Positions 1-64,000 of a stretch of DNA of 64,000 nt are shown here, one piece after another. Origin of the DNA: Candidatus Latescibacterota bacterium (GTDB lineage Bacteria > Latescibacterota > UBA2968 > GCA-2709665); the NCBI GenBank assembly GCA_965219455.1, contig OZ244744.1, forward strand, positions 4,992,001 to 5,056,000. The letters run 5' to 3'. Each line of letters opens with the position of its first letter. The stretch's first letter is position 1. The notes beneath the pieces were generated by a model. That model was not told where the DNA came from and did no database searches. It was given only the letters and a program-made list of their open reading frames with translations. The translations under genes were made by a program, and so were the position numbers.

Positions 1-2
1 TG

Positions 3-1838
3 CTGGAAGACGAATCGGGCACGCTGGAATGCGTCTGGTTTTCAGGGCATCGATATCTCCGACAGGCGTTCGCCCCCGGCGACCTCCTGGCGGTCGGGGG
101 CAAGGTGACCCGGTTCGGCCGCAAACGGCAGGTGGTCCACCCCGACGTCGAGGTGATTTCCGAGCGCGACGAGGGAACACGGGTCCATACGGGGCGCGTG
201 ATCCCCGTCTATACGACAACGGCGCGTATGAAGGAAGAGCGCCTCACCAGCCGCGGTTTGCGCCGCGTCATCTACCAGGCGCTGGAAGACGTAAACCTGG
301 TGGACCCGTTGCCGGAGCCGATGAGGGCCCGCTACGGGTCGCTCTCGCTCGACGAGGCCGTGAGAAAGCTTCATTTTCCTGATACCGGACAGGAAGTGGA
401 GGCGGCCCGCCGCAGGTTGGCGTTCGATGAACTGCTTTATTTTCAATTGCGGCTACGGGCATTGGAGCCCGGCGGAAACGAGCGGCAGGGGCCCGCATTT
501 CCAGCATCCGGCCCTCTGGCCGCACAATTGATGGGGACATTGCCCTTCATCCCGACCGGAGCCCAGCGCCGCGCGCTTCAGGAGATTGGCGGGGACCTCG
601 CCCGCGGCAGGCCGATGCGCCGGCTGCTGCAGGGTGACGTGGGGTCGGGCAAGACCCTCGTGGCGGCGGCGGCCATGCTGACGGTGGTGGACGGCGGCGC
701 TCAGGCGGCGCTGATGACCCCCACCGAGATTCTGGCGGCGCAGCACGCAGCAACCATCCACGCCCTCACGGCCCCGCTGGGGCTTACGGTCGCGTGCCTT
801 ACCGGACGGCAGGCTCAGCGTGAGCGCCGCGAGACCCTCGAAGGTCTGGCCTCGGGCCGTATCCATCTGGTGGTGGGCACGCATGCGCTCCTGCAGGCGG
901 GCGTGGTTTTCGCCAGGTTGGGGCTCGCGGTGGTGGACGAGCAGCATCGATTCGGCGTGTTGCAACGCGCCGCGCTATTGGAGAAGGAAGCGGGCACCCA
1001 CCTGCTGGTGATGACGGCAACGCCCATTCCCCGGTCCCTGGCCCTGACGCTGTATGGCGACCTGGACGTGACGACTATTGACGAACTTCCGCCCGGACGC
1101 CGGCCGGTGAAAACCGGATGGCGCACCGCCGCGGACAGGCAGAAAGCCTATCGCTTTCTGCGCGAACAGGTGTCGGAGGGCGGGCAGGCCTTTATCGTTT
1201 TCCCGATAATCGAAGAATCCGGAGCGAGGGACGTCAGGGCCGCCGCCGCTGCATTCGAGGAATTGCGGGACGGCGTCCTGTCGGGGCTGAGGCTGGGGTT
1301 GCTGCACGGCCGGCTTCCACCCGCGGAGAAGGAAGCGGTAATGGCCGCGTTCCGGAAGGGCGGCCTGGAAGTCCTGGTGTCCACAACGGTGATTGAGGTC
1401 GGGGTGGACGTTCCCAACGCGACGGTGATGATGGTTGAACACGCGGAGCGCTTCGGGCTGGCGCAACTGCACCAGCTTAGAGGCCGGGTGGGCCGCGGGA
1501 CCACCCGTTCGTATTGTATCCTGATTACCGACCCTGAGGGTGAACTCACACCCGACGCGCGCGCCAGGCTGGACGCCATGGCCGCCACCGGCGACGGGTT
1601 CGAAATCGCCGAGATGGATCTGAAGATCCGCGGGCCCGGACAGATCTTCGGTACCCTGCAGGCGGGGTATCCCGAGTTTCGTTTCGCCGATCTGACACGG
1701 GACCTGGACCTGGTCAGGTCGGCCCGTGGGGAAGCGCTCCGCCTTCTGGACAAGGATCCGAACCTCGAAAGCCATAAGGCGTTGCGCCGGTGCGTGGAAT
1801 CCGTGAACCTGGACGGGCGGACGGGGCACGCGGGGTGA
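3..1838 (+). CDS. recG: ATP-dependent DNA helicase RecG (5' end lies outside the window)
   Basis: Frame is open from base 3 (LEDESGTLECVWF). Motifs LLQGDVGSGKT, DEQHRFGV, MTATPIPRSL, LHQLRGRVGRG, DLKIRGPG. Confidence 0.97.
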   Translation: MEDESGTLECVWFSGHRYLRQAFAPGDLLAVGGKVTRFGRKRQVVHPDVEVISERDEGTRVHTGRVIPVYTTTARMKEERLTSRGLRRVIYQALEDVNLVDPLPEPMRARYGSLSLDEAVRKLHFPDTGQEVEAARRRLAFDELLYFQLRLRALEPGGNERQGPAFPASGPLAAQLMGTLPFIPTGAQRRALQEIGGDLARGRPMRRLLQGDVGSGKTLVAAAAMLTVVDGGAQAALMTPTEILAAQHAATIHALTAPLGLTVACLTGRQAQRERRETLEGLASGRIHLVVGTHALLQAGVVFARLGLAVVDEQHRFGVLQRAALLEKEAGTHLLVMTATPIPRSLALTLYGDLDVTTIDELPPGRRPVKTGWRTAADRQKAYRFLREQVSEGGQAFIVFPIIEESGARDVRAAAAAFEELRDGVLSGLRLGLLHGRLPPAEKEAVMAAFRKGGLEVLVSTTVIEVGVDVPNATVMMVEHAERFGLAQLHQLRGRVGRGTTRSYCILITDPEGELTPDARARLDAMAATGDGFEIAEMDLKIRGPGQIFGTLQAGYPEFRFADLTRDLDLVRSARGEALRLLDKDPNLESHKALRRCVESVNLDGRTGHAG

Positions 1839-1893
1839 CTGGGGCGGCGATCGGATGGCGGCGCCGGACGGTTCGATTGACGGGGGATTGGGG

Positions 1894-1922
1894 TTGACAC
1901 CTACCGGGATTTGTGGTACATT
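1894..1922 (+). promoter_or_regulatory. sigma70-type promoter for the pfkB-hflKC operon
   Basis: TTGACA(1894)-17 bp-TACATT(1917) with extended -10 TG. Confidence 0.65.
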
Positions 1923-1949
1923 CAAAAACTATCCCCGGTGAGGTGGACA

Positions 1950-2873
1950 ATGTCAGGAAACGCGCGCCGTATTGCGGTGGTCGGTTCAATTAACCGGGAT
2001 ACGATTTGTACGCCCGACGGGACCCGCACTGAAAGCTACGGCGGCATCCTGTACAGCATCGCGGCGCTGGCCGAGGTAGGGCCCGCCACGATCTTTCCGG
2101 TGTGCAACGTGGGCAGAGACGTCGAAGTCGCGGTTCGTCTGTTGCTGGGTTCCAGCGCGTCCGTGCGGCTGGATGGCGTGCGGTTCGTTCCCGAGCGGAA
2201 TCCCCACTGTTTTCTGACGTACGATTCCCGAAACCGGAAGCAGGAAACGCTTCTGGGCGGCGTACCGGTACTGACGGTTCAGCGGCTTCTGCCTTTTCTG
2301 GGCTGCGACGCGATCTGTTTCAATTTCATCACCGGAATGGAACTTGAACTGCAGACGATGCAGGCCTTCCGGCGCGCGGCCCTCGGCCTCGTGCTGATGG
2401 ACGTGCATAGTCTCACGCTGGGTATCAACGGGAATCGCCGCAGGTTTTTTCGCGTGCCGCCGCGCTGGGAGGCGTGGCTGGGCTGCGCCGACGTTGTGCA
2501 GCTGAACGAACGCGAAGGCGCATTGCTGGCAGGCGAGGCCCTGAATAGCGAAAAGGCCACCCGGAAATTCGGCGAGCGTGTTCTGGCCCTGGGTCCGAAG
2601 TTGCTGTTGATTACCCGCGGCGAACACGGGGCCGATTCGGTCGCCAGGAATCCGCGGGGCGCGGTTGAAGTCCGGCGTTACCCGTCCAGGACCGCGGATG
2701 TTCCCGTCGACGAGACCGGATGTGGAGACGCGTTCCTGATGGGTTTTACGTGGTCGTTTCTGCAAACGGGCAGTGTGGCCACGGCGAGCCGGTTTGCCAA
2801 CCGTGTCGCGGGCATCACGTGTTGCCTCCGGGGCGTCGAGCAGATGCGTCGGATCCGTGATTATCTACAATAA
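1950..2873 (+). CDS. PfkB/ribokinase-family carbohydrate kinase
   Basis: N-terminal VVGSINRD, SYGG, LNEREG and C-terminal DETGCGDAF signature. ATG at 1950 follows GAGGTGG. Confidence 0.85.
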   Translation: MSGNARRIAVVGSINRDTICTPDGTRTESYGGILYSIAALAEVGPATIFPVCNVGRDVEVAVRLLLGSSASVRLDGVRFVPERNPHCFLTYDSRNRKQETLLGGVPVLTVQRLLPFLGCDAICFNFITGMELELQTMQAFRRAALGLVLMDVHSLTLGINGNRRRFFRVPPRWEAWLGCADVVQLNEREGALLAGEALNSEKATRKFGERVLALGPKLLLITRGEHGADSVARNPRGAVEVRRYPSRTADVPVDETGCGDAFLMGFTWSFLQTGSVATASRFANRVAGITCCLRGVEQMRRIRDYLQ

Positions 2874-2954
2874 AGACGTTCGCACGCCGTTTTGTCTCCT
2901 TCCGGCGGCATACCATGAGGGTGTTGCCGACCATTTTCTCGAGGGGTTTGTCCT

Positions 2955-3962
2955 ATGCAACAATATGATTTTCCGGGTCGGCCGAGCTTCGACCTGTCCT
3001 TCAGCCCTCGGCTGGTCTACTACGGGCTGGGCATTCTGGCCCTGTTGTGGCTTGTCAGCGGGGTCTACATCGTGCAGCCGGCCGAACAGGCGGTGGTATT
3101 GCGGTTCGGGAACTCCATGGGGGTGTCGGAGCCCGGTATTCACTACCGTTTGCCCTGGCCGATCGAGTCGGCGGAAATCGAGAAGGTAAGTGAGGTGAAG
3201 CGGGTGGAGATCGGGTTCCGGACCATCGCTGTGGAACCGGCGCCCCGGTATCAGACCGTGAGCAGGGAGGCGTCCATGCTCACCGGCGACGAGAATATGG
3301 TGAACGTCGAGCTGATCGTTCAGTATCGAATCAGCGACATTGAAGACTATGTGTTCAACGTCAATGACCAGGTGCATGCCGTCCGAAGCGTGGTGGAAGC
3401 GGCGGTTCGCCAGGTGGTGGGGCGGTCGGCAATTGACGAGGCGCTCACCGAAGGAAAATTCAAGATCCAGAGTGAGATCGAGCAGCAGGTTAAAGACGTC
3501 TTCGAACTCTACCAGATCGGTTTGCACGTGGAGAACGTGAAGCTGCAGACGGTGTCGGTGCCGCGCGAGGTGGACCATGCATTTAAAGACGTTGCCAGCG
3601 CCCGGGAGGATAGAGAGCGGCTGCGCAACGAGGCCGAAGCCTATCAGAACGAAGTGATCCCGAGGGCGCGGGGCGAGGCCCAGAAAATGCTCCGGGGGGC
3701 GGAGGCGTATACGGTCGAGCGGGTCAAGCGGTCTCAGGGTGACGCGGAACGTTTCCTGGAGGTGCTAAAGGAATACCGCAAGGCCAAAGACGTGACCGAA
3801 GTACGGCTTTACCTGGAAACGATGGAGAAGATTCTGCCCGATATCCAGAAATTCGTGATCGAGTCCGATGGCAAGGGGAGCGGTTTTATGAATCTGCTGA
3901 ATTTGCAGCCCAACACGCTGAGAACCGCAGAGCCGAAGACAGCAGGGGGGAACCAGCGATGA
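2955..3962 (+). CDS. hflK: FtsH protease modulator HflK
   Basis: TM helix + SPFH domain: VVLRFG, MLTGDENMV, AFKDVASAREDRER, LYLETME. Confidence 0.95.
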   Translation: MQQYDFPGRPSFDLSFSPRLVYYGLGILALLWLVSGVYIVQPAEQAVVLRFGNSMGVSEPGIHYRLPWPIESAEIEKVSEVKRVEIGFRTIAVEPAPRYQTVSREASMLTGDENMVNVELIVQYRISDIEDYVFNVNDQVHAVRSVVEAAVRQVVGRSAIDEALTEGKFKIQSEIEQQVKDVFELYQIGLHVENVKLQTVSVPREVDHAFKDVASAREDRERLRNEAEAYQNEVIPRARGEAQKMLRGAEAYTVERVKRSQGDAERFLEVLKEYRKAKDVTEVRLYLETMEKILPDIQKFVIESDGKGSGFMNLLNLQPNTLRTAEPKTAGGNQR

Positions 3963-4822
3963 AATCGATAATTAAACTGATTGTGGCGGTCGTGGCGGTG
4001 GGGCTGCTGATCGAATCGGTACTCTTTACGGTGGACGAGCGCGAACAAGTGGTCGTAACCCGGCTGGGCGAGCCCAGGCGCACCATCCAGAGCCCTGGCC
4101 TGTATTGGAAAGTACCGTTTGTCGAACGGCTTCACTCCTTCGATGACCGTCTGCTGTATAGCGATGCCGAACCGGCGCCCATTTACACGTCGGACAAAAA
4201 GAACCTGATTGTGGACAATTTCGCCAGGTGGCGTATCGTCAACCCGCTGAAATTCCTGAAGTCCGTGCAGACGGTCCGCGGCGCCCAATCCCGCCTGGAC
4301 GATATCATCTATGCGGCCGTGCGGGAGGAGTTGGGCAGGCGGACGCTCACTGAGATCGTTTCCGGGAATCGGAAAGCGATTATGGATAAGGTCACGGAGC
4401 GATCGCGCCAGGACGCCGAGGAACTGGGCGTGGACGTGGTGGACGTGCGTGTTAAACGCGCCGACTTGCCGGAGGAGAACAAAAAGAACGTGTTCGACCG
4501 GATGAGGGCCGAGCGTGCCCGGCAGGCCAAGGAGTATCGCGCCGAGGGCGAAGAGGTGGCCCTCAAGATCCGCGCCGAAACCGACCTGGAGGTCACGCGG
4601 ATCACGTCCGACGCGTTTCACAAGTCGCAACTGACCCGGGGCCAGGGCGATGCCGAGGCGCTGGCAATTTATGCGCAGGCATTTCAGAAAGACCCGCGGT
4701 TCTATGAGTTCCAGCGCACGCTCGAGGCCTACGAACGCACGCTCACGCAGGGCAACACCACGGTTGTGTTACCCCTGCGCACGGACTTCTTCAAGTTTCT
4801 GGGTCACAGGAAAAAACGATGA
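3959..4822 (+). CDS. hflC: FtsH protease modulator HflC
   Basis: DKKNLIVDNFARWRI, DVRVKRADLP, RMRAER, FYEFQRTLEAY. Overlaps the hflK stop codon. Confidence 0.95.
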   Translation: MKSIIKLIVAVVAVGLLIESVLFTVDEREQVVVTRLGEPRRTIQSPGLYWKVPFVERLHSFDDRLLYSDAEPAPIYTSDKKNLIVDNFARWRIVNPLKFLKSVQTVRGAQSRLDDIIYAAVREELGRRTLTEIVSGNRKAIMDKVTERSRQDAEELGVDVVDVRVKRADLPEENKKNVFDRMRAERARQAKEYRAEGEEVALKIRAETDLEVTRITSDAFHKSQLTRGQGDAEALAIYAQAFQKDPRFYEFQRTLEAYERTLTQGNTTVVLPLRTDFFKFLGHRKKR

Positions 4823-5760
4823 ACGCGCGGCGGTTCTGCCCGTTGATCTGGGTGTTCTTCCTCGCGTGCCGCCCGCTATCCGCGGCAGGTTGGGAGCAAC
4901 TCGAACGGGAGGGACTGTCGCTTCGGTTTCAGGACATCGACAGGGCGTCGGCGTGGGGGCTTCTGGATGAACTGATCTCCGGGAGGTCCGAGGTTGCGGA
5001 GAAGCTGGGCGGTGGCCACGATGCCCCGGTGACAATTTACGTAGCCGGTTCGCAGCAACTCTTTCAGACCGTCACGCGCGGGCGCATTCCCCACTGGGGG
5101 GTAGGTTGCGCCTTTCCGGCCGAACGGATCGCGGTGTTGCGCCTTCTGCCCGGGCAGCGCGGACAGGTCCTGAAAACGGCCCGGCACGAGATCTCTCATA
5201 TTCTGCTGCACCATCTTGGGCGGTCGCGGGTGCCGCGCTGGTTCGACGAAGGCGTGGCCATGTGGGCCGCGCAGGAATGGCGATTTCGAGAAAGCACCGA
5301 GGTTTCCTATGCGATCTTCTCCGGCGGGCTGGTTCCGCTGGGGGAAATTGAAGGGGTCCTCGGTTTTTCTTCTTCCATGGCGCGCCTGGCGTACACGGAA
5401 AGCCTGCTGGCCGTCCTGTACCTGATCCACCTGGGCGGGCCGGGCGCCGTTGCGCAGGTCGTACATTCGCTCGGGACCGGGGTTTCGTTCGACGTCGCAC
5501 TGTATCGGATAACCGGGCTCACGCCCCGGAAGTTTGAGCGGGAGTGGACCGAATACGCAAGGGGCCGGTTCAGCGCGACGGCCTTGCTGACCTCGGCGGA
5601 GGCTTTCTGGCTCTACATGACGTTGCTGCTTCTCGGTGTTTTCGTGGCGGTCCGGATCCGCAACCGGCGGATCATCGAACGCTGGGATGAAGAATCTCCT
5701 GAAGACGCGCTGCCGTTGCGCCTGCGGCTGAGGGTGCGGCGGCCCGGGGACCGGTCGTGA
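4819..5760 (+). CDS. Peptidase MA-like zinc metallopeptidase, exported and membrane anchored
   Basis: HEISH (HExxH) plus PRWFDEG. N-terminal signal-like segment and C-terminal TM helix. Confidence 0.75.
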   Translation: MNARRFCPLIWVFFLACRPLSAAGWEQLEREGLSLRFQDIDRASAWGLLDELISGRSEVAEKLGGGHDAPVTIYVAGSQQLFQTVTRGRIPHWGVGCAFPAERIAVLRLLPGQRGQVLKTARHEISHILLHHLGRSRVPRWFDEGVAMWAAQEWRFRESTEVSYAIFSGGLVPLGEIEGVLGFSSSMARLAYTESLLAVLYLIHLGGPGAVAQVVHSLGTGVSFDVALYRITGLTPRKFEREWTEYARGRFSATALLTSAEAFWLYMTLLLLGVFVAVRIRNRRIIERWDEESPEDALPLRLRLRVRRPGDRS

Positions 5761-6353
5761 TTGTCGGCGTAACAGGGGGCATCGGGGCGGGCAAGAGCCG
5801 GGTGTGCGATGTTTTCGCCGGGGAAGGCGCGTGGGTGATCGAGGCGGACGAGTTGGGGCGGCGGGCGGTGGAAGCCCCGGCGGTCCTGCGAGCGCTGGTT
5901 GAAACTTTCGGCGGGGATATAGTGGACGACAACGGGCGCCTGGTCCGGCGTGAACTGGGCCGGCGCGCGTTCGCTTCGGCCGTGGCGCGAGACCGGCTGA
6001 ACGCCATTGTGTGGCCGCCGCTCGTGCGGATGTTGCGGGAGGATTCCATGCGTGCGCTCGCCGAGTCTCCGGACCGGCCGGTGGTGATCGACGCCGCGTT
6101 GTTTCTGGAATGGGGCGACCATCGCGCTCTGTGCGACGTCCTGGTGGTTGTCACGGCGCCGGAGGCGGTCCGGATTCAGCGGGCCACGGAACGCAAGGGG
6201 CTGACCGAGGCGGAAGTCAGAGATCGGATGGCGTCTCAGCTTCCGGAGGCGGCAAAGGTGAACGCCGCGGACTGCGTGATCGAAAACAAGGGGTCGGTGG
6301 CGGAACTGGAGACACGCGCGCTGGCGGTCTGGCGACAGATTGCCAAGCCTTAG
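5757..6353 (+). CDS. coaE: Dephospho-CoA kinase
   Basis: GVTGGIGAGKS P-loop, LNAIVWP, RMASQ, IENKG. Confidence 0.95.
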   Translation: MIVGVTGGIGAGKSRVCDVFAGEGAWVIEADELGRRAVEAPAVLRALVETFGGDIVDDNGRLVRRELGRRAFASAVARDRLNAIVWPPLVRMLREDSMRALAESPDRPVVIDAALFLEWGDHRALCDVLVVVTAPEAVRIQRATERKGLTEAEVRDRMASQLPEAAKVNAADCVIENKGSVAELETRALAVWRQIAKP

Positions 6354-6433
6354 AGCAGGGAGACTATCCGGGAATCAGCAGACCGACTATGATCGGACCG
6401 GACGCGCCGTCCCACGGCGCCCAAAGCAACAAC

Positions 6434-6463
6434 AGACCCCGACGGGATCGTCCGTCGGGGTCT
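6434..6463. terminator. Stem-loop downstream of coaE, probable terminator
   Basis: AGACCCCGACGG / CCGTCGGGGTCT, 12-bp perfect stem. Confidence 0.6.
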
Positions 6464-6703
6464 CGTATTCATGCGCAATAGTGTCTGGCTAGTCGGCAGG
6501 ATATGTGAACCGGTGAATCACCCAGCAGCGGTAGGTCTTTCACACAACATTTCCGTAGAGCGAATGAGGTGCAGTGCCTTTAACTCGTTGACCGGTAGCT
6601 TGTCGGTCTCGCTGAGAGCAACGGACCGGTATTGCCTCAAATGCCACCCATAACATGGGCTTCTCGTTTTCAGATATTGGTACCGGCGTTTTCATGTCTT
6701 TAG

Positions 6704-8405
6704 AGTCTTACAGTAAGACTTCTACGCAAAATGCGTTCATAATTATTCATGCTGCTTGTTTAGTGGTAGTGTGATCGTGGTAAAGGGTGAGGCATTTCGC
6801 GAGTGTGTTGTGGCCGTGACGAGTGACGCGCCATCGTCTGGACCGTGGGATTTTGGCAATCAGGCCGTAGACGTGGAGCCGTTTGAGGAGGCGACTGACG
6901 GCATTGGCGTGCCGTCGGCGATGGGCGGGGGATTTGGGTTGTGTGAAGAGGTGTTGTCGGATGTCCTGATTGCGGAAGCCCATCAGGGCGTGTTCGCCGC
7001 GCAGTACGGCGGTGAACAGGGCGAGGTGGTCGGGGTGGGCCGGGTTAAAGCCCCGATAGGCACGTCCCTTGTGCCTGTGTGGCCGCGCCAGTGTGCTGAG
7101 GCTTTGATGTCCGGTAGCGGCGTCAGGGGCTGCGGACAGCGCCTGAAAGTAGCGTTGGTTGGCCGTCAACGAGATTTCCCGATAGCGGTAGAGGTTGGCC
7201 ACGCCTTTGGCCATGGGATACCAGCCCATCACGCGTTGTCCTCGCCGTATGCCCCAGCGGCGAACCTTGAACTGCCTTGGATGGTTGATCACTGTTTCGA
7301 CGCGTAGTACGCACCCGTGTTTGTCGTACATTTTAATCCAGTTCTCACACATCCGGTGTTTGACTCTTGCGCCTTTGTGGCGTTTGTTTTTGAAGTCCGT
7401 GAGGACTTCACCCTGAAAGTTGCCGTGGAGTTTGCGGCCCAGGAAGGTCAAGATGTCCTGGGGAGAGAAGCACAGCACCGTGTGTCTGAGCAGGTTTTCA
7501 TACAGCGCCTTCAGGGCGTGGGGGCTTTGGAACATCACGTCGGTGGCGAACTCGGCTTGGTCAACGACCCAGTAGTAGTCCATGCCCAAAAGCAGGTCGT
7601 TGAGCAGGGGGTTGACCTTGCGGGCGAACGCCGAGAGAATGCGCGGCCAATTCTTGCCCACAAAACGATCGGCAAAGCGTTGCGCCCGGTCCACATCGGC
7701 AATCCAGACAAACGCGTTGTCCAATTTTTCATAGGCGATGCCGTGTTTGTCGAGCTTGCGCGCCAAGAACTCGTGGCCATTGAGACAGATCTGCACCACC
7801 AGCGGGAACCAGGACTGGATGCGGATATGCATCAGTCCAAACTCCCGGTCAATCCAGTAGAAGTAGTAGCACAGGCATTTCCGTGGGGCGTTCTCCAAGC
7901 GAGGCCTTCCTTCCCCCGGAACGAGCTTGAAACTCTGGCAGCCTTCCAGGGCCCGAAACACACAGACCAGGCCTTGCGTAACCCCATCGCGTTGTGCCAG
8001 GCGGCGCGCTTCGTCCTCTTTCCTGATGGTGTTGCGTTGCAGATAGATGAACGGGCGCTCGTGCTTGTTTGCCATCGCCTCCGCGTGGGCTTTGATCGTA
8101 TCGGAATGCGTCGTCACAAAACGCTTGAAGTCCTTCAACAACAAACCCTGATTGCTGATGAACCGCTCCATCGCATTTCCAAATCCCAGCGGCAGGTACC
8201 CTTTGAACAGAACCCGATCAAAACAGGATACCACTCCGGTGATTTTTTCACTACATTGGTCCACGAAGTCTCTCACGGCGTTCCTCCTTCCGTTGATGGC
8301 GGTGGGTACCACCATCATGGGGGATGAACGCCGTTTTTCATACCCAAAAACAATCTGCTCTTGACTACAACCTATTTGGTTGCGGCTGAGCAAAGCGAAG
8401 CCGCG
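6704..8405 (-). mobile_element. Putative hairpin-ended mobile element without terminal inverted repeats
   Basis: TTAG direct repeats at 6700-6703 and 8406-8409. Palindrome AGTCTTA-CAG-TAAGACT at 6704-6720 and GCGGCT...AGCCGC hairpin at 8382-8404. One large ORF inside. Confidence 0.6.
6747..8276 (-). CDS. Putative transposase/replication initiator with Rep_trans-like motifs and a C-terminal winged HTH (509 aa)
   Basis: GTG start after AGGAGG. Motifs QAEFATD, KMYDK, LRVET. C-terminal GFRNQDIR...VSRLLKRLHVYGLIAKIPRSRRWRVT resembles a wHTH. Confidence 0.6.
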   Translation of the reverse strand: MRDFVDQCSEKITGVVSCFDRVLFKGYLPLGFGNAMERFISNQGLLLKDFKRFVTTHSDTIKAHAEAMANKHERPFIYLQRNTIRKEDEARRLAQRDGVTQGLVCVFRALEGCQSFKLVPGEGRPRLENAPRKCLCYYFYWIDREFGLMHIRIQSWFPLVVQICLNGHEFLARKLDKHGIAYEKLDNAFVWIADVDRAQRFADRFVGKNWPRILSAFARKVNPLLNDLLLGMDYYWVVDQAEFATDVMFQSPHALKALYENLLRHTVLCFSPQDILTFLGRKLHGNFQGEVLTDFKNKRHKGARVKHRMCENWIKMYDKHGCVLRVETVINHPRQFKVRRWGIRRGQRVMGWYPMAKGVANLYRYREISLTANQRYFQALSAAPDAATGHQSLSTLARPHRHKGRAYRGFNPAHPDHLALFTAVLRGEHALMGFRNQDIRQHLFTQPKSPAHRRRHANAVSRLLKRLHVYGLIAKIPRSRRWRVTRHGHNTLAKCLTLYHDHTTTKQAA

Positions 8406-8448
8406 TTAGGCAAGATGACAGTCTATACCTACAAATTGTCGATGCCCG

Positions 8449-8661
8449 CTATGCCAACATCGATCGTTCGCCTTTTGGTTCCGGTATCGGATCGCCGAAC
8501 TCGCGAGCGGTGTCAATCCACAGTTCGATCGCCTCGTTGACGTGTTTGAGCGTGGATTCCTGCGTTTGTCCATGCGCCATGCATCCGGGCAACTCGGGCA
8601 CTTCCGCCACGAAGACGCCGTCGGTGTTGCTCCAATACAGGATGATCTCGTATTTGTACAT
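8449..8661 (-). CDS. hicB: HicB-family antitoxin
   Basis: YEIILYWS..DGVFVAEVPELPGCMAHG..WIDTAREFGDPIPEP. Confidence 0.9.
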   Translation of the reverse strand: MYKYEIILYWSNTDGVFVAEVPELPGCMAHGQTQESTLKHVNEAIELWIDTAREFGDPIPEPKGERSMLA

Positions 8662-8915
8662 TAATCTGGTTCCTTTAGCCTGTATTTCAAGATAACTGCG
8701 CGAATCTGCCGGATCTGGTACGGTTTCGCATGACTACCATCGCGTTGTAGATTCAGTCACTCTGCGATACCTTCTTTTCGAAATATATGATGCCCTCCAC
8801 GTATCCGTTCAGCGAACCCCAGTCTCCGGAGGAGCGCGCGCACGTTGTCGAATCGGATGTTCGCATCCGAGCCACCTTCCAGAATCTGCTGTCGAAGCTG
8901 AGTGTGTCGATTCAT
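8661..8915 (-). pseudogene. hicA: HicA-family toxin with an internal TGA
   Basis: Manual translation MNRHTQ...LGFAERIRGGHHIFRKEGIAE*LNLQRDGSHAKPYQIRQIR. Stop at 8757-8759. Its TAA overlaps the hicB ATG. Confidence 0.8.
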
Positions 8916-9075
8916 GCAAGCGCTTCAAAGATACGGTCGGTATGCCCAGAGAGCACTCAGAATGTGGATAAATTCCAAGTGTGTGTTCTCTCTAAGATAC
9001 CTAATCAACCGGCCGTTGGCGTTTCCGACACTCGATTTTGTGTGTCTGTAATGTCTCTTGCACATCGTGACGGCG

Positions 9076-10299
9076 CTAGAGGTCGGAGAAAGGCAAGGCG
9101 GTAACAGCCGGTCCGAGCGGTAAGCGGATGTCGCCCGGATGCACGACGTAGCCCGGTTTCGATCCGCTTTTCATATCGCCCTGGAATTTCCTGATAGCGG
9201 AGGCCATCACCGGACGGGGGGTAGCGGACAACTTCACCTCGATGGGAACCAGCCCGGCGCCTGTCTCGACCACGAAATCGACTTCCGTTCCCGCCAGGGT
9301 CCGCCAGAAGTAGACCTGCGGGTCTATCCCTCGATGGGTCAATGTCCGGACAATTTCGGACAGGACCGCCGTCTCCATGATGGCGCCGCCCATTGGACCG
9401 GAGGCGGCATGCTCCGGATCCTTGAGGCCGACCAGGTGGCACAGTGTGCCGACATCGGTGAAATAGACTTTCGGGGTCTTGACAAGCCGTTTCCCGACGT
9501 TGGCGAAGTAGGGGCGCAGGACGATCACCTGGTACGTGGCCTCGAGTACGGACAGCCAGGCCTTGATCGTATTGACCGCAACCCCAAGGTCGCGTGCGAC
9601 GTCGGTCAGACTCAGGAGTTGGGCGCTTCGAGCCGCGAGTACGCGCAGAAAACTCTGATATTGAGTCAGGTCGCCGACTTGCCGCAGCGTGCGCACGTCC
9701 CGTTCGAGATAAGTCTGAATGTAGCTGGCATGCCAGAGCGAGACATCCCTGTCGGGTTGGGTCGCGAGTTCCGGATAACCGCCTCTAAGGAAGCCCTTCC
9801 ACAATTCGCCGAATCCACTCGACGATCTTGAAGACGACGGGCGTTCGCGTTCCCAGGGCAGGGATGCCTGTGGGCGCCCTTCGGCTTCACGCCTCGACAA
9901 CGGCAACAGCCGAAGCATGGCGGCACGGCCCGCCAGCGACTCGGTCACGTTTTGGGCGAGCAAGAGATTCTGTGAACCGGTCAACAGATATTGACCGGTT
10001 CTGTTTCGGTTCGCGTCGATCTTCTCCTTGATATAGGGGAGCAGATCAGGCGCGTAATGTACCTCGTCATAGATAACCGGCGCCGGATACAACTCCAGGA
10101 ACCCGCGCGGGTCTTCAGTTGCGGCCGCTCGGACGTCCGGGGGCTCTAGAGACACGTAGTGATACCGCTGTGCGAAGAGACGTTGAAGCAGTGTTGTCTT
10201 GCCGGACTGGCGCGGTCCGGTCAGGACGACGGCAGGGAATTCGACAGCCGCCTTCTTGAGGACCGGTTCCAGTGAGCGTTTGATGTACGATTGGCTCAT
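9076..10299 (-). CDS. AAA+ ATPase with DUF4143 domain
   Basis: LTGPRQSGKTT, DEVHYAP, LTGSQ, ESLAGR, GGYPE, YLERDVR, KTPKVYFTDVG, EVDFVV, IEVK. Confidence 0.9.
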   Translation of the reverse strand: MSQSYIKRSLEPVLKKAAVEFPAVVLTGPRQSGKTTLLQRLFAQRYHYVSLEPPDVRAAATEDPRGFLELYPAPVIYDEVHYAPDLLPYIKEKIDANRNRTGQYLLTGSQNLLLAQNVTESLAGRAAMLRLLPLSRREAEGRPQASLPWERERPSSSRSSSGFGELWKGFLRGGYPELATQPDRDVSLWHASYIQTYLERDVRTLRQVGDLTQYQSFLRVLAARSAQLLSLTDVARDLGVAVNTIKAWLSVLEATYQVIVLRPYFANVGKRLVKTPKVYFTDVGTLCHLVGLKDPEHAASGPMGGAIMETAVLSEIVRTLTHRGIDPQVYFWRTLAGTEVDFVVETGAGLVPIEVKLSATPRPVMASAIRKFQGDMKSGSKPGYVVHPGDIRLPLGPAVTALPFSDL

Positions 10300-10307
10300 A
10301 ACTGGAA

Positions 10308-10335
10308 ATTATGCAATTGAAATGCAAAATGTCAA
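10308..10335 (-). promoter_or_regulatory. Promoter for the AAA ATPase, probably leaderless transcript
   Basis: TTGACA-16 bp-CATAAT ending 8 nt before the ATG. TGCA-N7-TGCA palindrome overlaps the spacer. Confidence 0.5.
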
Positions 10336-10413
10336 TCAAAACCTCTTCGCTGGTTCTACAAATTCAGTCTGCCAGTATCAAATCCGTGATCCAGTTTATA
10401 TTCCGGCGATCGA

Positions 10414-11244
10414 TCACTCCGCCGTTTGTTCACGCGCGGACTTTGCTTTCCTGCTCCACTCCTGTGCAAGCCGGCGGGCTTCTGCTATCTGGGCGGGCGT
10501 CATCGACTTTTCCAGGTTGTCGCGCACGATTCTCCCCAGGCTGTCTCCCGCGGCGGCGGCCAGACTGCAATGGGCATGGGCTGAAACGTCGTCACGATCC
10601 AGGCCGAGGCCCATGGCGTACATCATACCGAGTTGGGATCGGGCAGGCGCATAGCCCTGATCGACGGCGCGGCGGAACCACTTGACCGCCTCCGCGTAGT
10701 CCCGGGGCACCCCGCGGGCGCTGGCGTACATGGTCCCGAGGAGGTATTGGGCGCCGACGTGGTTCTGATCGGCAGCGCGCCGGTACCACGTGACCGCCAC
10801 CTTGACGTCCGGCTTCAGACCTCGCCCAATCCGAAACATCGTCCCGAGGTTGACCTGGGCGTCCGCGTTTCCCTGATCGGCGGCGGCGCGGTACCATTTG
10901 ACCGCCTCTGCGTCGTTCCGCTCGACGCCCAGACCACTGGCGTACATCCATCCCAGGTTGTTCTGCGCTCCCGGGTGACCCTGGTCTGCGGCGCGACGGT
11001 ACAACCTGGCCGCCTCCGCGCCGTCCTGTTTTACGCCTCGGCCCGCCTGGTACCTCAGCCCCAGGTTGTATTGGGCTTCGGCTTCGCCACGCCCGGCGCG
11101 TCGCCGCACCTCCTCCACGTCCTCATCGCGTTGTTCTTCAGCGCAACCCGCGGCAGCAAGCACGAGAATCGTGAGGACGGTCGTCGTCAACCCTGTTCGT
11201 CCATACACCATTGGAGCACTCTCCATAGACGGATCACGTGTCAC
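10414..11244 (-). CDS. SEL1-like repeat protein, probable lipoprotein
   Basis: Repeated AQxNLGxMYxxGxGVxxDxxEAVKWYRxAADQG units. LAAAGC lipobox-like segment. Confidence 0.9.
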   Translation of the reverse strand: MTRDPSMESAPMVYGRTGLTTTVLTILVLAAAGCAEEQRDEDVEEVRRRAGRGEAEAQYNLGLRYQAGRGVKQDGAEAARLYRRAADQGHPGAQNNLGWMYASGLGVERNDAEAVKWYRAAADQGNADAQVNLGTMFRIGRGLKPDVKVAVTWYRRAADQNHVGAQYLLGTMYASARGVPRDYAEAVKWFRRAVDQGYAPARSQLGMMYAMGLGLDRDDVSAHAHCSLAAAAGDSLGRIVRDNLEKSMTPAQIAEARRLAQEWSRKAKSAREQTAE

Positions 11245-11266
11245 GAACGCAGTGGATTCACCCCCG

Positions 11267-12352
11267 CTAAAACTCGAAGGTGAAGATTTCGATCTTGAGT
11301 CGGCCCGGTTCGGCTTTCGTGAAGTCCTGGGCCTTGAATTGGTCGGGCACTTTGGACCAGCCTTCGTAGATCTTGCCGCCGAAGTAGAACCGCCGCGTCG
11401 TGCCGGGCTTCGTGGTCGGACTGCCCGACGCGAAGAGGTCGTAGGAACGCTCCGGGGCGCGCGGGCCGGTTTTGTCGACGTGAGGCACGTACTCCCTGAG
11501 ACCGTCGCCGTCCACGTCTGCTCGAATCCAGTCGAGATGGAGCAGGCGATGGTAGCTGCGGTCGGCGATCATGCCGAGGATCGCGGCGTTGAACCGCGAG
11601 ATGATCGACTCTGCGTCCGGAAGCGACCGGCGGACGGCGAGGTGAAGCGAGCGTATGAGCAGGGGCGCCGAGCCGAACGCCAATCGCGTTCGAGCGACTT
11701 CCGCGTGGTTGCTGATGAGGTACTGGATTACCAGATCGTCCATCAGCGTGTAGTCCACGTTACCTTTGAGGAGTTTCGCGACGCTGTTCTCTTCGCTGTT
11801 CGAGCCAACGATGATCGGCCCATCCGTTGTCTCGACAGCCTCGCCATACGCGTACCCGGCAACCAGGGCGATCCGCTTGCCGGCGAGGTCGGCCAGCGAG
11901 GCCGCGGACACGTCGCTGCCCTGCCGCCCGACGAGGATCAACCGGTTCTCGAGATACGGCTGCGAGTAAATCAGAACGCTTTCGCGCTCCGTGTCCTTCC
12001 AGAGGGCCGCGCTTCCGTCGAACTCGCCGCCCAGTAGGGAGGGCGTCAGCCTGGCCTCGTCCACGATGACTGTTTCGGCGGTCATACCCATGCGCTTTAG
12101 AGCCATTTCGACCAGATTGAGTGCGAACCGCGGCTGACCGGGCGCGTTGGTGAACGGCGGCCACGCCGTCGACACGAACTTCAGTTGCCGATCCTTCGCC
12201 GCCGCCATGATCGGTATGGCGATGATCAGGAGCAGCAGCACTCCAGCACTCCACCGGATCCAAGGAAGAAGCCGGCTTCGGCGCATGGGTCGTGACCTTT
12301 CTGGTTTGCGCTCGTCGTTCGCTGACATGTCGTGCCTGAAATCAAAAGTCAT
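11267..12352 (-). CDS. Extracellular solute-binding protein (family 3-like); exact start uncertain
   Basis: Signal/TM segment, WPPF, YSQPYLEN, LAGKRIALVAGYAYG. Confidence 0.7.
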   Translation of the reverse strand: MTFDFRHDMSANDERKPERSRPMRRSRLLPWIRWSAGVLLLLIIAIPIMAAAKDRQLKFVSTAWPPFTNAPGQPRFALNLVEMALKRMGMTAETVIVDEARLTPSLLGGEFDGSAALWKDTERESVLIYSQPYLENRLILVGRQGSDVSAASLADLAGKRIALVAGYAYGEAVETTDGPIIVGSNSEENSVAKLLKGNVDYTLMDDLVIQYLISNHAEVARTRLAFGSAPLLIRSLHLAVRRSLPDAESIISRFNAAILGMIADRSYHRLLHLDWIRADVDGDGLREYVPHVDKTGPRAPERSYDLFASGSPTTKPGTTRRFYFGGKIYEGWSKVPDQFKAQDFTKAEPGRLKIEIFTFEF

Positions 12353-12683
12353 TCTTCACCCCTCCCGCTATTTACGTTATCGCATTCTACTCCATGCCGC
12401 ACTGAAGGATTGACAGCACGTTTCAGGTCCGCAGATCCGACGTCCCCGCGCCGGCTGAAATCTCGACCCTGCAAATCTCTAACTTACAAAAATACGCCGA
12501 TTGTCTCATTTTGTAATAGACAAAACAATAGTTGCCTAGACATCTCAAACCGCAAACCGTCTCCGTACCATGAAACTCAGACAGAACGTCTCCGACCACG
12601 CACAGAGAAGGTTGTGTTCGAGATGCGAGTGATTATCGCGGATGTGATTGGACCTGTAATGCGCGTCGTCAGCCTTGAGGCGA

Positions 12684-13502
12684 TTACCCGCATGGGGGCA
12701 GGTCACACAATGAGATCGTCACCAGGTTCTTTCCAGGTGCGTGTGCCTTCTCAGTTGTTCGACGGATCATTATCTCGACCGCTTTTCTCAAAAATCGCCG
12801 CTCTGCCGCTGTCAGATCCTGCTTGACACCCTCACGCTTTCTTGCCTCCGATGGACCACCTCTTTTGGTTGATAAATTTCCAATTCTATCCAGTACTTTT
12901 TTGGAAACCTGAAAATATTCCGTGGCAGCATCGCGTCCTTTTTTCTTTATTTTTCGGTTGTTATGGCGTCCAATCTCTTCTTTGGCCATCCATTCCAAGA
13001 TAGTCACACCGAAATACGCCATCCCGGTTAACGGCTCGCGGCCTCGGCGATACCCCAAATACCGATCATACATTGTCTTGACGTCCGGCGTGACGCTGAC
13101 ATCGGCCGGCGGTGACGGGTAACTCGTGGCAACTCTGGAAACAGAAACTGCAATGGATGCCGGTGGGAATATCACTGGTGTTAGGTATAATTCTACAGCT
13201 CCCGGCGGTGGCGTCTGAGGATTGCGGTCCACAATCTCAGGGCGTTCATAGTTCAACCTAAAGCTGTCCGGGCCACCTTGCAGGCAAGCGGCAAATTCCC
13301 AGTTACGAATGTATTCCTCAATGGATTCACGAGCCTCGGCTTCGTCTGCGTAATGATCCTTCAGGAAAAACGACGCTTTCTTGTCCTTCACTTTGAGACG
13401 AAACGCTTTTTCTTCTACAACGAGCGGTTCCGCTTTGTCGTAGTTCACCGAATTTCCGTGATCAATATTGTAAAATAACGCGACCACGTGGGGGTCGTTC
13501 AT
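12684..13502 (-). CDS. Hypothetical protein
   Basis: Lower-GC ORF. ATG at 13502 preceded by GGGAG. No recognised motif. Confidence 0.6.
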   Translation of the reverse strand: MNDPHVVALFYNIDHGNSVNYDKAEPLVVEEKAFRLKVKDKKASFFLKDHYADEAEARESIEEYIRNWEFAACLQGGPDSFRLNYERPEIVDRNPQTPPPGAVELYLTPVIFPPASIAVSVSRVATSYPSPPADVSVTPDVKTMYDRYLGYRRGREPLTGMAYFGVTILEWMAKEEIGRHNNRKIKKKGRDAATEYFQVSKKVLDRIGNLSTKRGGPSEARKREGVKQDLTAAERRFLRKAVEIMIRRTTEKAHAPGKNLVTISLCDLPPCG

Positions 13503-13619
13503 TGCGTACTCCCGTTCCACGTTCCTGCGATCAACGGCTCTCCTCGTCGTATGCTGCAATACCATCTAGGTGGACGGGTTCTTCAATTACACACTCGTGA
13601 AGCGCAGGTCCGCCGAAGT

Positions 13620-13835
13620 TCACCCCGCTTTGTAAGCGCGCACCGGCAACGCCGTCGTTTCCAAAGTGGAGAGGTCCAGCCGGATGGAAGCCCTGTCGAT
13701 GTCAAATCCCACGACATCGCCGTTGGCGTCAAGATCGACATTCAGACCGTCGGCGACCTCGCGAGATTCCGTGCCCGGTTCGGGTTTGAATTCGACGTAG
13801 AGGCTGTCGGTCTCCGGATAATAGTGTAGTTTCAT
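13620..13835 (-). CDS. DUF2283-family protein, putative antitoxin
   Basis: MKLHYYPETDSLYVEF...VDLDANGDVVGFDI. Confidence 0.85.
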   Translation of the reverse strand: MKLHYYPETDSLYVEFKPEPGTESREVADGLNVDLDANGDVVGFDIDRASIRLDLSTLETTALPVRAYKAG

Positions 13836-14083
13836 TGCATTTCCTTTCGAAATCCCCTGTCAAAGAATGCATTGTGAATAGTCTCGCCGTCGTCCAACGC
13901 TACGACCCGGAGAAAGCGGGTCGTTCGTTCTCCGGGAGGTGAGACTTCGCCCCGGATGCGTATACGGCCGTCCGGCTGTTTTTCGCGCCGAATTGGCGAG
14001 GTAATGACCTCAATGCACCATTTCGGATCGATGTAGGGGCGCTTACGTAGCACTTGCTCCTCTAAATAGCGTGTCGTTTTTAT
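13832..14083 (-). CDS. Putative RelE/BrnT-like toxin partner of DUF2283; start codon doubtful (ATA)
   Basis: IKTTRYLEEQVLRKRPYI...QPDGRIR...FLRVVALDDGETIHNAFFDR. Stop overlaps the DUF2283 start. Confidence 0.55.
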   Translation of the reverse strand: MKTTRYLEEQVLRKRPYIDPKWCIEVITSPIRREKQPDGRIRIRGEVSPPGERTTRFLRVVALDDGETIHNAFFDRGFRKEMQ

Positions 14084-14415
14084 ATGCTGTCTTCGGGCGG
14101 CTCCGTTTGTTGCGCGCGAGTACAGGCGAACGGCGATTGACCGCACCAGGGTCGGCTCTTCATTCCGGCGATTTCGTCCACGATTGCCTCAAGTCATCAA
14201 ATTCGACGGAACGCGCTTGGCGGGCATCTGTTGGATGCCAATGGAATATATAAGAATCGGCATTGGTGGGCAATTCAACCCTGATCCGAACACGTTGCAT
14301 TTTGCGACAGTTCCGGTGGGCGAGGAGCAATCAGCGATCAGTTATCAGCAGTCAGCCAAAACCGGACATTGATATGGCCCGGCGAAGCCAATGGGAGATG
14401 CGCGCGCCACGACGA

Positions 14416-14519
14416 GGGCAACCACAAGGGTTGCCCCTACAAATGCCAAGGCGGCGCGTAACACGGCGATATCAATATCAAGGATGTCAGATTTTGTAGG
14501 GGCGGTTCGCGAACCGCCC
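14416..14519. repeat. Pair of GTAG-type REP-like palindromes in inverted orientation
   Basis: GGGCAACCACAAGGGTTGCCCCTACA (14416-14441) and TGTAGGGGCGGTTCGCGAACCGCCC (14495-14519). Confidence 0.7.
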
Positions 14520-14775
14520 GTCTTTCCGCGCCGACAATGGGCTCACACAAAGGCACGAAGACATATAGGAAACGCAGCGACCAGCCATCAGCATTCAGCG
14601 AGAAACCGACAGCAAAGAACCTGCGGGAGTCCTCTGCGATATATCCAAACGATTGGGCGGGCGGGACGCACGCATCTTAAGGTGTCCCAAAATGAGATAA
14701 TGAGACAGAGGGAAATGACCTCACAGACCCGGAGCACAACCGATCATCATTGGCCGGTTTCCACCGGTACCCTAC

Positions 14776-16425
14776 CTACGCCTTAATCTTTCCCGAATCC
14801 AGTTCCGCAAGGCAGGTTTTGACGACAACGTCACTGGTTGTCGCCTCCGCCGTGATAACCCGGGTGGCGCCTGCGGCTCGCAGCGAAATTTCGTCCATGT
14901 CGTAGAGGGTGCGCGCGACGATGGGGATGCCGGGCGCCACGGCGCGAATCGCACGGACGGCAATTTCGGTTGCACGGGTGTCATTAATGGTTACGACAAC
15001 CAGCCGCGCGTTTTTGCAGCCAAGGTCCTCGAGAACTTCCGTCCGGGTGACGTCGCCGTACACCGCCACGTCTCCCGCCGCTTTTGCCTTGTGGACATTG
15101 TCGACGTTCACGTCGACTGCAACACAGGCGAACCCCGCGTTTCGAGCCGCCCGACAGACTTCTCTGCCCGCCCGGCCGTACCCGGCGACGATAACATGGT
15201 CGCTGTACGGTTCGTGGGAATCGATTCCGGGAGGCTCGGCACCCAGAATCCGGTTGAGCCATGGGATTCGGCTGACGCCGAGCGCCAGGTGCGGGGCGAA
15301 TGCGATGGCCATGGGTGTGAGCAACATGGACAGGATGATCGCCACCAGGAGGTTGTGGGATAGTGTGGGATCGAGGAGGCTGGTTCCCGAGGCTGCCTTC
15401 AGAAGCACGAACGAAAACTCGCCGATCTGGCACAACGTGGCCGCGGACTGAATCGCTACGCGCAGCGGCAGCCGAAGCACGAGGCCCATTCCAAGCACGA
15501 TGGCGAATTTGCCCACGAGAATAATGGCGCAGAGCCCGAGCGTCGGCAGAAGGTGCGCGAACACTTCCGAAACGTCCAGCAGCATGCCCACGGAAACGAA
15601 GAACAGACTGGCGAAGGCTTCGCGCACGGGAATCAGGTCCGACATTGCCTGGTGACGAAACTCGCTTCCTGCGACGATCAGGCCCGCCAGGAACGCACCC
15701 AGCGCCAGCGAGAGTCCCGCCAGCGAAAGCGCCCAGGCAATTCCAAAACAGACGAGAAAGACGGTCAGAACAAATAATTCTCTCTCCCTCGTCCTGGCCA
15801 CGAATGCGAGTATAAACGGAACAACGCGGTTGGCTGCAACGAGCACACCTACCAGGATGGCGAGGCCTGTGGCGGCTGCCAACGCGATTTCCAGCGCCGA
15901 GCTTTCCTGTCCGGCCAGAAATGGCACAACGAGGATCATCGGAATCACGCACAGGTCCTGGAAGATCAGGATGCCAACGGCCAGGCGACCGTGCGGCGCA
16001 TCGAGTTCACCCCGCGCGGAAAGGCCTCGCAGGACAATGGCCGTGCTGGAAACGGCAACGATAAAGCCCAGAAACACCGCGTGGCCGGTCGCTAGACCGA
16101 ACCAGCCTGCGGCAATCGCGGTGCAAACGATGGTTGTCGCCACCTGAATCCCTCCGCCCAGCAGCACGGCTCTCCAGAGGCGCCGCATATGGCTCAGTGA
16201 GAGTTCCAGACCGATCCCGAAGAGCAGGAGGACGATTCCGATCTCTGCCAGCACCTCAACCTGGTGGGTGTCGTCCACGAGGCCCAGCGCCGTGGGTCCG
16301 GCCAGCATACCCGCCAGAATCAGCCCGGCGATCGGCGGGATCCCCGCGCGGCGCAGTACCGTAGCAACCAGGACAGCCGATCCGAGAACGATAATCAGAT
16401 CCTTGAGATAGTCGATTTCAGGCAC
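14776..16425 (-). CDS. CPA2-family cation:proton antiporter with TrkA-N domain (KefB/KefC/YbaL-like)
   Basis: LAEIGIVLLLFGIGLE, SSTAIV, GILIFQDL, LGAFLAG, QIGEFSFVL, IVAGYGRAG, YGDVT. GTG at 16425 follows GGAG. Confidence 0.92.
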   Translation of the reverse strand: MPEIDYLKDLIIVLGSAVLVATVLRRAGIPPIAGLILAGMLAGPTALGLVDDTHQVEVLAEIGIVLLLFGIGLELSLSHMRRLWRAVLLGGGIQVATTIVCTAIAAGWFGLATGHAVFLGFIVAVSSTAIVLRGLSARGELDAPHGRLAVGILIFQDLCVIPMILVVPFLAGQESSALEIALAAATGLAILVGVLVAANRVVPFILAFVARTRERELFVLTVFLVCFGIAWALSLAGLSLALGAFLAGLIVAGSEFRHQAMSDLIPVREAFASLFFVSVGMLLDVSEVFAHLLPTLGLCAIILVGKFAIVLGMGLVLRLPLRVAIQSAATLCQIGEFSFVLLKAASGTSLLDPTLSHNLLVAIILSMLLTPMAIAFAPHLALGVSRIPWLNRILGAEPPGIDSHEPYSDHVIVAGYGRAGREVCRAARNAGFACVAVDVNVDNVHKAKAAGDVAVYGDVTRTEVLEDLGCKNARLVVVTINDTRATEIAVRAIRAVAPGIPIVARTLYDMDEISLRAAGATRVITAEATTSDVVVKTCLAELDSGKIKA

Positions 16426-16882
16426 GCGTTTTAATCTCCAAAGTACATCAAAGGAGCCCTTGGCATCGATATCACACAGCCAATGGCGAATCCAGTTCAT
16501 CTTCGAACGGAAGCGGACCGGATATCGAAAGAGTACTGACTATATATGATCTCAACGGGTTCAGGTCAATTCCGAAGTTGGGTAAACGCCAAAAAAATCC
16601 GCGCCGATATCGGCCGTAAGGCGGATTTCGGCGCATTGAGAAACGTGTTGGAGATGCCAGGGGCGTTGCAGGCAGCCGCGACAGGCTTCGCCGCCAACCG
16701 TGCGCGCGAACAAAGAAAAGGCGGGGGACAATCTGGTTGGACGTGGGCTGGCGAGGGCCTGGGAAAAGGGTCCGTGCGATGTCCTGACGTAGCCGGACTT
16801 CCTTTGCAGAAGCAGACAGGAGAATTCAGCGCTTGTTGCGGACCTGTTTATGGACTATATTTGGACTGGAAAGGAGGCGCCC

Positions 16883-17158
16883 ATGAAACTGTCCAGCCAG
16901 ATTAAGCCGATCAGCTATCTCAAGGCCCACGCCTCGGAGATCGTGCGCACGCTCCGAGATCAGGGAGAACCTCTGGTCATCACTCAAAATGGCGAAGCCA
17001 AGGTGGTGCTACAGGATATCGACAGCTTTGAGGAGACGCAGGAGACGATGGCGCTGCTCAAGATTCTCGCACTGGGCAACCGGCAGATCGAGGCCGGCCA
17101 GGTGGAACCCGCGGCGGACGTGATCGCGCGGCTCCGGGAGCGGAAACGGGATCGCTGA
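16883..17158 (+). CDS. Phd/YefM-family antitoxin
   Basis: IKPISYLKAHASEIV...EPLVITQNGEAKVVLQD. RBS AGGAGG. Confidence 0.9.
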   Translation: MKLSSQIKPISYLKAHASEIVRTLRDQGEPLVITQNGEAKVVLQDIDSFEETQETMALLKILALGNRQIEAGQVEPAADVIARLRERKRDR

Positions 17159-17484
17159 TGTCCTTTCGCGTTCAGTTGACCGATGACGCCGCCCGCGACC
17201 TGGAAGCAATCTGCGACTATATCGACCGACACGATTCGCCGGCCCGAGCGGATCACGTGCTGGAACGGATCGAAAGGACGTTCCAGGCCCTGTCCGAGCA
17301 TCCGCAGCGTGGGAGCTATCCGAGGGAGTTGCTCGACGTCGGGGTGCGCGAGTACCGGGAGGTCTTCTTCAAGCCCTACCGCATCATCTATCGGGTGATC
17401 GGCGATACGGTCTTTGTGCTCGTCATCGCGGATGGGCGGCGTGACATGCAGACATTGCTGCAGCGGCGCCTGCTGCAAGCTTGA
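17158..17484 (+). CDS. RelE/ParE-family toxin
   Basis: VQLTDDAARDLEAICDYI...PQRG...YRE...PYRIIYRV...DGRRDM. Coupled to the antitoxin by TGATG. Confidence 0.9.
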   Translation: MSFRVQLTDDAARDLEAICDYIDRHDSPARADHVLERIERTFQALSEHPQRGSYPRELLDVGVREYREVFFKPYRIIYRVIGDTVFVLVIADGRRDMQTLLQRRLLQA

Positions 17485-17500
17485 GACATTCCCGGATACG

Positions 17501-17536
17501 ACAAGACCCCGCAGGCATTTTGCCGCGGGGTCTTGT
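17501..17536. terminator. Stem-loop between the convergent toxin gene and tRNA-Asn
   Basis: ACAAGACCCCGC / GCGGGGTCTTGT, 12-bp stem. Confidence 0.65.
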
Positions 17537-17570
17537 GTTGGAATGCAATGGGCAGGGAGACTAAAAAAAA

Positions 17571-17646
17571 TGGCTCCGGCGGTAGGACTCGAACCTACGA
17601 CCTAGTGGTTAACAGCCACCCGCTCTGCCAGCTGAGCTACGCCGGA
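17571..17646 (-). tRNA. tRNA-Asn(GTT)
   Basis: Reverse complement TCCGGCGTAGCTCAG...CTGTTAA...GTTCGAGTCC...CGCCGGAGCCA, 76 nt, encoded CCA. Confidence 0.97.
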
Positions 17647-17670
17647 ACCCTGTAATCCAAGAGCGGGAAG

Positions 17671-17699
17671 AACTTACCACAAGGGGATTGTGGTGTCAA
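17671..17699 (-). promoter_or_regulatory. Promoter of tRNA-Asn
   Basis: TTGACA-17 bp-TAAGTT on the minus strand. Confidence 0.65.
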
Positions 17700-17879
17700 G
17701 CACAAAATCGGCTAAAGCCGCCCTCGTCGCCGCAGTGAAATGGACGGTTTCGCGCGTTCATGAAGGCGAGGTCGCGGATGGCGTTTGTGTACCCGGATTC
17801 GGCCTTGACATCATGCCGGGGGCGGTCTATTTTGGGGCCTTGTTTTTGGAGACAGTGAACCCCTTTGTCCGGAGATGAA

Positions 17880-19190
17880 ATGAATCCGATTGCAGCGCAG
17901 ATCTTGAAGCGATTGCGGCGGTCTGGCAGCATCGGAGATGCGCCGTTACCGGATGAGTTCGTGTGGCCGGCGTACGACGGGTACAGCGTGGCGAACGTCG
18001 CGCCCACGGTGCTGCGGCATTTCGGCATCGGAGGGGTCAGGTCGCCGGCGCTGGCCGCGGAGGTGGTGGGCGGCGAACTGGAGGGCGCCGGGAAACTGGT
18101 GATTATGCTGGCGGATGCCCTGGGCTATCTCACGTTGACCCGGGTGATGGAATCCGGTCCGGTGCCGGGGTTCCGGACGCTGGCGGACCGCGGGAGGTTC
18201 GTGCCGCTCACGTCGGTTTTTCCATCCACCACGGCGTCGGTGCTTTCGTCGTTTCACACGGGGCTGCCTCCGGCCGGACATGGCATCGCGGGATACCGGA
18301 TGTACCTGCCGGACAGAGGATACGTGGCGAATATGATCCGGTTGAGTCCGGAGGTGGACGAACGTCTCGGCCGGATGTTGCCAAACAGCGGAGACGCCCG
18401 GGAATTGCTGGGCGTGCCCACTGTGCACAGGCTCTTGACGGGGGCGGGGGTGTCATCCTATTGCCTGATTCATCGCTCGTTGGCGCACAGCGGCCTGTCC
18501 GAGATGTTGTACGACGGCGCCACCGACGTAATTCCGTTCGTGAATGCGTCGGATCTGTTCATCCAGGTTCGAAGAATGGTGACCACGGATCCGGGTCAGT
18601 CGGCGTGTATCTGGCTCTACACGGATACGCTGGATACGATTCAGCACCGGTACGGCGCCGGCGGGGAAGAACCCGCGGGAGAGATCTGCAGTCTGGGCTA
18701 CTCGTTAGAAAGAGAACTGATTGCGCCTCTCGACGGACAGAAAGTGAGCGCCGCCTTCATGCTTCTCGCGGACCACGGGCACATTCAGGTCGACGAGACG
18801 GATATCGTGCCCGTTGTCACGCTGGAGGGGCTGGAGGGCCGGCTCGCGGCGCCGCCAACCGGGACGGCGCGGTCGGCGTATTTCCACGTGCGCGACGGTG
18901 CGACGCAAGAAGTAAAATCCGCCCTGAAGCGCGGGTTGGCGGACCGGGCATGTGTTGTGGAAACCGAGCGCGCGCTCGCCGATGGCCTGTGGGGGGAGGG
19001 GCCGCGCGCGGCGGGACTTTCCGGCAGGATCGGCGATCTCCTTGCGCTGATGCTTGGTAGCACGACTCTGTTCCACGCGTACAGGGACGACGCCAGGCCC
19101 TCCGACCTCGTTGGCGGCCGTCACGGCGGGTTGCACGAGCGGGAAATGCTGGTGCCCTTCTTTGCGATGAAGTTGGGCGCCGCAGGATGA
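17880..19190 (+). CDS. Alkaline phosphatase superfamily protein (nucleotide pyrophosphatase/phosphodiesterase)
   Basis: LADALGY, SVFPSTT, LDTIQH, LADHGH, GRHGG metal-ligand motifs. Confidence 0.88.
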   Translation: MNPIAAQILKRLRRSGSIGDAPLPDEFVWPAYDGYSVANVAPTVLRHFGIGGVRSPALAAEVVGGELEGAGKLVIMLADALGYLTLTRVMESGPVPGFRTLADRGRFVPLTSVFPSTTASVLSSFHTGLPPAGHGIAGYRMYLPDRGYVANMIRLSPEVDERLGRMLPNSGDARELLGVPTVHRLLTGAGVSSYCLIHRSLAHSGLSEMLYDGATDVIPFVNASDLFIQVRRMVTTDPGQSACIWLYTDTLDTIQHRYGAGGEEPAGEICSLGYSLERELIAPLDGQKVSAAFMLLADHGHIQVDETDIVPVVTLEGLEGRLAAPPTGTARSAYFHVRDGATQEVKSALKRGLADRACVVETERALADGLWGEGPRAAGLSGRIGDLLALMLGSTTLFHAYRDDARPSDLVGGRHGGLHEREMLVPFFAMKLGAAG

Positions 19191-19268
19191 CTCTTTCCAA
19201 TTGAAAGTCCGGAGGGTCTTTGTTCTGGAAACGCCCGTGCGGCAAACCGCCGTACCAGCGGAAAATAG

Positions 19269-19297
19269 TTGACGCCAAACCCGTAAACCGGTATTAT
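19269..19297 (+). promoter_or_regulatory. Promoter of tadA-tRNA-Ser
   Basis: TTGACG-17 bp-TATTAT. Confidence 0.6.
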
Positions 19298-19342
19298 TGT
19301 CCGGCTATTTAGAGGCTTTTCGGTAGACGATTTTTCGCTTGG

Positions 19343-19819
19343 ATGGTGCGCGAATTGACGGATGCGGACGAAGGCGGAATGCAACTGGCGCTTGCCGAGG
19401 CCCGTTGCGCCGGCGATGCCGGTGAAGTGCCGGTCGGGGCGGTGATTCTTCAGAACGGAACGGTGGTCGGGCGGGGGCAGAACCGCATTCTGAGAGATAG
19501 CGATCCCACGGCGCACGCGGAGATGTTGGCCATTCGTTCCGCAACGGCGGGCACGGGAATGAAGTGGCTTGCCGAATGCGTGGTCTACGTCACCCTGGAG
19601 CCGTGCGCGATGTGTGCGGGCGCGCTCGTGCTGGCGCGGGTATCCCGCCTGGTGATCGGTGCCGACGACCCGAAAACTGGCGCCTGCGGTTCGCTCCGGA
19701 ACGTTGTCGATGACCCCAGACTCAACCATAGGATCGACGTTCGTCGAGGCGTGCTCGAAGAACCCTGTTCGGAGATGTTGAAACAGTTCTTTCAAAATCT
19801 GCGCCGGAAAGACGCGTGA
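19343..19819 (+). CDS. tadA: tRNA adenosine(34) deaminase
   Basis: GEVPVGAV, DPTAHAE, TLEPCAMCAGA, DPKTGACGS, LNHR. Confidence 0.96.
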   Translation: MVRELTDADEGGMQLALAEARCAGDAGEVPVGAVILQNGTVVGRGQNRILRDSDPTAHAEMLAIRSATAGTGMKWLAECVVYVTLEPCAMCAGALVLARVSRLVIGADDPKTGACGSLRNVVDDPRLNHRIDVRRGVLEEPCSEMLKQFFQNLRRKDA

Positions 19820-19876
19820 CGCAACGCCGGAAGTCGGTGTCGCGAACGGATTTCGGGCGTGTCCCCGCATTTGTGC

Positions 19877-19967
<91 letters not shown>

Positions 19968-20039
19968 ATAATCCTTGCAAAGTATTCATTCTAGACGCGT
20001 TATGCGGATTCGTAGATCATACAGTATCCTTTCTATGCT

Positions 20040-20418
20040 CAATTACGGACGGGCGTGGCGGGTTCGCTCAGCTTTCCGCTCATGGTAGCATCCGCGCCCG
20101 ACGCTTTCTTCCACCGCCGGCGGCCGATCTTCGTCATCTTCTTGATCGCGAGATCGGAGAACCGTTTCTGACCCCCGGGTTGACCAGACGGCGGCGGTCG
20201 CCACGCGTCCCTCGCGTCGCCAGAGAGCCACAGCGTCACATCGCCGCGCTGCACGAGCGCTCGTTCGTACGCCCGCCAATTCCCAACGCGATAACTGGTC
20301 TTGTACTTCGGATGAATCCTCGACTTCATGGCGAGATCGTGCACCGTCGGCCGTCAATAAGACGAGCGGATCGGCGATCGCCTACCGGAGCGCGGCGGCG
20401 GAGCGGTGCACCAACGCC
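20040..20418 (-). mobile_element. Internally deleted IS5-family (IS903-group-like) remnant
   Basis: YKTSYRVGNWRAYERALVQRGDVTLW...RFSDLAI is joined directly to the C-terminal GRRRWKKASG. Likely terminus GGCGTTGGTGCA at 20407-20418. Confidence 0.7.
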
Positions 20419-20590
20419 TCTTATACGGGGTTTTGCCCGATAATGCAGCTGCCTCGCCTTATGAAATGGATGCTGCTCTTGACCGTATCGGAAATGCGGA
20501 ACCCGGACTGAAGCGGGACAATAACCTGGTCGAACTCAAACGGAAATGGAACTCGCGTTGAAGCTCGCCAATTGACCGTCCGCCGACGTC

Positions 20591-20692
20591 CTGCGGGGCA
20601 TCAGCGGCGAGATCGCGCACGCGGACACGTTCGACAACGACCGCAGCCGTGCCGGCATAAGGGCCGACTACATGCTCGCCAATCCGCCCTAC
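20591..20692 (+). pseudogene. Type I R-M methyltransferase (HsdM-like) fragment
   Basis: Unlisted frame reads LRGISGEIAHADTFDNDR...RADYMLANPPY (catalytic motif IV context). Confidence 0.6.
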
Positions 20693-20715
20693 GCAAACTT
20701 CGCCCAGGTGCAGCG

Positions 20716-23634
20716 ATGCAGTTGACGCTCACCCCTCACCACGCCAAGTACTTCGCCCACGACCTGACGCGTCGTGCCGCCAGCGGAATGGACCGCCTGT
20801 CGATGGCGCTGTTTGATGCGGCCGTTGACCTGAACCCGCATCAGATCGAGGCATCGCTCTTCGCCCTGCAATCGCCTCTCTCCAAGGGTGTCATCCTGGC
20901 CGACGAGGTTGGCCTCGGGAAGACGATCGAGGCGGGAATTGTGCTGTGCCAGTTATGGGCGGAACGTAAGCGCCGTCTGCTGGTGATCTGCCCAGCTTCC
21001 ATCCGCAAGCAGTGGGCGCTGGAGCTGGAGGAGAAGTTCAATTTACCCGTGCGGGTGCTCGACGCGAAGGTCTATCGCGAAGCCAAGCAGAGCGGCCAAA
21101 CCCCGCTTGGCACAAATGCCGTCGTCGTCATGTCGCACCACTATGCGAACCGCCTGCGCGAGGAACTCAAGACGGTTGCCTGGGACTTGGTCGTCATCGA
21201 CGAAGCCCACAAGCTGCGCAACGCGTACCGTCCGAGCAATAAGGTTGGTCAGGGAATACGCTGGGCCACGGAGGACTGTCGCAAACTGCTTCTGACCGCG
21301 ACGCCGCTGCAGAACTCACTCCTTGAGCTGTACGGCCTCTCGACACTCATCGACGAGCGCCTCTTCGGCGATGTCAACTCGTTCCGGTCTCAGTACGCCA
21401 GTGCAGGCAGCAATCTCGAAGCCCTACGGCAACGGCTTTCGGTCTTTTGCAAGCGTACCCTCCGCAACGAGGTGATGGAGTACATCCGATACACGGAGCG
21501 GCGCCCGATCACGCGGCCATTCAAGCCGACGGACGAGGAACACGCGCTCTACGAGGCGGTCTCCGGCTTTCTTCAGCGAGAGGACAGCTTCGCACTCCCC
21601 CAGAGGCAGAGGCATCTCACTGCCTTGATTCTACGGAAGTTGCTCGCCTCGTCGTCGCAGGCCATTGCTGCCACGCTCGACACACTGCGGGTACGTCTTG
21701 AGACGCTGCGTGACGAACAGGCGAGCAGCGATCCCGAGTTCACGGAGCAGCTCATCGAGGCCGAGGAAATCGAGGACGATCTGCTCGACGAGATCCTCGC
21801 GGAGAGCGAGGACGCTGACCAGCCCCCCGCGCATCCGGTCGCCATCGACCGGCAGAAGCTGCGAGAGGAGATCGGCGTCCTCCAGCGTCTCGCCACTTGG
21901 GCGCGCGCCATCGGAATCGACACCAAGACCCAGGCGCTACTCAAGGCGCTGGAGATCGGTTTCGAGCAGATGGTCACGACGGGCGCCGCGCGCAAGGCGC
22001 TGATCTTCACCGAGTCACGTCGGACCCAGGAGTACCTGAAGGGCTTCCTCGAATCGCATGGCTACCGGGGGCAGGTCGTTCTCTTCAACGGCACGAATGG
22101 CGGGCCGGAGGCCACCGCGATCTACCAGCGCTGGGCAGAAGAGAACCGCGACACCGGCCGTGCCTCAGGCTCGCGGGCGGTGGACGTACGCACGGCGCTC
22201 ATCGAGCAGTTCCGGGACGAGGCGACCATCCTGCTCGCCACCGAGGCAGCGGCGGAGGGCATCAACCTCCAGTTCTGCTCGCTTGTCGTGAACTACGACC
22301 TGCCCTGGAACCCGCAGCGCATCGAGCAGCGCATCGGCCGCTGCCACCGCTACGGACAGAAGCACGACGTGGTCGTGATCAACTTCCTGAATGAACGCAA
22401 CGACGCGGACCGCCGCGTCCTGGAGCTCTTAACCGAGAAGTTCAGCCTCTTCAACGGTGTCTTCGGCGCTTCGGACGAGGTGCTCGGCAGCATCGAATCG
22501 GGTGTCGATTTCGAAAAGCGCATCTTGGCTATCTACCAGGAGTGTCGAACGCCCGAAGAGATCGACGCCGCCTTCCGCACGCTGCAAGCCGAGATGGACG
22601 AGCAGATCCGAACGCGGCTCGACGACACCCGGCGCACGCTCTTCGAGCACTTCGACGAGGACGTGCACCAGCGGCTCCGCCTCCAGCTTGCCGACGCCCA
22701 GGCCCAGCTCGACCGCGTGGGTAGGCGGTTCTGGTCGCTCACGCGCTTCATGCTCGATGGGCGGGCACGGTTCGACGACGTGGTATTGGCCTTCCATCTG
22801 GAGCACCCGCCCCGTCCCGAGATCCTTAAAGGGCGATACCACCTGATCTCGAAGTCGCATCCCAAGTCTGGAACAGTCGCCGATGAGGACGGCGACGAGA
22901 CCCAGGGTGTCTTCCTGTATCGCTTAGCGCACCCGCTCGGCGAGCATGTCGTGGACGGTGCAAAAGCGCTTTCCACCCCGCCCGAGCGGATTGTCTTCGA
23001 CGTGACCAGCCATCCGACGCGTCTCCACGTGATCGAGGCGCTACGCGGGAAAGCCGGTTATCTGACCCTGACTCGTCTTACCATTGACTCCTACGAGCGG
23101 GAGGAGTACCTGCTCTTCTCCGGTTTCGATGAGGCCGGAGTGTCGCTCGACCAGGAGACGATGGAGAAGCTGTTCGGTTGTGCAGGCCAAATCGCCCCTG
23201 ATAGGGACGGCGAAGGCACGATCCCGGCTGCGGTGACACAACGCCTCGACGGCGACTCCCAGCGCCACACGCGGGCCACGGTAAGCCGCTCGCTGGAGCA
23301 GAACAACACGCATTTCAACGAGGCGCGCGAGAAGCTCGAAAGGTGGGCTGACGACATGGTGCTCTCGGCGGAGAAGGCGCTCATGGACACCAAAGAGCAG
23401 ATCAAGGCTTTGCGCCGTCAGGCGCGGCAGGCGGCCACGCTCGCCGAGCAGCACGAGATTCAGGAGAAGATCCAGAAGCTCGAGCGCCAGCAACGCCGCC
23501 AGCGCCAGGAGATCTTCAAGGCCGAGGACCAGATCATCGAGAAGCGCGACCAACTCATCGACTCGCTGGAGCGCCGGCTGGCACAGCGAGTCGAAACGGA
23601 GACACTTTTCACCATCCGCTGGGCGGTCGTGTAG
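20716..23634 (+). CDS. SNF2-family helicase associated with the type III R-M genes
   Basis: ADEVGLGKT, DEAHKL, LTATPLQNS, EGINLQ, YDLPWNPQRIEQRIGRCHRYGQ. C-terminal coiled coil. Confidence 0.92.
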   Translation: MQLTLTPHHAKYFAHDLTRRAASGMDRLSMALFDAAVDLNPHQIEASLFALQSPLSKGVILADEVGLGKTIEAGIVLCQLWAERKRRLLVICPASIRKQWALELEEKFNLPVRVLDAKVYREAKQSGQTPLGTNAVVVMSHHYANRLREELKTVAWDLVVIDEAHKLRNAYRPSNKVGQGIRWATEDCRKLLLTATPLQNSLLELYGLSTLIDERLFGDVNSFRSQYASAGSNLEALRQRLSVFCKRTLRNEVMEYIRYTERRPITRPFKPTDEEHALYEAVSGFLQREDSFALPQRQRHLTALILRKLLASSSQAIAATLDTLRVRLETLRDEQASSDPEFTEQLIEAEEIEDDLLDEILAESEDADQPPAHPVAIDRQKLREEIGVLQRLATWARAIGIDTKTQALLKALEIGFEQMVTTGAARKALIFTESRRTQEYLKGFLESHGYRGQVVLFNGTNGGPEATAIYQRWAEENRDTGRASGSRAVDVRTALIEQFRDEATILLATEAAAEGINLQFCSLVVNYDLPWNPQRIEQRIGRCHRYGQKHDVVVINFLNERNDADRRVLELLTEKFSLFNGVFGASDEVLGSIESGVDFEKRILAIYQECRTPEEIDAAFRTLQAEMDEQIRTRLDDTRRTLFEHFDEDVHQRLRLQLADAQAQLDRVGRRFWSLTRFMLDGRARFDDVVLAFHLEHPPRPEILKGRYHLISKSHPKSGTVADEDGDETQGVFLYRLAHPLGEHVVDGAKALSTPPERIVFDVTSHPTRLHVIEALRGKAGYLTLTRLTIDSYEREEYLLFSGFDEAGVSLDQETMEKLFGCAGQIAPDRDGEGTIPAAVTQRLDGDSQRHTRATVSRSLEQNNTHFNEAREKLERWADDMVLSAEKALMDTKEQIKALRRQARQAATLAEQHEIQEKIQKLERQQRRQRQEIFKAEDQIIEKRDQLIDSLERRLAQRVETETLFTIRWAVV

Positions 23635-24810
23635 TGGCGCGCTCCATCAACGAACGACAAGGGACGGAGATCGGATGAGCCAGAAGTACGAGAAGCTGAA
23701 AACGCTGCTGAAGGAGCTGTTCCAGCTCGACCAACCCGACCTGGATTTCGGCCTCTACCGCGTGCTGCACGCCAAGAGTGCCGAGGTGTTGCAGTTCCTG
23801 GACAAGGACCTGCTGCCGCAGGTGCGGGCGGCCTTCAGCCAATATAAGACCGCTGACAAGGCGGAGCTGGAGAAGGAACTGTCGAAGGTGATCGCGGGCG
23901 TCGAGGCGGCGGGAATGAATCCGGACGACTCGCCCAAGGTCAAGGACCTGCGCGCCCGGCTCAAGAGCGACGCGGTGGACATCGGCGCGCTGGAGAGCGA
24001 GGTCTACGACCACCTGTTCAGCTTCTTCCGCCGCTACTACTCCGAGGGCGACTTTCTCGCTAAGCGGGTCTACAAGCTGGGCGTCTACGCCATCCCCTAC
24101 GAGGGCGAGGAGGTCACGCTCCACTGGGCCAACAAGGACCAGTACTACATTAAGACCACCGAGTACCTGCGCGACTACGCTTTCCGCCTGAAGCCGGACG
24201 ACGACCAGAGGCCCATGCGCGTACACTTCAGGCTGGCAGACGCCGCCGAGGGCGAGCACGGCAACGTCAAGGCCGTCGAGGGCAAGGACCGCGTATTCAT
24301 TCTGGCGGCGCCGGGCGGATGTGGCCGCGACTTTATCGCAGAGGAAAACGGTGGGCAGGGCAAGGAACTCGTCATCTGCTTCGAGTACCGCCCGGCGACT
24401 CTTACCGACTGGCCCGACGACGAACGCCACGGAAAGAAGAAGCCCCCTGTCCAGACGGACCTGATCGCGGCCGCCGCCACGCGCGTTCTGGCCGTGGCCG
24501 ACGCCGCATTGATGCCGTGGATCGCCGAGCTGGGCAAGCAGCACGTCATGGCGAGCGGCGAGTTGGGCGAATACAGCCGCCTGGATGCGCACCTCAAGCG
24601 GTACGTTGCTCGCAACACCTTCGACTACTTCATTCACAAGGACCTCGGGACTTTCCTCCGCCGGGAGTTGGACTTCTACATCAAGAACGAAATCATGCAC
24701 CTGGACGACCTGGAGAACGAGTCCGCGCCGCGCGTCGAGCAGTATCTCTCCAAGATCAAGGTCATCCGCAAGATCGCGGGCAAGATCATCGCCTTCCTTG
24801 CGCAACTAGA

Positions 24811-26696
24811 CCTAAAATAAGCGAGTATTGGTGTTTGGTGAACAGAATTGCAGATTTGTGCGACGTTGTGGTTGAATGACGTATGTGTGTTGTCTATTGA
24901 GGTGCGCGGGAGGTCGTTTTGAGGTTTGTGGAGTGTAAGTTGGTGTGGTAAAGCGCAGCGTTAGGGGTGTGTTGTTGGTGTCTGGTTGTGGTGTAGGCGT
25001 ATTTGTCCGTTACGTCGCCGTGGGCGTCGTGGATCCCGTGGTATGTGATGACGGTTCGTGCGGGTGTCATGTGAAGCCGGTGCGTTCGATGGTAGCCCAG
25101 GCGCTCAAGAGTCTATTCAGTGACGGCTGATAGCCGATGATGCGCACGGTGGTGCTTCGGGCGTGTCGCACGACACGACAGGGAAAAAGGATGATGTGTG
25201 AGAGGAAGGTCCGGAAGTCCATACGGATATAGTGTCGGCGGTGTTTTTTTCGATGCATCATCAAGGCAAACCACGCCTTGATGTTCCAGGCCAGCGCGGC
25301 GATGACCATGTAGGCCCAGTTGCTGATCAAGTCATACAAGGGCACGCGCAGGGCATTGACGCCGTTCTTGAGCTGTTCGATGACGTTTTCCTGGTCGCAT
25401 CGTTTGTTGGCAGCAAAGACGACCTCGGCGGGCGTCAGGTCGTCGCGCGTGGTGATGTAGAAGAAATAGCGGATTTCGTCGAAGAGGGTCTGCTCACCTT
25501 TGGCCTTACTGATGTTTTTTCGCAGCGCCACAACGCGGTAGGGGCGTTTGCACTTGCCGGGCTGGTAGTCAAACTCGGCCACGTCTTCGAAGTTCAGCGC
25601 CAGCTTGAGGTAGCCCCGCGCCTTGACGATACGCTGCTTCTCATTGTCGCGCCGCTGCCTTTTCTGGGGCGCGTGAGGTCGGTGCAGGCGCTGCCAGTTG
25701 GCTTCGTCAAGGGCCTTGGCCCGTGTTCGTAAGGCGTCATTGCAGTCCATCCCGAAGATGAAATCGACGTCCTTTGCCCAGCGATCGAGGTGAGCCGTAA
25801 GCGAAAAGTCCGTGTCGCCGCGTAGGCACACGCGCTTGGCGTGGGGCTTCACCACCCGGATGGACGCATCGATCCAGGGGGCGGCCCCCTGGTGAGAAGA
25901 CGCGTTGCCCGGACGGTTGACGATATACAGCACCTCTTTGGTATTGGCCAACGATACGATCAGGGGCGCATACCCCCACACGCCCTTGTAGGAGATGTCC
26001 ATGCCGCCCTTCTTCTCCCCATACGTTGGGGCGCTTGTGCCATCCACGTCGATGTACGCTACCGAAGAAAGCAAACTGGCGGCCCGCGTGCGCCACAACT
26101 TAGACCGTACCGCGTTAATGCAGTCCATCAGCCCGATCACGTCAGCTTCCGTGAAGCGACGCGTAAAGTCGCCCGCAGTCGTCGGGTCCGGGATCAGCTT
26201 CGCGTTCAACGCATTCATGTAGGCCTCGTCGTGCCGCAAACGCTCGATGTCTTCCAGACGCGTGCCACCGCACATCACGTTGTAGGCAAGGTTCAACACG
26301 TGATCCGACTCATGATACGGCAGATGAACCTTCAACAGGGACAGTGACGCGTCGATGCGCTTGGGCAGTCCCAGCTTGGTGACCAGGCGATGCACGGCGC
26401 CGATGCCTCCGTAACTCATCGCGTCGGTGTAGGCGCCCACCTCGTAGTGCACTTTGCCAGGGCTGAACATGGGTCGGGGCTGCGCCTGCCAATGCCCCGC
26501 TCGACCGTGGCGGGCGGACACTTTGCGTTTGCGACGAGCACTGTTCCTGCGGCTGTCATCAACCGATATTCTTTTCACCGGAAAGGTCTCCTGCGTTGGA
26601 GTGATGATTTCTAGCGCAATCCATCTATCTCCAACAACGGTAGGCCTTTCCGGTCTCTTGGACCAGAAAAATCTCACCAGTCACGCTTGTTTAAGG
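24811..26696 (-). mobile_element. IS1380-family insertion sequence (1886 bp)
   Basis: Imperfect IRs CCTAAAATAAGCG / CGCTTGTTTAAGG. Flanking direct repeat ACTAGA at 24805-24810 and 26697-26702. Confidence 0.9.
25067..26677 (-). CDS. IS1380-family DDE transposase
   Basis: PDPTTAGDF, IDVDGT, LRGDTDF, RCDQENVIEQLKNG. Confidence 0.9.
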   Translation of the reverse strand: MRFFWSKRPERPTVVGDRWIALEIITPTQETFPVKRISVDDSRRNSARRKRKVSARHGRAGHWQAQPRPMFSPGKVHYEVGAYTDAMSYGGIGAVHRLVTKLGLPKRIDASLSLLKVHLPYHESDHVLNLAYNVMCGGTRLEDIERLRHDEAYMNALNAKLIPDPTTAGDFTRRFTEADVIGLMDCINAVRSKLWRTRAASLLSSVAYIDVDGTSAPTYGEKKGGMDISYKGVWGYAPLIVSLANTKEVLYIVNRPGNASSHQGAAPWIDASIRVVKPHAKRVCLRGDTDFSLTAHLDRWAKDVDFIFGMDCNDALRTRAKALDEANWQRLHRPHAPQKRQRRDNEKQRIVKARGYLKLALNFEDVAEFDYQPGKCKRPYRVVALRKNISKAKGEQTLFDEIRYFFYITTRDDLTPAEVVFAANKRCDQENVIEQLKNGVNALRVPLYDLISNWAYMVIAALAWNIKAWFALMMHRKKHRRHYIRMDFRTFLSHIILFPCRVVRHARSTTVRIIGYQPSLNRLLSAWATIERTGFT

Positions 26697-28867
26697 ACTA
26701 GAGGACTTTCAGACGAAGCTGTGGCTGAAGAAAAAATTCGTGGTCGATACGCAGTACTGCATCGCGGTCGGCTGCATCCACGAGGCGTTCTACGCGGAGA
26801 TCACCGCAAATGAGGCACAGCATGAGGAGTGGGTGAGGCTCTTTTCGATTGACGAGATCAAGGGGGACCGACCCCGACCGCCCCCGGCTACCGCAAGAAA
26901 CTCAAGCCCGAGTTTCTGAAGTCGCACCCGACGCTGGTCGTGGATACGCGGCACTTCGACTTGAGCTTCACCGTGCGGATACTTGAGGCGGTTGGTGATG
27001 TGGAAGAGCAAACCGACGCCGTCCTCTTTGAAGGCGAAAACTTCCAAACGTTGTCAATCATGATGGCGAAGTATCGCGGGGGGATGAAGTGCATCTACGT
27101 AGACCCCCCATATAACACCGGAGACGGTGACTTCCCGTACAAGGACAGTTACCGCTCATCGAGCTGGCTCGCGATGATGAATGATCGACTCGCGCTCAGC
27201 AGGGACCTTTTACCGGCCGATGGTCACTTTGTTGCGCACATTGATGAGCATGAATTTAGATCGCTTGAAGCACTTGGCGAGATCAGCTTTGGAAGCACAT
27301 GCAACATAGGGCCCATCATATGGGATAAAAGGAATCCGAAAGGGGACGCTCGCGGTATTGCAGGGCAGCACGAATACCTTACTTGGCTGATCAAGGACCC
27401 AAGCGTACTGACAAGCGAGGATGCACGACTCCGTAGGCCAAAGGAGAATGCGCAGCAGATTCTAGACAAGGCTGAGGACCTGATCCGCTCACACGGTGGC
27501 ATCAATGGGCACTCCCGACACGCGTTCCGGGAGTGGGTCCGGCAACAGCCATTCAGTGGGGGAGAGCTGGCCTACAACTGGATTGACGAAGATGGTTTGG
27601 TATTTCGACCCGTCTCCATGGCATGGCCCAACAAAAGTAAGGCGCCAGATGACTACTTCAGACCCTTACTCCACCCCCAATCAAAGAAGCCGTGTCCGGT
27701 GCCTGCAAGGGGCTGGCGCAATCCACCCTCCACGATGGAGCGCCTTCTCGCCGACGGCTTGATCCTGTTCGGCCCTGATGAAACGACTCAGCCAACCAGA
27801 AAGTACCTCCTTCGCGACAACATGCATGAGAATGTGCCATCGGTTTTCTATTTCGGTGGCAGCGATGATGCTTTGCAAAGGAACTTCGGCTTCTTCTTTC
27901 CGAATCCAAAGCCGGTTCGGCTGGCGCAGTATGTGACGACCATTGCTCTCGCACAGAAAGGCTGCCTTCTGGACTTCTTCGCCGGGTCCGGCACCACCGG
28001 CCACGCCGTCATCAACCTCAACCGCGAGGACGGCGGCCGGCGCAAATTCATCCTCGTCGAAATGGGCGACTACTTCGACACGGTTCTGCTGCCACGCATC
28101 AAGAAGGTCACCTTCACGCCGGAGTGGAAGGACGGCAAACCCAAGCGCCTCGCTTCGCCGGAGGAAGCCGAGCGCAGCCCGCGTATCATCAAGGTCGTCC
28201 GCCTCGAATCCTACGAAGACGCGCTAAACAACCTGGAGACCCGGCGGACCGACAAGCAGCAACTGCTGCTCGACACCGCCGAAGCGCAGGGTGTCGACGG
28301 CCTCAGGGAGCAATACATCCTGCGCTACATGCTCGATGTCGAGACGCGCGGCAGCCAATCGCTACTCAACGTGCAGGCTTTCACCGACCCCACGGCCTAC
28401 AAGCTGAAGGTCAAGCGCCCCGGTTCGGACGAGAGCCGCGAGGTCAACGTCGATCTACTGGAGACCTTTAACTGGCTGATCGGCCTCACGGTCCGGCACA
28501 TCGCCGCACCACAGACCTTCAGCGCCGCGTTCGAGCGCGACAGCGAGAAGCGCCTGCGGCTGAAGGGCCGCCTCAAGCAGGAGGCAGACGGCCCATACTG
28601 GTTTCGCACTGTCACAGGCGCCACGCCCGATGGCCGCCGAACGCTCGTCATCTGGCGCAAGCTCACCGGCGAGCCGGAGCAGGACAACCTGATACTTGAT
28701 GAGTGGTTTACGAGGCATGGTTACTCGGCCAGGGACAGCGAGTTCGACCTCATCTACGTCAACGGCGGTAACAACCTCGAGAACCTCAAGACCGCCGATG
28801 ATTTGTGGAAGGTGCGGCTTATTGAAGAGGACTTCCATCGCCTGATGTTCGAAATGGAGGAGGCTTG

Positions 28868-31800
28868 ATGGCCCGCCGCACTAACAACCGGCCGCAGGTG
28901 GCGTTCGCCCACAAGCTGGTACTCAACCAGTGGATGCTATCGCTGTTCAACGTGAAGTGTTTCGAGGACTTGGCTGAGCACCTGCGCAACGAAGACCTGG
29001 AAGGGCTGGACGAGAACAACATCCACCGTTTCCACCACGCGCTCACGGCACAGTTGTTCAATCTGACGCAACTGCCTACCGAGCTGCTGCTCGAATACGA
29101 CCAGAACATCGTCAAGCACACGCAGCGGCTGAACGAGCGGCGGATCACCCGCGGCGACGAGCCGATCGTCTGGAAGTACTTCCAATATCTGGCCCTGCTC
29201 TTTAGCGAGATCTACCTCGACCGTTACTTCCGCGATCCCACGGCGCTGCTCGTAGAGTTGAACGTGCAGGTGGCCGCCTACAACACGGACAAGCCGGAGG
29301 CTGACCAGATTGCCGCGTTCGACGAAGCAGCCGAGGCTTGGCCGCAGCTAAACAAGCTGGCCTTCTGGATGGCCACCGGGAGCGGTAAGACGCTGCTGAT
29401 GCACGCCAACATCCTGCAGTACCAGCACGCCTTGACCCGGCGCGGGCGGCGGCGCGAGTTGAACCACATCCTCCTGCTTACGCCCAACGAAGGGCTCTCG
29501 CAGCAGCATCTAGGCGAGTTCGAGGCGGCGGGCATCAACGCCGAGCTGTTCAACAAGGACGGCCGCGGGCTGTTCAGCGGGCAGGCGGTCGAGATACTCG
29601 AAGTGACCCGGCTGCGCGACGAGATGGGTGACAGGACCATCGCCGTTGACGCCTTCGAGGGGAACAACCTGGTGCTCGTGGATGAAGGACACCGCGGCGC
29701 CAGCGGAGGAGAAGAAGGCGCCTGGATGCGCTTCCGCAACGCGCTGTGCGAAAAAGGTTTCTCCTTCGAGTACTCGGCCACCTTCGGGCAGGCGGTCAAG
29801 GGCAGCCCCAAACTCACCGAGCTGTACGCCAAGAGCACGCTGTGCGACTACTCGTACCGCTATTTCTACGGCGACGGTTTCGGCAAGGACTACCAGATCC
29901 TCAATCTTGATGAGGGAACGCAACAGAACCACCTGGACCTGTACCTGGTGGCCTGCCTGCTCTCGTTCTTCCAGCAGCAGCGGCTCTACCGCGAGCAAGG
30001 CGGCACCTTCCGGCCATTCAACATCGAGAATCCTCTGTGGATCTTCGTCGGCGGGCGGGTCGTCAAGGGCTTGGCCGCGCAGGACGCATCGGACATCGTT
30101 GAGATTTTGAGGTTCCTTGCGCGCTACGTCTCGGACCACGCCGGCAGCATCCAGCGCATCGACCGGGTTCTCAATCAGGGCCTTGTCACCGCCACGGGCA
30201 AGAACTTGTTCGCCGGGCGCTTCGCGTATCTCAATACATGCGGCCTCTCGCCGGAGCGGATCTTCGACGAGACGCTTGCGATGATTTTCAACGCTTCCGG
30301 TGGGGGCCAGCTTTATGTCGAGAACCTGAAGGGCGTGACCGGCGAAGTGGCCCTGCGCCTCGGCGCCGAGAACGAAGCCTTCGGCGTCATCAACGTGGGA
30401 GATGATACCAAGCTGGTGAAGCTGTGCGAGGAGAAGGGGCTTGCCACGGGTGAACGCGAATTCTCGGGATCGCTCTTCCACGAGATCAACAAGCCGCTTT
30501 CGAAGGTGCACCTGCTCATCGGCTCGAAGAAGTTCACCGAGGGCTGGAGCAGTTGGCGTGTCTCGACGATGGGCCTGATGAACGTGGGTAAGGGGGAAGG
30601 CGCGCAGATCATCCAGCTCTTCGGGCGCGGTGTGCGGCTCAAGGGCTACGACCTGAGCCTCAAGCGTAGCGGCAAGACGGATTTGCCGGATGGTGTCGAG
30701 CGGCCCAAATACATCGCCGTCCTCGAGACGCTCGGCATTTTCGGCATTCGCGCCGACTACATGGCGCAGTTCCGCGACTTCCTCGAAGAGGAGGGGCTAC
30801 CCACCAACGACGACCGTGTCGAGTTTCTGCTGCCGGTGATCAAGAACCTCGGGACGCAGAAGCTCAAGACGATCCGGCTCAAGAAGACGATCAACGGCGT
30901 CAGCACCGAGTTCGGAGATGCGTTCCGCAAGCTCGCGCCCATCCCGACCGTCGCGCCGCCGAACCCCGCCGGTGATCCGAGCACTGAATACCTCCAGAAA
31001 AACCAGGTGGTGCTCAACTGGTATCCGAAGATCCAGGCGATGAAGTCGGGCGGTCTGGTTGGCGGCGATGCCGATACCGCGCCAAACGAGACCCACCTGA
31101 CACACCGCCATGTGGCCTTCCTCGATCTCGACCGCATTTGCTTCGATCTGGAGCGATTCAAGGCCGAGCGCGGCTGGTACAACCTGAATCTCACACGGCA
31201 GGGGGTCGAGGCCCTCCTGGGAGACCAGAGCTGGTATCGCTTGCAGATCCCCCGTGAGGAACTTGTCGGTGATTCCTACGAAAAGGTGCGCCTCTGGGAG
31301 GAGATCGCCGTTGCACTGCTCAAGAAGTACACCGAGCGTTACTACACCTTCCGCAAGCGCGAGTGGGAGCTTCCTCACCTCGAATACCGTTACCTGGAAG
31401 ACGACGACCCGAACTTCCTCGGTGTGAAGGATTCGCCAGACGAGGGTCACTACCGCATCCTGATCGACAAGTCGCGGGAAGAGATCGTCGCCAAGCTCGA
31501 GGAGCTCAAAGCCGCCATCCGGAAGGGTGAGCTGAAGCCTTGGGAATTCCGGGGCATGAATGCCATCTGGTTCGGCAAGCACCTCTACCAGCCGTTGCTC
31601 TATCTGGACACGCACGTCGTCGAGATCACCCCCGCGCCGCTGAACAAGGGCGAGCGCGAGTTCGTTGAGGATCTGAAGGCGTTCCACGACGGTAATACGG
31701 ACTTCTTCGCTACCCGCGAACTCTATCTGCTACGAAACCTCAGCAGAGGCCGCGGTGTGGGCTTCTTCGAAGCCGGCAACTTCCACCCCGACTTCATCTT

Positions 31801-32086
31801 GTGGTTGCTCGCAGGCGGCCAGCAGCACGTCATCTTCGTGGACCCCAAGGGGATCCGGAATCTCGGGCGAGACGACCTCAAGATCCAGTTCCACGAGACC
31901 ATCAAGGAGATCGAGCAACGCCTCGGCGACCCGGCTGTGCGCTTGCAGTCCTTCATCGTCTCAAATACTCCTTCCGCGACGATGCGCAGGCAGTGGGGCA
32001 TGAAGAAGAGCGAGATGCAGAAGCGGCACGTCCTTTTTCAGGAAGAGGACAAGGACAGTTACGTGAAGACCATGCTGAAGGGGTAA
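28868..32086 (+). CDS. res: Type III restriction subunit Res (helicase + PD-(D/E)XK nuclease)
   Basis: [30 protein letters not shown]-terminal FHPDFILW...FVDPKG. TGATG overlap with mod. Confidence 0.9.
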
Positions 32087-32159
32087 CGGATGGGGAGCGG
32101 CGGCTGCGCAGCGGCGAACTGGGCGGCAGCGGGTCCCGGATCAAACCGAATAGAGATCC

Positions 32160-32321
32160 GGCGCCAACGACCCGAAAACGGGGGCCTGCGGTTCGCTGCG
32201 CAACATCGTCGAAGACCCACGACTCAACCATCGGATCGACGTTCGTCGAGGCGTGCTCGAAGCGAGGTGTTCAGAGATTCTGAAACAGTTTTTTCAAACA
32301 TTGCGTCAGAAAAACCCGTAA
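32160..32321 (+). pseudogene. Diverged duplicate of the last 54 codons of tadA
   Basis: GANDPKTGACGSLRNIVEDPRLNHRIDVRRGVLEARCSEILKQFFQTLRQKNP* is colinear with 19658-19819. Confidence 0.92.
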
Positions 32322-32396
32322 CGTAGCGACGGAATGGATTGCGGTAGCCGGATGGCGAAAGTCGCAATCAAATCTGGCGTGTCCCTGTGTTCGAGC

Positions 32397-32487
<91 letters not shown>

Positions 32488-32669
32488 ATTTAATTCAATT
32501 AATAAAATTACTCTGACATAGATATACGATTATTTTCAGGGATGAAAGGTCGTTTCGGCCCTTTCTCAGGACGTCTCCTTGCGGGTATTTCGAAAACTGC
32601 GGGACGATCCAGCATACTAATAAGCTGGAATCGGCGATTAAGGGCGGAGGTACCATTCAAAGGAGAAGA

Positions 32670-33335
32670 ATGGTTAGAATGGCAATATCACTGGAGAAGC
32701 TGATTCACCAGCGCATGCAGGATCTCGGTATCACACGCAGTGATCTTGTCCGTCGTATGGGGTATGCCAATGTCGCCAAAGGATGCCGGCGAATCGACCA
32801 GATATGCTGTGGGCACGTTGAAATGGCAAAGAACCTGCGTGTCGAACTTTCCCAGGGCCTGGAGGTAAGAGTCGAGGTGGTAGATAAGGCTAAGGAAGTC
32901 ACCCGTACCGAACAGATTGCGGCGGAGGACAAGGCCTATCGTGAATCCTTCAAGCCACACGCCGTCATGCTTACAGAAGAGACGGTACCATCTCAGATCA
33001 CTTTGTACGCGATGACTGGGGGAGCGCGCCATAGGATTATTCGATTCGAAGACGGGTCAGCACCGGAAACGCACGCGACACAGGCACAGGAAGCCCTTCC
33101 GGCCGAGATACCCTTTTTCGGGCCCCCAATCGGGTCTGTTGTAAACTACTCTCCGGATTTTGCTCTGAAGTTTAGCAAGGAAAGCAGGTTGACAGAAATG
33201 CTTAACCGTGCGTTTCGCGTTGGGCAGTTATCGGTCACTGTGGCAGGGAAGAAAATTAACGAGGGAACCTTGTCGACGCCTCTTAAGGATTCGCCTTCCC
33301 GGAGGTTGTTACAACAACAGAATCGGGAAGAATGA
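32670..33335 (+). CDS. Hypothetical protein with a possible N-terminal HTH
   Basis: RBS AAGGAG. RMQDLGITRSDLVRRMGY resembles an XRE-type HTH. Confidence 0.6.
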   Translation: MVRMAISLEKLIHQRMQDLGITRSDLVRRMGYANVAKGCRRIDQICCGHVEMAKNLRVELSQGLEVRVEVVDKAKEVTRTEQIAAEDKAYRESFKPHAVMLTEETVPSQITLYAMTGGARHRIIRFEDGSAPETHATQAQEALPAEIPFFGPPIGSVVNYSPDFALKFSKESRLTEMLNRAFRVGQLSVTVAGKKINEGTLSTPLKDSPSRRLLQQQNREE

Positions 33336-34510
33336 TCCGTGTCGCGGCCCGTAAAGGGTCCGCTGCGCCGACGGGGCCCTGTCGCCCTTGACGGTCCGCG
33401 CCGCGCCGGAGAGAGCCGCACACGGCGTCCGGTCGGTCGAGGCGCGAAGACCGGCGCCTGCGCGCCTCGACCGCTGGTGAGGAATCAGCAGCGCCTGTAC
33501 CGCCAGCCGGTGTCGGGATGGAGCGCGCCCACTCGCGCTCTTCGACCGGCTCCGGGTCCGGCAGCCGTGACCAGTACGCCGCCGAGGGTTCGGGCTTGGG
33601 GCGGTCGGTCCTGGCCGCGAACTCGTCGGTCGCCGTGGCGTCGATGGCGTCCTGGCGCTTTTGGGCGCGTTCGATGTCGTGGTCTTCGCGGCACCGCTCG
33701 CAAGCCGTCGCCGGCTCGCCTTTCTTCTTGGTCGCCACCTTGTTCTTGCAGCGGCGGTGGCAACAGGTCGCGAGGCCGGTTTCGAGGATGGCGGGTCGGA
33801 CGAAGCCGGGCGGCACGGTGCCGCTCCACTGGGCAATCAGCGTTTCGAGGTCCATGGTGAGTCTCCTGTCCAGGCTTGGGTTGCCGACGCGGGATTGAGC
33901 TGGTGCTTGGACAGGCGGCATGCGCGTGCAGGCCGGTCACCTCGCGTAGCGAGGTCGAAGCGAAGGGTAGAACCCGCCAGGGTTGAGCGGCGAGCACGTG
34001 TGCCAGCATAGGCCGCATCCGACGGAAGAGACATCGGTCGTCGTCGCGGAAGGGTGATGGACGCTCGGAAAGCGACGGCCCCGAGCCAGATAGTCTGTCG
34101 CATTAAGAGCGACGACCCGGGCGGCGCACTGCGGCGAAGTCGACGTGTCGCTTGTCCTGTGACCAACCCTGAACGCACACGTCTGGGCGGTGGACACGAA
34201 TCAGCGGGGCGAGAGTTGCGGCATCACCGGGCCGAGCCCGGAAGCGTTGGCGGCCGTTACCCGAATGGGCCGAGACCGCGTGCGGGCTCGGTTCGCCGCA
34301 GGCGAATAGGACGCGGGCCGGAGGCAACGCCCGAAAGGCGATCCTAGACCGAGCGGTCGAGCATCGCTTGCAGGTTCGTGCGACAGGGGGAGATCCTGGG
34401 CTAGCGGCTGGGACCGGATGGGGTAGGCGTGACTTGAGGATTGTGGAGCGTGAGGGCGTCCATGGTGCGCAGCAACTACAATGGCCGACGGCACGTAGAT
34501 CGGAGGAACT

Positions 34511-37500
34511 ATGGCTCGTGACAGCGAACTGATAGCGCGTGCGATAGCGGCGGCTGAGCGTCTCTTTGATGCGCCGGGCGAAACCGGCGACATCTTCGAA
34601 CCACGCGATCAGCACACGGCCAAAGCGGCGGTTAGGCGGTTCAGCGAGCTATTTGCTGAGCTTCGTGGAGTAGCGAAGTCTGTCATGGAGAGCGCTCGAA
34701 ACAGCGGGGATCTGGTGTCCAGCGACCCATTGCAGGGCTTGGCGGAAATTGTGCAGAACGCAGACGATGTTGAGGCGACGGAGATCCGGTTACAGCTCGG
34801 TCCGGGCGAGCTACTGGTGAGCCACAACGGCAATCCAGTGCGTTTGGCTCACGTACTAGCCGTGGCAACGCCATGGCTTACGACTAAGGGCGGGGAAGCG
34901 GTGCTGATGGGTCGCTTCGGAATAGGGCTTACGACGCTGAGGTCATTGTCGGAGACGTTTGAGGTCCACTGCGATCCCTACCATGTGCGGTTCGGCGATC
35001 GTTTCGTTTCGCCAATCCGCGCGCGGCGCCTGCCAGCCGGACTCGATCAGGCGGGATGGACTACGTTTCGGGTTCCCTTGTCGAAGGGCAAGGTTCGCCC
35101 GGAACAGCTCTCGGCTTGGCTGCGCCGCTGGGACGACTCCGCGATGTTGTTCCTTCGCACTGTGTCGAGGATTGCCCTTCGAACAGCGCGTGACGAGAGT
35201 GTCATGGCACTGGGGATCTCGCGAGGAAGGCCGGAGGACGTTTCCGACGGTCCGTCGTACAGGAACGGTGGCGTGTCCCGGCAGCAAGTGACCGCGCAAG
35301 ACGGACGTTCGTGGATCGTCTACAGGGCCGAGTTCCCGACTCCCGAGGATGTGGAGCGTGCTCACAAGGCAACTGAGCCCACTACGCCGGCCGCGGTCGC
35401 GCTTCCGTTGCACGACGTTGAGGGTGGCAAGATCCATGCTGGGTTGCCAGTGGCGGCAACGGGAATGGCGGTATTCGCAAACGCCCAGTTCGACCCAACG
35501 ACGAGTCGACAGGAGTTCCCCGAAAACGAGTGGAACAAGGCGCTCGTCCCGATCGTGGCCAAGCTCTGGTCAACAGCCGTGCTCGACACCTTCGACCGGG
35601 ATCCCAGATCTGCATGGCAGGCGATACCCATCGGCGAAGTGCCGGAAGATCAACCCCAAATGCCAATCGTCAGCCGCCTAGAAGGCGCGGTGATAGCCAG
35701 TGCCCGAAAGCGGGTAGCGGCGAACTTGGCGCTCCCCGTGGCCGGTAAGGGGCGATTGCCTCTGCGCGAACTAGCGGTCGAGGACAGACCTCTTGGTCGG
35801 GTATTGACGCCGAAAGAAGTCGCCGGGCTCGCGGGGCTGGAGGCGATGCTTCCGGCAGAGGTCCGCGATGCACAAGGAAAGTGGTGGGCGGTGTTGGAGG
35901 ACTGGCGGGCAGCCGGCGTGGATCTGCCGACGCCCGTAAGCGTGGAACAGGCGCTGGTTCTCCTTGAGGACGAGGAGCGAGTACCCGGAAGGGTGGTTGC
36001 ACTGAGCGCAGTCGCGTTAAAGGAAAACCTCGGTGAGCGGTTACTTGGGCTACCTTGCGTAGTTGGGCGCGACGAGCGCCGTCTGGTGCCACCGCTGGAA
36101 GATGCGCCAGAGGCTGTCGCTGTGGAAGTTTCGCCATTGGCACAGCAACTTGGCGTGGTTACGCCGTTGCATCCCGCCCATCTCACCGACGAGCCGGGCG
36201 CCCAGAGAGTCCTCAAATGGCTACGTGAGTGCGGCGCCGTGGTGGATGGCAGAGACGATCGTGAAGTGGTCAAGCGGCTTGCTGCCGCAGGCCGGTCGGA
36301 TCGGCGAATTCCGCGAGCTCTCCAACTCGAGCAGGTGCAGGCGCTGCGCGCCGTCTTTGAACGATTGGATCCGCAGGAGCGCGAACGCGTTGGGGGTGAC
36401 GTCGGACGGGCTCTGGAACTGGATGCCTTTGAGTACGAGGTGACAGGCAAAAGGAAGCGCCGGAAGACAACAACTGCCGAGCCCGCTAGTGCCTACTTGC
36501 CGAAGACGATTGAGCGAGAAGAAAAGGGGTTCGCGGTGGCGGCCGACAAGGCGCCGGGAATTGCGTGGATAAGTGGTCGTTATGACCGCCAGCTCCGTTC
36601 GTCGCTGGGCCGGCAAGGGGTCGGAGCACAGAAATTCTTGCGGCTGCTGGGCGTCGAAACGGCGCCAAGGATCCGACGGCACCCGGGACTTAGGAAACGG
36701 TATGAGATCGACCCGACGCCGGCCTTGCCGGCGAACATTGACGACGGCGTCTCTGCGCGCACTGAGGAAATGGAAAGCCGCGGGGCGACCCACACGCTCG
36801 AGGATCGAGACTCGCCCGATCTCACAGTCGTGATCCAGGACATAGCGAGGGTTCGGCGCGGCCCGCAGAGGCGAAAGCGGGCGGCAGCGCTGGTTTCGAC
36901 ATTGGCACGAGCTTGGGTCCGGCTGGGGGACAATGCAGAGGTCCGATCCGCCTCCGCCTATCACGGCTGGAACGAGAAGGGCGAGATGCCTGCCTACTGG
37001 ATCTGGCAGGGGCGCGATGTCGCCTGGCTGGATGACGAGCAGGGAAAGCCCCGGCGACCGTCGGAATTACGTGTGCGTACTCCCGTCACTGAGGCGGTCT
37101 ACGGCGCTGATTCCCCGAACTACATCCATTCAGAACTCCACAATCGAAACTCGCAGCCGGTGTTGAGCGCCCTAGGAGTCTGCGCCGCAGAAAACTCACT
37201 ATACTATATATAGTTAAAGAAGATATCTGAGGACACTATATATAGTATAGTGCGGTGCTCAAATCAGTTCTGGAGCGCAGGCTCCTAGGCGTGGCCGGTG
37301 CTCCGAGTCGTAGGCAACTTGTGAACCGGCTTAAGGAGTTACGCGCTGCAATGCGGGCCGGTGAGTATGCGGCACAGGAGGTGGAGAAGGAGGCGGCTGT
37401 TGTGTACAAGGCGCTCGCACGTTCGCTTCAGAGTCCGAGTTCTAGGTCACAGCTTAACCGGACCCAGTTGCGACGCGAGTTCGCGCGCGAGGACGGGCTG

Positions 37501-39192
37501 ATACTCACGAGCACCGGCTGGCGCACCCCCCAACGCGTTTTCGGTGGGGAAGCAATCCTTGGGAGCTACAGTGTGTTCGCACCTGCCGTGAGCGACACTG
37601 ACGCGCTCTGGGACGCTCTTGGACTGAATCGCCCATCGGTCATGGACTGCGTGAGGGCGATTCGGAAGATCGCGCGTCGTTTTCCGGTGGACACTCAGGA
37701 TGAAGCGATCCTGCTGGATGCATTTCGGGTCATCGCTGGGGAGTACGGTCCGACAACCACTGCCAAGGAGCGTCGGGCGCTTCGGGAACTGCCCCTGTTG
37801 ACGACGCGAGGTTGGACGCGCCAGCGCCCGGTATATGCGACCGACGACCGTTCGTTGACGGAAGGCTTGGGGGATCGCGTGCCGATATGGAAATCGGGTG
37901 GAGAGCTTCGGCAGTTTGCCAGAATCGTTGAGGCGCTCCGCGTGCTGCCGATAGATGCTGCCGACGCGGAGGTGGTCGATCCAGACTTGGCCGAGGAAGA
38001 CGAGGAGTGCACGGAATTGTTCCGGGAAGCGATCCAACAACTGCATGAGGACTTGGTCCGAAACGAGGCTGATCTCGCACGCAGCCTAACAGTGCCTTGG
38101 GAGCGCCTAGAGAGTTTCAGCGTACGCGCCCACTCGTCGCTGACGTTACGAGTGCCTGTCGAGGAGGGCGCGGGGGAACAATACGACTGCGCGATTGCGG
38201 TCAAGGTGGACGCGGACCGTGGGGCCGTGTTCGTTCGGAGGCAAGGGGACTTGGCCCGCGTGGATCGGGGCGGCCAAGCACTGTCCATGCTCTTCAAAGG
38301 GGATGGCCGTCGTCTAGCCCATGCGTGGCGGGGAGCCTGGGATCGAGCGGAGGAAGGGCGTCCGGCGACCATCCTGGAACTCGCGCAAGAACGCAAGGCA
38401 CGGGAGGAGAGAGAGAACGACCTGAGCCTGGCGGAGCGCATTGCGGCGTTTCGAGAAGGCACGTCACGCCGTCACCGGACTGGCAGCCGGGCGGGCGGCG
38501 GGAAGAAGGGGGGAGGCAACGAGCCATCGGACCATGAGGAGTCCAGCGGGACGGGGAATGGCAATGGCACAAAGCCTGTTCCGCCGCGCCGGGAGCTCGT
38601 GAAACCCAGTACGCTCAGGCTGCGTGACCCAAAAGGACAGGCAACCGAGCGGACGAATAGCCGCAAGCCGCGAACGAGAACCGGTGGTGGGGGTCTCGTG
38701 GAGCCAGGGGGCTCTGCGCCACCGAAGACTAGAACAACGCCCCGGAATTACACCAGCGAGGAAAGGGAACGGGTTGGTCTGGAACTCCTCCAAATGGTCC
38801 TTGGGCGCGACCTTGTCGACGTTCGTGCTAAGCGTAGAGTGGGGGCAGATGCGGTGGACGAACAAGAACGGTACTTCGAACTGAAGGTTAGCGCCGGCAG
38901 TGAGCCTGACGTGGTCTCACTTACGGCGTCTGAAGTGATGCGGGCTGCCACCGATCCCGACAACTTCGTTCTGGTTGTGGTGTCCGATGTGGAGGCCACT
39001 GATGCGTACCCAACGGTTCGCCTAGTCCCGGATCCATTGAGGGTACTCGAACCAGGGACGGACGACGGGAAGATTAACCTTGCCGGTGTACGAGAATCGC
39101 AGAGTCACGTCTATCAGTTCGAGCCAGACAACGACGCTGTTGGGAGCAATGACGAGGAGCCGGCAGCAACACCCGATGTCGGTTTAGAGTGA
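34511..39192 (+). pseudogene. Sacsin-like GHKL ATPase with C-terminal DUF3883/NOV nuclease-like domain (1522 aa if intact), interrupted by a MITE
   Basis: EIVQNADD, SHNG, GRFGIG (GHKL). C-terminal GADAVDEQERYFELK...LTASE. Removing 113 nt fuses ORFs 34511-37213 and 37255-39192 in frame (LSALGVAGAPS). Confidence 0.88.
37176..37284. mobile_element. 109-bp MITE with IS1182-like ends
   Basis: Ends GAGTCTGCGCCGCAGAA / TTCTGGAGCGCAGGCTC. CTAG duplicated at 37172-37175 and 37285-37288. Internal 18-bp perfect inverted repeat. Confidence 0.9.
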
Positions 39193-39205
39193 GGGAGCTA
39201 CTCGA

Positions 39206-40066
39206 TTGAGTGACCGACCGACTATCGACGCAAACCGGTTTCTTCCATTCCGGTATCGCGGCACATCGCACCTAAAGCTCACGCCGGATGAACGTCCTCA
39301 ACTGGATCACGGGGTCATTTCGATAGTTTGGAATGCCGGTACCCTGCATGTTCAGTATGTCGGACTTGAAGGAATCCCTGAATCAGCAGTCGACACCGTC
39401 GGTGAGGCGATGTGGCGATTCTCCACTGAATGTCAGCTAATGGCCGTCTTGTACGCGGGTGTGCTACCTGGTCGAGAGACAATGCAAGCCCGGATCGGTT
39501 TGAGCGGTAATCGGGATGATCCCTACGCCATCTCTACAACCGACAAGCACGGGAAGGTGTCGGCCGTTTGGGCATGGGTCCCGAAGGGCACGGTATTCGA
39601 TGCGTTTTCTGCGGGCGGTGAGTTCGAGACAACGTTCGCGAAGTCATTCGTGGTATCTGCTTACCACGCGTGGGAGGAGGTCACTCGACCGAAGATCGCA
39701 CAGGCATTGGGCACTTCGCACAACGACGTTCGATCCGATCTGATGGGCGAGTGGCGGCACCTCCGAAACTGGCTCGTGCATCCAAGTGAGGAAACTGAGA
39801 GAACCTATTTCAAGCACGCCAGCTTGCTGGCGAGGATTCCAGGAAGTCCGTCGCCCGGAGAGGTGCCGAAGATCAAGGCGGACATGGTGTTGCCAATGAT
39901 GGGCTATCTGAATCACCTGCGTGTGACTGTGAATCCGGATGGTCTGGATCCGGGCATGACGACTGTGCCATTAGACCCTGCATTGGCTGAGAAAATCGCA
40001 AGAGAGACTGAACCTGGCGTGGTGCTGGTACCCATCTGGCGAGGATTCCAAATGCCCGACGCCTAG
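39206..40066 (+). CDS. Hypothetical protein with a HEPN-like RxxxxH motif
   Basis: TTG start 13 nt after the previous stop. WRHLRNWLVH in a predicted helical context. Confidence 0.55.
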   Translation: MSDRPTIDANRFLPFRYRGTSHLKLTPDERPQLDHGVISIVWNAGTLHVQYVGLEGIPESAVDTVGEAMWRFSTECQLMAVLYAGVLPGRETMQARIGLSGNRDDPYAISTTDKHGKVSAVWAWVPKGTVFDAFSAGGEFETTFAKSFVVSAYHAWEEVTRPKIAQALGTSHNDVRSDLMGEWRHLRNWLVHPSEETERTYFKHASLLARIPGSPSPGEVPKIKADMVLPMMGYLNHLRVTVNPDGLDPGMTTVPLDPALAEKIARETEPGVVLVPIWRGFQMPDA

Positions 40067-40130
40067 GTCGGAGCGGGGCTAAGCGCCCGGTCCCATCGCA
40101 GCACGCTGTGAAGGTGGAACCGGGGCACAG

Positions 40131-40638
40131 TCAGTCGCTGGCAGACACGTAGTCGGACCACTGGTGCATGAGTTCACGGCGACTTTCGAACAGATCGCTG
40201 CGCCGGGAGGCGGCCTCCACGCGATCATTGTTGACGTGCGCCAACGCGAGTTCGCAGACCTCGCGCGGCGCGGCACGTCCGTCCTTTCGGCGGCCCAGTC
40301 GCGAAAACTGGACCGGAAGCCGTGCGGCACGACGCCGATGCCCAGCTCCCGCAGGAGCTTGGAGAGCGTACTGTCGCTGAGGACCCGCCCTGTCGGAGTC
40401 GGGAACACGAGACCGCTCTTGTCGGAGAGTTCGCGCGCCTCGTCGAGGACGGCCACCGCTCGCTCCGAGAGCGGCACCCGGTGCTCGAGCTTCGCCTTCA
40501 TCCGTTCCGGCGGAACGGTCTCCACGTGGCCGCCGCGTCGTCCACCTCGTCCCACCGCGCGCCGCGTCCGTCGCCGTAGCGGCCGGGAACGTTGACGGTG
40601 TTGACGAAGGTGGCGGAGAGCCGCTTGGGGCGTTTCAC
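40131..40638 (-). pseudogene. P4-type tyrosine integrase remnant
   Basis: Arm-binding start RLSATFV...PGRYGDGRG is fused to ARWDE. RMKAKLEHRVPLS, PHGFRSSFRDWAAE, LALAH, VEAASRRSDL. Frameshifts present. Confidence 0.88.
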
Positions 40639-40792
40639 GGGGTACCTTGCTATCACTTCCGTTATCACAATTTTGGGAAGTATGCGCGGATCTGCGTGGA
40701 ACGTCAAGCGCCTTAAATCGTATATTTATCAGACTGTTAAATGAACTTTGGGGGGCTTCTGGATGCGGATGAAATCCGGGTTCTGGCGGTCT

Positions 40793-40804
40793 CCCTCTCC
40801 GCCA
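40793..40804 (+). repeat. tRNA-Ser 3'-end duplicate (att-like site)
   Basis: CCCTCTCCGCCA matches the 3' end of all three tRNA-Ser genes and lies about 155 nt upstream of the integrase remnant. Confidence 0.75.
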
Positions 40805-40986
40805 GAATTCCAATAACATATTTATAATCAATATCGTATGAATTAAAAGCCCGTCGTAGGCAGATGGCGATCCGGGCCGGAGTGTGTACAGTCTGCGAAC
40901 AGGACTGGATGGATGCATGGCATCTGAAAGAGCCGCCACGGCCAACCCTGAATGCACAGATCGTCGCGCTGACGTCCGGCGCGCCG

Positions 40987-41649
40987 CTACACGAACCCCT
41001 CGTCGACAAGCTGGCTCCCACGCGACGTGATCTCATGGCGCTGTCCCGATCCGTTAACCATTCGGCACCAACTTTCGGAGAAGAGCTCGGTCTGAGTACC
41101 TTCTTGCGCCAGTCGATAGGTGAATCCACCGGCCATACCGGGTACGGGAAACCACATTTCCGGTGTATCCAGTTCCAGCAACGGCTCCAGTTCCGGCAAT
41201 CGAAGTTCCTGTTCATCCACCAGGTGTTCGGCGCGACCGCGGATGACGGCGTGGAAGTGCGCTTGAACCTTGAGAAGCACCTCGCGTGGAACGTGGTGCT
41301 CGAATTCGGGAGCCAGAACCCGGATCAGGTGGCGATGCCCTCGCCGTTCCGCCACGTCCACTGCCCGCTCTCCGCGGGCATTCCGGAGCGTCCGCCACGC
41401 GCCCAGATCGATCAGACGCTGGACCACCGCAACTTCCGCGCCGTGCCAGGCAGCCTGATGCAGAGGGGCATGCCAGGACGACCCGCCAGGCCGAATAGAG
41501 TTGACCCACTTCACAGGTTTGGATAGAAGCTCGAAAACACGTGACCAATCGTCGTGTCTGGCGGCATCTGTTACAGCATGCCGGGTCTGAACCGGTTTGT
41601 CGTCGACAGCCCGGGCCTGCGCCAGGCCGTCGCAGTGGATGTCGTCCAT
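40987..41649 (-). CDS. Ankyrin-repeat domain protein
   Basis: DAARHDDW, APLHQAAWHG...VVQRLIDLGA...NARGERAVDVA. Confidence 0.75.
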   Translation of the reverse strand: MDDIHCDGLAQARAVDDKPVQTRHAVTDAARHDDWSRVFELLSKPVKWVNSIRPGGSSWHAPLHQAAWHGAEVAVVQRLIDLGAWRTLRNARGERAVDVAERRGHRHLIRVLAPEFEHHVPREVLLKVQAHFHAVIRGRAEHLVDEQELRLPELEPLLELDTPEMWFPVPGMAGGFTYRLAQEGTQTELFSESWCRMVNGSGQRHEITSRGSQLVDEGFV

Positions 41650-41854
41650 TCCCAGATTATCTTTTGACCCGCTTGTCGCCGATGCACGGGAAGGTGTACG
41701 ACGGTAGGCTTGTCGTCCAGTCGTGGGCATGCTTCGGGTTGCGCCTACCACCACGCATCTGCTTTACCTCCTCGGCGACGATGCAGCGGGAAGCCGCGGA
41801 GCAAGAATTCGTCGGAATGTCGGCCATCGCGTTGGGCCGTTCATGGATTTCTCG

Positions 41855-42074
41855 CGAGTTCTACCATTTTTCACCCCAGCCCCAATTGGTCTCTTGAATC
41901 TGGCGAAATTAAAGGGGCACGTCAAGGCGAGTTCGATTCGAAATCTCCGTTCCGCCATCGATCACTTCATTGACGCCTATAACGAGAACGCTCACCCCTA
42001 CCAATGGAAAGCGACAAGAGTCACCCGGAAAACCATTAATAATAAACATTCTAATTAATGCAAGTCGAGCATAG
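41855..42074 (+). mobile_element. Degenerate IS630-like 3' remnant
   Basis: SIRNLRSAIDHFIDAYNENAHPYQWKA resembles IS630 transposase C-termini. Confidence 0.5.
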
Positions 42075-43708
42075 GAGTCTGCGCCGCAGGAGTTTTTACA
42101 AAGGGCGAGATGTGTCTGTGTTGGGTTCGGTGTTATGTTGGGAGTGGTATGATGAGTTTCGGGCGCGGTCATCGTGGCAGTCAGGCGTGTTGAGGACGAG
42201 ATATTAGGGATCGTGGCTTCCCGTATGTCGAGTCCACAAGGACGGGACGCCCTAACTCATGCCTCAACACATCGTCAACGCTGCCATCCGCTTGGCGTTC
42301 AACGCCAGGCAGACCAGGTCCCACTCGGCACGCACCTTTTCCAGACCCCGGAAGCTGAAGCGTCGGAAGCCCAATATCTCCTTGATCCATCCGTTGGGCG
42401 CCTCCGAGAGCCACTTGCGCTTCGCATACAGGCCCCGACCTTCCGGGCTCGCCAGTTTTTCGCCCATGCGATGCGTCGCCGGAAGCGTCTCCGAATCGAC
42501 GTCCACCCGTTCCTTGCCCTCCCGTCCCAACGCCACGTAACCATCGATGCCACGTTCCTCAAGCGTGGCCAAGTCCTCCTCGTTGCAGTAGCCCGCGTCC
42601 GCCAGAACCGCACCGGGCTTGACCCCGAATGTCTCTTCCACCCCATCCAGCAAAGGGAGCATAAAGCCCTGATCGGTGGCCTGTGACCCCAGATGCGCAG
42701 CCACGATGATCTGACGCTCGGCGTCCACCACCGTCTGCGCGTTATAGCACTGCTGGAAACCCTCCGCGCTCGTCTTCATGATCCGTGACTCGGGGTCCGT
42801 GAAGTTGCTCTGAGCCTTCGGGTCGGGCTCGCCATAAGCTCTTTTGTACGGCCGCCCGCCCTTCGGGTTGCGCTTCTGACCGGGCTTGCGCCCGCGCGCA
42901 TCGTCGGCCGCCCGTTGCGATGCTTTTAGACGCTCCCGAGCCGCCTTGATCGCTGCCAGACGAACCTGCCTGCGCTGCAACTCGACCGGCAACTCGTCGC
43001 CACGAACATCCGCGCCGTAACGCGCGTCCTCCTCGGCATCAATCGACCCAGCCCCCGAAAGCAACGCCTCGATCTCTTTCTCCAGACGAGCCTGTTCCTT
43101 CAACATCCGCTCGTAACTCATGGCCTTACGCTTGCTCGCCTTCGCTCGTACCTTCGTGCCGTCTAAAGAGAGCGTCCCGAAACGTACCAGACCCATCTCC
43201 CGCGCCACACCAACCACCTCCACGAACAAACGCCCGAAATCTTTTAGGTGACGACGACGAAACTCGCAGATCGTCCGGTGTTGTGGAAAATTGCCTGCCG
43301 CCAACATACGAAACGCCACGTCCTCCTCCAGCTTCCGAGCGATCGCACGAGACGAATACACACCCGTCGCGTACCCATATATCAATACCTTCAACATCAT
43401 CGATGGCTCATAAGGTGCGTTGCGACGACCATCGCCTTCATAGGGCGCGTAGAATGATCCCAGATCCAGCGAATCCACCAGATCGCTCACCTGGTGCGAC
43501 AGATGACCTTCAGGCACCCACTCCCGAAGATCAGGCGCCAACAGCAATATCTGGTCCGGGTGATACGCACGAAAGGTCGTCGGCATCGATAGCTCCCTCC
43601 GTTGACACAACTCACAACCTCTTTACTGCTTGACATTTCTCAACTGCACGACCCATTATACCTACCCACACCTGTCCATTGAAATGAATTTTTCTGCGGC
43701 GCAGACTC
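42075..43708 (-). mobile_element. IS1182-family element, copy 1 (1634 bp)
   Basis: IR GAGTCTGCGCCGCAG at both ends. Target duplication ATAG at 42071-42074 and 43709-43712. Confidence 0.93.
42264..43586 (-). CDS. IS1182-family transposase
   Basis: PYEPSMMLKVLIYGY..G..SSRAI, HRTICEFR, LDGTKV, NFTDPESRIM, LADAGY, SEAPNGWIK. Confidence 0.93.
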   Translation of the reverse strand: MPTTFRAYHPDQILLLAPDLREWVPEGHLSHQVSDLVDSLDLGSFYAPYEGDGRRNAPYEPSMMLKVLIYGYATGVYSSRAIARKLEEDVAFRMLAAGNFPQHRTICEFRRRHLKDFGRLFVEVVGVAREMGLVRFGTLSLDGTKVRAKASKRKAMSYERMLKEQARLEKEIEALLSGAGSIDAEEDARYGADVRGDELPVELQRRQVRLAAIKAARERLKASQRAADDARGRKPGQKRNPKGGRPYKRAYGEPDPKAQSNFTDPESRIMKTSAEGFQQCYNAQTVVDAERQIIVAAHLGSQATDQGFMLPLLDGVEETFGVKPGAVLADAGYCNEEDLATLEERGIDGYVALGREGKERVDVDSETLPATHRMGEKLASPEGRGLYAKRKWLSEAPNGWIKEILGFRRFSFRGLEKVRAEWDLVCLALNAKRMAALTMC

Positions 43709-43722
43709 ATAGGAGGCGAAAA

Positions 43723-45429
43723 ATGGCCATCGCTGACATACAACCTCAGCACTTAACACTCGCCGATCTCTTTCAGCGTCGTCTGTTTAGAATTCCCCAG
43801 TATCAACGGTCATACAGTTGGCACCGGAAACAACGAGGAGATTTGTTCGGAGACATCAAAAGGATATCCGACCACGACAGTGATCGTTCACACTTCATGG
43901 CGACTATAGTCGGACTTCGGCGCAGAGTTGATAGAATCGGAACTACGGATCATAAATTTACAGACATTGTCGATGGACAACAGCGAATCACGACGTTAAT
44001 TTTGTTGCTAAAAGCTATCGCCGTTGCATGCGACCACACGGACGCGACTGATGAAATAATACGTGAAGAACTCAAGAAACTGTTGATCAAAGACGACAAT
44101 GCTACCCTTCTATTACTGCAAACTAATCATGATAGTAGCGACTATTTCGCGAATTACCTGAAACGAGGAACACATCCGCCTTCAGACGCCGCGGCGACTA
44201 TGGCTGACTATGAGCTTTTGGCTGCCATTGAGGAGTGTGAGCAGTTCGTAACTGACTGGCAGAACTCCGCTAATTCACTGGGTGACTTGGTTGCTCTCCT
44301 GTATAATAGACTGACCTTTATTTTTCACGAAATCAGCGACGAGTCGCTTGTGTATACTGTATTCGAGGTCCTCAACAGCCGTGGCCTGGATGTCTCTTGG
44401 TTTGACCGTCTTAAGAGCATGCTGATGGCCGTAGTGTTTGATCGTGCGGCGAATAATCAGTCTGAGTTTATCGAGACTGTCCACTCGCTTTGGACCCAAG
44501 TTTACCGCTGTGTCGGCCTGCGATTGGGTCTCAGTACGGAATCCCTTCGTTTCGCCGCAACACTTCGCCATCCCGAATGCCCAAGTCGCCCATTGGGTGA
44601 GGAAGATGCCGCGCTAATGCTTTACTGTCAATCCAAAGAAGGTGCAGAGCAGGTAATTGAGACAACTCGCTGGCTAAAGGATGTTACCGAAGCGGCAGAT
44701 CGAATAGCAGCCAATAGTACGGCGGATGCCGTCACCAGAATTGCGCAAGCTAGAATGGTAGCGACCGCGGTACACTTGCGTCAGGATTTTACCGAAGATG
44801 AAAAAAACAGTATATTTCGCAGATGGGAAAAGGTAACGTTCCGCATATATGGCATGTTTCGCAAAGACGCACGCTCGGCTGTCGGTGATTATGTTCGGCT
44901 CGCTTGGAGTATAATTAACAAACATCTATCCTGCGATGATACACTCGCCAGGCTAGCTGAGATCGGCCGAAATTTTTCAATTGACGAAGCTGTAGATAAC
45001 CTGCGCAATGCAAATTGCTACGATTACTGGGGGGAAGAACTACGATACTTTCTACACAGGTACGAGGAGTACCTCTCGACAAAGGCTGGACAGGACTTTG
45101 ACAACGAGCAATGGCGCCGTATTTGGGTAAACACTGCTGCAAAGTCTATCGAACACATACGACCGCAGAGTTGGTGGAACTCACGAGGCAAAGAGTCAGA
45201 CGAGGGTAGAATGCACGGTCTTGGCAATCTGCTGATACTTCCTCCAGGGCTCAACTCCAAATTGCAAGATAAACCTGCACGCAAAAAGGCAGCCGAATAT
45301 ACCAAGACTGGCCTCCTTATCGCACAAGAGGTCGCCGACGTTGTCTCCACATCTGGCTGGACATTCAAGACAATGAAGGAGCGTGAGGGTCGATTGTTGG
45401 AGTGGGCAATTCAGGAGTGGTCAGACTAG
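43723..45429 (+). CDS. DUF262 + DUF1524/HNH protein (GmrSD-like type IV restriction candidate)
   Basis: IPQYQRSYSW, IVDGQQRITT, FEVLNSRG. C-terminal SIEHIRPQ...LGNLLIL...NS. RBS AGGAGG at 43711. Confidence 0.9.
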   Translation: MAIADIQPQHLTLADLFQRRLFRIPQYQRSYSWHRKQRGDLFGDIKRISDHDSDRSHFMATIVGLRRRVDRIGTTDHKFTDIVDGQQRITTLILLLKAIAVACDHTDATDEIIREELKKLLIKDDNATLLLLQTNHDSSDYFANYLKRGTHPPSDAAATMADYELLAAIEECEQFVTDWQNSANSLGDLVALLYNRLTFIFHEISDESLVYTVFEVLNSRGLDVSWFDRLKSMLMAVVFDRAANNQSEFIETVHSLWTQVYRCVGLRLGLSTESLRFAATLRHPECPSRPLGEEDAALMLYCQSKEGAEQVIETTRWLKDVTEAADRIAANSTADAVTRIAQARMVATAVHLRQDFTEDEKNSIFRRWEKVTFRIYGMFRKDARSAVGDYVRLAWSIINKHLSCDDTLARLAEIGRNFSIDEAVDNLRNANCYDYWGEELRYFLHRYEEYLSTKAGQDFDNEQWRRIWVNTAAKSIEHIRPQSWWNSRGKESDEGRMHGLGNLLILPPGLNSKLQDKPARKKAAEYTKTGLLIAQEVADVVSTSGWTFKTMKEREGRLLEWAIQEWSD

Positions 45430-45548
45430 GAGCCTGTCGGAGTGCCTCGATATTGGCGAATTATCATACAATATATTGATTATAATTTTTCTTATAGCAC
45501 TATATATCGTATTTCAGGAGATGTTGGCATAGGTATTCCGGCAGACTC
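45430..45548. mobile_element. 119-bp AT-rich MITE-like element
   Basis: Ends GAGCCTGTCGGA / TCCGGCAGACTC. Flanks CTAG (containing the DUF262 stop) and CTGG. Confidence 0.7.
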
Positions 45549-45570
45549 CTGGCAGGTTGCTTGAGACTAG

Positions 45571-47204
45571 GAGTCTGCGCCGCAGAAAAATTCATTTCAA
45601 TGGACAGGTGTGGGTAGGTATAATGGGTCGTGCAGTTGAGAAATGTCAAGCAGTAAAGAGGTTGTGAGTTGTGTCAACGGAGGGAGCTATCGATGCCGAC
45701 GACCTTTCGTGCGTATCACCCGGACCAGATATTGCTGTTGGCGCCTGATCTTCGGGAGTGGGTGCCTGAAGGTCATCTGTCGCACCAGGTGAGCGATCTG
45801 GTGGATTCGCTGGATCTGGGATCATTCTACGCGCCCTATGAAGGCGATGGTCGTCGCAACGCACCTTATGAGCCATCGATGATGTTGAAGGTATTGATAT
45901 ATGGGTACGCGACGGGTGTGTATTCGTCTCGTGCGATCGCTCGGAAGCTGGAGGAGGACGTGGCGTTTCGTATGTTGGCGGCAGGCAATTTTCCACAACA
46001 CCGGACGATCTGCGAGTTTCGTCGTCGTCACCTAAAAGATTTCGGGCGTTTGTTCGTGGAGGTGGTTGGTGTGGCGCGGGAGATGGGTCTGGTACGTTTC
46101 GGGACGCTCTCTTTAGACGGCACGAAGGTACGAGCGAAGGCGAGCAAGCGTAAGGCCATGAGTTACGAGCGGATGTTGAAGGAACAGGCTCGTCTGGAGA
46201 AAGAGATCGAGGCGTTGCTTTCGGGGGCTGGGTCGATTGATGCCGAGGAGGACGCGCGTTACGGCGCGGATGTTCGTGGCGACGAGTTGCCGGTCGAGTT
46301 GCAGCGCAGGCAGGTTCGTCTGGCAGCGATCAAGGCGGCTCGGGAGCGTCTAAAAGCATCGCAACGGGCGGCCGACGATGCGCGCGGGCGCAAGCCCGGT
46401 CAGAAGCGCAACCCGAAGGGCGGGCGGCCGTACAAAAGAGCTTATGGCGAGCCCGACCCGAAGGCTCAGAGCAACTTCACGGACCCCGAGTCACGGATCA
46501 TGAAGACGAGCGCGGAGGGTTTCCAGCAGTGCTATAACGCGCAGACGGTGGTGGACGCCGAGCGTCAGATCATCGTGGCTGCGCATCTGGGGTCACAGGC
46601 CACCGATCAGGGCTTTATGCTCCCTTTGCTGGATGGGGTGGAAGAGACATTCGGGGTCAAGCCCGGTGCGGTTCTGGCGGACGCGGGCTACTGCAACGAG
46701 GAGGACTTGGCCACGCTTGAGGAACGTGGCATCGATGGTTACGTGGCGTTGGGACGGGAGGGCAAGGAACGGGTGGACGTCGATTCGGAGACGCTTCCGG
46801 CGACGCATCGCATGGGCGAAAAACTGGCGAGCCCGGAAGGTCGGGGCCTGTATGCGAAGCGCAAGTGGCTCTCGGAGGCGCCCAACGGATGGATCAAGGA
46901 GATATTGGGCTTCCGACGCTTCAGCTTCCGGGGTCTGGAAAAGGTGCGTGCCGAGTGGGACCTGGTCTGCCTGGCGTTGAACGCCAAGCGGATGGCAGCG
47001 TTGACGATGTGTTGAGGCATGAGTTAGGGCGTCCCGTCCTTGTGGACTCGACATACGGGAAGCCACGATCCCTAATATCTCGTCCTCAACACGCCTGACT
47101 GCCACGATGACCGCGCCCGAAACTCATCATACCACTCCCAACATAACACCGAACCCAACACAGACACATCTCGCCCTTTGTAAAAACTCCTGCGGCGCAG
47201 ACTC
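45571..47204 (+). mobile_element. IS1182-family element, copy 2 (inverted relative to copy 1)
   Basis: Same IRs, same length and identical protein. CTAG duplicated at 45567-45570 and 47205-47208. Confidence 0.93.
45693..47015 (+). CDS. IS1182-family transposase
   Basis: Translation identical to copy 1. Confidence 0.93.
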   Translation: MPTTFRAYHPDQILLLAPDLREWVPEGHLSHQVSDLVDSLDLGSFYAPYEGDGRRNAPYEPSMMLKVLIYGYATGVYSSRAIARKLEEDVAFRMLAAGNFPQHRTICEFRRRHLKDFGRLFVEVVGVAREMGLVRFGTLSLDGTKVRAKASKRKAMSYERMLKEQARLEKEIEALLSGAGSIDAEEDARYGADVRGDELPVELQRRQVRLAAIKAARERLKASQRAADDARGRKPGQKRNPKGGRPYKRAYGEPDPKAQSNFTDPESRIMKTSAEGFQQCYNAQTVVDAERQIIVAAHLGSQATDQGFMLPLLDGVEETFGVKPGAVLADAGYCNEEDLATLEERGIDGYVALGREGKERVDVDSETLPATHRMGEKLASPEGRGLYAKRKWLSEAPNGWIKEILGFRRFSFRGLEKVRAEWDLVCLALNAKRMAALTMC

Positions 47205-47208
47205 CTAG

Positions 47209-47680
47209 CCTTAATTCGAAAAAATCAGGTGGCATTTCGTAACGCGGTGCAGATTTTTGGGTACTGTTTTTCGGTCTGTTTGTTCCGTTGCAGGCGCAGC
47301 GTAATACGACCTTCTGGGCGCACGAGGTGGCCGGCGCGGTTGATGGGTTCGAACCGTAGGGTGCGTATCAATTTGAGAGGTCATCGGTTGGTTTTCTTCA
47401 AGTTCCGATTGCGTTGTGTCAAGCCGGTTTCGATTTGGAAATTGGCCAGGAGGTTGTGCGCGAGAATGACGAACTGTTGCCAGGCACTATTGACTTGGTA
47501 ATCGTGTGTGGGAATGGTATCGAAACTGAGTGCGGTCTTGAGTTCACCAATGGCTTTTTCGTGCACGCCGCGCGCTGCCATGAAGCGCCAGAGCGCGCGC
47601 AACTTGACGGGGAGATTGGTGGCGAGTGCCGGGTATTCATAGGTGCCATCATCATCGATATGAACCTCAAAAGCTACCGA
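47209..47680 (-). mobile_element. IS1380-family 3' remnant
   Basis: YEYPALATNL...RGVHEKAIGELK...NSAWQQFVILAHNL, frameshifted tail. Terminus CCTTAATTCG abuts the IS1182 target site. Confidence 0.65.
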
Positions 47681-47755
47681 CTCGAACACGCACATAAGCA
47701 CCACAAACAACACCACTGATCGGGAATTCTAATTGTCGTTGAACCGAAAAAATAG

Positions 47756-48103
47756 TTGACGTTAGTCAAACGACGCCGGTTCACGAAGCAGTACAAGCTG
47801 CGTATCCTCAAGCAGGTGGATGTGTGCACAAGCCCCGGAGAGATCGGAGCGGTCTTGCGTCGCGAGGGGTTGTATTCGTCTTATCTGACCAAGTGGCGCG
47901 ATCAGTTTTTGGAGGTTGGGCGTCGAGGATTGTATTGTGTGAAAGACAATAGTGCCAATCGCCACGATAGGAGAGTGGAGCATCTGGAACAGATCATCGG
48001 GAAACAAGCTGTGATCATTGAAGAGTCAAAGAAACGCTGTAAGGTTGTCGAAGGCGCAGAAAGTGCCTCTGGTTGTTCTGTTGAGAGCGGCTGGGTTGCC
48101 TGA
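47756..48103 (+). pseudogene. IS3-family OrfA-like transposase fragment
   Basis: [14 protein letters not shown]...[21 protein letters not shown]. No integrase-core OrfB follows. Confidence 0.7.
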
Positions 48104-48382
48104 TTGCGGACGCGGGCGATCTTATTTTATCGCTTGACAGGATGCAAGGAAAATGTGAATCTAAACAGGGTGGTTTTGCCAGGAACAAGGCAAAGGAAAT
48201 GATTGAGTGGGTTGTTGCGGGTGAGGACGAGGAAGAAGCTGTGCGGGGTAAATGGAATGGGAAGGACGAGGAAACTGTGTTTCCGACTGATCCGCCAGTG
48301 GCAAGATCGGGGAACGGAAAACTGTCAATGAGGGATTTTAAGGCGTGGCCGGCAAAGAGGTGATAAGGAGGTTTCCTTTCTT

Positions 48383-49024
48383 ATGAGCGGTGTATTCATT
48401 TATTGGGACAACTCAAATGTTTTTTACGAGGCGCAGCGACTCTCGGAGGAGTTGAATGGAGACCCTACTGCCCGTTATCGTGTCCGTATTCACTTTGAGA
48501 ATTTGTTTCGTTTGGCGCAGGCGGATAGAAGTTTGGAGAAGGCTTATGCTGCTGGATCGATTCCCCCGGAGATGAATCAATTGTGGAATCGTCTGGAGAA
48601 TCAGGATGTGGAAGTTTATCTGTTTGATCGTGGTGTTTCCGGCGGTGGAGAACAAGAGACGCCCGACCAATGGCTGCAACTGCATATGATGGAGGATGGT
48701 TGGGACAATATTGATAATCCCGGTGTTGTGGCGCTATTGACCGGTGACGGCGCCGGATACGTTGAGGGTCGCGGATTTCATAGTACGTTGGAGCGATTGT
48801 ATAAGAGAGGTTGGAAAATCGAGGTCTTGTCCTGGAAGCATTGTTGCAATCGGGGGATGCGTACGTGGGCGGAGAATAACGGTGTTTTCGTTGCGTTAGA
48901 TGATTACTATGAGTCAATTACTTTTCTGGAACCTTCTCGTCCGGGTTATCCGTTTGCACTTCCACGCGATGTCTCGGTAATGGATCTGTCACAGCGTCCG
49001 ACGGTTGAGAAGGGAGAAATTTGA
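48383..49024 (+). CDS. NYN-domain (LabA/DUF88 PIN-like) protein
   Basis: FIYWDNSN, EQETPD, ALLTGDG, GWKIEVLSW, FVALDD. RBS AAGGAGG. Confidence 0.85.
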   Translation: MSGVFIYWDNSNVFYEAQRLSEELNGDPTARYRVRIHFENLFRLAQADRSLEKAYAAGSIPPEMNQLWNRLENQDVEVYLFDRGVSGGGEQETPDQWLQLHMMEDGWDNIDNPGVVALLTGDGAGYVEGRGFHSTLERLYKRGWKIEVLSWKHCCNRGMRTWAENNGVFVALDDYYESITFLEPSRPGYPFALPRDVSVMDLSQRPTVEKGEI

Positions 49025-49366
49025 GGGCGGATGGTAAGCCGGCAGCAGCCCGATCTTCAGCGTTCGTTTGACGCAGTCCTCATCACCCTATCTCGCCGCA
49101 ATTTCGTTTATCTCACATCGATACATTCAAGCACATAGGTCTCGAAGACCCGATCTGAAACCGCCCGGCGCAGCCGCTGTTCCAGTGCTCTGAATTGGTG
49201 GGGAAAAGGTTGCGAATAACGGTGGAATATTGTATCTTGATACGTGTAATGGAGGGTGTTGCCGGCGAGGGCGAATTGCTGCAGCGTTCTTACGATGTCC
49301 ATCTTTTCGCCGGGGCAACAATACACGCATTGATGCTTCGCTGCTCGGATCTCGGGCCGCTTTTGT

Positions 49367-49459
<93 letters not shown>

Positions 49460-49536
49460 GAAATATCAATGAGCACATCCCCCGCAGCCGACGGCGGTTG
49501 GCAGGGAAGGCTCGCAACACGAGGTCGGAAACGGAA

Positions 49537-49914
49537 ATGGCGCATGCCATAAAGATCCGGGTGGGAGAGATCGAACTGGATGCGGAGTTGAACGATTCCG
49601 AAACTGCGTCCAGAGTGCTGGCCGCGCTGCCCATCTCCAGCGGTTTCAACACCTGGGGCGACGAGATCTATTTTCAGATCCCCGTGTCCGCCGACCCGGA
49701 GGATCCACAGGAAACGGTGGCGGTGGGCGATCTGGGCTACTGGCCGCCCGGCAAGGCATTCTGTATCTTTTACGGTCCAACGCCCGCCAGCGAAGGGGAT
49801 GAGATCCGGCCCGCCAGTCCCGTGAATCCCATCGGACGCTTGCTGGGGGGCGTGGAGGCGCTTAAAGGCGTCTCCAGGACAGACGGAATCCTCATCGAAC
49901 AAGGCGAAGCATGA
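49537..49914 (+). CDS. Cyclophilin-like fold protein (DUF369 type)
   Basis: NTWGDEIYF, GDLGYWPPGKAFCIFYGPTP, PASPVN. Confidence 0.85.
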   Translation: MAHAIKIRVGEIELDAELNDSETASRVLAALPISSGFNTWGDEIYFQIPVSADPEDPQETVAVGDLGYWPPGKAFCIFYGPTPASEGDEIRPASPVNPIGRLLGGVEALKGVSRTDGILIEQGEA

Positions 49915-49964
49915 ATGGCGAGTGGCCTTCACTTGCTTTGCGCTTCGCGTGTCGTCACATTTGT

Positions 49965-50040
49965 GGGGCTGTAGCTCAGTTGGGAGAGCGCCAGAATCGC
50001 ACTCTGGAGGTCGTGGGTTCGAACCCCATCAGCTCCACCA
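49965..50040 (+). tRNA. tRNA-Ala(CGC)
   Basis: GGGGCTG/CAGCTCC acceptor stem with G3:U70, anticodon loop ATCGCAC, CCA. Confidence 0.95.
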
Positions 50041-50105
50041 GGAAAACAGCCATTGGCCCTCGGCGGTTCCCATCGGCTGAAGGTCTGCTGCTGATTGTTT
50101 TTTTA

Positions 50106-50378
50106 GGTCGTGCTAGACGGGGAAGTAGCGGCGCCCTGTAGCCCGCAATCCGCTATAGCGGGGTTGAATTCCTCGCCTGAGGCTCTTCATTCCGGGACAT
50201 GATTCGGACAGTAAGCAGTGTTGATCGCCAGGTCCTGCGCAACGGACGATTGCCAAACCCCGTCAGGACCGGAAGGTAGCAGCGGTAGGTGACCCGGCCC
50301 GTGTGCCGCGGGGGCCCCTGGCGGGAGCTGGCGCTTTCCGAATACCCCGGCCTGAATGCCGAAGCGGGGTGCACGGCC
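50106..50378 (+). ncRNA. ffs: Large bacterial SRP RNA with Alu domain
   Basis: Helix 8 CCGTCAGGACCGGAAGGTAGCAGCGG. 5' GGTCGTGC pairs with 3' GCACGGCC. Alu-like GGGGAAGTAGCGGCGCCCTGTA. Located before dnaX. Confidence 0.93.
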
Positions 50379-50451
50379 TTTTTAGCGTCCCTTCCCAATA
50401 TCGAATCCCTGTTCGTGCGCGCCGGATGGATCGGTGAGAGGCTGTTCCCGT

Positions 50452-52152
50452 ATGTCCTATCGTGTAATCGCCCGCAAGTGGCGGCCCAACGTGTTTCAGG
50501 ATGTGGTCGCGCAGGACCACATCGTTCAGACGCTGCAGAATGCCCTCCGTACGGAACGCATCGTCCAGGCATATCTGTTCTGCGGCCCCCGGGGAACGGG
50601 AAAAACGACGATGGCCCGCCTGCTGGCCAAGGCGTTAAACTGCGAACAGGGGCCAACGCCGGTGCCGTGCGGTGAATGCGGCTTCTGCACGGCGATTGCC
50701 GGCAATAAGAGCATGGACGTCCTTGAAATCGACGGGGCGTCGAACCGGGGCATCGATGAGATCCGGCAGTTGCGGGAGGAGGTCGGGTTTGCGGCAACCA
50801 AGGGCAAGCGCAAGGTCTATATCATAGATGAAGTGCATATGCTCACGGCGGAGGCCTTCAACGCGCTCCTGAAGACGCTCGAGGAACCGCCGCCCCACGT
50901 GGTGTTCGTGCTGGCCACGACCGAGCCGCACAGGATGCCGGAGACGATTCTTTCCCGATGTCAGCGATATAATTTCCGGCGGATATCCACCGATGCCATT
51001 GTCGGCCAACTCCGGAAGATTCTGGATGCGGAGGAGATCGCGGCGGAAGACGAGGCGCTTTTTCTGCTGGGCCGAAAGGCCGACGGCGCGCTACGCGACG
51101 CTGAGAATCTGCTGGATCAGGCCATCGCGTATTCGGATGGGGCGATTGCCGCGGAGGCGGTCCGGGAACTGCTGGGCGTCATTCCCGTCGATCTCTATTT
51201 CGAGCTGACGCAGGCTATACTCGATTCAGACGGGGCCACGGCGCTGCGCGCGGTCGAGCGTGTGCTGGATGGAGGCGGGGATGCCGGCGAGTTCACGCAG
51301 GGGTTGCTGGAACACGTCCGGAACCTGCTGGTGGCGCGCGTGTCGGACGGCCTTCCCGGAGACGACCTGTCCGCGGCCGACCAGGCACGATACCTTGAGA
51401 CGAGTGCGCGATTTCAGGAGGAAGATCTCCTGCGCATGTTGCAGGCGGTTACCGATCTGGAAGCACGGTTGGGCCGGATTTCGAATCCACGGTTATGGTT
51501 GGAACTGACCGTGATGAAACTCGTGAATATGGCGCCCTCCGAGTCCGTCCATGAGGTGATGGCCCGGCTGGACCGGCTGGAAAGCATGTTGCGTACCGGT
51601 AAGGCCGCGCCTTCGGAGAAACAGCGGCCCGAGCCGCCCGCCGCGGTGCGCCGCGAACCGGGCGCCCCGGCTCGTCCGCGGCCAGCGGACCCAGCGGCAT
51701 CGTCCGTCGTCGCCAGCGAGGCGCCGCCGCCTGAAGTCGAAGCCCCCGAGGACCCCGTCGCGCCGTCTCGAGCCGAGCCCGAGCCGCCGGGGGCCGGTGA
51801 CCTGACGCTCGATGTCGTTCGGCAGAAGTGGCCGGACCTCGTCGAGGACGTGAGGTCGCGGAAGCTGGGCCTGGGGACGTTTCTGGCGGAGGGCAGGCCC
51901 GCGGCGTTGAAAGACCGCCGGCTGGATCTGGTCTTCAATGCGGACAAGACGTTCCATGCGGAGCAGGTCAGGCGCAACCGGGAGTTTCTGCAGGGGGTAA
52001 CGGGCGATGTCTTCGGCGTTTCCCTGCGCATCCGGTGTGAAATGGACCAGGACGAAGACGGCGGCGCGGCTCAGGAAGACGACGGAGCGGCGTCCGACGA
52101 ACGGGTCCAGATGGCAATCGATATTTTCGATGGAGAGGTCGCAGGCCGTTAG
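50452..52152 (+). CDS. dnaX: DNA polymerase III subunit gamma/tau
   Basis: ARKWRP, GPRGTGKTT, EIDGASN, IDEVHML, NALLKTLEEPP, SRCQ. Confidence 0.97.
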   Translation: MSYRVIARKWRPNVFQDVVAQDHIVQTLQNALRTERIVQAYLFCGPRGTGKTTMARLLAKALNCEQGPTPVPCGECGFCTAIAGNKSMDVLEIDGASNRGIDEIRQLREEVGFAATKGKRKVYIIDEVHMLTAEAFNALLKTLEEPPPHVVFVLATTEPHRMPETILSRCQRYNFRRISTDAIVGQLRKILDAEEIAAEDEALFLLGRKADGALRDAENLLDQAIAYSDGAIAAEAVRELLGVIPVDLYFELTQAILDSDGATALRAVERVLDGGGDAGEFTQGLLEHVRNLLVARVSDGLPGDDLSAADQARYLETSARFQEEDLLRMLQAVTDLEARLGRISNPRLWLELTVMKLVNMAPSESVHEVMARLDRLESMLRTGKAAPSEKQRPEPPAAVRREPGAPARPRPADPAASSVVASEAPPPEVEAPEDPVAPSRAEPEPPGAGDLTLDVVRQKWPDLVEDVRSRKLGLGTFLAEGRPAALKDRRLDLVFNADKTFHAEQVRRNREFLQGVTGDVFGVSLRIRCEMDQDEDGGAAQEDDGAASDERVQMAIDIFDGEVAGR

Positions 52153-52172
52153 AAAGCCGCGGGGAGGACGCA

Positions 52173-52496
52173 ATGGCGAAGGGCATGTCGGGAATGATGA
52201 AGCAGGCCCAGAGGCTGCAGGCCAGACTGGCGAAGGTGCAGGAGGAACTCGCGTCGAAGGAGGTGGAGGGATCGTCGGGGGGCGGCATGGTGGTAGCGCG
52301 GGCCAACGGGCAGCAGCAGATCGTGGGCATCAGGATTGATCCGGAGGTGGTGGACCCCGAGGACGTCGAGATGCTGGAAGATCTGATCATGGCCGCCATA
52401 CAGCAGGCCCGGGAGAAGGCGCAGGAGATGGCCGACCGGGAAATGCAGAGGGCCACGTCCGGAATGCTGCCGCCGGGCGTCAACCTGGGCATATAG
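52173..52496 (+). CDS. ybaB: YbaB/EbfC nucleoid-associated protein
   Basis: MMKQAQ, GSSGGGMV, DPEDVEMLEDLI. Confidence 0.95.
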   Translation: MAKGMSGMMKQAQRLQARLAKVQEELASKEVEGSSGGGMVVARANGQQQIVGIRIDPEVVDPEDVEMLEDLIMAAIQQAREKAQEMADREMQRATSGMLPPGVNLGI

Positions 52497-52564
52497 GAAC
52501 TGGCGATCGCTTGAAGCGCCGGAAAACCCCGCAGCCGCGGTATCTGCTTGTCGAGGAGGGCTGG

Positions 52565-53158
52565 ATGGCTTCCAACGCCATCGATCGGCTGGTGGCCGGA
52601 TTGGGTCGGTTCCCGGGCATCGGCGAAAAGTCCGCGCGGCGAATCGCGCTGGACGTACTGACCTGGAAGACCGAGGACGTGCGCGCGCTGGCCGAATTGA
52701 TGGTGGAGGTGAAGACCCGGGTCCGGGCGTGCGGCGCATGTTTCAACCTGTCTGAGAGCGATCCATGCCCCATTTGCAGGGATGACCGCCGGGACGGGTC
52801 TCAGGTGATGGTGGTCGATTACGTCGGCGACCTGCTGGCAATGGAACGGATGCAAGCCTACCGCGGCCTGTATCACGTCCTGGGTGGACGGATTTCCCCA
52901 CTGGACGGGATCGGGCCGGACGAACTGAACATTCAATCCCTGGTGGCGCGGCTGAACGGTGGCGGGATTCGCGAGGTGATTCTGGCGAACGGACCCACCG
53001 TCGAGGGCGACGCAACCGCGCAGTACCTCAAACAGATCATGGAGACGCACGACGTGGCAGTAACTCAGATCGCCCGGGGCCTGCCCGTGGGCAGCGACCT
53101 TGCCCTCGCGGATCAGGTCACGCTGGCCCGGGCGCTGGATGGACGCAGAGAACTATGA
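52565..53158 (+). CDS. recR: Recombination mediator RecR
   Basis: PGIGEKSARR, C4 zinc finger, YHVLGG, TVEGDATA, IARGLPVG. Confidence 0.96.
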   Translation: MASNAIDRLVAGLGRFPGIGEKSARRIALDVLTWKTEDVRALAELMVEVKTRVRACGACFNLSESDPCPICRDDRRDGSQVMVVDYVGDLLAMERMQAYRGLYHVLGGRISPLDGIGPDELNIQSLVARLNGGGIREVILANGPTVEGDATAQYLKQIMETHDVAVTQIARGLPVGSDLALADQVTLARALDGRREL

Positions 53159-53805
53159 ACCGTTCCGACACACTCCGCGGCAGTTCGCAAGGGATCCGGC
53201 TGCCCAAGCCGAAGCCCGCCGACCGCATGGTCACCTTTCCGAATATCCTGACCGGCTTGAGAATTGTCCTCACCCCCGTCTTTCTTGCGCTGATTTTCTC
53301 GGACAGCGGATTCAACAAGATCCTGGCGCTGCTGGTGTTCACCTTGGCGTCGCTAACCGATTTCTTCGACGGCTGGTTCGCGCGCCGCGACAAAACGGTT
53401 ACCAAACTCGGACGGTTCATGGATCCGCTCGCCGACAAGCTGCTGGTCTCCGCCGCTCTCATTTCCTTCGTGCTCCTTGGGATGGTCGAGGCGTGGCTCG
53501 TAGGCGCCATGTTGATCCGGGATGCCTTGATTACCTCCCTGCGCGTGTACGCGATCCGCAAAGGAAGGCCGGTGGTCACGTCCCGACTGGCGAAATGGAA
53601 GACCATGCTGCAACTGGTGCTGGCTTTCGGTATTCTGGTCTTCATCAACGTGCGTGTGATTACCGCTGAGCTGACCTCTCAGCCCCTGGTGCTGGTGGAT
53701 ACCGGTTCGCAGATGGTGTTGAACGTCCTGGTGGCGGCGGTTACCCTGTTGGCTGTCGTGTCGGGCGTCCTCTACCTGGTGGAACATAGCCGGGACCACG
53801 TCTGA
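53155..53805 (+). CDS. pgsA: CDP-diacylglycerol--glycerol-3-phosphate 3-phosphatidyltransferase
   Basis: PNILTGLR, TDFFDGWFAR, GRFMDPLADK, AKWKT. Confidence 0.93.
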   Translation: MNRSDTLRGSSQGIRLPKPKPADRMVTFPNILTGLRIVLTPVFLALIFSDSGFNKILALLVFTLASLTDFFDGWFARRDKTVTKLGRFMDPLADKLLVSAALISFVLLGMVEAWLVGAMLIRDALITSLRVYAIRKGRPVVTSRLAKWKTMLQLVLAFGILVFINVRVITAELTSQPLVLVDTGSQMVLNVLVAAVTLLAVVSGVLYLVEHSRDHV

Positions 53806-53828
53806 ACGGGGGATCGGAGGCCGCTGAC

Positions 53829-54290
53829 TTGAATTCGTGGACCCGGCTGTTCGCCACCGGATTTTACTCCGGATACGTCCCGGTTGCACCGGGCACGGCG
53901 GGCACGGCCGCGGCGATGGTTCCGTACCTCGCGGCCTGTTACCTGGCAACCGGGTTCGGGGCCCCGGCGTGGTGTCTGTTTCTGGTCCTGATTTTTTCGG
54001 TAGCGGTTTACACGGCCTCCGCGGGAGAAAAGGCCTGGGGTCCGGATCCCGGGCCGGTCGTCATCGATGAGTTTGTGGGGTTCTATATCACGGTAGCTTT
54101 TCTGCCGCTGTCACCAGGGGCAGGGGTTGCCGGATTTTTTATTTTTCGCGTGCTGGATATCGCGAAGCCGCCGCCTGCCCGCGCGTCGGAGAAGCTGCCC
54201 GGCGGGTTGGGCGTGGTCATGGACGACGTGATCGCGGGGGTATACGGAAATCTTCTGCTTCGGGCGGCGCTGGCCTGGTGGAGCGGGTAG
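53829..54290 (+). CDS. pgpA: Phosphatidylglycerophosphatase A
   Basis: APGTAGT, DPGPVVIDE, FRVLDIAKP, GVVMDDVIAG. Confidence 0.93.
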   Translation: MNSWTRLFATGFYSGYVPVAPGTAGTAAAMVPYLAACYLATGFGAPAWCLFLVLIFSVAVYTASAGEKAWGPDPGPVVIDEFVGFYITVAFLPLSPGAGVAGFFIFRVLDIAKPPPARASEKLPGGLGVVMDDVIAGVYGNLLLRAALAWWSG

Positions 54291-54455
54291 TGTTCTGTCC
54301 CGGAAATAGATTGCCGAAATTCGGCCGCCGAGCGCGTTTCGACAGGCTCAACGAACACCAACGCCGCAAGATGGGATGAATCGGCCTGCCTGTGCGGAAG
54401 ACCTGCACGCAGACAGGCGGATGAGTGGTAACATATTTCTGCGACGGGACACCGG

Positions 54456-55025
54456 ATGGCGACCCTGCGCGCATTTGTGGCCGTTGAACTCCCCGGGGCG
54501 GTGATCCGCGCCTGCGAGGCCGCAAGGAGATGTCATGCAGACCTGGATGCACGGGTAAGGTGGGTGCGGCCCGAGGGTGTGCATCTCACCCTCAAGTTCC
54601 TGGGAGACGTGGAATTCGCGTCCGTGCCACTGATTCTGGAGGCCATGCGGGCAGTAGCCGCACGGACACCGCCGATGGCGCTGCACACCACGGATGTGGG
54701 CGCGCCGAATCCGGACCGGGCGAGGGTAATCTGGCTGGGCGTGGGTGGAGAGACCGGGATTCTGGGCAGGCTGCGGGCGGACCTGGAGGACGCGATGTGC
54801 GGTATCGGGTTCGAGAGAGAGGATCGGCGGTTCCATCCGCACGTGACGATTGCACGAGCAGGAAGAAGGACGGTGCGGTTGCCCGCCGGATCGACTCGCG
54901 CAATCGAGCCGGCGCACTTCAGGGTGGACCGTATAGCGTTTTACAGCAGCGACTTGCGGCCCGGCGGCGCCGTCTACAACGCGCTGGGTCATGCGTGTCT
55001 TTCCAGGTTGCGGGAGCCGGGTTGA
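54456..55025 (+). CDS. thpR: RNA 2',3'-cyclic phosphodiesterase
   Basis: RAFVAV, two HxT motifs (HLTLKFLG, PHVTIAR). Confidence 0.92.
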   Translation: MATLRAFVAVELPGAVIRACEAARRCHADLDARVRWVRPEGVHLTLKFLGDVEFASVPLILEAMRAVAARTPPMALHTTDVGAPNPDRARVIWLGVGGETGILGRLRADLEDAMCGIGFEREDRRFHPHVTIARAGRRTVRLPAGSTRAIEPAHFRVDRIAFYSSDLRPGGAVYNALGHACLSRLREPG

Positions 55026-55078
55026 TCGGCTCCTGCGGCAACGCGTCGTCGGGAACGCTTCCCGGAACCGGGGAGTGC

Positions 55079-55195
55079 TTGACTTCTGGTTGGCGTGCGG
55101 ATATATTATATTTTTGATGTATACGTATTGGCCGGATTTTTTCCGGGGATTTTATGTAAATATGCATTGATTAATATACAAATGTTCACTATATT
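55079..55195 (+). promoter_or_regulatory. Tandem recA promoters with a candidate LexA box
   Basis: TTGACT-17-TATATT (55079-55107) and TTGATT-17-TATATT (55167-55195). ATACAAATGTTC lies in the second spacer. Confidence 0.55.
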
Positions 55196-55305
55196 TATCG
55201 ATGACACATGTTGCGGCGCAGGGAATCGAGCTCCTCACAGGCCGTGGGCTGCGTCGTGATCCAATAGATACGTCCAGTCGAATTCGTCTCAGGAGGGGCA
55301 ATGCG

Positions 55306-56373
55306 ATGTCGAAACGCAAAGTCGGCGGTAAGGAGAAGGCCATCGATCTGGCCATCTCACAAATCGAAAAGCAGTTTGGCCAGGGGTCCATCATGCGGCT
55401 CGGTGGCGAAGAAGGAGGTCGGGTGGCCGTCGAGGTGATTCCGACGGGCGCGCTCGCACTCGATGTCGCGCTTGGCGCGGGTGGGGTGCCGCGCGGCCGC
55501 GTCGTCGAAGTTTACGGTCCCGAAGGATCCGGAAAAACCACACTGACCCTGCACATCATCGCGGAGGCGCAGCGGACGGGCGGTACGTGCGCTTTTGTGG
55601 ATGCGGAGCACGCGCTGAATGTAGAGCTCGCCGAACGGATCGGGGTCAACCTGGAAAATCTGCTCATTTCCCAGCCCGATACCGGGGAAGAGGCACTGGA
55701 AATCACCGACACGCTCGTGCGCAGCGGCGCATTCGACGCGGTGGTGGTGGACTCGGTCGCGGCGCTTGTGCCCCGTGCGGAACTGGAGGGGGACATGGGC
55801 GATTCCCACGTGGGTTTGCAGGCGCGGCTGATGTCCCAGGCGCTTCGAAAACTCTCGGGATCGATCAGCCGGTCCAAGACATGTGTGATGTTCACCAACC
55901 AGATCCGGATGAAGATCGGCGTCATGTTCGGCAATCCGGAAACGACTTCGGGCGGAAACGCGCTCAAGTTTTACGCGTCCGTGCGCATGGATATCCGTCG
56001 GATCGGTGCCATAAAAGACGGCCAGGAAGTCACCGGCAACCGGGTCCGCGTCCGGGTGGTCAAGAACAAGATGGCCGCGCCGTTCAAGGAGGCGGAGTTC
56101 GATCTGATGTTCGGAGAGGGTATCTCGAGAGAGGGCAGTCTTCTGGATATTGCCGAACTTCACGGTATTGTCAGCAAGAGCGGCACCTGGTTTTCTTACG
56201 GCAACGACCGCCTGGGGCAGGGGCGGGAGAACGTCAAGAACCATTTAAGGGAACATCCGGAGCTTGCCTCGGAGATCGAGACCCGGGTGCGGGAGGCCGT
56301 GGGCCTGGCGGATAACGGTACGGCGGTGCCGGGCGACAACGGCGAAGGCGCACCGGGAAACGCACGCGGGTAG
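55306..56373 (+). CDS. recA: Recombinase RecA
   Basis: [46 protein letters not shown]. Confidence 0.99.
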
Positions 56374-56457
56374 AAGGGGATGTGTCGGGCGCAGGGGACT
56401 CTACGGGCATTCCGGGAGGCCCAACGATCGCGGTTTCAAGTTATCGAGGTGCCACCC

Positions 56458-56994
56458 ATGAAACCGAATTCCCGTTCGGCGCCGGCAAAGGATCGCCAGG
56501 ATACGGCCGAGAAGGCGAAGAACGCGGCGTTTCGTCTGCTGAGCGCACGTGCGTATTCGTGCAGGGAAATGGAAGAAAAGCTGCGCCTGCGGGGGTTTCA
56601 GGAATCCGTGATCGAGCAGACCCTCAATGTATTGCGGCGCCTGAAGCTTGTCGACGATCGGGAGTTTGCCCTCCGCTTTGTCCAGGAACGCATGCGACTT
56701 CGACCCGCCGGCCGGGCGTTGCTCGTGCACGACCTGAAAAAACGTGGAATCGACCGCGCAACCGCGGATGACGTGCTGGATGAGGTGTTTGCGGGCGTGG
56801 ATTCCGAGGCCGTCGCCCTGGATCTCCTGAGGTCGCGCCGCCGCCACTACGCCGGCGTCGAAAGGCGGAAGGCGCTTTCCCGGATGTACGGGTTCCTGGG
56901 GCGTCGCGGATTCGGGGCCGAGGCGCATGCGGCGGCTGAGCGGGCCTGGCTGGAGTTTCACGAGAACGGCAATCTTACGGCACCGGGTGCGTGA
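56458..56994 (+). CDS. recX: Regulatory protein RecX
   Basis: AFRLLSARAYS..E, LVDDREFA, LKKRGI, FLGRRGF. Follows recA. Confidence 0.9.
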   Translation: MKPNSRSAPAKDRQDTAEKAKNAAFRLLSARAYSCREMEEKLRLRGFQESVIEQTLNVLRRLKLVDDREFALRFVQERMRLRPAGRALLVHDLKKRGIDRATADDVLDEVFAGVDSEAVALDLLRSRRRHYAGVERRKALSRMYGFLGRRGFGAEAHAAAERAWLEFHENGNLTAPGA

Positions 56995-57153
56995 ACAGGA
57001 AACGAGGCTGGAAGCGCCTGCTCGCTTGCGCCCGTTCCTTCAGGGCAGGGTCGCTTTCCGGTTTCTTCCGCAACCGGCACAAGAGCGTGCGGTCCCCAAT
57101 CAGAAACCACGTACCGCGATAGGTGTGTACCTATATCAATGTCATTTCGAACC

Positions 57154-59775
57154 ATGAAATCTTCGGCCGACATACGGGCGGATTATCTGCGATTTTTCGA
57201 ACGAAAGGGGCACACGATTGTCCCGAGCGCGCCGGTGGCGCCGCAAGGCGATGCCACCCTGCTGTTTACAAATGCAGGGATGAATCAGTTCAAGGATGTG
57301 TTTCTGGGAACCGGTCGGCGTGACTACCGTCGGGCAGTGGATACCCAAAAGTGCATCCGCGTATCCGGACATCACAACGACCTGGAGGAGGTGGGCTTCA
57401 GTTCCCAGCATCATACCTTTTTCGAGATGCTGGGCAACTGGTCGTTCGGAGACTATTTCAAGCGGGAGGCCATCGCCTGGGCCTGGGAGTTGTTGACCGA
57501 GGTCTGGCAGCTTCCCAAAGACCGGCTCTGCGCCACGGTATTCGGCGGAGAGCCCGCCGACGGGCTGGCCGCGGACGAGGAGGCGGAAGCGCTGTGGACG
57601 GAGGTGACCGACCTCCCGGCGGAACGGGTGCTTCGGCTGGGCAAGGCGGATAACTTCTGGCAGATGGGCGAGACCGGACCGTGCGGCCCGTGTTCCGAGG
57701 TGCATTACTATCTGGGAGACGATCCAGCGTCGTGGTTGGGCGTTGGCGCGGATCTGGACGGACCGGATACGGTTGAAATCTGGAATCTGGTATTCATCCA
57801 GTTCAACCGGGATACCGAAGGCGCGCTTCATCCGTTGCCCGATAAACACGTGGATACCGGATTGGGGTTCGAGCGCATCTGTACCGTGCTCCAGGGGGTG
57901 GAATCCACTTACGATACCGATCTGTTCCGGCCCATTCTTGCCGCGATCGGGGAGGTCACAGGGAAACCGTACAACGATGAACACCGGGTGGCCATGCGGG
58001 TCATCGCCGATCATATCCGCACACTTTGTTTTGCAATAGCTGACGGTGTGCTGCCTTCCAACGAAGGGCGCGGGTATGTGCTGCGGCGTATCCTGAGGCG
58101 CGCGGCGCGTTATGGGCGCACGCTGGAGATGCACGATCCGTTCATTCACGGGCTGGTGCCTGTCATCGCACGGGTCATGGGGGGCGTGTTTCCCGAGGTG
58201 GCGGAACAGGCCGATCACATTTCCAGGGTCATCCGGTCCGAGGAAGAGGGATTCGGGAAGACGCTCGATCGGGGGCTGGAAATGTTCCAGGTCGTTTCAA
58301 GGGAGGGAAAAATCTCCGGCCAGGATGCGTTTCGCTTATATGACACCTATGGTTTTCCGATCGACCTCACGCAACTGATGGGCGCGGAGCGCGGGCTGGA
58401 CGTGGACCTGGACGGGTTTGAAAGGGCGATGGCCGCCCAGCAGGCGCGCTCGCGAGAGGCGGGGCGGCGGGTCTTCGCGTCTCAGGAGGCGGTGTCGGAC
58501 GACTTCCTTCCACGGGAACATTCCGTGTTTGTCGGGTACGAGTGTCTCGCGCTCGACACGCGTGTCGTGGCATGGAAATCCGAGGAGGACGGGCGGGTGG
58601 ATGTCTATCTTAAGGAAACGCCGTTCTACGCCGAGGCCGGCGGGCAGGTGGGCGATCAGGGCCAGATTCAAAACGGGGATCTGGAGGTGCGGATCGAGGA
58701 GACGTTCCGGTCGGGTGCGGGTATTGTGCACCGGGGCCGTCTTTCGCGGGGATGCGCCGACGCGCTGGAAGGCGCGCGCGTAGAGGCGCGGGTTGACACC
58801 GGGCGCCGGATGGATATCGCCCGCAACCATACGGCTACCCATCTGCTTCACGAGGCCCTTCGCCGGGTGCTTGGAGACCACGTGAATCAGGCCGGGTCTC
58901 TGGTCGCGCCGGACCGACTGCGGTTCGACTTCAACCACTTCGAAGCGGTTTCACCCGCCCGGCAGGAGCAGATCGCGCATATCGTGAATCGGGTGATCCG
59001 ACGGGATATCTCCGTTGAAACCGATACGGTAGGCCTCGAAGAGGCGCGTCGGATGGGCGCGCGGATGTTGTTTTCCGAAAAATACGGGGAGTTGGTGCGC
59101 ACGGTGCGCGTGGGCGATTACAGCCTGGAACTCTGCGGCGGCACGCACGTGAGATCGACGGGTCAGATCGGCATGCTCCAGCTGACGGCGGAGACGGGCA
59201 CCGCGGCCGGCGTGCGGCGGGTGGAAGCGGTCACCGCGGCGGGCGTGGAGGTTCTCATCGAAAAGCAGCGGTCCACCCTTGCCACGCTGGAGGGTATGTT
59301 GAGCGTGGATGCCGACGCGTTGCCCGATCGCGTGGGCCGATTGATCGCTCGAGGCAAGGAACTCGAGCGGACGATTCAATCGATGCGGAGCGCATCTGCC
59401 GGGGAGCGGATGCGCGATCTGGCAGATGCCGCCGTGGACGTGGATGGGGTCCGTGTGGTGGCGACGGCCGTCCAGCCGGCGGACATGGAGGCGTTTCGGG
59501 AAATGGGAGACCGGCTACGGGAAATCCTGGGCTCGGGCGTGGGCGTGTTGGGCGCGGCCCTCAATGGCAAGGCCTCCCTCATCGCGGTGGTTACGGACGA
59601 CCTCATCAACCGGGGCGTTCAGGCGGGAAATATCGTCAAGGCGGTGGCTGAACTGGTGGGCGGCGGCGGCGGTGGACGTCCTCATCTTGCACAGGCCGGG
59701 GGCAGGCATCCTGAGAAGATGTCCGACGCACTTGCCCGGGTTCCTCAGATCGTTCGGTTACAACTGGGAAGGTAA
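57154..59775 (+). CDS. alaS: Alanine--tRNA ligase
   Basis: LLFTNAGMNQFK, HHTFFEMLGNWSFG, DTGLGFER, NHTATH, ELCGGTH, GGGRPHLAQAGG. Confidence 0.99.
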   Translation: MKSSADIRADYLRFFERKGHTIVPSAPVAPQGDATLLFTNAGMNQFKDVFLGTGRRDYRRAVDTQKCIRVSGHHNDLEEVGFSSQHHTFFEMLGNWSFGDYFKREAIAWAWELLTEVWQLPKDRLCATVFGGEPADGLAADEEAEALWTEVTDLPAERVLRLGKADNFWQMGETGPCGPCSEVHYYLGDDPASWLGVGADLDGPDTVEIWNLVFIQFNRDTEGALHPLPDKHVDTGLGFERICTVLQGVESTYDTDLFRPILAAIGEVTGKPYNDEHRVAMRVIADHIRTLCFAIADGVLPSNEGRGYVLRRILRRAARYGRTLEMHDPFIHGLVPVIARVMGGVFPEVAEQADHISRVIRSEEEGFGKTLDRGLEMFQVVSREGKISGQDAFRLYDTYGFPIDLTQLMGAERGLDVDLDGFERAMAAQQARSREAGRRVFASQEAVSDDFLPREHSVFVGYECLALDTRVVAWKSEEDGRVDVYLKETPFYAEAGGQVGDQGQIQNGDLEVRIEETFRSGAGIVHRGRLSRGCADALEGARVEARVDTGRRMDIARNHTATHLLHEALRRVLGDHVNQAGSLVAPDRLRFDFNHFEAVSPARQEQIAHIVNRVIRRDISVETDTVGLEEARRMGARMLFSEKYGELVRTVRVGDYSLELCGGTHVRSTGQIGMLQLTAETGTAAGVRRVEAVTAAGVEVLIEKQRSTLATLEGMLSVDADALPDRVGRLIARGKELERTIQSMRSASAGERMRDLADAAVDVDGVRVVATAVQPADMEAFREMGDRLREILGSGVGVLGAALNGKASLIAVVTDDLINRGVQAGNIVKAVAELVGGGGGGRPHLAQAGGRHPEKMSDALARVPQIVRLQLGR

Positions 59776-59784
59776 AGCGCCACT

Positions 59785-60531
59785 ATGTCGACGTACGACC
59801 ACCTTAAAGCGGTTCTCAGACAGCGGGGCGCGGGATTCCTGTGCCTTCTGGACCCCGACCGCAGGGACAAGCAGGACCTGGTCCATACGGCAACGATGTG
59901 TGCCGAAAACGGGGCCGACGCCCTGTTGCTGGGCGGGAGTTTTCTACTTTATACCGATTTTGACCGGGTGGTCCGTGAGGTCAAACGCGCCATCGGGATT
60001 CCCGTGCTGATTTTTCCCGGGCCCGATATGAACCAGGTCTCCTCGGCCGCCGATGCCATTCTGTTTCTGTGCATGATCAGCGGGCGAAATCCGGATCTGC
60101 TGATCGGGCAGCAGGTGAAAGCGGCGCCCATCGTCAAGGCATACGGTCTGGAGGCGATTTCAACCGGATATATGCTGGTGGATTCAGGGCGCCAGACGAC
60201 CGCGGAGTATATCAGCAATACCAAACCGATGCCTGGCGACAAGCCGGAAATTGCGACGGCGCACGCGCTGGCCGCCCAGTACCTGGGCATGCAATGCGTT
60301 TATATGGATGCGGGCAGCGGGGCCGAGCGGATGGTGTCCGACGAAATGATCGCGGCGGTTTCGGGAAATATCTCCATTCCGGTGATTGCGGGCGGCGGCA
60401 TCCGAGAACCGCAGGATGCTGGCGCGAAAGTGGCAGCCGGCGCCCACTTTGTCGTCGTGGGCAGTATTCTGGAAGCACAAAGGGACCCCGTCCTGGTCCG
60501 CGAGTTTGCCGGCGCCGTTCACGGGGAGTAG
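59785..60531 (+). CDS. Geranylgeranylglyceryl phosphate synthase family protein (group II-like)
   Basis: LLDPD, DALLLGGS, LIFPG, ISGRNP, GYMLV, YMDAGSG, GGGIR, VVG. Confidence 0.9.
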   Translation: MSTYDHLKAVLRQRGAGFLCLLDPDRRDKQDLVHTATMCAENGADALLLGGSFLLYTDFDRVVREVKRAIGIPVLIFPGPDMNQVSSAADAILFLCMISGRNPDLLIGQQVKAAPIVKAYGLEAISTGYMLVDSGRQTTAEYISNTKPMPGDKPEIATAHALAAQYLGMQCVYMDAGSGAERMVSDEMIAAVSGNISIPVIAGGGIREPQDAGAKVAAGAHFVVVGSILEAQRDPVLVREFAGAVHGE

Positions 60532-60560
60532 GGATCGGCTGGCCGGGGTAAAGCGAAGGG

Positions 60561-60593
60561 TAACCGCCAGGCATGAAGTTGGCGGTTTTTTTT
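60561..60593 (+). terminator. Intrinsic terminator
   Basis: AACCGCCA...TGGCGGTT stem followed by a T tract. Confidence 0.75.
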
Positions 60594-60657
60594 GTGAGGA
60601 CCGGGGCGCCGGGTACGGGCAGGGGGCGCAGGCGGTTATGGACTTGCTCGGCGGCGC

Positions 60658-60686
60658 TTGACATGATGTCCGGATTTAGATAGATT
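60658..60686 (+). promoter_or_regulatory. Promoter of ptsH
   Basis: TTGACA-17 bp-TAGATT. Confidence 0.6.
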
Positions 60687-60728
60687 GTAAGCTTCCAATA
60701 TGGGCTATCATAACGTTACGAACAGGTT

Positions 60729-60989
60729 ATGGCGGAACGAGAAGCGACGGTGAAAAACAGGTTGGGTATCCATGCGCGGCCGTCGGCCCTTCTTGTGCAG
60801 GCGGCCGCTAAGTTTGTATCGGAGATTACCCTGATCAAAGATGGGCTCGAAGTCAACGGCAAGAGTATCATGGGCGTAATGATGCTGGCCGCGGAGATGG
60901 AGGCGAAAATTCGCGTCCGGGCCGCGGGACCGGATGAAAAGGAAGCGCTGGATGAAATCGCGGGGATGATCGAAGGCAAGTTCGATTAG
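60729..60989 (+). CDS. ptsH: Phosphocarrier protein HPr
   Basis: GIHARP (His15), NGKSIMG (Ser46). Confidence 0.97.
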   Translation: MAEREATVKNRLGIHARPSALLVQAAAKFVSEITLIKDGLEVNGKSIMGVMMLAAEMEAKIRVRAAGPDEKEALDEIAGMIEGKFD

Positions 60990-61153
60990 GGCGGTGTCTC
61001 ACTTATGCGCCACGCCCATTTCCCGGCCCGCGTACCCGTTACAGGGCCGGTTCGCTCCGTTTCGATCCAACCGGCCGCCCCTGCGCTCGGGTCGAAGGCG
61101 GTTTTGTCGTGTGGTTCACGTCTAACGTATCTCGCTACCGGGGTTCCAGGCCG

Positions 61154-62935
61154 ATGAAGATATTGAAAGGCATCCAGGCATCGAATGGTATCGCCATCGG
61201 TCCGGTTTATCTTCACGACCCGGAGGAGCCGTGGGTGGACTACCGGCGTATCGCGGAAGATGAGGTCGAGGGAGAGCTGCGGCGATTTCTGGATGCGCTC
61301 GCTTCCGTAGCGAAAGATCTGAAGAACACACGGGTTCGGGTCGAGGAGAAGTTGGGTCCGGACCACGCCCAGATATTCGATGCACATCTGATGATCCTGG
61401 ATGATCCGGCACTGAGAGAGCCGACCATGGCTTCGATCCGGAAGGATCGGGTGAATGTCGAGTATGCGTTCTGGCGGACCCTTCAGAAAGTGCGCCGGCA
61501 ATTCGATGCAATTCCGGACGACTATTTCAGGGCGCGGCGTGCGGATATACTCGACATCGAAAAGCGGGTGCTGGCCGGATTGTGCCGGCGGGAAGATTCG
61601 TTGCTGGACCGGATGACCGCCCCCGCGATCCTGATCGCACACGAATTGACCCCATCCAATGCGGCACGCCTGAAGCGGGACAGCGTGTTGGGCATGGTCA
61701 CCGAAGCGGGCGCGGCAACTTCGCACGCGTCGATTATCGCACGTGGGCTCGAGATTCCGGCGGTTGTGGGTGTCGAGGCGGCCCTGGCGTCGGCCGAACC
61801 GGGCGATACGGCCATTGTGGACGGGAATCGTGGGCTGGTCTGTATCCGGCCCAATGCCGAAACGCTGAGCCGGTACCGTGCCGAAGCCCGCAGGTTCATG
61901 GAGACGCAGAAGGGCCTGTTGAAGTTCGCCGACGTGCCCACCGAAACACTCGACGGCGTTCGCGTCAGTCTGCAAGGCAACATCGAACTGCCCGAGGAGG
62001 GGCGGTCCGTGCTGGCATACGGCGCCGAAGGCATCGGTCTGTATCGTACCGAATACCTCTACCTCGCGGGATCCAGACTGCCCGACGAAGAAGCGCAGAC
62101 GGCCGCCTACACACGGCTTGCCGAACAGATGGCGCCTCATCCGCTTGTGGTGCGCACCCTGGACCTGGGCGGCGATAAGCTGGCGCAGGATTTCCTCAAC
62201 AATGAAGAGACGAATCCGTTTCTGGGCTGGCGCGCCATCCGCCATTCCCTGGCAAACCGGGATCTGTTCCGGGTTCAGTTGCGGTCCATCCTCCGATCCA
62301 GCATCCATGGAAACGTGAAGCTGATGTTTCCAATGATATCGGGCGTGGAGGAATTGCTGGAGGCCAAAGCGGTTCTGGGCGAGGCCCGTGCCGAACTGGA
62401 GCGGGACGGCGTGCCGTTTGACGAGGCGTGCGACGTGGGCGCGGTGATCGAGGTGCCCTCGGCAGCCGTGGTGGCCGACCAATTGGCGCGTGAGGTGAAT
62501 TTTTTCAGCATTGGCACCAACGATCTCGTTCAGTATACCCTTGCGGTGGATCGGAGCAACGAGCGGGTGGCCTACCTGTACGATCCGTTTCATCCGGCCG
62601 TATTGCGTTTGATCAAATCGGTGGTGGACTCCGGCCACCGTCACGACATCCCGGTCACGGTATGCGGGGAAATGGCTGGCGACCCACACAGTTGTGTCCT
62701 GCTGATGGGGTTGGGGGTGGATGGGTTCAGCATCGGTCCGCGTATGGTTCCGGAGATCAAACAGGCGATTCGGTCGGTCACGATGGAAGAGGCCAGGGCC
62801 GTGGCGGAGGAGGCGCTGGCCCTGCCCACCCGGGGCGCCATTCGAGAATATCTTCACGTAGCGTTGTCCAGAATGCGCGGTTTGCGAACGAGACAGAACG
62901 AATTCGATAAAGAGCCGGCCGGTCTCGAAAGTTAA
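61154..62935 (+). CDS. ptsI: PEP-protein phosphotransferase, PTS enzyme I
   Basis: TSHASI, GIGLYRTE, RTLDLGGDK, NPFLGWR, SIGTNDL, CGEMAG. Confidence 0.97.
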   Translation: MKILKGIQASNGIAIGPVYLHDPEEPWVDYRRIAEDEVEGELRRFLDALASVAKDLKNTRVRVEEKLGPDHAQIFDAHLMILDDPALREPTMASIRKDRVNVEYAFWRTLQKVRRQFDAIPDDYFRARRADILDIEKRVLAGLCRREDSLLDRMTAPAILIAHELTPSNAARLKRDSVLGMVTEAGAATSHASIIARGLEIPAVVGVEAALASAEPGDTAIVDGNRGLVCIRPNAETLSRYRAEARRFMETQKGLLKFADVPTETLDGVRVSLQGNIELPEEGRSVLAYGAEGIGLYRTEYLYLAGSRLPDEEAQTAAYTRLAEQMAPHPLVVRTLDLGGDKLAQDFLNNEETNPFLGWRAIRHSLANRDLFRVQLRSILRSSIHGNVKLMFPMISGVEELLEAKAVLGEARAELERDGVPFDEACDVGAVIEVPSAAVVADQLAREVNFFSIGTNDLVQYTLAVDRSNERVAYLYDPFHPAVLRLIKSVVDSGHRHDIPVTVCGEMAGDPHSCVLLMGLGVDGFSIGPRMVPEIKQAIRSVTMEEARAVAEEALALPTRGAIREYLHVALSRMRGLRTRQNEFDKEPAGLES

Positions 62936-63047
62936 GACGGATTCTTTACCAGGGCCACGCAACGCGACACCCGGCATCTGAACGGTTGTTCCCGCGGAAT
63001 ATCCGCCCGGAAGATTTTCCTACTCCACGACAGGAAAAGGTTTATTC

Positions 63048-64000
63048 ATGCAGCGCTTATTTACCTCAGAGTCTGTGTCCGAAGGGCATCCGGACAAGAT
63101 CTGCGATCAGATTTCCGATGCGGTCCTGGATGCAATGCTGGCCGAGGATCGCCATTCGCGGGTCGCGTGCGAGACGATGGTGACAACGGGCCAGGTGATT
63201 GTATCGGGCGAAGTAACCACGCAGGCGCAGGTGGATATCCAGAAACTGGTGCGAAATGTCATTCGGCGCATCGGTTATACGGATTCGGAGTATGGATTCG
63301 ACTACCGTTCCTGCGGTGTGCTCCTTGCCCTGCATACGCAATCGCCCGACATCTCCCAGGGAGTAAGCGAGGGCGAGGGTCTGCACGACGAGCAAGGCGC
63401 AGGCGACCAGGGTATGATGTTCGGTTACGCCTGCCGCGAGACACCGGAGTTGATGCCGATGCCCATTATGCTGTCCCATAAGCTGGTAATGGCCCTGGCG
63501 AGGCTCCGCCGCCGAGGAACGCTTCCCTATCTGCGTCCCGACAGCAAGTCACAGGTGACCGTGGAATATGAGGACGACAGGCCGGTGCGCGTGCATACGG
63601 TCGTGATTTCGACGCAGCACGACCCGAGCGCGCGGCACAGCCGCATTTCCCGCGATATGATTCAACATGTGGTCAAAAAAGTGATCCCTGCGCGTTATCT
63701 CGACAAAGACACGGTCTATCACATCAACCCAACCGGGCGTTTTGTGGTCGGCGGCCCCCACGGCGACACGGGGTTGACAGGCCGCAAGATTATTGTGGAT
63801 ACGTACGGGGGCGTGGGGCGGCACGGGGGCGGGGCGTTTTCCGGAAAGGATCCCAGCAAAGTCGACCGGAGCGCGCACTATGCCGCACGGTACGTCGCAA
63901 AGAACGTGGTGAAAGCCGGGCTTGCGAGCCGGTGCGAGGTGCAACTGGCCTATGCCATCGGGGTGGCCGAACCGGTGTCCATCGTCGTGGATACGTTCGG
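63048..64000 (+). CDS. metK: S-adenosylmethionine synthetase (runs off the window; absent from the ORF track)
   Basis: [52 protein letters not shown]. Confidence 0.98.

Follow-up and report, generated by a model that had tools for sequence, protein, structure and literature searches.

Positions 6700–8409 of the window, the whole stretch of 64,000 nucleotides analysed here, hold a genuine and recently mobile 1.7-kb insertion sequence (IS) in a Candidatus Latescibacterota genome. From its motifs and ends, we put at roughly 60% the probability that it represents a new IS family, autonomous and with a single gene, whose product would be a tyrosine nickase resembling Rep_trans initiators. The original prediction had described a 509-aa open reading frame (ORF), two TTAG repeats, two hairpins, the absence of terminal inverted repeats (TIRs) and the motif order QAEFATD, KMYDK, LRVET, all of which were recovered where it had placed them (Table 1).

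In the 5.84-Mb genome, the proposed search for further copies and the alignment of their ends gave 11 copies of a 1706-bp element with shared ends and 93–95% identity, one of them being the copy in the window. The stretch repeated 11 times is 1710 bp long and its edges lie exactly at the TTAG/YTAG positions, so that the arrangement of hairpins and TTAG is far beyond chance. The boundaries are common to the 10 copies that have both ends and are sharp at both sides in each of them, with no one-ended read-through among the copies of this genome, and the remaining copy (C1:2451593) lacks the first 21 nt. Nine of the 11 copies carry an intact ORF, the other two each contain one TAA, and no TIRs were observed at the element ends of the window copy or its sisters. 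Empty sites with a single TTAG, which had also been anticipated, were found for the sister copy at C1:1570778-1572487 in two related genomes (G011 and G013) and for the window copy, where contigs of the public runs X4 and X5 join position 6699 to 8406, skipping 1706 nt with a 4-nt ambiguity, as four letters fit either side; in X4 the site lies on one 1977-nt contig whose flanks show 0 and 2 mismatches. In run X1, a loose end at 6703 runs on into the letters that follow 8409, and the three runs come from three separate studies. The element is patchy among relatives, with a match in 8/41 genomes; its end fragments occur in 15/15 genomes of the genus, and MITE-like pairs of left and right ends are present in the source genome. 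The claim of a mobile element is thus borne out by multiple copies, polymorphism in public runs, single-TTAG empty sites and MITE derivatives, and the homologues are not the single-copy, syntenic genes without conserved ends that had been named as the contrary case. The circle junction for which a search had been suggested did not turn up, nor did a tandem junction, in the genome, the homologue loci or the public-run contigs examined. The orientation of copies and fragments relative to replichores, with origin and terminus placed from GC skew only, was 12/24 on either side and showed no bias.

The two TTAGs had been taken as direct repeats enclosing the element; they are instead a target and a look-alike borne by the element. 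Each of the 10 copies with a preserved left end has TTAG there, the right tetranucleotide reads CTAG in 6/11 copies, and an empty site contains just one TTAG, so the pair is not a duplicated target. In one planctomycete lineage the element's own tetranucleotide reads TTAA. Insertion takes place without target duplication at 5'-TTAG/G-3' (gene strand CCTAA; the slash marks the insertion point), and the flanking G is derived from the target, since its count is equal in empty and filled sites. The single-target register that fits all lineages is C^CTAA (= TTAG^G), which would place the cut outside the tetranucleotide and not at CT^AA. CTAA or CTAG stands 1 nt from the GC-rich hairpin at one end, and the opposite end and the target contain it as well.

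Table 1. Coordinates of the element and its features in the window.
Feature	Position	Strand	Remark
Target tetranucleotide TTAG (gene strand CTAA)	6700..6703	+	once in empty sites
Inserted element	6704..8409	+	register 3' of TTAG, 1706 bp; no TIR, no target duplication
Terminal hairpin AGTCTTA-CAG-TAAGACT	6704..6720	.	begins at first internal base
Subterminal hairpin ACGCA-AAA-TGCGT	6724..6736	.	8 bp in sister copies
CDS, 509-aa putative transposase	6747..8276	-	GTG start, stop codon included
C-terminal winged helix-turn-helix, about residues 430-500	6777..6989	-	MarR chain 3bj6, E 0.024
Codons 315-328, KMYDKHGCVLRVET	7293..7334	-	Y317 putative nucleophile (equivalent to Y191)
Codons 240-246, QAEFATD	7539..7559	-	putative equivalents: E242 of D142, A244 of A144, D246 of D146
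D20 codon, FDR motif	8217..8219	-	putative equivalent of metal ligand D46 (RepC/D); 260/261 family sequences
Conserved box TTTGGTT (gene strand AACCAAA)	8375..8381	.	adjoins GC-rich hairpin
GC-rich hairpin GCGGCT-N11-AGCCGC	8382..8404	.	stops 1 nt before second TTAG
Element's own terminal tetranucleotide, TTAG here	8406..8409	+	CTAG in 6/11 copies
Flanking G	8410..8410	+	11/11 copies; belongs to target preference TTAG/G

Differential conservation was observed for the hairpins at the two ends, both terminal ones being obtained by DNA folding with z of -2.3 to -2.6 on the + strand. At the left, the terminal hairpin is perfect in the window copy only, is degenerate in the nine sister copies that keep the left end (AGTCTTACAGTGTGACT) and is lineage-specific, without conservation beyond Latescibacterota; the conserved left hairpin is the subterminal one, a hairpin in this position being present with differing stems in 7 of the 8 element groups whose ends were set by copy-to-copy comparison. 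The GC-rich hairpin is family-wide, and its stem shows compensatory changes (covariation). In the 8 groups, the gene-5' end consists of CTAR (TTAA in two), 1 nt and a GC-rich hairpin of 5–6 bp, for which five different stems were observed, followed by AACC in six groups, ACCCC in the RUP group and ATGTT in the Desulfobacterales group, and the opposite end reads ...TCTA(A). AAC is invariant in 30/30 distinct ends, these having been picked by a script that requires AAC after the hairpin, and the 30%-identical branch retains CTAG-C-hairpin-AGACC ... GGCTAGAG.

The single ORF of the element, on the minus strand, is 548 aa long when read from the first TTG; read from the GTG at 8276, ahead of which AGGAGG lies as a ribosome-binding site (8283–8288), it has 509 aa, and homologues start at the same GTG position. 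Except for the C-terminal winged helix, the 509-aa protein matched nothing in Pfam, NCBIfam or the PDB, and Pfam, NCBIfam and PHROGs gave no transposase or nuclease match. In Pfam, neither DDE nor DEDD was found among 87 members even at E ≤ 1, HUH Y1 (Y1_Tnp) and the DEDD of IS110/IS1111 type were found neither in the protein nor in its 87 homologues, and HUH Y2 (IS91/ISCR) was not found in the protein. With the public and RefSeq labels of homologues equally uninformative ('hypothetical' or 'ArsR/MarR regulator'), the placement outside the standard IS families that had been proposed holds. Among the 87 members, the winged helix matches PF25213 in 39 and HTH_45 in 15, and the 15 columns that are invariant over these diverse sequences still hold in 307. 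Matches at E ≤ 0.001 were obtained for 4234 proteins among the 8000 candidates scored, the family comprises 7293 clusters at 50% identity, and a relative is encoded in 542 of the 589 scanned stretches of species genomes. The 79 loci kept bear labels of more than 10 phyla, several genomes being multi-copy, and ORF and end sequences stay paired over at least ten phyla, down to 30% identity. Many contigs of about 1.7–2 kb hold this gene alone, which suggests that it breaks metagenome assemblies.

The suggestion of a Rep_trans-like initiator stood as far as the motifs are concerned, QAEFATD, KMYDK (residues 315–319) and LRVET (324–328) being near-invariant in the family and the top-scoring collinear matches to Rep_trans catalytic blocks, but the PF02486 HMM and hhalign gave no significant support. 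Carr 2016 lists D46, D142 and E214 as metal ligands, Y191 as the nucleophile and R189, K193 and R212 as essential basic residues (PMC4797284); here K315 would correspond to R189, K319 to K193, R325 to R212 and E327 to E214. In the family, E242 and D246 are each found in 290/292 sequences, K315 in 287/289, Y317 in 286/289, K319 in 283/289, R325 in 288/289 and E327 in 290/290. The N-terminal FDR, which resembles the metal-ligand motif of D46, is a fourth matching motif that the original prediction had overlooked. The four Rep_trans catalytic blocks have their best ungapped matches in the family profile at 18, 238, 301 and 323, in collinear order, with a chain score of 53.7 compared with 22.6 ± 4.8 for column shuffles and 27.9 ± 4.7 for chunk shuffles (0/2000 reach it in each case) and 17.6 for the reversed profile, the shuffle nulls flattering the score because local sequence correlations are destroyed by shuffling. 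Ranked by single-sequence chain score among 3870 long open frames of the genome, the 509-aa protein reaches no more than the 99th percentile, and 39 frames, sister copies and many far longer ones among them, score at least as high.

Taken separately, the FDR (D20) block, corresponding to motif N', is the best match (score 18.9, reached by 0/300 shuffles). QAEFATD, compared with motif I, RxD(xAxD), has Q for R and E for D, with A and D kept, and ranks 1, its score being attained in 0.043 of shuffles; VLRVE (motif IV, W/LxRxE) also ranks 1, yet on its own it is equalled by 0.31 of shuffles. KMYDK fits motif III, YxKxxE, including the basic residue two before the Tyr, and the trailing E is absent; in RepSTK1, Q occupies this place and E196Q has little effect (PMC4797284). 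Motif II, T/SxY/ExG, is absent, the aligned stretch being KGARVKH (G302, R304, K306), and blocks B2 and B2b have no match in the family profile. About 125 extra residues separate the first two motifs (N' and I), and the motif residues are spaced i, i+2, as would be expected of beta strands. In hhalign the best local match paired FDRxxxxGxL with the D46 motif of RepC, independently of the three motifs first proposed, while comparisons with Rep_trans alignments of 7 and 27 sequences were not significant, neither at full length (P 0.24) nor in the core region (P 0.013 and 0.0046, reversed controls 0.1 and 0.32). The Pfam profile Rep_trans (PF02486) had no match at E ≤ 1 in the protein and 87 homologues, none at E ≤ 10 in six frames of the genome, and matched in 0/168 genomes of the phylum.

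The active-site order D / D(E)xAxD / (R/K)xYxK / (L/W)RxE is alike in the Rep_trans/MOBT enzymes, which include pT181 RepC, pC221 RepD, RepSTK1, ICEBs1 NicK and ICESt3 RelSt3, and the 75 residues from E242 to Y317 equal the distance from D177 to Y252 in RelSt3 (PMC6499999). An HTH domain is also attached in these enzymes, and their DNA sites likewise pair a CTAA-type core with a GC-rich hairpin. Laroussi 2022 describes CT'AA at a GC-rich hairpin as the nic site conserved among MOBT relaxases and Rep_trans origins, with strand-transfer chemistry demonstrated for such enzymes (PMC9371924); the pT181 stretch L009:4359-4378 contains this core. Section 10 of a 2017 review assigns Rep_trans no roles other than replication and conjugation (PMC5714925). 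In contrast to Rep_trans/MOBT, the gap between the Tyr and RxE is 8 residues in the family and 21 in RepC, the core stands beside the hairpin and not in its loop, and the gene lies in a 1.7-kb multi-copy chromosomal element rather than in a plasmid, phage or ICE.

Elements of IS200/IS605 (IS608, ISDra2) share the absence of TIRs and target-site duplication (TSD), the subterminal hairpins, the MITE-like derivatives, and a fixed tetranucleotide outside the element (TTAC for IS608) with a look-alike at the element's own end. They differ from the present element, whose 509-aa protein has no HUH/Y1 motif or Pfam match, whose gene is encoded on the strand opposite to TTAG and for which no replichore orientation bias was seen. 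IS91/ISCR and Helitrons also combine a tetranucleotide target, hairpin ends and no TIR or TSD with a transposase related to rolling-circle initiators, but theirs belongs to the HUH superfamily, whereas the present protein appears Rep_trans-like and has no Y2_Tnp match. Rep-Arvir/DUF7845 (PF25227) has a catalytic domain of about 300 aa followed by a MarR-like winged helix, with E25, D207, Y283 and E303 spaced like D20, E242, Y317 and E327 (PMC13107129); a hairpin DNA site and a RefSeq mislabel as transcriptional regulator are common to both. However, DUF7845 is archaeal (viruses, plasmids) and replicative and has KHYY in place of YDK, PF25227 gave no Pfam match here, and hhalign of the family against DUF7845 gave P 0.12 in an unrelated region, the control HRPV-3 ORF9 matching PF25227 at 5e-115. 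Against Rep_trans, DUF7845 shows no motif-chain signal and nothing in hhalign, whereas the present family does give the chain signal. YTAR-type tetranucleotides at both junctions recall IS5, a family characterised by TIRs, a DDE transposase and genuine 4-bp YTAR target duplication; IS5 was rejected, the tetranucleotides differing in 6/11 copies, the empty site keeping one, and no TIR or DDE match being found. IS110/IS1111, with a DEDD transposase and a long non-coding RNA region, was likewise rejected on the lack of a DEDD match in Pfam, of any Rfam match near the gathering score and of long non-coding ends, which measure just 133 nt (8277–8409) and 43 nt (6704–6746).

We infer a rolling-circle or single-strand route of transposition, in which the catalytic region would use D20, E242 and E327 as metal ligands and Y317 as a nucleophile flanked by K315 and K319, R325 completing the set, and the second part of the protein would be the MarR-like winged helix. 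The protein, probably a dimer, would recognise the GC-rich hairpin by the CTAR end and the subterminal hairpin of the opposite end, and Y317 would cut a single strand at each end, in both cases at the CTA(A/G) core, becoming joined to the 5' phosphates. The freed 3'-OH groups may then reseal the donor, giving back a single TTAG, and circularise the element as a single strand, and the junction of this circle would be exchanged into another TTAGG site; alternatively, a 3'-OH may prime rolling-circle displacement, with the donor copy staying in place.

The same IS could instead have a catalytic fold unrelated to Rep_trans, either RNase H-like (DDE/DEDD) or wholly new, its motif likeness being convergence or chance, as would agree with the non-significant HMM and hhalign results, the unmatched blocks B2 and B2b, the weak single-sequence chain test and the invariant residues E111, Y138, Y140, N166 and N187, which have no Rep_trans counterpart. 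We consider this unlikely, given that the four catalytic blocks rank 1 and in order, that TIRs and target duplication are absent, unlike in DDE elements, and that no DDE or DEDD was detected by Pfam in the 87 members. Accepted Rep_trans relatives are, moreover, also invisible to sequence methods, as with DUF7845 in hhalign and with RepSTK1 and RepD, which have 13% identity to each other (PMC4797284).

A double-stranded circle moved by conservative site-specific recombination, with the protein as recombinase and a junction YTAG/AGTC x TTAG/G sharing a 3–4-nt TAG core in the manner of IS607 or IS110, seems improbable to us: the protein shows no serine or tyrosine recombinase or DEDD motif and no Pfam match, its motifs are the set found in single-strand nickases, and the compensatory changes in the subterminal hairpins point to folded single strands, even though a TAG core is common to the empty site and both junctions, the element inserts precisely and without TSD, and no strand bias relative to replication is seen. 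Mobilisation in trans by a host HUH Y1 enzyme (TnpA/RAYT-like) would make the element non-autonomous and its ORF a DNA-binding accessory or regulator, like TnpB in the IS1341 type; the one-sided tetranucleotide, the subterminal hairpins and the lack of TIR and TSD are IS200/IS605-like, and Y1_Tnp matches at E 1e-8 to 1e-10 occur in the source genome (G000) and in G001 and G009. These matches are, however, partial (profile 40–121, in frames of 203–1252 aa), are alike in G009 with one copy and G000 with 11, and lie inside no element, and the linkage of ORF and ends over at least ten phyla together with an invariant Tyr that retains acidic and basic partners renders such mobilisation highly improbable.

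To our knowledge, Rep_trans nickases have so far been described solely in the replication of plasmids and phages and as conjugative relaxases, and the chemistries known to drive transposition in prokaryotes comprise DDE, DEDD, HUH tyrosine, tyrosine and serine recombinases, and Cas1. With chances that we judge slightly better than even, the protein may represent the first transposase class built on a Rep_trans (TBP-like fold) tyrosine nickase, and the element a new and abundant IS family whose lineages would number in the thousands across at least ten phyla and whose ends and TTAGG target would derive from a rolling-circle origin (CTAA core and GC-rich hairpin). If this is true, another transposition chemistry would be added, and transposition would have recruited rolling-circle initiators on at least two independent occasions (HUH and Rep_trans), a second, non-HUH initiator lineage having also given rise to transposons. 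As so large a family is unseen by Pfam and NCBIfam, the IS content counted for Planctomycetota, Acidobacteriota, Latescibacterota, Desulfobacterota and other groups is too low. Its defined 5-nt target, its structured DNA ends and an insertion that is precise and leaves no scar would make it a compact single-protein system that is directly testable in vitro.

The layout that the original prediction had drawn for 6700-8409, a stretch that holds a 1706-bp insertion sequence, with two TTAGs, hairpins and one ORF, was confirmed in every position, as listed in the table below. The ORF measures 548 aa from the first TTG and 509 aa from the GTG at 8276; homologue starts coincide with this GTG and AGGAGG lies six bases upstream of it, which bears out the predicted length of 509 aa, and the three predicted protein motifs were all found in the order claimed. 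The terminal hairpin at 6704-6720 held up in part, as it is perfect in the window copy but is limited to Latescibacterota elements and imperfect in the 9 sister copies keeping that end.

Coordinates of the element, its neighbours and related loci (plain numbers, window positions; G000:C1, contig of the source genome; L numbers, extracted loci)
Feature	Position	Strand	Remark
CoaE gene	5757-6353		opposite side of the insertion from the hicB-like gene
TTAG	6700-6703		left flank of element
Perfect 7-bp hairpin	6704-6720		directly after left TTAG
Second hairpin	6724-6736		subterminal
Single ORF		minus	between the 6724-6736 hairpin and the TTTGGTT box
TTTGGTT box			between ORF and GC-rich hairpin
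Hairpin GCGGCT-N11-AGCCGC	8382-8404		followed by one G
TTAG	8406-8409		right end of element
hicB-like antitoxin gene	8449-8661	minus	PF15919, E 4e-9; directly beside insertion
Short hicA-like ORF	8757-8915	minus	PF07927, E 0.001, below cut-off; also beside insertion
AAA_14 + DUF4143 ATPase gene	9076-10299	minus
Copy matching the site in G011 and G013	G000:C1:1570778-1572487
Copy split by an insertion	G000:C1:4795299-4798565
Split copy, locus position	L142:418-1899
MITE-like elements	G000:C1:2727325-2727561, 4718392-4718655, 2600528-2600664		also around 3813306, 2871686, 1303319
Two partial Y1_Tnp (HUH) matches	G000:C1:1912863-1913093, 1922948-1923169		10 kb apart
Divergent-branch elements	L140:1409-3245, L141:1364-3181, L014:1071-2858		about 1.84 kb
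CT'AA nic site of pT181	L009:4359-4378
Plasmid homologue H41	NZ_CP014580.1:252817-254280		Paraburkholderia phytofirmans

The source genome (one contig, 5,844,228 bases) holds 11 copies of the element with 93-95% identity to the window copy, and about 20 short matches to either end. The first 21 nt are missing from one copy, and in another a roughly 1.6-kb insertion encoding a 493-aa DDE_Tnp_1_4/DDE_Tnp_1 transposase (E 5e-33) interrupts the sequence after base 64. The ORF is open in 9/11 copies. The left end reads TTAGAGTCTTACAG in 10/10 copies that keep it and the right end reads GAAGCCGCG(T/C)TAG followed by G in 11/11, while the flanks beyond the junction letters are unrelated among copies. 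The right tetranucleotide is CTAG in 6/11 copies, against an invariant TTAG on the left in the 10 that retain it, so the pair is not a target duplication, and this rules against the earlier view of the two TTAGs as direct repeats. An empty site with a single TTAG, proposed as a check in the original prediction, was found in two related genomes (G011 and G013) and in contigs of the public runs X4 and X5. Both genomes carry the uninterrupted site ...TTGTTCTT-TTAG-GGGATC..., matching another copy, and for the window copy the run contigs join 6699 directly to 8406, a 1706-base skip in which four letters fit either side. The X4 contig (1977 bases) shows 0 and 2 mismatches across 400 and 395 flanking bases, one X5 contig has the same join, and a third run, X1, shows a loose end at 6703 whose continuation is the sequence downstream of 8409; the three runs come from separate studies. 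These joins indicate that the insert is 1706 bp, that the target keeps one TTAG and that the following G is target-derived. In X4 and X5, the element is covered several times more deeply than its flanks. Among the related genomes, clean empty sites were found neither for the window copy, whose site holds about 980 bp of unrelated DNA in G013, nor for the copies L004 and L005. Protein matches occur in 8/41 related genomes, from 19 in G001 and 1 in G009 down to fragments only. The element is mobile.

Short end pairs were also observed in the source genome, in which some 60 nt of the left end and some 50 nt of the right end bracket an unrelated core of 130-200 nt, and end fragments occur in 15/15 genomes of the genus, gene-less ones included. 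Such pairs and fragments represent MITE-like derivatives and imply that the ends work in trans. The core is shared among the MITE-like elements and abounds in runs like CCCCCCACCGCATCAGCCGTCGCC ... GACTCCCCCTCAAGGGGGGAGTG. Because it also turns up with one IS end or none, it could be a repeat family of its own. In six metatranscriptome runs among X13-X20, 20-25% of the words sampled from the stretch are present, four of the six runs being labelled sponge metagenome, so the element or close relatives occur in such communities; contigs of X13 reach depth 3-6 over parts of the element, a coverage that is no proof of transcription.

The protein family is large, with 4234 relatives at E <= 0.001 among 8000 candidates scored, and 7293 matched clusters (50% identity), 775 of them at E <= 1e-30. 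All source names of the relatives are 'hypothetical protein' except one 'CBS domain' label, and many relatives come from element-sized contigs (1.7-2 kb). A relative is encoded by 542/589 pattern matches in species genomes, from which 79 loci were kept; by MAG labels, these belong to Latescibacterota, Planctomycetota (including Kuenenia and Phycisphaerae), Desulfobacterota, Acidobacteriota, Gammaproteobacteria, Burkholderiales, Lentisphaerota/Victivallales, Armatimonadota, Chloroflexota, Gemmatimonadota, Dormiibacterota, Mycobacterium, a Bacteroidota genus, Paracoccaceae, Raymondbacteria and one 'archaeon'. Among cultured organisms, homologues were located by tblastn on 18 plasmids of Rhodococcus, of Burkholderia and relatives, and of Mycobacterium; the plasmid homologues are annotated 'hypothetical', except the 34%-identical H41, named 'ArsR family transcriptional regulator'. 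Its C-terminal winged helix probably misled the annotation, a problem also reported for DUF7845 proteins. A divergent branch (30% protein identity), with two copies in G001 (93% identical) and one in G005, carries the motifs YHK and RTETTIN and ends in CTAG-C-GAGGC-TTC-GCCTC-AGACC on one side and GGCTAGAG on the other.

In eight genomes or lineages, the ends were defined from comparisons between copies of the same group, hairpins not being used. In the gene orientation (in the window the minus strand, where TTAG reads CTAA), all eight groups start with CTAA, CTAG or TTAA, one base, and a GC-rich hairpin of 5-6 bp with a loop of 3-11 nt, followed by AACC in 6/8 groups, ACCCC in the RUP group and ATGTT in the Desulfobacterales group; the base preceding the terminal tetranucleotide is C in most copies. 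Five distinct stems were observed (GCGGCT/AGCCGC, GCGGC/GCCGC, GCGGGC/GCCCGC, GCGGCC/GGCCGC and TCCGGC/GCCGGA), their changes being compensatory. Among the 79 loci, a script detected 30 distinct forms of the same arrangement, and the pair count on an alignment of 30 ends (100% pairing, both sides changed in 4/6 pairs) is circular because the collecting script demanded a perfect stem and then AAC; non-circular support for the hairpin is given by the 8/8 groups. The first hairpin filter was passed by 52/79 loci, with six false hits at another place (L107-L112) and a non-terminal hairpin in L074, and many misses are contigs ending short upstream. The opposite end follows the order hairpin, GAAGTnAC, a few bases and AAGAnTCTA(A), strictly in 36/73 and, by eye, with ...AAGAnTCTA in most others; its subterminal hairpin is present in 7/8 groups with differing stems. 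Rfam returned two sub-threshold matches only, attributable to chance.

Pfam, NCBIfam and PHROGs gave no match to the catalytic part of the protein. Winged-helix matches are confined to the C-terminus (PF25213 in 39/87 members, HTH_45 in 15/87), PHROGs gave one weak regulator match, and the PDB sequence search returned a MarR chain (E 0.024), otherwise noise and weak wHTH matches. Fifteen columns are invariant among 87 sequences with 30-47% identity to the query (D20, R21, G26, G102, E111, Y138, Y140, G147, P158, N166, N187, E242, Y317, R325 and E327). Kinship with Rep_trans would rest chiefly on the residue mapping shown below, in which the i, i+2 spacing is identical in RepC/D and the family.

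Proposed correspondence of RepC/D residues with the family (roles from Carr et al. 2016, PMC4797284; counts among 307 family sequences)
RepC/D	Role	Family	Kept
D46	metal ligand	D20	260/261
R140	strictly conserved	Q240
D142	metal ligand	E242	290/292
A144	strictly conserved	A244
D146	strictly conserved	D246	290/292
R189	essential	K315	287/289
Y191	nucleophile	Y317	286/289
K193	essential	K319	283/289
R212	strictly conserved	R325	288/289
E214	metal ligand	E327	290/290

Wawrzyniak et al. 2017 (PMC5714925) describe five Rep_trans motifs. The family has N', III and IV, its motif I would be a conservative variant with QxE replacing RxD, and motif II was not found. Conserved Rep_trans blocks were scored ungapped along the full family profile, and the best positions were 18 for the D46 block (reached by 0/300 shuffles), 238 for RxDxAxD (shuffle fraction 0.043), 301 for the Tyr block (0.037) and 323 for RxE (0.31); the four are collinear, and two further blocks had no partner in the profile. 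The order-demanding chain score is 53.7 versus 22.6 +/- 4.8 for column shuffles (0/2000 reach it; maximum 49.1), 27.9 +/- 4.7 for 25-column chunk shuffles that keep local matches (0/2000) and 17.6 for the reversed profile; scored as a single sequence, the protein lies no higher than the 99th percentile among 3870 long frames from the genome.

One rival reading is that of an unrelated protein fold, and it gains from the profile searches, since the PF02486 HMM had no match in the protein, the genome or 168 genomes of the phylum, and hhalign was not significant for a single RepC, for alignments of 7 and 27 sequences built from pT181-type plasmid genes and relatives, or for DUF7845 (full-length P-value against Rep_trans, 0.24). 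Loosened gap costs lowered the P-values, but for the long pair lowered the reversed control too, and these values were given no weight. The core region gave P-values of 0.013 and 0.0046 versus 0.1 and 0.32 for reversed templates, a signal that is suggestive only, and the best local pair (gfDRlifrGxl vs sfDrmTivGxL) contains RepC D46. DUF7845 (Rep-Arvir) is described in PMC13107129 as an accepted structural relative of Rep_trans whose relation is visible by structure only, and in agreement it gave no signal against Rep_trans in hhalign or the chain test; given this silence despite accepted kinship, non-significance in hhalign is weak evidence against kinship of our family. The family resembles Rep-Arvir in its layout of a catalytic domain plus MarR-like wHTH and in the spacing of the catalytic residues.

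According to Laroussi et al. 2022 (PMC9371924), MOBT relaxases and Rep_trans origins share a conserved nic site, CT'AA, placed in a GC-rich hairpin's loop. The site is present in pT181; in the IS, CTAA or CTAG is found in the target (CCTAA, gene strand) and at both ends, one of which adjoins the GC-rich hairpin. The fourth base differs between the ends in the source genome, where the empty site has A, and the base following CTA varies among the four copies of the Terriglobia group, so the crossover must lie 5' of the fourth base. The two tetranucleotides are unequal in the planctomycete group L107-L112 (TTAA/CTAA) and the Terriglobia group L088-L093 (CTAG/CTA-N). The sole register by which one target would explain all lineages is C^CTAA (TTAG^G), an IS608-like geometry; CT^AA could apply instead if TTAA is the target in the planctomycete TTAA lineage. 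In the proposed mechanism, a tyrosine nickase would cut one strand at both ends, reseal the donor and transfer the strand to a new TTAGG site, through a single-stranded circle or rolling-circle displacement. A double-strand circle integrating by conservative recombination could instead use the TAG core common to both ends. No circle or tandem junction was found in the genome or loci, and no 'goes back' joint in the run contigs, which is no evidence of absence as these are contigs rather than raw reads. Mobilisation in trans by a host Y1 enzyme is a further rival; partial Y1_Tnp matches occur within large frames in G000, G001 and G009, alike in genomes with 1 and 11 copies. One of the two matches in the source genome lies in a 1220-aa open frame and G009 holds a similar pair; these proteins may be RAYT-like or fused. 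The absence of replication-strand orientation bias (12/24, replichores taken from GC skew) would count against a lagging-strand mode. The cumulative GC skew of the source genome is lowest near 3.4-3.5 Mb and peaks near 5.46 Mb when detrended, or at position 0 in raw form, so the replichores would be very unequal; on the plus strand, C outnumbers G by 38,292. Several other readings were rejected: an IS5-type YTAR duplication, as junctions differ in 6/11 copies; a DDE enzyme duplicating a 3-bp TAG, with which the junctions are formally compatible, for lack of TIR and DDE match; and a group I/II intron or homing element, for lack of such a gene or Rfam match.

A literature search returned no description of a Rep_trans-like transposase or of this IS family. 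In the literature found and in reviews including PMC5714925, Rep_trans enzymes appear only in plasmid or phage replication and conjugation, and the only transposases listed as descending from rolling-circle initiators belong to the HUH superfamily. The hypothetical and regulator labels in public records suggest that the family is absent from the ISfinder rule set, and on the libraries and literature searched the element is rated as a new IS family; that its protein would also represent a new class of transposase is given a probability of roughly 0.55-0.6.
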